DNA from: Escherichia coli | GTDB taxonomy: Bacteria > Pseudomonadota > Gammaproteobacteria > Enterobacterales > Enterobacteriaceae | Assembly: GCF_003334255.1 (NCBI RefSeq) | Contig: NZ_QOWU01000131.1 | DNA: 2,698 nt | Strand: one strand, 5' to 3' | In this document: piece after piece, positions 1 to 2,698 of the stretch | Layout of the letters: the number at the start of each line of letters is the position of its first letter | How positions within the stretch are numbered: the first letter of the stretch is position 1 | Translations under genes and position numbers: made by a program | The notes under the pieces: model-generated | What the model saw: the letters and a program-made list of their open reading frames with translations, nothing else | The model's database searches: none | What the model was told of the DNA's origin: nothing

Positions 1-174
1 GCGTATCACGCGCAATACGACCCCAAATAAAGCAACCTGCCTTCCACCCCTCAATTCGGGCGCCCTTCCCTCGTCGCCTGCGCACTGCAATTGCCTCGTT
101 TTTCGTGCACCGTGCAAACCGGCCTCAGCCAGCGCCGTTACTGGGCTGAATGGGGATGAAACACATAAGAAAAA

Positions 175-819
175 TTGTGCAATTTCGTGCGCTTTTGTGC
201 ATTTTTTATCTTGCGATTTTTGGGGGTGGGTGGTGATGATAATCATCTGTCTGAATCAGTGGTGTATTGCCGGGTGAGAACTGTGAAAAATTACTCATAT
301 CCTTATTTAACTTTTGTCACGCTTTCTGTTTTGGGGGGGATTTTTCTTTTTATTTGGTGGCGAAACGATGTTTACAGAATTACCTACCTTTATTCGTTCA
401 CGACAAACTGCCTTGTTTCAGTGTCTGTGGTGCTTTCGGTTTTTGTCTCACTGTGCCTGTTGAAAAAGAACCTGGTTGATCGGTCTAAATTTACCGGGGT
501 TACATCGTATCTTAAGTTTTTTTCGGGTATGTGCCTTCTTACCTGGATGATTCTGTTTACCCTCCTGGTTACGCTGATATATTTTCTTCCGGGTGAAGAT
601 TCATTCTATTCCGCTCCCTATGAGTACAGTCGCGGTAGCTCAAAAAGTTGTTCAGGGGCATTTGTTGATGATCCTGATTTGCAAAAAACAATCTTTATTT
701 GCTACCCATACGGTGACTATCAGGATGGTAATGTGATTTATGTGAAGAAGCGTGTGAATGCGCTGGGTGCGGTGGTCACCTATGCATACGCGACAAGCGG
801 CCGATTTCGGTTTGACTGA
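175..819 (+). CDS. putative small multi-pass membrane protein (hypothetical); start codon uncertain
   Basis: Frame open for 214 codons with stop TGA at 817-819. Translation shows three hydrophobic stretches (YLTFVTLSVLGGIFLFIWW, LVSVSVVLSVFVSLCLL, CLLTWMILFTLLVTLIYFL) followed by a ~75-aa Tyr/Phe-rich hydrophilic C-terminal region. No in-frame ATG until 529-531; candidate starts are TTG 175 (no SD) and GTG 283 (weak SD-like GGGTGAG at 272-278). Composition is T-rich and A-poor: by hand count, G+C is 22/60 in 301-360 and 23/60 in 361-420, versus 32/60 in 1981-2040. That bias suppresses stop codons, so the N-terminal half could be open by chance; a second frame (267-479) is also open here. Confidence 0.4.
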   Translation: MCNFVRFCAFFILRFLGVGGDDNHLSESVVYCRVRTVKNYSYPYLTFVTLSVLGGIFLFIWWRNDVYRITYLYSFTTNCLVSVSVVLSVFVSLCLLKKNLVDRSKFTGVTSYLKFFSGMCLLTWMILFTLLVTLIYFLPGEDSFYSAPYEYSRGSSKSCSGAFVDDPDLQKTIFICYPYGDYQDGNVIYVKKRVNALGAVVTYAYATSGRFRFD

Positions 820-833
820 AAAAAGAAATCCTG

Positions 834-859
834 TGTTACCCTCGCTGCTGAGGGTAACA
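834..859 (-). terminator. putative intrinsic terminator hairpin between convergent genes
   Basis: Perfect inverted repeat TGTTACCCTC (834-843) / GAGGGTAACA (850-859) around a 6-nt loop GCTGCT. It lies 10 nt downstream of the stop of the last minus-strand gene (869-871). On the minus-strand transcript the stem is followed by CAGGA and then UUUCUUUUUU (828-819). On the plus strand there is an A-tract before the stem and no U-tract after it, so plus-strand function is doubtful. The 5-nt spacer before the U-tract is not ideal. Confidence 0.5.
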
Positions 860-868
860 TGCGTGAAG

Positions 869-1186
869 TCATCGCCCGGTTCTTGAGCTGATAATGCTTT
901 GCGTCAGCAGCTGCCAGCCCTCTTTCTGTTGCCCGTACTTGTCCTGATACCTGTTTACCTGCAAGTTTCCGTGCACCAGAATCAGATCGCCTTTTCTGTG
1001 TTTTGCCAGTTCTTCGTGCTGCTTCCCGAATGAAATAAGGTAAAGCCACATTGTGGTTGGCTGTTCTGCGCCATGGCAGGGTAGTGATACCGCCAGTTGT
1101 GCCGTTGTGACGTTGGTTCCTTTGGTTGTTCTCCTTGTGTTCGGGTCTGCTGCCAGTCGTCCATCTGTTGCAACCTGTGTTGGCAT
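869..1186 (-). CDS. single-stranded DNA-binding protein-like OB-fold protein, short form without C-terminal acidic tail
   Basis: ATG at 1186-1184 is preceded by GGGAGA (1197-1192); stop TGA at 871-869. The 105-aa translation aligns by eye with the OB-fold core of E. coli SSB recalled from memory: VATDGRLAADPNTRR against VILVGNLGQDPEVRY, and WLYLISFGKQHEELAKHRKGDLILVHGNLQVNRYQDKYGQQK against [43 protein letters not shown]. The protein ends right after the OB domain, with no Gly/Gln/Pro linker and no acidic DDDIPF-type tip. This is fold-level resemblance only and has not been searched. Confidence 0.6.
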   Translation of the reverse strand: MPTQVATDGRLAADPNTRRTTKGTNVTTAQLAVSLPCHGAEQPTTMWLYLISFGKQHEELAKHRKGDLILVHGNLQVNRYQDKYGQQKEGWQLLTQSIISSRTGR

Positions 1187-1218
1187 ATTTGTCTCCCGTG
1201 TTGGTTTTATTGTTGGGG

Positions 1219-1557
1219 TTAGATGACTGGCAGCTCTTCGCCAGCGCCGTAGATAAACAGAATTCTCTTCATGATTTCGCTGCGCTTGCAGGCTTCAATT
1301 ACGGACGGCTCTTGTTGCCATTCTGCCCGTTGCGCCAGCTCCAGTCGTTCCTTTTCCGTTGGCTTCCGGTAATGCGTTATCTTGTCCGTGTACCCGTCCA
1401 CAACCAGCAGCCCTTCGCGTACCATCTTTCCGGCGGCCTGATTAATGATGGTCCTTTTCACGCCCAGTTTTTCAACCAGCTCTGGTGCGCTGAAGCGTGC
1501 GTGCGTTTCCAGGTAGCGTAAAATGATTACCTTTCCGGTCATTCTGGGTGTCTTCAT
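1219..1557 (-). CDS. putative winged-helix / HTH DNA-binding protein (hypothetical regulator)
   Basis: ATG at 1557-1555 is preceded by a perfect AAGGAG (1570-1565) with a 7-nt spacer, and overlaps the upstream stop as ATGA. Stop TAA at 1221-1219. The 112-aa product begins MKTPRMTGKVIILRYLE. The segment SAPELVEKLGVKRTIINQAAGKMVREGLLVV looks like an HTH recognition helix plus wing, as in Lrp/MarR-like regulators. The ORF track extends the frame to an ATG at 1626, but that start lacks an SD and lies inside the upstream gene. Confidence 0.65.
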   Translation of the reverse strand: MKTPRMTGKVIILRYLETHARFSAPELVEKLGVKRTIINQAAGKMVREGLLVVDGYTDKITHYRKPTEKERLELAQRAEWQQEPSVIEACKRSEIMKRILFIYGAGEELPVI

Positions 1558-1724
1558 TTGGCGGCTCCTTCGTTGTTCCGGCGTTCGCGGAGTTCGGTCA
1601 GTGCTGCCAGTAAATTTTCCCACCATGTTTCTTCCACAACCGGATTTCGTCGTGAAAGCAGCTGCTGCGCCGACTCAATCATTTTCGTAAGCTCTTTGTC
1701 GCTGATCCTCCTGATGTCGTTCAT
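1554..1724 (-). CDS. hypothetical small helical protein (56 aa)
   Basis: ATG at 1724-1722 is preceded by a perfect AAGGAG (1736-1731) with a 6-nt spacer. Stop TGA at 1556-1554 overlaps the start of the next gene (ATGA at 1557-1554), implying translational coupling. Product MNDIRRISDKELTKMIESAQQLLSRRNPVVEETWWENLLAALTELRERRNNEGAAK is charged and predicted helical. An alternative longer start at ATG 1763 has only a weak, distant SD. Confidence 0.55.
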   Translation of the reverse strand: MNDIRRISDKELTKMIESAQQLLSRRNPVVEETWWENLLAALTELRERRNNEGAAK

Positions 1725-1772
1725 GGTGTGCTCCTTCGGTTTGCTGTTTCTGGTCATGTTCATGGTCTTTTG

Positions 1773-2177
1773 TTACCTGCGTGATTGCCTGCTGGCGGCC
1801 GAATGCACATAGCGGACAATTGCCGCTTTTCGGTTAACGACGGCCAGCGTTCTTGCCAGTTCTTCGTTGAGTTTTCTGGTCTGTTTTTCGTGGTATGCCT
1901 GCATGATTTTTCCTACGGGAGTCAGTGGTTCAGGCTCTGATATGGCGCGACGAGGGCGCACGGCAACGATGAATGCGCTTCTGTCGGTGTTGGTTCTTGC
2001 AGTCAGGATGTCTGTCATGACGGTATCTGTGCTGCGATCGGGGTTTGCGATCGTGATCTCCAGTTCGTCGCCTGGCTGTGGTCGAACACTGACGCCGCTC
2101 AGCGTCAGTGCCGGAATGCGTCCACTCATGATGGCGCTGAAATCATGGCGCTGGAGTACACAATGGAATCGTGTCAT
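1773..2177 (-). CDS. hypothetical protein (134 aa)
   Basis: ATG at 2177-2175 is preceded by GGAGGTGA (minus strand, about 2192-2185) and overlaps the stop of the upstream ORF (ATGA at 2177-2174). Stop TAA at 1775-1773. Codon usage is consistent with the rest of the operon. I recognise no family. Confidence 0.65.
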   Translation of the reverse strand: MTRFHCVLQRHDFSAIMSGRIPALTLSGVSVRPQPGDELEITIANPDRSTDTVMTDILTARTNTDRSAFIVAVRPRRAISEPEPLTPVGKIMQAYHEKQTRKLNEELARTLAVVNRKAAIVRYVHSAASRQSRR

Positions 2178-2698
2178 GGGTTCACCTCCGGTTGATCTGC
2201 TGCCACCAGGCTTCGTGATTTCTCATCCCAGTGCACAATCCGCCCGTCAGGCAGGCGAACGCGTGCACCTCTGTGTACGGAAAGTGCTGCGCCACTGTGT
2301 AGCTCCTCGCCCGTCGCGCTCAGTGCCGACTTGATTACGGTGGTGGTGACGTCAGTCAGCGGCAATGCTGTACGCACATGTATGACGTCATCGGGTGTGG
2401 TGGGGCCGCCGGTTTTCACGGTTTTTGTGTCAGATGGCGCATCTTTCAGCTGCCTGGTGAGTTGTTTTCGCTCTGTGGGGGTCAGTGACCTTAACCACTC
2501 ACCCAAATCACCTCCCGGGACGACCAGTTTTTGTTCTTTCCTGGTTTCCGGTGGTGGGTTTTTACCCTCTCCGGTGTCTGTTTTTTCATCATGGGGACAG
2601 TTATTGCCACGAGTCCAAGGTGCGGCGAAGCCGCCCCCAACGTCAAAATCCTCGTCCGTGCTGTTGTCGGCTTTCGCTTCTTTTCTGACCAGTTTCCA
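2174..2698 (-). CDS. C-terminal part of a larger hypothetical protein, 5' end beyond the window; alternatively a 110-aa protein from internal TTG 2506
   Basis: I translated this minus-strand frame by hand from 2698 to the TGA at 2176-2174 and found no stop. Codon usage is enterobacterial-like (all Lys as AAA, Leu mostly CTG). The off-window N-terminal side is a Lys/Glu/Gly/Pro-rich segment (...DEDFDVGGGFAAPW...EKTDTGEGKNPPPETRKEQK...), followed by a ~110-aa C-terminal region. A TTG at 2506-2504 sits 4 nt after GGGAGGTGA (2516-2508), so an internal or alternative start is possible. The other minus frame, also open to the edge, is rich in rare Arg codons and was rejected. Confidence 0.55.
   Translation of the reverse strand, partial: WKLVRKEAKADNSTDEDFDVGGGFAAPWTRGNNCPHDEKTDTGEGKNPPPETRKEQKLVVPGGDLGEWLRSLTPTERKQLTRQLKDAPSDTKTVKTGGPTTPDDVIHVRTALPLTDVTTTVIKSALSATGEELHSGAALSVHRGARVRLPDGRIVHWDEKSRSLVAADQPEVNP

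Follow-up and report, generated by a model that had tools for sequence, protein, structure and literature searches.

The window, a 2,698-nt stretch of Escherichia coli DNA (contig NZ_QOWU01000131.1, assembly GCF_003334255.1), is matched over its full length in 22 complete E. coli genomes with 97–99% identity. In the matching loci, the genes on the left follow the order of lysis genes, head completion, gpM, P2-family major capsid protein, GPO scaffold, large terminase and portal protein. On the right are a hypothetical ORF (283–819), an SSB gene, a MarR-like wHTH gene, two small ORFs and the gene of replication endonuclease gpA; the remaining P2-like early region, integrase and dmsA are found beyond gpA, with the integrase and the chromosomal junction about 11–12 kb to the right of the region. 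The stop codon of the portal gene lies 170 bp to the left of the window, with a hairpin after it; given this position, the left part of the window represents portal-to-cargo intergenic DNA of a P2-family prophage. The cohesive-end site of phages P2 and 186 lies 160–190 bp past the portal stop. The gpQ–gpA interval of P2-like phages is a cos-proximal hotspot of variable and defence genes (PMC9122126), and the region is situated in just this interval: portal gene Q lies on its left, the cos-proximal variable locus with gpA on its right, and the genome has P2-type head and terminase genes. The terminase is homologous to that of P2, as indicated by sequence identity for the small subunit and by annotation for the large one: gpM of the prophage (WP_016237825.1) is 34% identical to P2 gpM (E-value 4e-34) and 55% identical to P88 gpM, and the gene annotated as large terminase immediately precedes the portal gene. 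A search for tRNA and tmRNA genes found none, so the region is not a tRNA-linked attachment site, and an Rfam search gave a single sub-threshold mir-84 match at 623–717, which is noise.

Hypothetical membrane protein WP_000801013.1 is encoded by the first cargo gene (283–819, plus strand) of the cos-proximal variable locus. Only residues 89–178 are matched by phrog_1416, and PADLOC shows no defence match for this ORF. Its start in RefSeq differs between genomes, being placed at window position 112 or 283, with the ATG at 530 as a further alternative; the start of the ORF and the status of 283–529 are uncertain. The annotated SSB (869–1186, minus strand) has only 105 aa and covers positions 89–188 of the 271-position phrog_44 profile; this SSB-like protein, whose gene closes the early operon, is short or truncated. 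The best match of the MarR-like wHTH protein (1219–1557, minus strand) is phrog_142, annotated as a Ren-like exclusion protein (E-value 1e-28), and its gene may have an exclusion or moron function instead of encoding a classical regulator. A candidate MarR homologue beside the cos of P88 was considered and rejected.

The left 260 bp have an unusual composition. A preliminary description of the window had listed a C-over-G bias and several short motifs in this part, and all its motif coordinates and base counts were reproduced: positions 1–120 contain 24 A, 48 C, 22 G and 26 T, and the palindrome GCAATTGC (87–94), GTGCAC (105–110), GTGCAA (112–117) and TGTGCA (176–181 and 196–201) are all present. 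The GC skew of 1–120 equals −0.37 and is among the most extreme of 1858 windows of 120 nt in the surrounding 18.7-kb locus; the five lowest skews of this locus are all located between window positions −19 and 140. A low skew is common to P2 and 186 (−0.41 over 160 nt) and absent in P4. The motif GTGCA occurs four times in 1–260, whereas dinucleotide shuffles would give 0.46 copies (P about 0.0005). A degenerate copy, GTGCG at 187, was overlooked in the preliminary description; with this middle copy, the TGTGCA pair turns out to be the outer units of a triple direct repeat with a 10-bp period. The resulting pattern, GTGCR-N5-GTGCR-N5-GTGCR at 177–201, is expected 0.01 times per whole window.

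Comparison with the cos sites of known phages accounts for these features. The cos site shared by P2, 186 and P4 was described by Ziermann and Calendar (1990), as cited in PMC9122126 and PMC5694545. The circular cos regions of P2, 186 and P4 were rebuilt by joining the ends of the records, placed in the orientation of the window and compared with the window, P88 and Enterobacter phage phiT5282H. A G+C-rich 19-nt sequence related to GGCGAGGCGGGGAAAGCAC is present at 60–78; this segment, GCGCCCTTCCCTCGTCGCC (reverse complement GGCGACGAGGGAAGGGCGC), is the predicted cosN. It agrees in 13 of 19 positions with the annotated cosL/cosR cohesive end of P2, GTGCTTTCCCCGCCTCGCC, read as the reverse complement. 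Both its position relative to the portal gene and its orientation are the same as in P2. The cut positions around 60–78 are predicted from this homology to an accuracy of about 2 nt, whereas the ends of P2, 186 and P4 are annotated experimentally. The pattern TTCCC.CGTC..CC is invariant at cosN in alignment A1, and each column of cosN carries 1.5–2.0 bits of information in 89 unique related loci. IMG/VR locus L102 contains CCCCGCCTCGCC, identical to P2, inside an otherwise window-like region, and this intermediate bridges the window-type and P2-type cosN. To the left of cosN, positions 1–59 are non-coding spacer DNA, rich in C and poor in G, that separates the portal gene from cos, as follows from the annotation of identical loci and the skew. 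The C-over-G skew of 1–120 reflects the C-rich cohesive-end core together with this C-rich spacer downstream of the portal gene. An imperfect inverted repeat at 21–35 and 211–225 (12/15; CCCCAAATAAAGCAA and TTGCGATTTTTGGGG) flanks the conserved cos block on both sides, probably by chance, since its right arm lies within cargo-specific DNA.

On the non-portal side of cosN, the flanking core, which corresponds to the published 55-bp core (PMC5694545, PMC5247547), comprises an inverted repeat, a T-run and RTGCA motifs, as in P2. The conserved sequence CCTGCGC(A/G)C (77–85) abuts cosN on the right and is the place where natural cos chimeras cross over; the A at position 84 is specific to the strain, all relatives examined having G there (GCGCGC). 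The palindrome GCAATTGC (87–94) occupies the slot of a lineage-variable inverted repeat in front of the T-run. This slot holds AAAAAACGCGTTTTTT in P88, CCGCCCgcttcacgGGGCGG in P2 and CCCGCtttGCGGG in P4, and a T-run comes next in all relatives. In L015, the equivalent of GCAATTGC is GCGATCGC, a symmetric double substitution that indicates the preservation of the palindrome itself. The expectation that the motifs recur in related loci is thus borne out for GTGCA, whereas GCAATTGC is kept as a palindrome only and not as a sequence. The T-run (99–103) is followed on the plus strand by proximal sites GTGCAC (105–110) and GTGCAA (112–117), the former being the conserved proximal site; TTTTT.GTGCA is invariant in alignment A1 and reaches 2.0 bits in the 89 unique loci. 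An inverted repeat, TCAGCC (125–130) and GGCTGA (144–149), overlaps the G-rich element GGGCTGAATGGGGA. A perfect spacer stem of at least 6 bp is found in 59% of GTGCA-type and 57% of ATGCA-type loci, compared with 9–12% of shuffles; the stem sequences vary among lineages, and GGGC.G.A is invariant among GTGCA-type phages in alignment A1. The last element (171–201, plus strand) consists of an A-tract and the triple direct repeat GTGCAA (177), GTGCGC (187) and GTGCAT (197), the units of which follow each other at intervals of one helical turn. In L013 and L015, the middle copy reads GTGCAC. Two candidate terminators at 177–202 were discarded as GTGC repeats pairing weakly, their number corresponding to the chance expectation.

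The spacing of (A/G)TGCA motifs is conserved across the six elements compared, with essentially unrelated sequences between the motifs in different groups. Counted from the end of the cos 19-mer, the motifs are located at +25, +97, +107 and +119 in P2, at +25, +97, +107 and +120 in 186 and P4, at +27, +99, +109 and +119 in P88 and phiT5282H, and at +27, +34, +99, +109 and +119 in the window. Like the window, the cos region of P2, 186 and P4 is bounded by portal gene Q on one side and by the end of the early or cargo region on the other, has homologous gpM and gpP terminase genes nearby and, in P2, includes a G+C-rich 19-nt core with 13 of 19 identical positions; it also shows the inverted repeat with T-run, RTGCA at +25/27, a spacer palindrome and the triple RTGCA at +97/99, +107/109 and +119/120. 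The differences concern the repeat unit, which is GTGCA in the window and ATGCA in P2, 186 and P4, and the first inverted repeat of these phages, which is replaced by the loop-less palindrome GCAATTGC. Relative to P2, the window also has six substitutions in the 19-mer, a spacing offset of 2 nt and an extra proximal copy at 112–117. P88-like phages (Xuanwuvirus) and phiT5282H share with the window the GTGCA-type repeats at identical spacing (+27, +99, +109 and +119), CCTGCGC, the T-run and the A-tract, and blastn aligns them to window positions 66–201/202 with 70–74% identity. Their cosN core, however, differs from that of the window (GCCCTTCCCTCGTCGCC versus GCTGTTCCCCCGTCACC), and their spacer palindromes are GGATCC/GGATCC or CCGCC/GGCGG instead of TCAGCC/GGCTGA. 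In the GenBank phage collection, the cos version of the window lineage is absent beyond partial matches of 71–74%.

The limits of conservation outline the same block. Distant E. coli prophages align to window positions 66–201 only. When IMG/VR was scanned for the pattern of the GTGCA triple, 120 loci were obtained, and a P2-type portal gene is present in 102 of them. In 89 unique IMG/VR loci, the information content rises to 2.0 bits per column at cosN, at the T-run with the proximal site and at the A-tract with the triple repeat, is lower in the spacers and drops from 2.0 to about 0.2 bits one base past the third repeat. At this point, as seen in 106 related loci, conservation collapses and variable cargo starts; the downstream sequences form 29–36 clusters versus one for the repeats. 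Close relatives L013–L015 match the window over 1–205/207 and are fully different from about 202–207 onwards, their cargo being a DUF4760 protein or a TumE/HVO_A0114 pair. In L016 and L017, segment 202–282 is kept together with the membrane ORF. Beyond the conserved cos block, 202–282 (plus strand) is therefore described as a cargo-specific leader of the downstream ORF, and the DNA from about 202 on is an exchangeable cargo module composed of this leader and ORF 283–819. Positions 264–270 read tgtattg in the window and ggagact in L001, a small strain-specific difference. In some relatives (L013–L015; 734–1237, minus strand), cos is separated from the portal gene by an additional hypothetical gene of 167 aa, so the portal side of cos is also able to gain DNA.

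The coding status of the region, ambiguous in the preliminary description, can now be resolved as non-coding. The reported TAA at 28–30 in plus-strand frame 1 and the minus-strand frame open from the ATG at 246 beyond the window start do exist. The latter belongs to an 84-codon ORF reaching from 246 to 9 nt left of the window, which RefSeq annotates in one genome; in others, the plus-strand membrane ORF is annotated from position 112, as if it had an N-terminal extension. Nevertheless, most identical loci bear no RefSeq annotation in the region, close relatives L013, L014 and L017 have a truncated minus-strand ORF or lack it, and the plus frame has stops at 28, 157 and 166; on these grounds, the region is read as non-coding. 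The conservation pattern also tracks the motifs, not codons, and in the virion chromosome the cut at cos would split either ORF. A coding function of the region has next to no probability. Leftward extension of the sequence, proposed earlier as a way of revealing the interior or 3′ end of a conserved gene, shows that the region is intergenic and not part of such a gene.

The repeats and palindromes had also been suggested to be operators, for example of the wHTH protein, or elements of a promoter for the membrane ORF. The motifs do lie 80–180 bp upstream of ORF 283–819, and in P2 the third ATGCA repeat overlaps the likely −35 element of the old promoter, as read from the annotated transcript starts, which lie about 35 bp farther downstream; a promoter role of the third repeat is possible in some phages. 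However, P2, 186, P4, P88 and phiT5282H all possess the motif architecture with no homologue of the wHTH/MarR protein beside cos, which speaks against its operators. The part of the suggestion that stands is that the GTGCA motifs are conserved and probably bind a protein. As for a promoter, the earlier failure to find a convincing −35/−10 pair was confirmed, since no sigma-70-like pair passed a promoter scan of window positions 1–282. The block is also unchanged in front of at least 29 (29–36) unrelated downstream sequences and different cargo genes, which contradicts a promoter within 1–201, and similar repeats persist in 76 of 80 P4-like satellites, which have no outward-reading gene at this place. 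An operator or promoter function of the repeats, whether served by the MarR-like wHTH protein or as a −35 element like that of the P2 old promoter, is very unlikely. Since no promoter was found in 1–201 and the block is constant before unrelated cargo, the promoter of ORF 283–819 is likely located in 202–282; reading of the sequence alone reveals weak candidate elements TTGCGA (211–216) and GATAAT (238–243).

The satellites are informative about the distal repeats. P4-like satellites with Psu 60–100% identical (L146–L225) contain ATGCAA-N4-ATGCAC-N7-ATGCAT at the same distance from cos in 76 of 80 cases, and psu converges on the repeats, with no gene transcribed outward. Satellites need the helper terminase for packaging and share only cos with their helpers (PMC9122126). 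The maintenance of the triple in satellites that have no outward gene points to the distal triple as part of the packaging signal and not of a cargo promoter. All 76 satellites with a detectable triple are of the ATGCA type, and no GTGCA-type P4-like satellite was found among the 80 loci, a search limited to close Psu relatives. The satellite 19-mer has either a P2-like (GTGCTTTCCCCGCCTCGCC) or a 186-like (ATGCTCTCCCCGCCACGCC) form, and satellite sequences become variable about 9 nt to the left of it.

Taken together, window positions 1 to about 205 are very probably the non-coding cos region of a P2-family (Peduoviridae, P88/Xuanwuvirus-related) E. coli prophage. This assignment is based on the genomic position, the homology and conserved spacing relative to the cos of P2, 186 and P4, the limits of conservation and the non-coding status; the exact nick positions, the protein that would bind the repeats and a possible need for the distal repeats in packaging are inferred. 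The cos identity explains both the odd base composition and the repeated GTGCA motifs. It also agrees with one of the possibilities raised in the preliminary description, that of an element junction: the region contains the predicted ends of the virion chromosome and, at about 202–206, the border between the phage backbone and exchangeable cargo. The cos of the P2 family is an already well-known kind of element, and the window is an ordinary further example.

The placement of the cut within this region has one competitor. The linear record LR595891.1 (P88_4B11; L006 position 1901, L009 position 1501) is broken inside the cos block, at about window position 157/158, between GGAAGGGCA and AAAATTCG. 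The homologous cosN lies about 75 bp to the left of this break, which separates the G-rich element from the triple repeat; the break reflects either the depositor's choice of start or the true virion ends of the P88_4B11 lineage. If the latter is the case, the true cut of the lineage could lie at the G-rich element (about 137–158) and not at 60–78. An arbitrary record start would fall within the 140-bp block with a probability of about 0.4%, and the invariance of GGGC.G.A among GTGCA-type phages would fit such a cut. However, the G-rich element has no counterpart in P2, while 60–78 is closer to the P2 cohesive end (13/19), with the same orientation and similar spacing to all four RTGCA sites, and is the most conserved part of the block apart from the repeats. 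Contig ends in IMG/VR, surveyed as a proxy for virion ends, are scattered with no preferred position. Record 500465-2 begins within the cargo, and P88_4B11 is the only one with its start inside cos. Finally, natural chimeras join their left and right arms at the right edge of 60–78. The comparison favours a cut at 60–78 over one at about 157, and cleavage at the G-rich element appears distinctly unlikely.

Two such chimeras were found. In L144 (E. coli S1-CAM-02-A, NZ_CP145707; 10812–14190), a prophage carries a complete chimeric cos in which the window-type left side and cosN are fused at CCTGCGCGC to a P88-type right arm, followed by a 2.5-kb three-gene cargo. Further on, at 14001–14190 (equivalent to window positions 93–282), there is a second window-type right arm that lacks cosN and is accompanied by the membrane ORF. 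The arrangement looks like a footprint of cargo exchange at cos. L112, an IMG/VR UViG, contains an independent chimera (about 9670–9830) of window-type cosN and P88-type right arm with the same CCTGCGCGC junction; its gpM is 77% identical to gpM of the window prophage.

Phage lambda offers a possible functional analogue of the cos organisation, with no homology of sequence or protein being claimed. The lambda cos consists of cosN and cosB; R3, IHF site I1, R2 and R1 are its elements, and the R sites are bound by the small terminase subunit gpNu1. P2, unlike lambda, is reported to package from monomeric circles. As predicted for the window, the nicking site of lambda has repeats on one side, one proximal and several distal, with an intervening element. 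By analogy, the following scheme can be proposed. During lytic growth, the phage terminase (small subunit gpM and large subunit gpP, encoded 1–6 kb to the left) would recognise the cos region and make two nicks 19 nt apart around 60–78, producing the 5′ cohesive ends of the virion chromosome, and the cut DNA would be pumped through the portal into the capsid. The elements to the right of the cut, namely the palindrome with the T-run, the sites at 105–117, the repeat at 125–149 and the triple at 177–201, would constitute the recognition part. They would be binding sites of the small terminase subunit, with the RTGCA sites positioning the terminase beside the cut like the lambda cosB R sites.

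That the repeats are terminase-recognition sites of the cosB kind is what we infer from this analogy, and the conserved spacing, the retention in satellites, the sharp conservation boundary and the 10-bp phasing are consistent with a recognition array. In the literature searched, which did not include the original 1990 cos paper, nothing relevant on a cosB in P2 or P4 was found. A conserved cos core of 55 bp is given in PMC5694545 and PMC5247547; the distal triple repeat is outside this core and may be dispensable for packaging. In all GTGCA-type loci with gpM in range, gpM belongs to the P88/window clade, a correspondence between repeat class and gpM clade that is confounded by shared ancestry. 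L030 has a near-identical triple repeat, though its gpM is just 28% identical, so perhaps a more conserved protein, possibly of the host, binds the repeats. It can be tentatively suggested, as a possibility of limited likelihood, that the proximal RTGCA, the spacer palindrome and the phased triple form a P2-family-wide terminase-recognition array extending beyond the 55-bp core and existing in at least two classes. With such an array, its class (ATGCA or GTGCA) could decide which helpers package which satellites, its outer edge may fix the boundary of the cos-adjacent defence-gene hotspot, and the natural cos chimeras L112 and L144 would be traces of cargo exchange across it.

A formerly ambiguous region is thereby an explainable phage element and not a new regulator site. 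The prediction supplies a cos for a prophage lineage that is lacking at this region in the GenBank phage collection, which is of modest value, and places the beginning of the variable cos-proximal defence locus exactly one base past the third repeat. If the repeat classes reflect terminase specificity, they would provide a simple sequence marker for the compatibility of helpers and satellites and could guide the design of P2/P4-based cosmid delivery vectors.

Follow-up and report, generated by a model that had tools for sequence, protein, structure and literature searches.

The window analysed here, a stretch of 2698 nt, is the cos-proximal gpA-gpQ region (old/tin locus) of a P2-like Escherichia coli prophage. 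Its positions 206-870 are a one-gene accessory cassette (moron) in the gpA-gpQ hotspot, and the gene codes for a predicted inner-membrane protein of 178 residues that combines three transmembrane (TM) helices with a small barrel. The gene boundaries, the architecture and the status as hotspot cargo, taken jointly, leave us with very little doubt. As to the function, we favour superinfection exclusion by a single envelope protein that is expressed from the prophage, and we assign a probability of roughly 45% to this reading. Cargo of this kind is already known, both from the hotspot and as morons, as are candidate exclusion proteins, and the protein itself has been catalogued. New are its fold family and the correct gene boundaries; neither these nor the function have been described previously.

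Location in a P2-like prophage

The window matches 22 complete E. coli chromosomes at 97-99% identity. In NZ_CP058571 it is located inside a P2-like prophage, after the capsid and terminase genes and the portal gene (gpQ homologue; 7685-8728 of locus L001). The portal gene is followed by the gene for the 178-aa protein and then, on the opposite strand, by an operon that extends from an SSB-like gene to gpA, which is the gene order of P2. This minus-strand operon codes for an SSB-like and a MarR-like protein, two small ORFs and the replication endonuclease gpA, the 3′ end of which is within the window. Thus, the original prediction of an ORF that is convergent on a replication-type operon proved correct. 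The gene order of NZ_CP058571 is repeated around homologues in P2-like prophages from E. coli and Salmonella.

The gpA-gpQ interval, which carries old and tin in P2, was described by Rousset et al. (2022, PMC9122126) as a hotspot for anti-phage systems; cargo not related to defence, for instance partition systems and cytolethal distending toxin, is found there as well. The start of the old-tin mRNA of P2 lies about 150-170 nt from cosR, and transcription leads away from cos, convergently with gene A. The gene under study shares with old and tin the locus, the orientation (it converges with the A operon and points away from cos) and the status as variable cargo. However, the protein has no relation in sequence or domains to Old, an ATPase-nuclease, or to Tin, and is a single small membrane protein instead.

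That the gene might be variably present beside a conserved replication operon was confirmed by two sister prophages (L013 and L014), which share positions 1-205/207 and 835/871 onward of the window at 92-97% identity (91-97% for 1-205/207 taken alone) but hold other cargo. Between the conserved flanks, L013 (JNEC-KY179) has a DUF4760 gene and L014 (strain Bongo) a TumE/HVO_A0114 toxin-antitoxin pair in place of the gene for the 178-aa protein. Positions 1-205, 3′ of the portal gene, accordingly represent the backbone of the prophage lineage. Within it, a GC-rich core at about 55-85 has the position that cos has in P2, between portal gene gpQ and the cargo. This core is probably cos; the assignment is made by position only because window positions 1-300 gave no significant BLAST match to the P2 cos region. 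No sequenced phage was found to be close to the source prophage at the DNA level.

Gene boundaries and coding status

An ORF at 175-819 had been proposed originally. Such an ORF does exist mechanically on the plus strand (214 aa with a TTG start), but the real gene is shorter and extends from GTG283 to the TGA stop codon that ends at 819 (283-819, plus strand, 178 aa, WP_000801013.1). This assignment is supported by PGAP annotation, by the ATG starts of homologues, by pN/pS values, by shuffled sequences and by an AlphaFold2 (AF2) model. All five diverged homologues that were examined at the DNA level have an ATG at the codon aligned to GTG283 (MK[N/K]xSYPYL), and none of the homologues has the upstream N-terminal extension encoded by 175-282 in common with the window. 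A Shine-Dalgarno-like element, GGTGA (273-277), is located 5 nt upstream of GTG283. Upon shuffling, the frame 283-816 was open in 1 of 20,000 cases and the frame 175-282 in 2806 (14%), so that the 5′ extension corresponds to chance expectation. Compared to the window, loci of the 97%-identity class have 25 substitutions in 63-267 but only 0-4 in the 537-nt CDS; 11 substitutions occur in 202-267 between loci of this class. The stretch 175-282 is a chance-open, non-conserved and non-coding leader.

There is no in-frame ATG before codon 119 of the longer ORF (nt 529), as had been stated and as is evident from both sequence and translation. Nevertheless, the 96-aa version starting at ATG529 is wrong, since the TM-encoding half is under purifying selection and the homologues start at the codon aligned to GTG283. 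Among homologues, pN is 0.11-0.39 versus a pS of 0.60-0.91, with synonymous sites being saturated, and both halves of the protein are constrained. The TM-encoding half shows pN values of 0.32-0.39 versus pS values of 0.71-0.77 when the window is paired with its homologues, and a dN/dS of about 0.1 for the less saturated pair of phage 434 and the P2-like locus L004. In the C-terminal domain, pN is below that of the N-terminal half (0.23-0.26). Indels between homologues are exclusively in-frame.

A T bias independent of codon position had been named as an indication of non-coding DNA. The bias turned out to depend on codon position, T at position 2 reaching 48% in the TM half versus 22% in the C-terminal domain, and it is therefore a coding signature; at position 3, both parts have about 40% T. 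The chance that there is no gene at all, but just an accidental open frame in A-poor DNA, is negligible. Such a frame had been considered for much of the 5′ half. The plus strand is indeed poor in A throughout the window (A 15% in 869-2698), and long antisense ORFs have resulted from this, one of 131 aa at 1126-1521 and one of 155 aa at 1867-2334; for 175-282 the explanation holds. For 283-819, however, it is refuted by the shuffles, by purifying selection in both halves and by the confident AF2 model. In addition, frame, start and the 178-residue architecture are kept down to 20-30% identity in 58 cluster representatives.

Base composition and flanking elements

The G+C content of the ORF is 42%, compared to 51-56% in five neighbouring genes, and its GC3 is 45%, compared to 54-63%. 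The claim of a G+C content below that of the neighbours is thus valid, but the extreme values given for it (37-38% G+C, with T around 50% and A around 10%) fit only two 60-nt blocks (175-234 and 295-354), while the ORF as a whole has 37% T and 20% A. As the complete plus strand is A-poor, T-richness alone is not specific to the ORF. It is an accessory gene that was acquired horizontally and differs from the surrounding phage genes in base composition, as is typical of morons.

Similarity to the sister prophages stops at 205-207, which leaves a cargo-specific non-coding 5′ leader on the plus strand (206-282). Immediately upstream of it, three direct [T/C]GTGC[A/G] repeats start at 176, 186 and 196 of the plus strand (176-201) and are thus phased 10 bp apart; two further copies are found at 104 and 111. 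These repeats are kept upstream of the homologues in L004, L008, L009 and phage 434, and they are also present in sister prophages with other cargo. Within the leader, the -10-like sequence GATAAT (237-242), which aligns to TGATAAAT/TGGTAAAT in homologous loci, is a putative promoter element, and a transcription start is predicted near 245-255; a consensus promoter scan upstream of the gene returned no promoter. The -10-like block is conserved and, like the TGTGCA repeats, accompanies the gene from one phage family to another.

Behind the ORF, between the convergent transcription units, there is a hairpin as originally described. It is located at 834-859, has a GC-rich stem of 10-11 bp and a folding energy of about -20 kcal/mol (z = -2.8). 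The U-rich tract CAGGAUUUCUUUUUU follows the hairpin on the minus strand, which identifies the hairpin as primarily a terminator for the SSB/gpA operon; on the plus strand there is no U-tract 3′ of it. Sister prophage L014 has kept the hairpin, and the match of this prophage to the window starts at 835.

Distribution and mobility

The allele of the window occurs in 22-28 of 5426 complete E. coli genomes. The same slot is filled by homologues with 51-58% amino acid identity in other P2-like prophages of E. coli and Salmonella. These are always transcribed in the portal-to-gpA direction, and some of them reside beside other cargo, e.g. ParM/StbA or YafO. In Table S5B of Rousset et al. (2022, PMC9122126) system #4 is listed as "3 TM", without Pfam domain, for 470 of 18,150 loci, and its sequence is identical to our protein from KNYSYPYL onward. 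The protein is neither in the supplementary file that gives the cloned systems of that study nor among the validated P2 systems named in its text (PMC9122126). A position next to cos, variability among relatives and a catalogue listing are what marks cargo of the gpA-gpQ hotspot, and all three are found for this gene.

Between xis and exo, and on the strand opposite to pL, the lambdoid phages 434, 2B8 and mEp332 encode a homologue with 52% identity. This 434-type allele is present in 915 of the 5426 complete E. coli genomes (about 17%). The copy from phage 434 and that from the P2-like locus L004 show 76% nucleotide identity over 778 bp, a stretch that reaches beyond the CDS by 137 nt on the upstream side and by about 110 nt on the downstream side. 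As the identity spans the CDS together with its flanks, the gene has been moved between phage families along with these flanks. A separate block of 37 nt from the portal-proximal side of cos is also common to 434 and L004, with about 78 nt of the GC-rich cos core missing in 434. Judged from these alignments, the gene appears to move as an autonomous module between phage families, as is expected of a moron.

In the CP-933K-type remnant of O157:H7, the homologue is intact while the adjacent int gene is frameshifted and bet is truncated. Similarly, it is intact in strain LR-51 even though the prophage has been disrupted by an IS element. An intact gene in decaying prophages, together with its prevalence, suggests that it is of benefit to the host.

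Architecture of the protein

Three hydrophobic segments had been predicted, and the 178-aa protein indeed has three hydropathy peaks, at residues 8-26, 42-60 and 84-102 (Kyte-Doolittle, 19-residue windows, >1.8). We assign TM1 to residues 9-26 (307-360, plus strand, as for all following segments), TM2 to residues 43-60 (409-462) and TM3 to residues 83-101 (529-585); the corresponding helices in the AF2 model cover residues 5-29, 38-61 and 73-101. The model was built from an alignment of 29 sequences and has a pLDDT of 93.5 and a pTM of 0.83. Loop 2 (residues 61-82; 463-528) is rich in Lys/Arg, with five such residues, and is predicted to be cytoplasmic. The C-terminal domain (residues 102-178; 586-816) is predicted to be a periplasmic, five-stranded OB-like beta-barrel, based on the model and on the cysteines of the family. 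Its strands comprise residues 105-116, 125-130, 135-140, 151-158 and 162-171, and there is one short strand in loop 1 (34-36). According to our reading of the model, the latter packs against the C-terminal domain and would add a strand to the barrel.

The C-terminal domain is the most conserved part of the protein, with the motif LPG..S.Y.A.Y.Y..G...C.G..V.DP.L...I.IC.P.G...K.SN.LG.VV. It had been described as rich in Tyr, Phe and Cys, which holds for Tyr (11.7%) and Phe (6.5%), but there are only two cysteines. Exactly two, in fixed columns of the alignment, are found in this domain in 28 of the 29 family members (C123 and C140 in our protein). Loop 2 has on average 4.4 Lys and Arg residues in the family (net charge +3.5), compared to a net charge of +1.1 in loop 1, and it exceeds loop 1 in 27 of the 29 members. 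The positive-inside charges, the fixed pair of cysteines and the loop 1 strand thus lead to a protein with its N-terminus inside and its C-terminus outside, with a disulfide-bonded periplasmic barrel. This topology, with a barrel of about 75 residues, is a prediction from established topology rules, and we consider a periplasmic location of the C-terminal domain quite likely.

Family relatives

A HMMER search of 1.84 billion cluster representatives retrieved only 58 relatives. Nearly all full-length members of the family have about 165-190 residues and show the same layout. A profile search, which had been proposed as a check, matched the protein to PHROG 1416 (E = 7.6e-50), with residues 89-178 covering the whole 90-position profile; this profile derives from truncated gene calls starting at Met89. 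Pfam gave no match at E <= 0.001 for the protein or any of the 29 family members, NCBIfam had none for the protein, and the PADLOC defence models had none in 12 family members. When PDB was searched by sequence with both profiles, nothing was obtained below E = 0.1. No functional study was found in the literature for WP_000801013, UMO75376, XSB40999 or phrog_1416, or by topic. A Gifsy defence protein encountered in the literature is an unrelated ATPase, and a profile-search match to the giant repeat protein P0088 was disregarded as it represents summed weak matches to Ig-like repeats.

Searching genome contigs with the alignment of the closer family yielded 9 loci. Distant homologues (27-47% identity) are stand-alone genes on chromosomes or megaplasmids of Pantoea, Serratia, Kosakonia, Enterobacter and Citrobacter, with unrelated housekeeping genes as neighbours and without phage genes nearby. 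The Pantoea homologue is on an LPP-type 500-kb megaplasmid, beside a TetR gene and fetAB, that from Citrobacter is beside rstB and that from Enterobacter beside a GGDEF gene. The Serratia homologue is located downstream of ptsG, another one is beside an scr sucrose-PTS operon, and a further one is beside STAND/TPR genes and an Apyc1-like gene. From the non-phage contexts we conclude that the family is not intrinsically a phage family, and its ancestral role may have been unrelated to phages. The P2-like, lambdoid and chromosomal contexts have no conserved neighbour in common, and the protein therefore most likely functions by itself. We considered a link to PTS EIIC permeases and set it aside as a weak lead; it is seen in 2 of about 15 contexts, was noticed post hoc, and a census of 20 loci gave no further case.

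Comparison with known systems

Entry of DNA is blocked at the envelope by the small proteins gp15 (encoded by a moron of HK97) and Imm and Sp (T4). These differ from the 178-aa protein in size and fold, gp15 and Imm being much smaller and Sp being soluble and helical. The likeness, which is an analogy only, is that they too are encoded by autonomous accessory genes and, as small proteins of the membrane or periplasm, work at the envelope without partners (PMC11436027).

The gene for SieA from P22 (Leavitt et al. 2024, PMC10883804) likewise stands alone in the prophage, and its start codon is uncertain. It codes for about 160-180 residues with three predicted TM helices in the inner membrane and, like the gene for our protein, is an accessory gene among essential phage genes. 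The SieA-like size and the 3-TM prediction are shared by our protein according to hydropathy and the AF2 model. However, homology is rejected, as hhalign of the family profile against P22 SieA resulted in a probability of 0.3%. The SieA motif FxRYPxEAxxFNK is absent from the sequence of the 178-aa protein. In SieA this motif is predicted to be cytoplasmic and there is no periplasmic beta-barrel, and SieA is restricted to P22-like phages, where it is found between genes 16 and 9 (PMC10883804).

TM helices followed by a small beta-barrel likewise occur in the Cap15/S-2TMbeta effectors of CBASS, and one weak Foldseek match is annotated as such. Membership in this group is rejected on Pfam, genomic context and predicted topology. 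S_2TMBeta had no Pfam match at E <= 0.001 in 29 members, a nucleotidyltransferase partner (CD-NTase/SMODS) is not conserved across the contexts examined, and the cytoplasmic ligand-binding beta-barrel of Cap15 is not what is predicted here. An assignment as MliC/PliC-like lysozyme inhibitor is rejected because the fold differs and the second motif is missing; those proteins carry the motifs SxSGAxY and YxxxTKG on an 8-stranded beta-barrel (COG3895), a combination not found in our protein. A small 5-stranded barrel on an N-terminal membrane anchor also occurs in DUF1093 (YxeA from B. subtilis, PDB 3npp) and in other OB-like domains anchored to the membrane, such as YhhM/DUF2500 (PDB 3q6c).

Proposed function

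We propose that in the lysogen a promoter of its own would drive transcription of the gene, leading away from cos and converging with the replication operon, in the same way as for old/tin of P2; expression in the lysogen is an assumption of this model. The protein alone, at the inner membrane and in the periplasm, would then block genome delivery by superinfecting phages. Its target might be the ejection/tape-measure apparatus of the incoming phage, i.e. the trans-envelope conduit, or a host inner-membrane factor needed by the phage. In our assessment of exclusion, we counted on the positive side the hotspot locus, the old/tin-like geometry, the listing in Table S5B, the variability of the cargo, the reality of the gene, its mobility as a unit, its acting alone, its retention in decaying prophages and the architecture; on the negative side we counted the lack of a PADLOC match, of SieA homology and of a consensus promoter, the non-phage distant relatives and the non-defence cargo of the hotspot. 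A more far-reaching version, which we put forward tentatively and hold to be possible, is that the protein is the founding member of a new single-gene exclusion family. In this family, a disulfide-locked periplasmic OB-like barrel on a 3-helix anchor would block phage genome delivery, and a promoter-gene-terminator cassette would be exchanged between P2-like and lambdoid phages, with the 434-type allele, found in about 17% of complete E. coli genomes, extending to O157:H7.

It is conceivable, though we think it rather unlikely, that the protein is a lysogenic-conversion or envelope-fitness factor apart from phage defence, which is carried for the benefit of the host and whose barrel modulates a host transporter, a stress sensor or the uptake of bacteriocins or contact-dependent toxins. 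The residence of distant homologues in housekeeping neighbourhoods devoid of phage genes fits such a role, as do the non-defence cargo of the P2 hotspot and the retention in decayed prophages. Moreover, the C-terminal domain shows stronger conservation than the TM part, in better agreement with a conserved host target than with a phage target that evolves rapidly. On the other hand, neither fold nor sequence points to a specific function, the phage-borne copies reside exactly where the exclusion genes of P2 reside, and the PTS adjacency mentioned above is rare and was an after-the-fact observation.

Lower still is our estimate for an abortive-infection effector that permeabilises the inner membrane upon infection, like RexB, SieB from lambda or the CBASS effector Cap15, and we regard this as improbable. 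TM helices followed by a beta-rich domain would be suitable for that purpose, and according to Rousset et al. (2022, PMC9122126) a TM protein found in a defence system is usually a suicide effector. There is also a weak tier of Foldseek matches (TM-score about 0.6, 13-20% identity), one of which is annotated "SMODS-associating 2TM beta-strand rich effector" (E = 8.4e-7), and the distant homologue beside the STAND/TPR and Apyc1-like genes points in the same direction. A special case of exclusion, which we take to be very improbable, is a membrane-anchored peptidoglycan-hydrolase inhibitor that would block the lysozyme or transglycosylase of phage tails, like Spackle from T4, by way of a loop similar to SxSGAxY of MliC/PliC. 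The most conserved motif, S-C-S-G-A-x-V (residues 122-128), does resemble SxSGAxY (PMC6033465), and the domain is predicted to be periplasmic and membrane-anchored.

The gpA-gpQ hotspot is a proven source of anti-phage systems, and the protein is the fourth most frequent cargo catalogued from it (470 loci) while having no domain annotation. About one in six complete E. coli genomes has a related allele in a lambdoid prophage, and this allele stays intact while the prophage decays. If phage exclusion is its function, this would be a very common barrier that is missed by defence finders (PADLOC), would matter for phage therapy and typing of E. coli, Shigella and Salmonella, and would represent a structurally new mechanism at the level of the envelope. 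Otherwise, it would still be a widespread membrane protein of lysogenic conversion. We consider the gene a cheap and good experimental target rather than a surprise.

Annotation of the gene in public databases

Public annotations of the start codon are inconsistent (90, 178, 181, 210 and 235 aa), and the boundaries are now fixed against them and are accompanied by a confident model and a topology that can be used for the design of experiments. The 178-aa version is that of PGAP in EC2, while 181 aa are given by Rousset et al. and a version of 210 aa has also been annotated. PGAP has 235 aa in G1/2 and S19-651, where the TAA at 166-168 reads TTA. The shortest version, with 90 aa, is represented by PHROG 1416 and by UniProt A0A376W2E6. 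Codons 15-17 contain a G7 homopolymer (326-332, plus strand), which is a G9 run in STEC17-183; this results in a frameshift, and the gene has been left unannotated in that strain.

Relationship between P2-like and lambdoid cassettes

The cargo gene homologue of phage 434, a moron between xis and exo of this lambdoid phage, is embedded in a segment (L002, 4833-5638) that matches the P2-like prophage locus L004 (5749-6636) with 76% DNA identity over 778 bp, flanks included. The similarity is a trace of the exchange of a cassette between lambdoid and P2-like phages. Beyond the putative cos region, a block of 37 nt is still present in phage 434, while the cos core itself lacks ca. 78 nt. Upstream of the 434 moron, an annotated 56-aa 'putative membrane protein' overlaps this relic and may not be a real gene.

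In the window, the GC-rich core GGGCGCCCTTCCCTCGTCGCCTGCGC (55-85) lies within the backbone segment 1-205, with the portal gene on one side and the cargo gene on the other, and is probably the cos site of this prophage lineage. It bears only a loose resemblance to the cos sequence of P2, and a BLAST comparison with the P2 ends gave no significant match. Five copies of the motif [T/C]GTGC[A/G] follow (104-116 and 176-201), the last three being spaced at an exact 10-bp phasing. The motifs are conserved in sister prophages which carry different cargo, as well as 5′ of the homologues in phage 434 and in further P2-like prophages; none is found in P2 itself. They could represent terminase (cosB-like) sites or, alternatively, the operator of the cargo promoter.

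Among 5426 complete E. coli genomes, 915 carry the 434-type homologue. The gene is intact within decayed lambdoid prophages, as in O157:H7 strain 3384 (L025), where int is frameshifted and bet truncated, and in strain LR-51 (L026), where the prophage carries an IS insertion. The 434-type gene was also encountered adjoining lambda exo on a 3.5-kb contig labelled Candidatus Nanosynbacter (L032, attributed to a Saccharibacteria MAG). This exo shows 98% identity to that of phage 434, and the contig is almost certainly an E. coli prophage contamination of the MAG bin.

Start assignment and integrity of the cargo gene

For the same gene, the start assigned by PGAP varies by genome (window 112-283), resulting in 178 aa from the GTG at 283 or in 235 aa. 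The longer call begins at the equivalent of window position 112, in loci where the TAA at 166-168 is replaced by TTA (L016 and L017, 1463-2170). Lengths of 90, 181 or 210 aa are found in other sources, and the source sequences of PHROG 1416 are truncated 90-aa calls. Codons 15-17 on the plus strand contain a G7 homopolymer (326-332). This run is G9 in strain STEC17-183, so that the gene is frameshifted; the run could be an on/off site that is prone to slippage, or the locus may just be a pseudogene or contain a sequencing error.

The convergent gpA operon

Besides two small ORFs, the tail of the gpA operon (869-2177, minus strand) contains genes for a MarR-type winged-helix protein and for a short SSB-like protein of 105 aa. 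Overlaps of 4 nt between neighbouring genes (1554-1557 and 2174-2177) suggest translational coupling. The four genes are kept in sister prophages regardless of cargo; they are tallied as hotspot content in Table S5A of Rousset et al. 2022 (PMC9122126).

Because the minus-strand genes are A-rich, the plus strand has only 15% A in 869-2698, and therefore long spurious antisense ORFs occur there (1126-1521, 131 aa; 1867-2334, 155 aa).

Distant homologues

PtsG and ManYZ are inner-membrane factors for DNA entry by the siphophages HK97 and lambda. Two chromosomal homologues are located directly 3′ of a PTS EIIBC locus, namely ptsG in Serratia marcescens (L030, 5001-5510) and the scr operon in L022 (6001-6543). 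Among 20 loci checked, no further homologue was found beside a PTS locus, and we regard the adjacency as a weak, post hoc lead. The P0048-type distant homologue (L018-L020, L036) adjoins two large DUF4062/TPR STAND-like genes, in what looks like a defence island, and one variant of this neighbourhood also carries an Apyc1-like gene with a metallo-beta-lactamase fold.

Follow-up and report, generated by a model that had tools for sequence, protein, structure and literature searches.

How are two transcription units kept apart where an accessory gene runs head-on into the end of a replication operon? The question is raised by a stretch of 2,698 nt from an Escherichia coli contig (hereafter, the window), in which a perfect hairpin fills the 49-nt gap (820-868) separating two convergent stop codons, one at 817-819 on the plus strand and the other, of a gene encoding a protein resembling single-stranded DNA-binding proteins (SSB-like), at 869-871 on the minus strand. 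A preliminary description had placed the hairpin between convergent units, which is where it lies, and had read it as a minus-strand terminator with a U-tract, part of an inserted cassette and probably insulating the accessory gene from read-through of the operon. Our results suggest a different balance. The hairpin is probably a transcript-end stem-loop between the replication operon and the convergent cargo gene, acting as a weak terminator, as a protection of 3' ends, or as both, and on neither strand is it a canonical intrinsic terminator. The coordinates of the relevant features are given in Table 1.

Table 1. Features of the window and of related loci. Positions refer to the window unless a locus is named.
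Feature	Position	Strand	Basis or remark
Probable cos site, GGCGACGAGGGAAGGGCGC	61-79	-	aligns with the P2 cosR cohesive end GGCGAGGCGGGGAAAGCAC; flanks 40-215
(T/C)GTGCA motifs	103-108, 111-116, 177-181, 187-192, 196-201		partly with a 10-nt period; in the cos-proximal backbone (100-205)
Variable cassette	~206-870		homology loss against loci with other cargo; right breakpoint 871, 877 or 835
Cargo gene, 178-aa predicted membrane protein, WP_000801013.1	283-819	+	RefSeq annotation
T-rich run, TTTCTTTTTT	819-828	-	9 U in 10 nt; overlaps the plus-strand ORF stop by one base
Hairpin, left arm, TGTTACCCTC	834-843		inverted-repeat search, folds
Hairpin, loop, GCTGCT (+) / AGCAGC (-)	844-849		AACAGT in sister locus L008
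Hairpin, right arm, GAGGGTAACA	850-859		inverted-repeat search, fold
SSB-like OB-fold gene, last in the gpA (replication) operon	869-1186	-	annotation, profile matches
MarR-like gene	1219-1557	-	
Second perfect inverted repeat, CACTGACGC-N6-GCGTCAGTG	2087-2110		9 bp; within hypothetical gene 1773-2177
Two TGACGTCA palindromes	2347-2354 and 2383-2390		within the gpA 3' end
11-bp portal-side hairpin, CGGGGCATAAAAAATTTATGCCCCG	~230-250 nt left of the window start		L007 1439-1463; L002 2195-2219; L040 2497-2521; columns 25-49 of alignment A1
StbB hairpin	L040 4030-4060; L042, L044 ~2855-2885		loop and outer flank vary by locus
Cargo family and upstream region	L016 (phage 434) 2030-2806; L040 2880-3531		common to P2-like hotspots and phage 434
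AGGCGGAG-N7-CTCCGCCT terminator, then TTTTGTTTG	L003 4100-4230	+	TumE-type locus with long spacer

The locus is a cargo hotspot of P2-like prophages

The whole window matches 22 complete E. coli genomes at 97-99% identity, and its annotated neighbourhood is a complete P2-like prophage, with ogr, D, tail, lysis and head genes, terminase and portal, a long minus-strand operon containing gpA, the gene of the replication endonuclease, and, next to dmsA, a repressor and an integrase. Within the window, the minus strand carries the 3' end of gpA, two hypothetical genes, a MarR-like gene and the SSB-like gene, whose product matches phrog_44 (1.4e-22) and also TIGR00621, the latter below that model's cutoff. 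Positions 61-79 align with cosR of P2 and the locus is therefore the gpA-gpQ region beside cos; the aligned stretch itself is a probable cos site. The region next to cos between gpA and gpQ is a hotspot of variable, often anti-phage, cargo, and its P2 version contains old and tin (Rousset et al. 2022, PMC9122126). The window has the same organization: it lies between the portal gene (gpQ) and gpA, and its cargo differs among relatives, related prophages carrying DUF4760 or a TumE/HVO_A0114 pair instead. The accessory cassette of the preliminary description is thus cargo within a known hypervariable hotspot, and the segment at 1-205 is conserved whichever cargo is present.

The conserved cos-proximal backbone also contains repeated (T/C)GTGCA motifs (Table 1). 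P2 has similar TGCA(C/T) repeats close to where the old-tin transcript starts, as does L040, a different P2-like backbone, and upstream of the cargo homologue of phage 434 there is a related motif that bears the annotation of a CII-site consensus. These repeats could be terminase recognition sites, or promoter or regulator sites.

The cargo ORF had been drawn from a TTG at 175, a start that finds no support. RefSeq and the homologues begin at a GTG at 283, and this annotation together with the homologue alignment make the latter the most likely start. The C-terminal half of the protein matches phrog_1416 (no known function), and searches of Pfam, PADLOC and NCBIfam gave no match. The protein shares 52% identity with CPT_434_36 of phage 434, a "putative membrane protein" encoded antisense in the pL region with its own hairpin downstream, a placement that we read as moron-like. 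It is also 58% identical to a hotspot protein of L040, and both of these homologues have 3' flanks unlike that of the window. The distribution of the family indicates that a whole expression unit is exchanged between unrelated phage types (P2-like and lambdoid 434). As an observation in its own right, the cargo family and its upstream region are common to P2-like hotspots and phage 434.

A poly-G tract in the ORF (G7, 333-339) was considered as a site of phase variation and gave no convincing signal, since 24 of the 25 copies have G7 and one has G8. The G8 copy belongs to L007, the second prophage in strain DETEC-S792, where the gene is frameshifted and left unannotated; genome STEC17-183 likewise has no annotated CDS at the cargo position. 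The 5' region (206-282) exists as two alleles about 13% apart (10 differences, at 207-267) in genomes whose cargo ORF differs by less than 1%.

A stable and perfect stem

The inverted repeat consists of two 10-nt arms that are 100% complementary around a 6-nt loop, with five G-C pairs out of ten, so that its description as a perfect 10-bp hairpin was borne out. The slightly wider span first given to it, 832-861, corresponds to the arms plus two outer positions where G-U pairing is possible on the plus strand only; the plus-strand fold takes one of these G-U pairs, and has 11 pairs in all. Folding the RNA of both strands, a check that had been proposed at the outset, gave -17.6 kcal/mol for the plus-strand 30-mer (z -6.5) and -16.0 kcal/mol for that of the minus strand (z -6.1), and none of 200 shuffles was as good in either case. 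The DNA folds at -9.9 and -9.3 kcal/mol. The stem at 834-859 is also the centroid structure on both strands when the context is widened to 51-71 nt. When the whole window was shuffled 2000 times with its dinucleotides preserved, a repeat of this quality (perfect, 10 bp or longer, with a loop of 3-10 nt) turned up at any position in only 26 of the shuffles.

The hairpin does not belong to a dispersed family. We considered a repeated or mobile (REP-like) palindrome and rejected it, because the E. coli copies are at this locus only (24 of 5426 genomes). In 100,044 species, represented by one genome each, the stem is matched exactly only nine times, always in unrelated taxa, which is near the chance level of about four that we estimate ourselves. 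Nothing overlapping 832-861 matched Rfam when the window was scanned at E<=1.

Why the hairpin is not a canonical terminator

The stem begins 9 nt past the stop codon of the SSB-like gene on the minus strand and 14 nt past that of the cargo on the plus strand. It has one of the attributes of a Rho-independent terminator, a stable G-C-containing stem-loop downstream of a stop codon, and lacks the other, a U-tract starting 0-2 nt past the stem, on both strands. In minus-strand RNA the stem is followed by CAGGA (829-833) and only then by UUUCUUUUUU. The overlap between the plus-strand stop codon and the minus-strand U-tract, which the preliminary description had pointed out, is literally true, and amounts to one base of a run that starts 5 nt past the stem. 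We computed tail scores of the d'Aubenton-Carafa/TransTermHP type, for which random 15-mers average 2.08. Counted from the stem, the minus-strand tail (CAGGATTTCTTTTTT) scores 1.75, below this random mean, and it would score 5.07 if the run hypothetically abutted the stem (TTTCTTTTTTCAGTC). The plus strand has no T-run after the stem, and its tail scores 2.41 after the 10-bp stem (TGCGTGAAGTCATCG) and 1.81 after a 12-bp stem (CGTGAAGTCATCGCC). A consensus terminator scan of the window allowing a spacer of 0-2 nt did not call the hairpin. RNAfold does not predict any lengthening of the minus-strand stem that would close the distance to the U-run; by inspection only, a 3-bp UUC/GGA extension is possible across a 5x2 internal loop, and it is marginal. 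Nor does the site have the form of a bidirectional intrinsic terminator: there is a displaced A/T run on the left (819-828) and none in the right flank, TGCGTGAAGTCATCG. The hairpin at 834-859 is therefore not a canonical intrinsic terminator on either strand, and the original call of a minus-strand terminator with a U-tract is overstated.

Could the site nevertheless work as an efficient Rho-independent terminator of the replication operon, the hairpin and TTTCTTTTTT together stopping RNA polymerase? The ingredients are present, with a stable stem shortly after the SSB-like stop codon and then nine U in ten nt, and the score of the run, were it adjacent to the stem, would be high. We nevertheless find this unlikely. 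The CAGGA spacer is what lowers the tail score below that of random sequence and takes the site out of reach of the scan. During intrinsic termination, RNA release usually occurs no more than about 7-9 nt from the stem base (PMC12207403), and given the spacer the hybrid would therefore contain only about three rU:dA pairs. Furthermore, the breakpoint of homology leaves the U-run on the side of the cargo, and relatives that keep the stem (L008 and L015, below) lack the run.

We favor instead the reading in which the stem shapes the ends of both transcripts. On the minus strand, it would form 9 nt past the SSB-like stop codon and, with the displaced U-run, would make a weak intrinsic terminator at best; on the plus strand, it would form 14 nt past the cargo stop codon with no U-run at all. 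Past the stem, in both directions, the RNA would be untranslated, antisense to the opposite gene and richer in C than in G, such that Rho could end transcription there. Exonucleases acting from 3' to 5' would then trim the transcripts back to the stable stem, which would set the 3' end of each mRNA, shield it from further decay and hold back convergent read-through. The hairpin has the form of a protective 3' stem-loop, being a stable stem with no U-rich tail directly after it. Downstream of the stem, the C/G ratio of the RNA is 1.4-2.3 on the minus strand and 1.3-1.7 on the plus strand (78-nt windows over the first ~140-160 nt), a composition that is compatible with rut sites, is not specific to them, and argues only weakly that Rho loads there. 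Termination, the protection of 3' ends and insulation are roles that we infer for the hairpin, and among them the insulation of the cargo from read-through, as first proposed, is plausible.

The stem can outlast an exchange of cargo

The prophage lineage that carries the SSB-like gene is rare (27 of 5426 E. coli genomes). A tblastn search of isolated phage genomes with the SSB-like protein gave no match, and the lineage is known from prophages only. It comes in four configurations. The window type is found in 22 genomes, with the membrane-protein cargo on the plus strand and the hairpin TGTTACCCTC/GAGGGTAACA with its 6-nt loop. Two genomes (L002) have a DUF4760 cargo, also on the plus strand, and the hairpin AGAGCGAGG/CCTCGCTCT (-15.4 kcal/mol). 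One genome (L003) has the TumE/HVO_A0114 pair on the minus strand, a 254-nt spacer, and the hairpin AGGCGGAG/CTCCGCCT followed by TTTTGTTTG on the plus strand. The last two (L008 and L015) have the same TumE pair as L003, on the minus strand, and the hairpin GTTACCCTC-AACAGT-GAGGGTAAC. A stable hairpin is thus found just past the SSB-like stop codon in all four configurations, in three unrelated sequences, those of L002 and L003 having no sequence relation to that of the window.

A comparison with loci lacking the cargo ORF had been suggested as a way to locate the boundary of the cassette, and it placed the cassette at about 206-870. BLAST alignments with the window break at 1-205|871 in L002, 1-206|877 in L003 and 1-207|835 in L008. 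In the first two, the breakpoint lies past the hairpin, which is lost with the cassette. In L008, in contrast, homology breaks off precisely where the left arm begins (834|835), and the hairpin is kept beside the SSB-like gene with another cargo. It follows that the hairpin is not a strict part of the inserted cassette, even if it is always present, and identical, with the cargo of the window.

The L008 variant is informative on what has been kept. Relative to the window, 18 core stem positions are identical, whereas five of the six loop bases and the outermost pair have changed. The ends of the new loop form an inner A-U pair that gives again a 10-bp stem, now with a 4-nt loop, and therefore it is the stem, rather than the sequence, that was kept. 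Neither strand of L008 carries a U-run (its tails score 2.05 and 2.25), and L015 likewise has no T-run. Hence the hairpin, and not the T-run, is the conserved feature. This also accounts for the U-run of the window being out of register, because the run (819-828) sits on the cargo side of the breakpoint at the stem base. A stable stem past the SSB-like gene recurs, and is apparently selected. All copies with the cargo of the window are identical at the hairpin (22 genomes, 3 IMG/VR contigs and 12 metagenome contigs), and our search for covariation in IMG/VR and metagenomes gave identical copies plus the one known variant; the covariation evidence therefore comes from that single variant (L008/L015). 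Mismatch maps of six further copies show zero differences in 820-868, a stretch of only 49 nt and hence uninformative, 1.3-3.8% in the SSB-like gene, and 0-13% in 206-282 (13% in four of the six).

The L003 locus deserves a separate remark. Its hairpin, followed by TTTTGTTTG, is a canonical plus-strand terminator, located in a TumE-type locus with a long spacer. It is preceded by a possible tiny plus-strand ORF (ATGAAAAAAGTGTCTGACGAATTTGACGGCTTCTGA), at a place with no annotated gene, which could be a small RNA or small-peptide gene.

These comparisons also bear on the idea that the hairpin is a neutral by-product of cassette exchange, a functionless palindrome left as a scar at a recombination junction. 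In its favor, the break of homology in L008 is exactly at the left-arm base, the L008 loop is nearer to the inverted window loop than to the direct one (4/6 against 1/6 matches, a statistically weak difference), and the corresponding junction of P2 has no hairpin. Yet, the sister configurations have stable hairpins of three unrelated sequences at this one position, the diverged L008 retains an intact stem with compensation of its length, and perfect 10-bp inverted repeats are rare by chance in shuffles of the window. Overall, we consider a neutral scar improbable, and the transcript-end stem-loop remains the better account.

Boundary hairpins in other P2-like hotspots

The preliminary description had also held that inserted accessory genes typically have their boundaries marked by terminators, and as far as hairpins go this agrees with what we found elsewhere. 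In five further P2-like hotspots and in L040, perfect hairpins of 8-12 bp are common at module boundaries. One of them, an 11-bp perfect hairpin just past the portal gene, is identical in most of the sampled P2-like prophages and has no U-rich tail on either strand (Table 1). In backbones of the ParM/StbB type, a hairpin is found 6-8 nt past the stop codon of the StbB gene, with a conserved core (CAGGGCG/CGCCCTG) and a loop (AACT or GATG) and outer flank that vary by locus, and this variation mirrors the pattern between the window and L008. In several of the P2-like boundary hairpins the better U-tail is that of the plus strand, an orientation opposed to transcripts that come into the replication operon from the hotspot. 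Boundary hairpins are frequent and not obligatory, since P2 itself (NC_001895) has none in the 38 nt that separate its convergent orf91 and tin genes.

The same observations allow a more speculative reading, in which the boundary hairpins of the cos-proximal hotspot are preferred breakpoints for cargo swapping and not RNA signals only. Template switching or illegitimate recombination might occur at the extruded stem. We raise this because the L008 break is at the stem base, because its loop looks inverted, and because the StbB hairpin shows the same pattern, and we give it a low probability.

Other roles of the palindrome

A perfect dyad whose spacer varies between conserved arms, as the L008 version shows, might also be an operator of a phage or host regulator, for example the MarR-like winged-helix protein, whose gene is 360 nt away. 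Several results make this very doubtful. The position is that of the 3' ends of both genes and not of a promoter; the half-site is not repeated over 14.7 kb of prophage sequence beyond one hit with one mismatch (three total matches also occur in 3 of 200 shuffles); near-identical regulators are encoded in the sister loci, where the hairpins are nonetheless unrelated; and the spacing is altered in L008, with its 10-bp arms and 4-nt loop.

Known primosome assembly sites are much larger than one 26-nt hairpin, which counts against a role in replication. That the hairpin would prime the lagging strand or load SSB on the displaced single strand is most improbable, even if P2-type replication is rolling-circle from the gpA nick (annotated on NC_001895) and the hairpin is stable as single-stranded DNA (-9.3 to -9.9 kcal/mol) and adjoins an SSB-like gene, as it has no likeness to known single-strand origins and no Rfam or repeat match, unrelated hairpins substitute for it in the sister loci, and P2 does without one.

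Implications

The importance of this hairpin is limited: it helps to mark the right-hand edge of a cargo cassette among P2-like prophages of a rare lineage, the one with the SSB-like gene. The more general lesson is that calls of terminators made from sequence only can mislead at the ends of convergent genes. In this case the stem is conserved, and what looks like its U-tract came with the neighbouring cassette and stands out of register. Should boundary hairpins turn out to be a general property of P2 hotspots, they could serve to draw the borders of cassettes and to study how cargo is insulated from the replication operon.

Comparison with known systems

The hairpin at 834-859 is an ordinary feature, a fresh instance of a well-known kind in a hotspot that has been described. 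Its closest parallel is with the transcripts of E. coli terminated by Rho, in which exonucleases trim the RNA back to protective 3' stem-loops devoid of U-tails, with rut sites immediately after them (Dar & Sorek 2018, PMC6061677). As in these, the stem is stable, lies past a stop codon, has no abutting U-tail and is followed by RNA with more C than G. Unlike them, it has a minus-strand U-run 5 nt away, and the roles of Rho and of exonuclease trimming are putative here. The resemblance to intrinsic terminators consists of a stem with five G-C pairs out of ten between convergent stop codons and a T-run nearby on one strand. It ends there, because 5 nt separate the T-run from the stem on the minus strand and the plus strand has no such run, there is no flanking pair of A-tract and U-tract as in bidirectional terminators, and the site fails both the scan and the tail score. 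The cargo recalls moron cassettes by the placement of the homologous gene of phage 434, which runs antisense within the pL region and is followed by a hairpin of its own. However, in a moron cassette promoter, gene and terminator form one unit, whereas the hairpin of the window is also found beside the SSB-like gene with the TumE/HVO_A0114 cargo. Relative to the defence hotspot of P2, no defence function is known for the cargo of the window. In its organization, finally, the locus matches the old/tin hotspot of P2: an accessory gene beside cos, in the interval between portal and gpA, convergent with the replication operon and exchanged among prophages.

Follow-up and report, generated by a model that had tools for sequence, protein, structure and literature searches.

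A P2-like prophage of Escherichia coli encodes a 105-residue protein that is confirmed, by sequence profiles and a predicted structure, as a genuine member of the SSB (single-stranded DNA-binding protein) family with a confident OB barrel. The gene occupies positions 869–1186, stop codon included, on the minus strand of the 2,698-nucleotide stretch analyzed (the window), which is the right-hand end of the prophage. The product ends in ...QSIISSRTGR at the boundary of the OB core, and both the disordered linker and the acidic DDDIPF-type tip are missing. Comparison of homologous loci indicates that the gene is maintained under purifying selection and is not a fresh frameshift; full-length homologues at 77–98% identity are all 105 residues long and use the same stop codon. 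The P2-like prophage lineage that carries this tail-less SSB is rare.

Family, fold and DNA-binding residues

The open reading frame runs from an ATG to a TGA codon and coincides exactly with positions 869–1186. It is preceded by a strong Shine-Dalgarno sequence, read directly as GGGAGA at 1192–1197, which lies 5 nt from the start codon (1186–1184). The protein matches Pfam family PF00436 (E = 2.1e-13, 50.6 bits, model positions 3–96 of 104) and the phage SSB family phrog_44 (E = 1.4e-22), and a phmmer search with it retrieved 26 solved SSB sequences at E < 0.05. An AlphaFold2 model built with an alignment of 98 relatives as input has a mean pLDDT of 95 and a pTM of 0.84. Its secondary structure follows the OB-fold layout (strand-strand-strand-strand-helix-strand-strand), with the helix between strands 3 and 4, and each of the top 50 PDB matches listed by Foldseek is the core of a bacterial SSB, with a TM of up to 0.82 and an rmsd of 2.2–2.4 Å. 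The NCBIfam model for ssb (TIGR00621) gave 47.4 bits, below its curated cutoff of 53.95, and all NCBI equivalog models scored far under their cutoffs; a score below the ssb cutoff is expected of a core-only protein. The SSB OB fold that the initial annotation had recognized by eye was recovered by profile and structure searches alike.

RefSeq names the product (WP_096122283) "single-stranded DNA-binding protein," and both it and the neighboring WP_001537149 bear the Pfam label "SSB" in a table that supplements Rousset et al. 2022 (PMC9122126), the main text of which discusses neither. The gene is therefore one already annotated as SSB, its fold and family are textbook, and tail-less paralogues are known. 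Mitochondrial SSB and PriB are familiar tail-less proteins of the SSB type. The phage protein is real, but within this well-known family it is a variant of a fairly ordinary sort.

Over the core, the protein is 29% identical to E. coli SSB. Residues W47, F53, and Y80 align with W54, F60, and W88 of E. coli SSB, and three of the four aromatic positions that stack on ssDNA (W40, W54, F60, and W88 in E. coli) are kept; among the 98 aligned relatives F53 is invariant and W47 nearly so. The equivalent of W40 is absent, its position falling in the L23 loop, which is four residues shorter in the phage protein. The subunit-interface residue H55 of E. coli SSB is replaced by leucine. In the E. coli SSB sequence used for the alignment, W40, W54, H55, F60, and W88 fall at the positions of the standard numbering.

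A dimer was modeled as two copies of the protein joined by a 30-residue Gly-Ser linker, with the alignment likewise duplicated. The AlphaFold2 prediction reached a pTM of 0.79, with a pLDDT above 90 in each domain and a disordered linker. Its best Foldseek matches in the PDB are the two-OB SSB chains of Thermus and Deinococcus, with both domains aligned at moderate similarity (TMt 0.52–0.58, rmsd 6–7 Å), and the model suggests an SSB-like dimer.

The end of the protein and the history of its tail

The alignment to E. coli SSB spans residues ~9–99 of the latter; by extrapolation, the last residue of the phage protein corresponds to position 114–115, the junction of OB core and linker. No acidic or tip-like peptide was found 3′ of the stop codon in any frame. 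The length of 105 residues is constant beside three different downstream cargos, although the DNA past the stop codon differs. Pairwise dN/dS values for the gene are 0.21–0.31 in five of six pairs, at dS of up to 0.37, and resemble those of neighboring genes; the sixth pair, with only 12 substitutions, gave 0.61. Constant length at 77–98% identity together with dN/dS below 1 argues for a maintained gene. The initial annotation had held that the protein stops right after the OB core with neither linker nor tip, that the truncation is native, and that no tail lies in another frame, and each of these statements agrees with the results above. The possibility that a longer SSB at the locus was cut short to a pseudogene was rejected, since close homologues are of equal length, dN/dS is below 1, and other frames hold no remnant of a tail; no close homologous locus has a longer intact SSB.

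Several variant alleles were observed. Two complete genomes (locus L003, 4035–4292, and hit H47) share a 60-nt in-frame deletion between GRLA and ARLA repeats; residues 13–32 are lost, and the 85-residue product has an affected OB core. Frameshifted fragments of the gene occur in other assemblies (P0005 and P0007–P0009), one of them on 51 contigs. The existence of deleted and frameshifted alleles in some prophages indicates that the gene is dispensable at least in the lysogen. The final two residues vary among prophage variants (GR, AR, or AI).

When 1.84 billion representatives were searched exhaustively with HMMER, one cluster at 96% identity came up, the next closest relatives being at ~47%. 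Relatives at 40–50% identity have in common an N-terminal MTAQI..YGRL motif, an LAVSLPC loop, and a C-terminal SARTxR motif, and most of them continue for a further 20–60 residues to a classic tip such as FDDEIPF. Because the relatives at 45–50% identity are mostly longer and end in a DDxIPF-type tip, the tail of the phage protein was probably lost from a tailed ancestor. As to whether homologues are tail-less too, all full-length ones at 77–98% identity are, but those at 45–50% are mostly tailed. In the 98-sequence alignment, 56 sequences have a tip and 17 are tail-less, defined as having at most 12 residues past the core; a number of the gene calls from metagenomes may be incomplete. Beyond the query's clade of four, most tail-less sequences have tailed nearest neighbors, which implies that tails have been lost several times independently.

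The closest proteins outside the clade, at 45–50% identity, are the SSBs of PICI-like and capsid-forming-PICI-like satellites and of small plasmids of Enterobacterales (for example WP_000126687, WP_032418513, and the SSB of Sodalis plasmid pSG2). They share LAVSLPC..W..AFGK and SARTxR with the phage protein and, like it, are encoded downstream of a replication gene, in their case directly. Annotated examples follow a primase/helicase gene in the satellites, and the pSG2 gene adjoins mobilization genes. These SSBs are 136–159 residues long, and close relatives such as P0010 have a linker of roughly 20–60 residues and an (F/P)DDxxPF-type tip, both of which the shorter phage protein lacks. The satellite and plasmid elements employ primase/helicase initiators, whereas the P2-like prophage has a gpA-type nicking enzyme. 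Integrated elements likewise harbor further relatives without a tail. From these gene neighborhoods, the proteins constitute an SSB family of mobile elements that is linked to the replication genes of those elements, and of which the P2-like clade is a tail-less offshoot.

A link between tail loss and rolling-circle replication was considered and is unsupported, one tail-less relative (P0064) being encoded directly after a primase gene. A tailed, 136-residue member of the same family was observed in a capsid-forming-PICI-like satellite (L015; E. coli O145 p1RM9154-C1, 30987–41304) with the gene order integrase, AlpA, Icd-like, RepA helicase, SSB, PerC, major capsid, head decoration, and small terminase; the record is labeled a plasmid, and the satellite lies next to phoQ.

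Among characterized proteins, the core of E. coli SSB (residues 1 to ~115; the chymotryptic core, PDB 1eyg) belongs to the same Pfam family, has the same OB fold, and ends at the same point. The phage protein differs from full-length E. coli SSB in lacking the 56-residue linker and the acidic tip, in being phage-encoded, and in being non-essential to the cell. PriB, a dimeric SSB-derived primosome protein of 104 residues, is a tail-less OB fold of nearly the same size; its genomic context is unlike that of the phage gene. BLASTP aligned nothing between the phage protein and PriB at E values up to 100. A PriB-like identity was discarded on the grounds of this absence of BLASTP similarity and of the top 50 listed fold matches, all SSBs and none PriB. 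Bacillus subtilis SsbB is a 113-residue tail-less SSB that protects ssDNA and for which no interaction with RecO was detected (PMC3384303). Like the phage protein it is an OB core without the C-terminal interaction tail, and it is a weak match (PDB 3vdy, E = 0.0018); unlike the phage protein it is a chromosomal, competence-induced Firmicutes paralogue. That SsbB is no closer to the phage protein than ordinary SSBs are points to independent losses of the tail.

Operon, prophage and hotspot

Four genes precede SSB on the minus strand. The 3′ part of gpA, the P2-type replication endonuclease, occupies 2174–2698 and runs off the window (RefSeq CDS 14174–16687 in the chromosomal locus L001). It is followed by RefSeq-annotated genes for a 134-residue protein of unknown function (1773–2177; phrog_14984, E = 2e-80), for which Pfam gave nothing significant, and a 56-residue protein of unknown function (1554–1724; phrog_14672, E = 6e-35), and then by a gene for a 112-residue winged-helix homolog of lambda Ren that is annotated as MarR family (1219–1557; phrog_142, "Ren-like exclusion protein," E = 1e-28). 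The spacing is tight: the gpA stop codon (2174) and the start of the 134-residue gene overlap by 4 nt, a 48-nt gap separates the latter from the 56-residue gene, whose stop and the start of the Ren-like gene share 4 nt, and 32 nt separate the Ren-like gene from SSB, which is packed closely behind in the orientation of gpA. This five-gene order is kept in loci L001–L005. No sigma-70-like promoter was found on the minus strand of the window, which makes co-transcription with gpA from an early promoter the simplest reading. SSB is presumably the last gene of an early operon and co-transcribed with gpA, to judge from gene order and spacing; its final position in the operon, proposed in the initial annotation, is consistent with these features and with the four other loci.

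A hairpin with a 10-bp stem and a 6-nt loop can be folded at 834–859 on the minus strand, 9 nt past the SSB stop codon (−19.6 kcal/mol, z = −2.6). Five nucleotides beyond it begins a U-rich run, AUUUCUUUUUU in the minus-strand RNA (819–829). A consensus terminator scan did not call the 834–859 hairpin, a result attributable to the 5-nt displacement of the U-run from the stem. The stem is retained in L003 and L005; L002 and L004 have different hairpins there and no U-run. In this form of the locus, transcripts of the early operon likely end at the hairpin. The terminator that had been placed directly after the gene therefore stands as to the hairpin but not as to a canonical signal, the U-run being displaced and the scan negative.

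The Ren-like protein shares 42–43% identity with the Ren proteins of many lambdoid and Stx phages and matches Pfam MarR_2 (E = 4e-5). In lambdoid and Stx phages ren follows replication gene P, and the gene described here is likewise downstream of a replication gene; a Ren homolog in this position in a P2-like phage was unexpected.

The supposition that the gene resides on a mobile element was correct, the element being the P2-like prophage. Over its full length the window is 99.3% identical to chromosomal loci including L001. In these loci RefSeq places, in order, the phage portal gene, a plus-strand hypothetical gene, and then on the minus strand SSB, the MarR-family regulator, two hypothetical genes, and gpA. 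Among 5426 complete E. coli genomes, 27 carry the SSB gene and 22 contain at least 80% of the window, and IMG/VR holds only six related loci. A tblastn search of 50,697 deposited phage genomes found no close homolog of the SSB, with one distant match in a Faecalibacterium phage.

Two other segments of the window were noted. About 60 nt inside gpA (2583–2648) are kept at 83–89% identity in over 2300 genomes of E. coli, as well as in many Klebsiella and Salmonella phages of the P2-like type, and the remainder of the window is not conserved in this way; this segment may be a replication origin or nick region such as P2 has within gene A. Non-coding DNA on the portal side (60–205) has several GTGCA/GTGCG motifs and one stretch rich in G+C, and 66–202 aligns at 74% with DNA of Enterobacter phage phiT5282H that bears no annotation. 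The G+C-rich stretch resembles the reverse complement of the P2 cos sequence, and 60–205 is a candidate cos/packaging region. An Rfam scan of the window gave no match.

The interval between gpA and gpQ is a hotspot of anti-phage cargo and the site of P2 tin and old (Rousset et al., PMC9122126), and SSB is the last conserved backbone gene before its variable part. Between the SSB stop codon and the portal gene, the window and L005 carry a convergent plus-strand gene (283–819; RefSeq CDS) for a 178-residue hypothetical protein, likely membrane-associated. The same interval holds a TumE-family toxin-antitoxin pair in L002 (1951–3738), with one more hypothetical gene, and in L003 (3167–3915), and a DUF4760 gene with a hypothetical gene in L004 (2230–3951). 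Homology to the window ends exactly at the SSB stop codon in hits H44 and H45 and within a few bases of it in L002; L003 retains the hairpin as well. A break at or near the stop codon (869–871; same positions in L002–L004) implies that the recombination boundary of the hotspot abuts the end of the gene. The C-terminal 90 residues of the 178-residue protein match phrog_1416, and its gene is 65% identical in DNA to one that phages 434 and 2B8 carry for a "putative membrane protein."

The P2 Tin/Old locus lies in the same phage region as SSB, between gpA and the portal gene (PMC9122126). The genes are not homologous, and SSB differs from tin and old in being backbone in the orientation of gpA, with the variable cargo beyond it. 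That SSB is itself swapped hotspot cargo was dismissed, since gene order is kept across L001–L005 while the genes past the stop differ. Assignment to a known defense system likewise failed, since the only match to PADLOC models, BrxA (E = 0.019), carries no meaning.

Proposed function and alternatives

We infer, with confidence a little above even, that the protein is an accessory phage SSB that is made with gpA, coats the strand displaced in rolling-circle replication, and recruits none of the host's SSB partners. The SSB would be co-transcribed from the early operon with gpA, the rolling-circle initiator, and would probably assemble canonically as a dimer or tetramer of OB folds. It would then coat the ssDNA displaced during phage replication, which would be protected while exonuclease I, RecJ, RecQ, RecO, PriA, Pol III chi, and similar proteins are not recruited: an OB core with neither linker nor tip would leave the DNA it covers unable to attract partners of the SSB C-terminus. 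B. subtilis SsbB is a precedent for a coat without recruitment and supports the accessory role. Counting against it, a tail-less coat on the displaced strand could get in the way of priming on the lagging strand, a step that makes use of the SSB tip. The missing W40 equivalent, the score below the ssb cutoff, the moderate similarity of the linked dimer to two-OB SSBs, the decayed alleles in some prophages, and the fact that P2 and 186 replicate without an SSB of their own also weigh against this role.

A tip-less OB core encoded in an early lytic operon might instead act as a dominant negative that competes with host SSB or forms mixed tetramers with it, stripping forks and repair sites of tip-dependent partners and so lowering the host's replication and repair while the phage grows lytically. 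To our knowledge, E. coli SSB without its tip cannot support growth, a point in favor of such a takeover. One account describes the tip as a hub for at least 17 partner proteins (PMC7145534), which points the same way. The low core identity (29%) and the H55-to-Leu replacement, however, make mixed tetramers doubtful, and most relatives in the family keep the tip, which speaks for a role in replication and not in poisoning the host; we judge the takeover improbable. Still less probable, in our estimate very much so, is that the gene is a functionless, decaying relic, a captured tailed SSB of the satellite/plasmid type that was truncated by recombination at the hotspot boundary. Homology between loci does break at the SSB stop codon, relatives at 45–50% identity are tailed, and deleted and frameshifted alleles exist. 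Decay is hard to reconcile, however, with dN/dS of 0.2–0.3 in most pairs at dS of up to 0.37, with a length of 105 residues kept beside three cargos, and with a strong Shine-Dalgarno sequence, an intact fold predicted at high confidence, and conserved DNA-binding aromatics.

The remaining alternatives concern phage defense. The protein might have a defense-related role, possibly together with the Ren homolog, either masking the phage's replication intermediates from abortive-infection sensors that read such intermediates or phage SSB–ssDNA complexes, or excluding superinfecting phages by way of their ssDNA-binding proteins, the latter by analogy with P2 Tin, which acts via T4 gp32, an ssDNA-binding protein. 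The upstream gene is a homolog of Ren, by which lambda escapes Rex exclusion, and Retron-Eco8, AbpAB, Hna, and DARNA are defense systems that sense phage SSBs or the ssDNA presented by them. The locus also borders the gpA–gpQ anti-phage hotspot of tin and old (PMC9122126). We nevertheless hold such a role unlikely, given that PADLOC yields no meaningful match, that SSB is conserved backbone and not swapped cargo, that it is apparently co-transcribed with lytic genes and the promoter scan found no lysogen promoter, and that the association of SSB with Ren is confined to one phage lineage. The presence of a Ren homolog beside SSB motivates a further reading, to which we assign a low probability: the two genes would form a counter-defense module in which a "silent" OB core hides phage ssDNA from tip-recruited nucleases and from abortive-infection sensors, among them Rex-like systems, Retron-Eco8, AbpAB, Hna, and DARNA. 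If such a module exists, the repeated, independent tail losses in the mobile-element SSB family would reflect adaptation and not neutral change.

In practical terms the stakes are modest, the gene being rare, its fold textbook, tail-less paralogues known, and an SSB annotation already in place. Neither P2 nor 186, the model P2-like phages, is known to encode an SSB, so that phages with the gene and phages without it can be compared simply by means of this lineage. Its relevance is heightened by the recent finding that several defense systems recognize phage SSBs or the ssDNA they present. Should the accessory SSB indeed coat phage ssDNA and leave host partners unengaged, a temperate phage would have carried out a natural SSB-deltaC experiment, one that would help to separate the protective role of SSB from its role as a hub.

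What the first reader, a model, noticed from the sequence alone, without database searches (positions are those of the whole stretch)
869..2698. Operon architecture suggests an early or replication module of a mobile element
Five co-directional genes are separated by overlaps of 4 nt or gaps of at most 48 nt. All have strong SD sites (AAGGAG twice, GGAGGTGA, GGGAGA) and the set ends at a hairpin. The content (wHTH DNA-binding protein, SSB-like protein, small proteins of unknown function, a large upstream protein) resembles early-left or replication modules of prophages, satellites and integrative elements. The operon promoter must lie beyond the window end. This is a contextual inference; no integrase, att site or structural gene is visible here.
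Basis: inference. Interest (0 to 1): 0.4.

Follow-up and report, generated by a model that had tools for sequence, protein, structure and literature searches.

The report
Tail of P2-like prophage replication operon
The accessory genes after the replication gene are an uncharacterised combination.

Summary
All five genes lie on the minus strand. Gene spacing is 4-nt overlaps and gaps of 32 and 48 nt, and the quoted Shine-Dalgarno sites and a terminal hairpin are present.

- **Context:** near-identical copies sit in 22 complete E. coli chromosomes. In one, the window lies in a 38-kb P2-like prophage bounded by a 124-bp direct repeat of the 3' part of tRNA-Leu. That prophage has an integrase, a repressor-type regulator and a full P2-type structural gene set.
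- **Large protein:** it is the C-terminus of gpA, the rolling-circle replication nickase. The P2 origin nick site is recognisable inside it at 2597-2628.
- **Downstream genes:** a 134-aa protein with a predicted ASCH/PUA-like fold, placed like P2 Orf91; a 56-69-aa helical protein; a homologue of lambda Ren (42% identity); and an SSB with only the OB domain and no C-terminal tail.
- **Neighbourhood:** the interval lies between gpA and the portal gene, the published P2 diversity and defence hotspot. This arrangement is already listed, untested, in that paper's supplementary table.

The four small genes probably act in the lytic cycle to support or protect replication, not to defend the lysogen. 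Interest is low.

The parts
2174..2698 (-). 3' end (last 174 codons) of gene A, the gpA-type HUH rolling-circle replication initiator. The full gene is 2514 nt in related genomes.
   Evidence: RefSeq calls it 'replication endonuclease'. It matches phrog_91 'nicking at origin of replication'. The full-length protein is 31% identical to P2 A over 685 aa, E 2e-82.
2597..2628 (-). Predicted replication origin core (gpA nick site) inside gene A. The nick is predicted near 2616.
   Evidence: 27 of 32 bases match the P2 sequence around its annotated nick site at record position 29892. The core is conserved in P88. This explains the isolated, widely shared megablast hit at about 2583-2648 in phage and plasmid records, and probably most of the ~2370 weak E. 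coli hits.
1773..2177 (-). ORF134: a predicted ASCH/PUA-like beta-barrel (residues 1-76) followed by a long C-terminal helix. It occupies the position of P2 Orf91.
1554..1724 (-). ORF56, a small protein that looks helical by eye (no structure prediction was run) and has no known function. PGAP calls a 69-aa version starting at 1763.
   Evidence: It matches phrog_14672 (E 1.1e-34) over residues 14-69 only. An AAGGAG site precedes the 1724 start. It always accompanies ORF134 in related prophages.
1219..1557 (-). Homologue of lambda Ren, a winged-helix protein annotated as MarR family.
   Evidence: It is 42% identical to lambda Ren over Ren's full 96 aa, E 2e-24. It matches phrog_142 'Ren-like exclusion protein' at 1.1e-28 and Pfam MarR_2 at 3.6e-5. 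It overlaps ORF56 by 4 nt.
869..1186 (-). SSB of 105 aa with only the OB domain. It has no linker and no acidic C-terminal tip.
   Evidence: It matches Pfam SSB PF00436 at 2.1e-13. It is 29% identical to E. coli SSB residues 13-97. Relatives at 39-45% identity carry a tail ending in DDxIPF-like tips, while all E. coli alleles examined stop at residue 105.
838..861 (.). Hairpin between the convergent SSB gene and the plus-strand membrane-protein gene. It is the likely terminator of the early operon.
   Evidence: The stem is 10-11 bp. On the minus strand it is followed by ACAGGA and then TTTCTTTTTT. The consensus scan did not call it.
283..819 (+). Convergent 178-aa protein with three predicted membrane helices. 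It lies outside the finding's range and sits where P2 carries tin-old, so it is a candidate lysogenic-conversion gene.
   Evidence: It matches phrog_1416, of unknown function. A hydropathy scan finds three segments, and GC is 0.42 against 0.52-0.56 for the operon. P2 tin-old have the same convergent orientation.

Best explanation
The region is the distal end of the early (replication) operon of a complete, tRNA-Leu-integrated P2-like (Peduoviridae) prophage of E. coli.

**Shown here:**
- It contains the 3' end of gene A, which encodes the HUH nickase that starts rolling-circle replication.
- The origin nick site lies inside that gene.
- Four small genes follow, tightly packed or overlapping with gene A and with each other.
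- The set ends at a hairpin that faces a convergent, AT-richer membrane-protein gene.

**Inferred:**
- The four genes are read through from gene A. They would then be made only during lytic growth or induction, not in the lysogen.
- They act on replication intermediates.
- The tail-less SSB would coat the displaced single strand without recruiting the host enzymes that dock on the SSB tail.
- The Ren homologue would do what Ren does in lambda. There it is co-transcribed with O and P and protects the phage from Rex exclusion.
- The ASCH-fold protein is the counterpart of P2 Orf91.

The biochemical roles of ORF134 and ORF56 remain inferred or unknown.
For: - **Prophage context:** integrase, divergent regulator, P2-type structural genes and a 124-bp att repeat at tRNA-Leu.
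- **gpA identity:** homology to P2 A with conserved catalytic motifs, and the P2 ori core conserved at 2597-2628.
- **Operon architecture:** 4-nt overlaps, short gaps and Shine-Dalgarno sites. No promoter-like or terminator-like site on the minus strand within 869-2698.
- **Composition:** GC of the four genes (0.52-0.55) matches gpA (0.56), while the convergent gene is at 0.42.
- **P2 layout:** P2 has the same arrangement, with A followed by the ASCH/DUF3850 gene orf91 at a 4-nt overlap and then convergent tin-old.
- **ORF134 fold:** ASCH-like.
- **Ren homology:**. In 170 lambdoid phage records the match lies in the replication-gene region. In most of the 40 listed records it sits under a ren annotation next to P or a DnaC-like loader. 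Lambda ren is transcribed from pR with O and P and is described as likely involved in replication (bioRxiv 10.1101/2021.04.19.439022; PMC3640518).
- **SSB neighbours:** the nearest tailed relative of the SSB sits directly after a P4-alpha-type primase in another element.
- **Nested conservation:** gpA-ORF134-ORF56 is present in all the related prophages inspected, Ren in many of them and the SSB in a subset. This fits stepwise accretion onto the operon end.
Against: - There are no expression data, so co-transcription rests on gene spacing and negative consensus scans.
- The hairpin is not a canonical intrinsic terminator.
- Upstream of gpA, about 0.8 kb carrying two opposite-strand ORFs interrupts the early gene row. 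The promoter that feeds gpA may therefore not be the main early promoter.
- The four-gene set is rare, found in 38 of 5426 complete E. coli genomes.
- Three of the four proteins (ORF134, ORF56 and the SSB) and the cluster's DNA find no match in any deposited phage genome. None is therefore shown to be needed by a working phage.
- ORF134 has no sequence similarity to P2 Orf91, and its fold assignment rests on one model from a shallow 10-sequence alignment.
Confidence: 0.8

Rival explanations
1. The four small genes are an early-expressed counter-defence set, not replication helpers. Ren would neutralise a Rex-type abortive-infection system. The tail-less SSB would shield or mimic single-stranded DNA complexes that host defences sense. 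The ASCH-fold protein would bind a modified nucleotide or nucleic acid.
For: Lambda Ren is known as the factor that lets lambda escape Rex exclusion; this rests on established knowledge, and the family label is 'Ren-like exclusion protein'. The genes lie in the gpA-gpQ interval, which evolves rapidly under phage-phage conflict (PMC9122126). Presence is patchy among close relatives. The loss of the SSB tail is fixed across alleles that are 77-96% identical to the query, which suggests a selected, altered function.
Against: No counter-defence activity has been shown for any of these proteins. Ren's mechanism is unknown, and recent work links it to replication proteins (bioRxiv 10.1101/2021.04.19.439022). 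This reading overlaps with the main one, since protecting replication intermediates and supporting replication are hard to separate by sequence.
Confidence: 0.3
2. The four genes are an anti-phage defence cargo of the P2 gpA-gpQ hotspot, expressed in the lysogen to exclude other phages in the way tin and old do in P2.
For: They lie inside the interval defined as a defence and diversity hotspot. The arrangement is listed among the hotspot loci in that study's supplementary table, with the same protein accessions WP_000856784, WP_016232588 and WP_012601394. P2 Tin acts by poisoning a phage SSB (established knowledge), so SSB-related exclusion has a precedent at this locus.
Against: No PADLOC model matches convincingly; the best E-value is 7.6e-4, for a generic winged helix. 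The genes are co-oriented and translationally coupled with gpA, with no predicted promoter of their own. The known lysogen-expressed cargo of P2 is convergent with A and has its own promoter. Their GC content matches the phage backbone and not imported cargo. The convergent membrane-protein gene is the better candidate for lysogen-expressed cargo.
Confidence: 0.1
3. The tail-less SSB and its neighbours are decaying remnants with no function.
For: The SSB lacks a part that its nearest relatives have. The cluster is rare.
Against: All the diverged E. coli alleles examined, 77-96% identical to the query, keep an intact ORF of exactly 105 aa ending at the same position. Shine-Dalgarno sites and overlaps are intact. 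The surrounding prophage appears complete.
Confidence: 0.05

Closest known systems
Phage P2 early operon end and cos-proximal region (A, orf91, then convergent tin-old)
   Same: Both have a gpA-type nickase with the origin inside the 3' part of its gene. Both have an ASCH-fold gene overlapping the gpA stop by 4 nt, then convergent accessory cargo, then cos and the portal gene.
   Different: gpA is only 31% identical. ORF134 shares fold but no detectable sequence with Orf91, and it adds a long helix. Three further early genes (ORF56, Ren homologue, SSB) are appended. The convergent cargo is a membrane protein instead of tin-old.
Lambda O-P-ren segment of the pR operon
   Same: The Ren homologue is 42% identical over full length. 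It sits directly downstream of the phage's replication gene region and overlaps the preceding gene by 4 nt, as ren overlaps P.
   Different: The replication machinery is unrelated: lambda uses the O initiator and P helicase loader for theta replication, and this phage uses an HUH nickase for rolling-circle replication. No record of a Peduoviridae phage in the collection carries a Ren homologue. Rex resistance was not tested.
P4-alpha-type primase followed by SSB in a satellite-like element (locus L009)
   Same: The SSB belongs to the same subfamily (45% identity) and lies directly after the element's replication protein.
   Different: That SSB is 147 aa with a linker and an acidic FDDESGF tip, and the replication protein is a primase-helicase.
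Short OB-only SSBs such as Bacillus subtilis SsbB (PDB 3vdy)
   Same: Both are small SSB-family proteins limited to the OB fold (E 0.0018). From my own knowledge, B. subtilis SsbB also lacks the acidic tip.
   Different: The relationship is distant and the biology is different (competence), so this is a resemblance only.

Membership tests
P2-like (Peduoviridae) prophage, early/replication operon | gpA-type HUH rolling-circle initiator with the HUH motif and paired tyrosines | tested here: met
   31% identity to P2 A over 685 aa, E 2e-82. HHDGTPHWH and YIATYIGKN align with the corresponding P2 motifs.
P2-like (Peduoviridae) prophage, early/replication operon | Origin nick site inside the 3' part of gene A | tested here: met
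   27 of 32 bases match the P2 nick region, at the equivalent distance from the stop codon, and the site is conserved in P88. Nicking itself cannot be tested here.
P2-like (Peduoviridae) prophage, early/replication operon | Integrase, immunity regulator divergent from the early genes, and P2-type structural genes in the same element | tested here: met
   Annotation of NZ_LR134079 around the 99.3%-identical copy.
P2-like (Peduoviridae) prophage, early/replication operon | Attachment-site direct repeats bounding the element | tested here: met
   A 124-bp perfect repeat of the tRNA-Leu 3' part plus downstream sequence, with copies 38,026 bp apart.
P2-like (Peduoviridae) prophage, early/replication operon | Transcription of the genes as one early unit, repressed in the lysogen | not testable with these tools
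   The only support is indirect: overlaps, short gaps and no predicted internal promoter or terminator.
Lambda Ren family | Full-length sequence homology to lambda Ren | tested here: met
   42% identity over residues 1-93 of the 96-aa Ren, E 2e-24. phrog_142 matches at 1.1e-28.
Lambda Ren family | Confers resistance to Rex exclusion | not testable with these tools
   This needs a genetic test in a Rex+ lysogen.
Bacterial/phage SSB (PF00436) | OB-fold SSB domain | tested here: met
   PF00436 at 2.1e-13 over residues 4-93, and 25 PDB SSBs matched. The match is below the NCBIfam TIGR00621 cut-off (47.4 against 53.95 bits).
Bacterial/phage SSB (PF00436) | Disordered linker and acidic-hydrophobic C-terminal tip that recruits partner proteins | tested here: not met
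   The protein ends at residue 105, just after the OB fold. The nearest relatives carry DDxIPF-like tips.
ASCH/DUF3850 (PUA-like) domain proteins | ASCH beta-barrel fold | tested here: met
ASCH/DUF3850 (PUA-like) domain proteins | Sequence match to the Pfam ASCH or DUF3850 profiles | tested here: not met
   There is no Pfam match and no similarity to P2 Orf91 by BLASTP or profile comparison.
Anti-phage defence system of the P2 gpA-gpQ hotspot | Location between gpA and the portal gene | tested here: met
   the hotspot definition is in PMC9122126, and the locus is listed in its supplement.
Anti-phage defence system of the P2 gpA-gpQ hotspot | Match to a known defence protein model | tested here: not met
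   PADLOC gives only weak generic winged-helix hits, best E 7.6e-4.
Anti-phage defence system of the P2 gpA-gpQ hotspot | Own promoter and expression in the lysogen | tested here: inconclusive
   No minus-strand promoter-like site was found in the window, but a consensus scan cannot exclude one.

The most novel reading that the evidence does not exclude
Ren, the tail-less SSB and the ASCH-fold protein may form an early-expressed set that protects phage replication intermediates from host or prophage abortive-infection systems.

A Ren homologue is attached here to a rolling-circle (HUH nickase) module that is unrelated to lambda O/P. If the reading holds, Ren would act on a generic replication intermediate or host factor and not on lambda's own replication proteins. 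That would give a second, independent system in which to work out what Ren does.
Probability: 0.25. Interest if true: 0.45.

Novelty: new member of a known kind. Interest (0 to 1): 0.2.

Why it matters
It mostly confirms routine biology: a P2-like prophage with its replication gene, origin and cos-proximal variable region.

Three points have modest value.
- The gene directly after gpA is an ASCH-fold protein both in P2 and here, despite no sequence similarity. This suggests a conserved but unstudied partner of the nickase.
- A lambda Ren homologue is found attached to an unrelated replication module.
- An SSB has durably lost its partner-recruiting tail.

Each is a cheap, testable lead on how temperate phages support or shield replication. 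None overturns current understanding.

Tried and rejected
- **Deposited phages, protein searches:** the SSB, ORF134 and ORF56 found nothing in 50,697 phage records.
- **Deposited phages, DNA search:** a sensitive search with 820-2200 also found nothing. The cluster is therefore known only from prophages.
- **Plasmids:** the only substantial hits are two megabase-sized records labelled as plasmids, which may be chromosomal pieces.
- **PADLOC:** no convincing defence model.
- **NCBIfam:** only sub-threshold SSB matches.
- **Rfam:** nothing.
- **ORF134 against P2 Orf91:** no similarity by BLASTP or by profile comparison. The link rests on position and predicted fold only.
- **P2 cos region:** alignment to the sequence left of the window's genes gave no convincing match. 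The best 19-mer has 13 of 19 identities and is kept only as a lead.
- **Word-indexed homologue searches:** searches for ORF134, the SSB and the Ren homologue returned almost only E. coli proteins and added little.
- **Rejected reading:** I considered the four genes as lysogen-expressed defence cargo and rejected this as the main explanation, for the reasons given under the rival explanations.
Full report
**1. The observation**

The window has five co-directional genes on the minus strand between 869 and its right end. A script confirmed the junctions.
- gpA and ORF134 overlap by 4 nt (ATGA).
- ORF134 to the next gene is 48 nt if that gene starts at 1724. It is 9 nt if it starts at 1763, as NCBI's annotation pipeline (PGAP) calls it.
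- That gene overlaps the winged-helix gene by 4 nt.
- The winged-helix gene is separated from the SSB gene by 32 nt.

It has AAGGAG upstream, and the 56-position PHROG profile matches residues 14-69 only.

The hairpin lies at 838-861 with a 10-11 bp stem. The 72-nt minus-strand stretch containing it folds at -20.8 kcal/mol. On the minus strand its T-run starts six bases after the stem, so the consensus scan did not call it a terminator. That scan found no promoter-like or terminator-like site on the minus strand within the operon.

**2. Where it comes from**

Megablast finds the whole window at 98-99.3% identity in 22 complete E. coli chromosomes. In NZ_LR134079 the flanks hold the following.
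- On the side of the window's left end: a portal gene, a terminase gene and a full P2-type head, lysis, baseplate and tail gene set.
- On the side of the window's right end: the rest of gene A, about twenty more early genes, a divergent transcriptional regulator and a phage integrase next to yecA.

The element is bounded by a 124-bp perfect direct repeat. The repeat comprises the 3' part of a tRNA-Leu gene plus downstream sequence, and its copies are 38,026 bp apart. Its refuting condition is not met.

**3. The large protein and the origin**

The full protein is 837 aa and 31% identical to P2 gpA over 685 aa (E 2e-82). The HUH motif and the paired tyrosines are conserved.

In P2 the origin nick site is annotated inside gene A, 427 nt before its stop codon. 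The corresponding P2 sequence aligns with window 2628-2597 on the minus strand at 27 of 32 bases. The core is also conserved in phage P88. This cis-acting site explains an otherwise odd result. In phage and plasmid records, a stretch of about 56 nt around 2583-2648 is the only part of the window that matches. It is probably also what about 2370 E. coli genomes match at 80-90% identity.

**4. The four downstream genes**

*ORF134.* It has no Pfam match. An AlphaFold model has pLDDT 83 from a 10-sequence alignment, and the other four models scored about 56-63. The model shows a beta-barrel at residues 1-76 followed by a long helix.
- Foldseek against viral models returns several DUF3850/ASCH phage proteins.
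- P2 Orf91 also overlaps the stop of A by 4 nt, and it matches Pfam DUF3850 (1.6e-16) and ASCH (2.1e-10).

The two proteins share no detectable sequence. They share position, coupling to A and predicted fold.

*ORF56.* It is a small protein of unknown function that looks helical by eye; no structure prediction was run. It always accompanies ORF134 in related prophages.

*The winged-helix protein.* It is a homologue of lambda Ren, 42% identical across the whole 96-aa Ren (E 2e-24). A translated search finds it in 170 phage records, all lambdoid. In most of the 40 listed records the match sits under a ren annotation next to gene P or a DnaC-like loader. None is a Peduoviridae record. Lambda ren is transcribed from pR with O and P (PMC3640518). 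It is described as likely involved in replication, and two-hybrid interactions of Rex proteins with O and Ren have been reported (bioRxiv 10.1101/2021.04.19.439022).

*The SSB.* It matches Pfam SSB (2.1e-13) and the OB domain of E. coli SSB at 29% identity. It stops at residue 105. An exhaustive search shows it stands alone in its 50%-identity cluster. The nearest relatives, at 39-45% identity, carry a linker and a tip of the DDxIPF type. All E. coli alleles examined, 77-96% identical to the query, end at the same residue. The tail loss is therefore fixed and not a recent truncation. The closest tailed relative lies directly after a P4-alpha-type primase in another element.

**5. The neighbourhood**

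The whole window lies between gpA and the portal gene. Rousset et al. (PMC9122126) define this cos-proximal interval as a hotspot of genetic diversity and anti-phage systems in P2-like phages. Their supplementary table already lists this arrangement with the same protein accessions, untested.

Related prophages show nested conservation.
- gpA-ORF134-ORF56 is always present among the related prophages inspected.
- The Ren homologue is often present, and the SSB is present in a subset.
- Beyond that the cargo varies. One prophage has a TumE-family toxin-antitoxin pair, others an ogr-like gene, and phage P88 has ParM-type partition genes.

The four-gene set occurs in 38 of 5426 complete E. coli genomes.

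In P2 the lysogen-expressed tin-old genes are convergent with A and have their own promoter. Here the convergent gene is a 178-aa protein with three predicted membrane helices. Its GC content is 0.42, against 0.52-0.56 for the operon genes. That gene, and not the four operon genes, is the better candidate for lysogenic-conversion cargo.

**6. Most likely mechanism**

*Shown:* the region is the replication-gene end of a P2-like prophage early operon. It includes the origin, and it is followed by four tightly packed or overlapping genes encoding predicted nucleic-acid-binding proteins and one small protein.

*Inferred:* the genes are read through from gpA and act during lytic replication. The tail-less SSB would coat the displaced strand without recruiting host enzymes. 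The Ren homologue would have the same, still undefined, replication-linked or anti-exclusion role as in lambda. The ASCH-fold protein would be the Orf91 counterpart.

A counter-defence role overlaps with this reading and cannot be separated from it by sequence; I give it about 0.3. A lysogen-expressed defence role is unlikely, at about 0.1. There is no own promoter, the genes are co-oriented and coupled with gpA, their GC matches the backbone, and no PADLOC model matches.

**7. Verdict**

The context is ordinary and already catalogued. The particular accessory set is uncharacterised: an ASCH-fold gpA neighbour, a Ren homologue outside lambdoid phages, and a durably tail-less SSB. It offers small, testable leads. 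I score interest at 0.2 and class it as a new member of a known kind.

Noticed in passing
window 60-78: GCGCCCTTCCCTCGTCGCC is the best match in the portal-to-gene interval to the reverse complement of the 19-nt P2 cohesive end (13 of 19 bases). It starts with the same GGCGA when read on the minus strand, so it may be this phage's cos site. No convincing longer alignment to the P2 cos region was found.
   Followed up: partly
window 100-205: Several closely spaced copies of a GTGCA/GTGCG motif occur here: TTCGTGCACCGTGCAAACC, then TTGTGCAATTTCGTGCGCTTTTGTGCATTTTT. They lie between the cos-like site and the membrane-protein gene. They could be protein-binding sites for packaging or for the promoter of the convergent gene. 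They were seen only by reading the sequence.
   Followed up: no
window 283-819 (+): This is a convergent gene for a 178-aa protein with three hydrophobic segments and a C-terminal domain of about 75 aa. It matches phrog_1416, of unknown function. Its GC is 0.42 against 0.52-0.56 for the operon. It occupies the place and orientation of P2 tin-old, so it is a candidate lysogenic-conversion or exclusion gene.
   Followed up: partly
window 1149-1161 and 1222-1234 (minus-strand RNA): A 13-nt inverted repeat pairs the last codons of the Ren-like gene with codons 9-13 of the SSB gene, enclosing the SSB Shine-Dalgarno site and start codon. The 106-nt segment folds at -28.6 kcal/mol, z = -3.1 against shuffles. 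In a relative about 85% identical, the one substitution inside the 9-bp core changes a U-A pair to a G-U pair. This may couple SSB translation to translation of the upstream gene. Both arms are coding, so their conservation is weak evidence.
   Followed up: partly
window 1003-1017 and 1853-1867: A perfect 15-nt direct repeat, TTGCCAGTTCTTCGT, lies inside the SSB gene and inside ORF134. On the coding strand both copies encode Glu-Glu-Leu-Ala. It is probably a coincidence of coding, though my rough estimate of the chance expectation for a 15-mer in 2.7 kb is about 0.003.
   Followed up: no
window 1724-1763: The RefSeq start of the small gene (69 aa, start at 1763) lacks a Shine-Dalgarno site and extends beyond the family profile. 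The start at 1724 (56 aa) is more likely. A homologue in another prophage is annotated at 56 aa.
   Followed up: yes
L012 7575-7698 and L001 33667-33790: A 124-bp perfect direct repeat, made of the 3' part of tRNA-Leu plus its downstream terminator-like sequence, bounds the 38-kb prophage. The insertion lies between the Gly-Cys-Leu tRNA cluster after pgsA and yecA. A Hok/Gef toxin gene sits just inside the tRNA-proximal end.
   Followed up: yes
L003 4990-5738: In a related prophage (E. coli LZSFT34) the space after the SSB gene holds a TumE-family toxin-antitoxin pair in the same orientation, in place of the convergent membrane-protein gene. This shows that the variable cargo begins after the SSB.
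   Followed up: no
L001 25390-26240: About 0.8 kb with two opposite-strand ORFs interrupts the row of early genes upstream of gpA. A weak promoter-like site (TTGCCA-18-TACATT) and a terminator-like site on the early strand lie there, so the gpA segment might have its own promoter. The scan counts there are not clearly informative: promoter-like sites are at the level of the shuffles.
   Followed up: partly

Follow-up and report, generated by a model that had tools for sequence, protein, structure and literature searches.

The ren gene has been a named gene of phage lambda since 1980. In the lambda genome P spans 39582-40283 and ren 40280-40570, the two overlap by ATGA, and the Shine-Dalgarno (SD) sequence of ren, AAAGGAG, lies in the final P codons. 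P2-like phages replicate by gpA-initiated rolling circle and not by O and P. For lambda, the supplement to Thomason et al. (2021, 10.1101/2021.04.19.439022) describes O, P and ren as overlapping and co-translated, and the same work cites Weigel & Seitz (2006) for the observation that ren accompanies initiator-helicase-loader modules. It also cites Toothman & Herskowitz (1980), in whose work heteroimmune lambda ren mutants grew poorly on Rex+ lysogens and suppressors mapped to O and P (via 10.1101/2021.04.19.439022). Bacterial two-hybrid (BACTH) interactions of Ren with both RexA and RexB are reported there (10.1101/2021.04.19.439022). RexB and Ren were also scored as a pair by yeast two-hybrid, from a single vector pair and with Ren scoring against several unrelated baits as well (Rajagopala et al. 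2011, PMC3224144). In P2-like phages, the interval between gpA and gpQ is a hotspot of genetic variation, which in P2 holds old and tin; many defence systems occur in this hotspot (Rousset et al. 2022, PMC9122126). A protein central to the present analysis, WP_001537149, is entered as 'hypothetical' in the hotspot arrangements of the supplementary table to that study (Rousset et al. 2022, PMC9122126).

The 2,698-nt stretch of DNA analysed here (hereafter the window) comes from a P2-like E. coli prophage, in which it forms the interval from gpA to the portal gene. It takes in the distal part of the early (replication) operon and the beginning of the gpA-gpQ hotspot. Over its full length it is 97-99% identical to 22 complete E. 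coli chromosomes. Its features are as follows.

2174-2698, leaving the window, minus strand: C-terminal part of gpA, a P2-type replication endonuclease of 837 aa (annotation; tblastn 98.9% over residues 664-837)
1773-2177, minus strand: 134-aa hypothetical protein, phrog_14984, whose start shares ATGA with the gpA stop
1731-1736, minus strand: AAGGAG SD ahead of ATG 1724, equal to codons K-E if the ORF begins at 1763
1554-1724, minus strand: small helix-loop-helix protein, 56 aa (69 aa from ATG 1763; phrog_14672, AF2 model)
1565-1570, minus strand: AAGGAG SD of the ren-like gene, within the final codons of the small ORF
1219-1557, minus strand: Ren-family winged-helix protein, 112 aa, WP_001537149 (phrog_142, BLASTP against lambda Ren, AF2 model)
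1219-1578, minus strand: portable ren cassette, 360 nt, made up of the last 8 small-ORF codons, the SD, the ATGA and the ren ORF
869-1186, minus strand: SSB-like protein, OB fold only, 105 aa (TIGR00621, E 2.6e-12; phrog_44)
834-859 (hairpin) and 819-828 (U-run), minus strand: putative terminator of the early operon (dG -18.7 kcal/mol, z -4.2)
283-819 (longest ORF from 175), plus strand: 178-aa membrane-like protein, hydrophobic in stretches of the N-terminal half

Read along the minus strand, gpA is thus followed by the 134-aa gene, the small helical gene, the Ren-like gene, the SSB-like gene and a terminator-like hairpin, with the portal gene Q beyond the left edge of the window. In NZ_CP116067, which is 99.3% identical to the window, the flanks are a 'replication endonuclease' on one side and portal, terminase and P2-family capsid genes on the other. 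The prophage concerned is P2-like and integrated beside dmsA, and its gene set includes a P2-family capsid, GPO scaffold, gpM, terminase, portal, tail protein X, an integrase and the 'replication endonuclease'. A search of the window for the P2 cos sequence, allowing up to 3 mismatches, gave no match. Only the last 174 codons of gpA are contained in the window; a 110-aa ORF (2174-2506, minus strand) is not a gene in its own right but the C-terminal end of this 837-aa protein. The stop codon of gpA and the start of the 134-aa gene share an ATGA (2174-2177) with an SD of GGAGGTG, and therefore 4-nt overlaps are the norm in this early operon. Wherever the context is complete within this E. coli clade, the 134-aa gene lies 5′ of the small gene (59-99% identity). 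Its product had no significant match in Pfam or NCBIfam, and tblastn against 50,697 phage records returned none.

The 112-aa protein carries the RefSeq label 'MarR family transcriptional regulator'. By sequence comparison, it belongs to the lambda Ren family and is not a bona fide MarR protein. It matches phrog_142, 'Ren-like exclusion protein', with an E value of 1.1e-28 (residues 3-108 on profile positions 8-112 of 116), and BLASTP against lambda Ren (NP_040633) gives 42% identity over the full length (E 2e-24). A tblastn search of 50,697 deposited phage records found matches in 170, all below 60% identity; among the matches listed, the annotated targets were ren genes and the carriers lambdoid phages of Escherichia, Klebsiella and Enterobacter. 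No P2-like ren was found among these records. An alignment of 13 Ren sequences contains 14 invariant columns, and the motifs MTGK..I..YL.TH, INQAA.KM.R.GLL, YR..T..E and C..S..MKR.L are conserved with lambda Ren. The best-conserved part is the recognition-helix segment TxINQAAxKMxRxGLL, in which 12/17 residues are identical to lambda Ren against 42% overall, although this helix 3 diverges in the farther Ren relatives of CobraSix and Louie. Both proteins are about 100 aa long and are encoded by early genes 3′ of replication genes. The present protein extends beyond lambda Ren by 5 residues at the N-terminus, and its C-terminal region is longer. Its start at 1557 is supported by relatives that have Ile in place of Met6 (MKTPRITGK).

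The AF2 model of the 112-aa protein (pLDDT 83) is a winged helix-turn-helix (wHTH) of H-B-H-H-B-B topology followed by three short C-terminal helices, its elements being H8-16, E21-23, H24-31, H35-47 and a wing formed by E52-57 and E60-64. The original prediction had proposed a wHTH fold from the sequence alone, and both this model and the MarR_2 profile bear it out. It had also recognised neither protein of the pair as a named family, which no longer holds for the wHTH protein given its place among the Ren proteins. A PDB sequence search revealed no solved Ren relative, the only matches being weak ones to wHTH proteins (LrpA, E 0.015).

The limits of the ren gene as a mobile unit are seen by comparing related prophages. 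In seven independent ren-less relatives, DNA homology to the window ends exactly at 1579, which is 25 nt before the stop of the small ORF. In three relatives that have ren and lack the SSB-like gene, homology is lost at 1214-1223 and resumes at ~205, whilst one relative is colinear with the window down to 877. The breakpoints at 1579 and ~1219 thus define 1219-1578 as a single-gene cassette. The cassette supplies the tail of the small ORF, namely NNEGAAK and the stop codon. Small proteins from ren-less alleles do not have NNEGAAK and end seven residues earlier, in ELRERRQQ; in these alleles the small gene is followed by a 73-nt gap and then by an unrelated gene. In a minimal arrangement in GCA_026106675.1 (locus L118, 2381-3656), gpA, the 134-aa gene, the 56-aa gene and a Ren-like gene of 108 aa are followed directly by ogr and portal, the ren cassette being the sole cargo of the hotspot.

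The cassette also brings its own translational coupling device, as is the case at the lambda P/ren junction. The original prediction had called a stop/start overlap at 1557-1554 and a perfect AAGGAG before each ORF, and the sequence agrees on both counts. The ATG (1557-1555) and the TGA (1556-1554) on the minus strand share the tetranucleotide ATGA, and the AAGGAG motifs are at 1570-1565, 7 nt from ATG 1557, and at 1736-1731, 6 nt from ATG 1724. AAGGAG is found three times in the window against 1.2 expected by chance, a count that is not significant by itself; two of the three sites are at proper SD spacing. Both ORFs are intact in 33 complete E. coli genomes (82-99.8% DNA identity) and also in IMG/VR contigs. 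Together with the ATGA and SD architecture, this upholds the view of two real, translationally coupled genes within one operon. A scan for promoter-like or terminator-like sites between the genes on the minus strand found none, and Rfam together with the promoter and terminator scan gave nothing relevant within 1219-1772.

The same junction recurs across the Ren family. In phage Turner the gene upstream is a P homologue; the start of ren overlaps the stop of that gene, whose closing codons contain the ren SD. The arrangement is repeated after DnaC-like loaders in Louie (GTGA) and RCIP0034 and after DnaB-like helicases in CobraSix and RCIP0114. In IMG/VR, all 48 distinct contexts (48/48) in which ren follows a lambda-P-type gene have the 4-nt overlap. 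Across the contexts sampled, an overlap with an SD is therefore general to ren cassettes whatever gene lies upstream and is not evidence of a two-protein partnership. Of two traits of the Ren family, translational coupling to the preceding gene of an early or replication operon is present here, but the position right after a helicase loader or helicase is not, as gpA, the 134-aa gene and the 56-aa gene precede ren. Thus the locus resembles lambda in the overlap and in the placing of the SD, but the host phage is P2-like and has gpA as its rolling-circle initiator in place of an O/P-type initiator-helicase-loader module, the upstream gene encodes a 56-aa helical protein instead of a helicase loader or helicase, and the gene sits in a variable hotspot where only some relatives carry it.

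The small protein matches phrog_14672 along its whole length (E 5.6e-35, residues 1-56 on profile positions 1-56). Its AF2 model (pLDDT 85) is a helix-loop-helix with helices at residues 9-24 and 32-55, and this helical hairpin confirms the earlier description of the protein as helical. An exhaustive search of 1.84 billion representatives with the phrog_14672 family HMM recovered 24 proteins at E <= 1e-3, with the common motif ISDxxLxxM..A..ML...SP..D.EWW..LL...ELQERR. Close relatives of the gene are always located behind gpA and the 134-aa gene, whether or not ren is present. Farther relatives are found directly after gpA in other P2-like phages, where both the 134-aa gene and ren are absent, and 3′ of O-like or DnaC-like replication genes in lambdoid prophages. 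In addition, they appear as a module joined to further domains, whether Ead/Ea22-like, DUF551 or other uncharacterised ones; in the lambdoid-phage mosaic early proteins of the Ead/Ea22-like and DUF551 kinds the module forms the C- or N-terminal part, whereas here it is a stand-alone ORF behind a replication initiator. The protein is a helical hairpin module of ~50 residues common 3′ of replication genes in temperate enterobacterial phages, and its gene closes the series of conserved early genes that follow gpA, ahead of the hotspot.

Other searches with the 56-aa protein were negative. Pfam and NCBIfam gave nothing significant, PADLOC gave no match, tblastn against 50,697 phage records gave zero matches, and a PDB sequence search returned only noise from designed helical proteins. 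In a Foldseek search of the PDB with the model all E values were above 2, which is uninformative for a helical hairpin. The idea that the protein is a remnant of a loader was rejected, there being no similarity to the C-terminus of lambda P (E 0.61), and a 165-aa protein (P0083), examined as a possible fusion of the small protein with Ren, proved to be a C-terminal read-through. The start of the small gene is ambiguous. Many gene callers choose ATG 1763 (69 aa), and in relatives with Thr, Ile or Val instead of the internal Met the start is necessarily upstream. For this allele the sequence favours ATG 1724 because of its perfect SD. The 48-nt gap that had been described after the 134-aa gene (from 1773 to ATG 1724) is accordingly correct for this start and becomes 9 nt with ATG 1763.

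With this in mind, we considered whether the two genes belong together. A true functional pair would have the small protein as co-factor, modulator or adaptor of the Ren-like protein, in place of P or a helicase loader, with coupling matching the amounts of the two. The 4-nt overlap and strong SD would suit such a pair, as would the location of both families 3′ of replication genes in unrelated phage types and the finding that, in all P2-like contexts sampled, the Ren-like gene is directly 3′ of the small gene. However, coupling is generic to ren regardless of the upstream gene, and constant adjacency follows from the position of the small gene, with which the conserved part of the operon ends and behind which the hotspot begins. 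Moreover, each gene is found without the other. The small gene occurs without a Ren-like gene in 5/38 complete E. coli genomes, in 5 IMG/VR contigs and in 13/13 contexts of distant relatives, and Ren occurs without the small gene in all of the 80 other fetched loci with a Ren-family match (80/80), which were lambdoid wherever examined. No Ren-family gene was detected in the fetched loci of distant small-protein relatives (HMM, E <= 1e-3), and the immediate neighbours in four distant-relative loci had no Ren PHROG match. The recombination breakpoint at 1579, too, falls between the genes. We therefore regard a functional pair as improbable, and the two genes do not form a conserved co-occurring unit. 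Of the refuting conditions set out with the original prediction, that of homologues not found together thus largely applies, the exception being this E. coli P2-like clade, in which ren always lies directly behind the small gene and the distribution by itself does not argue against a specific partnership. As the small gene occurs without Ren and also as a fused module, the pair is a juxtaposition of separate modules and not a co-inherited two-protein system. The same observations bear on a toxin-antitoxin-like or anti-repressor module, which had also been proposed. Its appeal lies just in the generic image of two small overlapping genes, one with a DNA-binding fold, and it is scarcely credible here: either gene occurs alone, the breakpoint separates them, no promoter of their own was found, and they are not inherited as an autonomous unit. 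No toxin-antitoxin or defence family was found for either protein in NCBIfam, Pfam, PHROGs or PADLOC, and a genuine toxin-antitoxin-like pair elsewhere in a related hotspot (a TumE-family protein with an HVO_A0114-family protein) looks different.

The remaining alternatives concern the 112-aa protein and its cassette. An ordinary MarR/GntR-type transcription factor, binding operator DNA and regulating phage or hotspot genes, would share with this protein the H-B-H-H-B-B topology of the wHTH core, and there are matches to MarR_2 (PF12802, i-E 3.6e-5, 24 bits, wHTH core only), GntR (E 1.8e-3) and phrog_1687 'MarR family' (E 4e-10). Foldseek with the model likewise returned generic wHTH regulators only (ArsR/MarR/TFE winged helices), with ArsR/MarR regulators at the top of the list. 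However, the Pfam MarR and GntR matches are limited to residues 8-55, the weak MarR_2 match being what the RefSeq label is based on; MarR itself (PF01047) gives E 0.17, and full-length similarity is to Ren. MarR proteins are about 140-160 aa long, with N- and C-terminal helices that form a dimer interface around the wHTH. In the 112-aa protein the wHTH begins at residue 8 and the N-terminal dimerisation helix is absent, and it is on these grounds that we do not take it for a bona fide MarR protein. Structures of MarR proteins in the PDB superpose on the model with an rmsd of 13-17 Å over the full length. An effector domain and the genomic setting of a regulator are lacking as well: there is no divergent promoter/operator layout, and the gene lies mid-operon without a promoter-like site. 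A transcription factor of this type is therefore unlikely. Less likely still, in our estimate, is a role in defence or exclusion, in which the cassette would be expressed from the prophage, as are old and tin, and would block the replication of incoming lambdoid phages. It does lie at the same locus as old, tin and the many other defence systems among the gpA-gpQ cargo, shows the same modular swapping of cassettes (Rousset et al. 2022), and lies close to an SSB-like gene whose product has no tail and to a membrane-protein gene of low GC content. Against this, PADLOC gave no match above noise (best, a generic winged-helix model, E 7.6e-4), and the gene reads in the same direction as gpA, is tied to the early operon by its coupling, and has no separate promoter that the scan could find. 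The old and tin cargo is prophage-expressed defence, whereas the ren cassette is translationally fused to an early lytic operon and is similar to a gene working on behalf of its carrier phage, as the lambda homologue is described as doing by Thomason et al. (10.1101/2021.04.19.439022).

We therefore favour, at a probability of about 60%, the reading of the locus as a Ren-family cassette in a P2-like early operon that acts against RexAB-type exclusion. From its homology to lambda Ren, the Ren-like protein is likely to be an early replication accessory that counters such exclusion. Of the roles first suggested for the pair, that of a replication-initiator accessory came close, for the wHTH protein and not for its small neighbour. 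The small protein may, at a guess from its position, be an accessory to replication or host takeover. With no promoter-like or terminator-like site found between the genes, we infer that the Ren-like gene would be co-transcribed with gpA from the early promoter in lytic growth, and its translation would be coupled to that of the small gene just upstream. Its target would not be phage-specific and may be RexA/RexB-type abortive-infection proteins or a replication intermediate that these sense. As a result, a resident lambdoid prophage would be prevented from aborting replication of the phage. The conservation of the recognition-helix segment above all others fits a target common to unrelated phages better than a phage-specific operator. 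On the other side, the suppressors in O and P suggest that lambda Ren acts through these proteins, and if it does, the same role is less readily assigned in a phage that replicates by gpA. The hotspot, moreover, is known for prophage-expressed defence and not for counter-defence genes. The mechanism is itself carried over by homology from lambda Ren at 42% identity.

The Ren family is already known, and what is new here is a mobile ren cassette in a P2-like gpA phage, outside the initiator-helicase-loader context; in other aspects the locus is ordinary phage operon architecture. A Ren homologue in a phage that replicates by gpA rolling circle means that the family is not tied to an O/P-type replication module, and it offers a simple test of action on Rex or the host versus action on O/P. 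It also corrects the database label 'MarR family transcriptional regulator', and provides an example of a single-gene cassette that imports its own translational-coupling signal into a phage hotspot. A bolder and doubtful extension is that Ren is a portable counter-defence cassette against RexAB-type abortive infection, independent of the replication system and, thanks to the coupling signal it carries, pluggable behind any early gene, with the phrog_14672 hairpin perhaps its partner or sensor target in P2-like phages. If so, a Ren system could here be studied for the first time independently of lambda O/P.

Lastly, the rest of the hotspot is itself mosaic. Sharp breakpoints relative to related prophages, at ~205, ~877, ~1219 and 1579, mark cassette edges in the gpA-gpQ hotspot. 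The presence or absence of the SSB-like cassette is independent of ren, and the SSB-like gene occupies the hotspot where P2 carries tin. Full-length SSBs are about 165 aa, and the SSB-like protein, at 105 aa, is too short for their C-terminal tail. In NZ_AP045172 (locus L005, 2625-3373), a TumE-family toxin-antitoxin protein and an HVO_A0114-family DNA-binding protein replace the SSB-like gene directly after the ren cassette. Between the convergent SSB-like and membrane-protein genes, the minus strand of 819-859 holds a 10-bp GC-rich hairpin followed by UUUCUUUUUU. This hairpin, which a simple terminator scan overlooked, probably terminates the early operon. The 178-aa gene beyond it has a GC content of 38-43% against 50-60% around it, is convergent with the early operon and adjoins the cos/portal side of the hotspot. 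PADLOC gave no match for its product, and only the C-terminal 90 aa match phrog_1416, a family of unknown function; the gene is a candidate prophage-expressed moron. Positions 1-205 of the window are conserved again and form its cos-proximal side.

Follow-up and report, generated by a model that had tools for sequence, protein, structure and literature searches.

The DNA analysed here, a window of 2,698 nucleotides from Escherichia coli, carries a large minus-strand open reading frame that runs off one edge, and within this frame a near-perfect SD sequence precedes an in-frame TTG codon. The question raised by this locus was whether the TTG is an internal start from which the C-terminal part of the protein is made as a nested gene, as an earlier note on this DNA had proposed, or whether the arrangement is a coincidence of codons, the alternative that the same note had allowed. 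The interval in question very probably represents the final 174 codons of gpA, an ordinary replication-initiator gene from a P2-family prophage, with the phage origin lying inside its coding sequence, the SD-TTG being a by-product of the codons and no conserved internal start being present.

The gene at the window edge

2174–2698, minus strand: 3' part of gpA, the last 174 codons plus stop (translation; stop TGA at 2174–2176)
2174–2189, minus strand: translational-coupling junction, with the genuine SD GGAGGTGA of the next gene (2182–2189) and an ATGA overlap (2174–2177)

Translation of the minus-strand frame met no stop as far as the window edge, the first codon inside the window being residue 664 of gpA. 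The sequence was extended with an E. coli prophage copy, L001, which is 99.3% identical to the window and in which the full-length gene encodes a P2-family replication endonuclease (gpA) of 837 aa, annotated in RefSeq as 'replication endonuclease' (WP_016237832.1). The expectation that the protein would be longer than 174 aa, and that its identity would be decided by the unseen N-terminal part, was borne out, as Pfam PF05840 (Phage_GPA) matched aa 189–514 of the L001 protein (3.6e-108). The catalytic domain lies outside the window, and the full-length gene was identified through the near-identical L001.

The full protein also matched PHROG 91, 'nicking at origin of replication', with 1.2e-243, and the 174 aa of the window matched it with 1.5e-11; no NCBIfam profile matched either the full protein or the tail. 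P2 gpA (761 aa; NC_001895) belongs to the same Pfam family and shows the same HUH and double-tyrosine motifs. The motif HWHMLVF (aa 449–455 of the L001 protein, outside the window) aligned with HWHMMLF of P2, and YIATYIGKN (Y503 and Y507, also outside the window) with YIAKYISKN; the active-site tyrosines of P2 gpA are Y450 and Y454. The two proteins were 31% identical across 688 aligned positions, the present one being 76 residues longer. In L001 the neighbouring genes encoded portal, terminase, a P2-family capsid protein, GPO scaffold, gpM, tail protein X and lysozyme; this gene order is P2-type and gpA occupies the early/replication operon location. Membership of the gpA family was assigned because of the PF05840 and PHROG 91 matches, the HUH and double-tyrosine motifs and the P2-like operon context. 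As judged from these homologies, gene A encodes an HUH-type endonuclease that initiates rolling-circle replication. Both the kind of gene and the kind of origin described below are already known, and RefSeq already carries the gene as a replication endonuclease.

The SD-like sequence and the in-frame TTG

2504–2506, minus strand: in-frame TTG (Leu728), the proposed internal start; opens a 110-aa TTG ORF (2174–2506) in the ORF list
2507–2516, minus strand: SD-like sequence GGGAGGTGAT, codons for Gly-Gly-Asp (GGA GGT GAT)
2528–2596, minus strand: hypervariable low-complexity linker PHDEKTDTGEGKNPPPETRKEQK (aa 698–720), delimited by identity comparison

The appearance of a 110-aa TTG ORF in the ORF list would suit a separate gene with a TTG start, the open frame upstream of it being accidental. 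The extended sequence, however, contained no in-frame stop upstream, the frame was open through 837 codons in L001 and in four divergent loci, and the 64 codons upstream of the TTG in the window encode conserved gpA sequence. This reading is already refuted and deserves practically no credence.

A nested in-frame gene was the second alternative, in which initiation at the TTG (2506) by means of GGGAGGTGAT would yield the C-terminal 110 aa with a function of its own. Gene A/A* of phiX174, an experimentally established case of an in-frame internal start in a rolling-circle initiator gene of HUH type, is the natural analogue of this idea and served as its model. The minus strand reads CCG GGA GGT GAT TTG, and the description of a near-perfect SD 4 nt before the TTG held: the GGAGG core (2511–2515) ends 4 nt before the TTG, and the full match of 9–10 nt abuts it. 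The predicted pairing of the site to the 16S 3' end was -15.7 kcal/mol. The full gene has 32 in-frame internal start codons, and of these the TTG is preceded by the strongest pairing, on par with that of the genuine SD of the next gene (-15.4). When the codons of the gene were shuffled synonymously, an equally strong SD arose somewhere in the gene in 24% of the shuffles, and none of 1000 gave an in-frame start with an SD of that strength, although p < 0.001 per gene still permits a few such SD-start sites per genome by chance. The site also sits at the linker/tail boundary; the low-complexity linker noted ahead of the C-terminal region was confirmed, as was the tail region behind it. The strength and the spacing of the SD-TTG are compatible with initiation.

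Against the nested gene stood, in the first place, the states and pairing energies of the site compared across about 10 lineages. One derived base, G in place of A at 2514 (GAA to GGA, Glu to Gly), makes the GGAGG core perfect, and the GGA state was confined to the window, L001, L021 and L022, a subclade of at least 99% identity. Relatives 96–98% identical to the window had GAA in place of GGA, and the remaining lineages showed GAA or GAC (-11.1 kcal/mol) or no SD (about -3 kcal/mol, as in L007 and L008). The start codon was itself lost in five lineages, L002 and L003 having CCG (Pro) in its place, L009 TTA, and L007 and L008 CTG, so that two of the five had neither start nor SD. Upstream of the TTG, the minus strand of the interval showed no promoter-like site, and TTG is a weak start codon. 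Additionally, Rfam gave no match in the interval, and no frameshift signal was found around the SD when all three frames were inspected by eye.

Stand-alone homologues of about 110 aa, which the earlier note had suggested looking for, were not found either. A tblastn search of the 110 aa against 50,697 phage records returned nothing, and 5.8 billion proteins, searched through a word index with both the single sequence and a nine-sequence profile, held no stand-alone homologue. With phmmer, run exhaustively on 1.84 billion representatives, four matches were obtained, none of them a stand-alone homologue. Among the hits of these searches P0012 was a frameshifted pseudogene piece, and a further hit, P0009, was rejected as spurious, being a low-complexity protein of 1464 aa with QLPDGRVAYWE repeats. 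Contig look-ups identified the homologues of the 110 aa as gpA C-termini, gpA fragments starting at a contig end or pseudogene pieces. Furthermore, the A* protein of phiX174 retains the catalytic part of its parent, whereas the hypothetical product here would be without the nuclease domain, comes from a site that is not conserved and has no known product.

A conserved internal start is unsupported because the SD is limited to one subclade, the TTG is replaced elsewhere and stand-alone homologues are missing from the databases searched. The nested gene is accordingly regarded as improbable, and coincidence proved the better of the two readings offered at the outset. On the comparison of lineages, the perfect SD arose by one recent Glu-to-Gly substitution, and the SD-TTG is best described as a by-product of the Gly-Gly-Asp-Leu codons and not as a conserved internal initiation site. 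Within the subclade of at least 99% identity, some adventitious initiation at the TTG may nevertheless occur, given the strength and the spacing of the SD. There the same substitution may have created a strong ribosome-binding site, such that the prophage may also make a free 110-aa gpA tail as a newly born nested gene; this too is improbable, and slightly the more so.

A third alternative was a selected translational pause site, at which the SD-like sequence would hold the ribosome once the nuclease body and the codons of the origin (see below) had been translated, which would help gpA to act in cis on its own template. Such cis action is known for P2 gpA, and most E. coli lineages retained a moderately SD-like GAAGGTGAT or GACGGTGAT (-11.1 kcal/mol). 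The bases kept in these lineages are nevertheless explained by the conserved Glu/Asp-Gly-Asp codons, L007 and L008 are without any SD-like sequence at the site, and SD-induced pausing is itself disputed. The dS around the SD-TTG was low (0.065) only against L004 and L005, and reached 0.42–0.68 against L002 and L003; low dS being limited to the L004/L005 comparison, it marks a recombination tract and not selective constraint. Such a pause site is highly improbable. An RNA or DNA element at the SD-TTG, considered in view of the low dS against L004 and L005, was rejected given the high dS against L002 and L003 and the several synonymous differences of L009 around the site.

The predicted origin embedded in the gpA coding sequence

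2597–2634, minus strand: predicted origin, made up of a GC hairpin and, 3' of it, the nick-site core (homology to the P2 origin and conservation)
2622–2634, minus strand: GC-rich hairpin GCGGC-TTC-GCCGC, directly 5' of the core, within codons for GFAA
2597–2620, minus strand: nick-site core CCTTGGACTCGTGGCAATAACTGT, within codons for PWTRGNNC; aligns to GCCTCGGAGTCCTGTCAATAACTGT of P2

The predicted origin at 2597–2634 was absent from the earlier note and is a more significant feature of the interval than the SD-TTG. In the P2 record a 'nick site at ori' is annotated at 29892, inside gene A, and the block around it aligned to the core, with 32 of 38 nt identical. The codons for APRSPVNNC in P2 are the counterpart of those for AAPWTRGNNC here, at the equivalent position in the gene. 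The 24-mer core did not vary in any relative that covers it and was identical in the 10 loci compared, including loci with gpA tails only 32–35% identical, and synonymous change was nearly absent from it (dS 0–0.08, versus 0.14–0.88 in the gene body).

A perfect hairpin stem of 5–7 bp ending 3–5 nt before the GGA was present in all of the 10 P2-family origins, with at least five different stem sequences among them. By a formal count 91.8% of cells were paired and two pairs carried compensatory changes, whereas slid controls were 33–71% paired and had no compensatory pairs; a stem of 5 bp or more occurred in just 5% of the 26-nt windows of the gene. These compensatory changes force coupled amino-acid changes, with GGC/GCC in some lineages and GAC/GTC in others (Gly/Ala versus Asp/Val). 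Constraint at the DNA level beyond the need of the protein is indicated by the core identity, the low dS and the compensated stem.

Owing to the P2 homology, the invariant core, the near-zero dS and the compensatory stem changes, positions 2597–2634 were assigned as a homologue of the P2 origin of replication, and a putative origin function was taken over from P2, with the nick predicted at or next to position 2616. By analogy with P2, gpA would be made from the early operon, would nick the origin inside its own gene and would stay covalently bound to it via a tyrosine (Y503/Y507), and the host replication machinery would then perform rolling-circle replication. What is said here of P2 is based on annotated GenBank records and general knowledge.

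In P2 the origin likewise lies inside the 3' part of its own gene, with a GCGGC-NNN-GCCGC hairpin and a core of the form ...GGA.TC.TG.CAATAACTGT. Coliphage 186 (NC_001317) is likewise a phage with a rolling-circle initiator and an origin in its own A gene, annotated at 28576 'by similarity with P2'. As in the present type of origin, its GC hairpin stands 3 nt before the core GGA; it differs in its stem (AGGGCGC/GCGCCCT with a 4-nt loop), in the core bases GGAGTTCTGTCAATAAC and in its protein of 694 aa. In phage P88 the origin hairpin and core were identical to those of L007.

The C-terminal tail and the mosaic junction

2444–2503, minus strand: conserved helical motif GEWLRSLTPTERKQLTRQLK of the gpA tail, present across all homologues compared
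2342–2443, minus strand: second variable spacer of the tail (aa 749–782), predicted disordered (pLDDT <50)
2210–2341, minus strand: terminal tail module, one helix and then three beta strands, with conserved GARVRLPDGR..W (conserved columns; low-confidence model)

Downstream of the origin, the minus strand reads in the order of hypervariable linker, C-terminal tail and a stop that overlaps the next start and its SD. The linker was the most variable stretch among the homologues, with 25–67% aa identity versus 84–96% for the body of the protein. In a predicted model the tail itself would begin with two short helices, which a disordered spacer separates from a module of one helix and beta strands. 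The AlphaFold2 model of the tail had a mean pLDDT of 51.8 and a pTM of 0.28, too poor for a fold search; it placed helices in the GEWLRSLTPTERKQLTRQLK motif, a block with pLDDT 72–75. The second spacer showed 35–38% aa identity and a dN/dS of 0.56–1.09, and the terminal module a dN/dS of 0.21–0.54.

Linker and tail are strongly diverged from P2 gpA, which carries a similar RLTRSERLQITR, a weak match to the helical motif. When the tail profile was compared with the P2 tail by hhalign, only a 12-residue motif was aligned, at a non-significant probability of 1.4%, and a PDB sequence search with the same profile gave nothing below E = 0.2. The tails of relatives matched columns 621–721 of 855 of PHROG 6857, with E down to 4e-16, and the tail of the window itself matched that profile weakly (E = 5.6e-4). 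The gpA-like proteins of PHROG 6857 are among the closest known relatives, together with the replication endonucleases of phage P88 and related Xuanwuvirus phages. The full protein aligned to PHROG 91 up to column 746, where the C-terminus of P2 gpA aligns too. The homology of the tail to that of P2 is based on this shared alignment to the PHROG 91 and 6857 profiles and not on direct comparison. Since all homologues of the 110 aa were gpA C-termini, contig-end fragments or pseudogene pieces, the tails matched the full-length family PHROG 6857 and the full protein aligned to PHROG 91, the tail is, on these alignments, an integral part of gpA.

The next gene is an ORF of 134 aa (ORF134, 1773–2177) with a 4-nt overlap with the gpA stop (ORF list and RefSeq annotation), and the same stop/start overlap was annotated in L002–L005. 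In P2, too, the gene A stop runs into the start of the small ORF that follows; the P2 ORF is Orf91 (DUF3850), whereas the present one belongs to PHROG 14984. Compared with L002 and L003, the gene body was 93–96% identical, the tail 57–60% and ORF134 59–60%; the tail variant of the window was found in 38 of 5426 complete E. coli genomes. The tail thus changes quickly and is swapped by recombination along with the gene behind it, and the origin and the linker mark the mosaic junction where the gpA tail and the downstream genes have been swapped together. This joint exchange may point to a co-inherited partner with which the tail works. Our best guess, purely an inference, is that the tail would act as a binding module on a flexible tether, its partner being perhaps the host helicase or the downstream protein inherited along with it.

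As a discovery these results are small, since for P2 and 186 the location of the origin within gene A is textbook knowledge. They remove a false lead, the internal start having failed the conservation test, and they place the previously unannotated origin of the present prophage, as predicted above, at 2597–2634. Should the free tail of the subclade be real after all, the partner-binding tail of an otherwise cis-acting initiator would have gained a form that acts in trans and could modulate replication or compete for the partner, and the nested gene would have been observed a single mutation after it arose. The locus also illustrates cleanly, on a small scale, how the demands of a DNA hairpin override protein coding, with paired codon changes keeping the stem.

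The 3' end of a P2-family gpA gene

The minus-strand frame at 2174-2698 comprised 174 codons plus a stop and, on translation, was stop-free up to the window edge. The chromosome of E. coli DETEC-S792 was 99.3% identical over the entire window (coverage of at least 80% was found in 22 records, that is, 22 of 5426 complete E. coli genomes). There, the window sits within a P2-like prophage with genes for portal, terminase, P2-family capsid, GPO scaffold, gpM, tail protein X and lysozyme, and the frame forms the 3' part of a gene annotated as a "replication endonuclease" of 837 aa, with 3 differences in the 525 shared nt of the gene. The full protein matched Pfam Phage_GPA (PF05840; aa 189-514, E = 3.6e-108) and PHROG 91 ("nicking at origin of replication", E = 1.2e-243), and shared 31% of 688 aligned positions with P2 gpA. 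This alignment included an HUH motif (HWHMLVF) and a two-tyrosine motif (YIATYIGKN) whose tyrosines pair with P2 Y450 and Y454; these HUH and tyrosine residues have a catalytic role.

The expectation of the earlier note, a large protein whose identity is set upstream of the window, was thus borne out by the 837-aa ORF, PF05840, PHROG 91 and the P2 gpA alignment. A separate 110-aa gene starting at TTG was excluded, since the upstream frame in the extended sequence had no in-frame stop. The feature is the 3' end of an ordinary P2-family gpA gene with an embedded origin, and both P2-family gpA and this origin-in-gene type were already known.

The replication origin embedded in gpA

When the window was compared with deposited phages by megablast, only about 2581-2648 was matched, inside their replication genes. 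This part, which had been overlooked in the earlier note and lacks annotation as an origin in the RefSeq records, contains the following feature:

2597-2634, minus strand: predicted origin block GCGGCTTCGCCGCACCTTGGACTCGTGGCAATAACTGT (read from 2634 to 2597), with the nick predicted by alignment at about 2616

The block was identical to P2 GCGGCATCGCCGCGCCTCGGAGTCCTGTCAATAACTGT at 32 of 38 bases, despite the proteins being just 31% identical. The P2 record annotates a "nick site at ori" at 29892, inside the aligned block, and it is this position that corresponds to about 2616. On the grounds of this similarity, the origin in the phage 186 record is likewise placed within gene A.

A 24-nt core, CCTTGGACTCGTGGCAATAACTGT, was identical in all 10 fetched relatives covering it, even where tail identity was as low as 32-35%, and synonymous divergence at codons 680-698 was 0-0.08 vs 0.14-0.88 in the gene body. 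Directly 5' of the core, all 10 P2-family origins had a GC-rich stem with perfect pairing over 5-7 bp, ending 3-5 nt before the GGA; stems of at least 5 bp occurred in just 5% of the 26-nt windows of the gene. The variants were GCGGC/GCCGC, GTGCGGC/GCCGCAC, GGGCGGC/GCCGCCC, GGGCGAC/GTCGCCC, GGGCGC/GCGCCC and AGGGCGC/GCGCCCT. In a small sample of seven related sequences in one register, 91.8% of the cells were paired and two pairs had changed on both sides, whereas slid controls were 33-71% paired with 0 compensatory pairs. Since this stem is translated, a compensatory base change on both arms alters two amino acids jointly: some lineages carry the codon pair GGC/GCC (Gly/Ala), others GAC/GTC (Asp/Val). 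The invariant core, the low synonymous divergence and the kept stem show constraint at the DNA level, and the GC hairpin with the nick-site core at 2597-2634 (minus strand) is a putative P2-type origin inside the gpA coding sequence.

Additionally, an almost identical nick-site core, CCTTGGACTCGTGTCAATAACTGTCC, was found in Shewanella phage Dolos (Inoviridae; L019 81-107, record 2146-2172), directly downstream of, not inside, a gene annotated "nicking at origin of replication"; no clear GC hairpin was detected at the Dolos core. This suggests a gpA and origin module common to P2-like tailed phages and an inovirus.

The sequence resembling an internal start

The elements that the earlier note had described (open frame, linker, SD and in-frame TTG) were all found in the sequence, and are listed here with those of the gene end:

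2174-2506, minus strand: nested TTG ORF of 110 aa (ORF listing)
2504-2506, minus strand: TTG
2511-2515, minus strand: GGAGG core
2507-2516, minus strand: extended anti-SD match GGGAGGTGAT
2528-2596, minus strand: K/E/G/P-rich linker PHDEKTDTGEGKNPPPETRKEQK
2174-2177, minus strand: ATGA overlap of the gpA stop and the next ATG
2182-2189, minus strand: genuine SD of the next ORF, GGAGGTGA
1773-2177, minus strand: ORF134 (134 aa, PHROG 14984), coupled to gpA by the ATGA overlap and strong SD

The site reads CCG GGA GGT GAT TTG GGT GAG TGG on the minus strand. Predicted pairing with the 16S 3' end (-15.7 kcal/mol) was the strongest among the 32 in-frame ATG/GTG/TTG codons of the complete gene and on par with the genuine SD of the next gene (-15.4). 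An equally strong SD ahead of an in-frame start was obtained in 0 of 1000 synonymous-codon shuffles of the gene, and anywhere in the gene in 24% of a 300-shuffle subset.

The site was compared in close relatives with nucleotide identities of 96-98% (L010-L012) or at least 99% (L001, L021, L022), five E. coli prophages with tails about 71-75% identical in DNA (L002-L005, L024) and three contig-end fragments with more distant tails (L007-L009).

Table. State of the site and predicted pairing.
Window, L001, L021, L022: GGA GGT GAT TTG; -15.7 kcal/mol
L010-L012, L004, L005, L024: GAA GGT GAT TTG; -11.1 kcal/mol
L002, L003: GAA GGT GAT CCG (Pro, no start); -11.1 kcal/mol
L009: GAC GGT GAT TTA (no start); -11.1 kcal/mol
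L007: GAA AGC GGC CTG; -3.5 kcal/mol
L008: GAA GAG AAC CTG; -2.9 kcal/mol

The perfect SD is therefore one derived A-to-G change (Glu to Gly), restricted to the subclade of at least 99% identity. The start codon was missing in five lineages. The earlier note had itself named absence of the SD-TTG in homologues as evidence against the internal start, and this absence was found.

The search for stand-alone homologues of about 110 aa, also proposed there, was negative. No match was obtained by tblastn of the 110 aa against 50,697 phage records, and a word-indexed search of 5.8 billion proteins (single sequence and profile) and an exhaustive search of 1.84 billion representatives returned short entries only, none of them a stand-alone homologue. 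Most source-named short entries were labeled "replication endonuclease, partial"; the three looked up (P0006-P0008) each start at base 1 of their own contig, and the upstream gpA sequence APWTRGNNC was retained in every fragment long enough to reach that far. P0012 (63 aa) is a piece of a frameshifted pseudogene. P0009, a eukaryotic-looking low-complexity protein of 1464 aa from the representative library, was a spurious hit: its LPDGR..YWE repeats (QLPDGRVAYWE in tandem) resemble the short tail motif VRLPDGRIVHWDE, probably by chance.

Upstream, the minus strand showed no promoter-like site, and Rfam gave no match. The nested-gene reading was not supported, and a newly created internal start active only in the subclade of at least 99% identity is very improbable. 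Adventitious initiation within that subclade is conceivable. In the phage 186 record, four nested in-frame starts are annotated in tum (L020 6083-6501); P2-like phages thus do offer a documented case of internal initiation in frame, though the gene is another one.

The gpA tail and the neighboring genes

The C-terminal 115 residues have changed far more rapidly than the remainder of gpA: in amino acids they were 50-60% identical where the gene body was 84-96% identical, with a dN/dS of 0.4-0.8 vs 0.11 in the body. Two parts were conserved, GEWLRSLTP..RKQLT.QLK and a terminal module around GARVRL.DGR...W (dN/dS 0.21-0.54). A poor AlphaFold2 model (pLDDT 51.8) suggests two short helices, then a disordered spacer, followed by one more helix and three strands. 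Relatives' tails matched PHROG 6857, whose members are full-length gpA-like proteins, at columns 621-721 of 855 (E down to 4e-16; 5.6e-4 for the window's own tail), and the full-length protein aligned to PHROG 91 as far as column 746, the P2 tail covering columns 679-752. The tail thus belongs to gpA proteins as an integral and variable region. The variant in the window is rare, being present in 38 of the 5426 complete E. coli genomes.

The 105-aa protein at 869-1186 (minus), annotated as single-stranded DNA-binding, matched only columns 89-188 of 271 of PHROG 44, the phage SSB family, and so corresponds to an OB-fold core that lacks the long C-terminal part usually present. The 112-aa product of 1219-1557 (minus), annotated as a MarR family regulator, had its best match in PHROG 142 "Ren-like exclusion protein" (1.1e-28), with weak PADLOC winged-helix matches, and may have an exclusion or moron function rather than being a plain regulator. 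The oppositely oriented ORF at 175-819 (plus; annotated CDS 283-819) is AT-rich (39-41% GC vs 51-58% elsewhere) and encodes a hydrophobic 178-aa product whose C-terminal half matches PHROG 1416; PADLOC gave no match for this ORF. With the replication genes on one side and the portal gene on the other, it occupies the place of old and tin in P2 and is thus a candidate lysogenic-conversion or defence moron.

The 4-nt overlap of gpA with the next gene is likewise annotated in L002-L005, and P2 gene A overlaps Orf91 in like manner. In most relatives, a gpA tail of this type is followed by ORF134. Compared with the prophages L002 and L003, the gpA body was 93-96% identical (dS 0.14-0.27) and the tail 57-60% (dS 0.71-0.75), and ORF134 was 59-60% identical to its counterparts. 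The contrast in dS and the divergent ORF134 place a mosaic (recombination) junction near the origin and linker (about 2528-2640); the tail and ORF134 have another history than the body, the tail being exchanged together with the downstream genes. ORF134 is a candidate partner of the tail, for which our best guess is a flexibly tethered partner-binding module.
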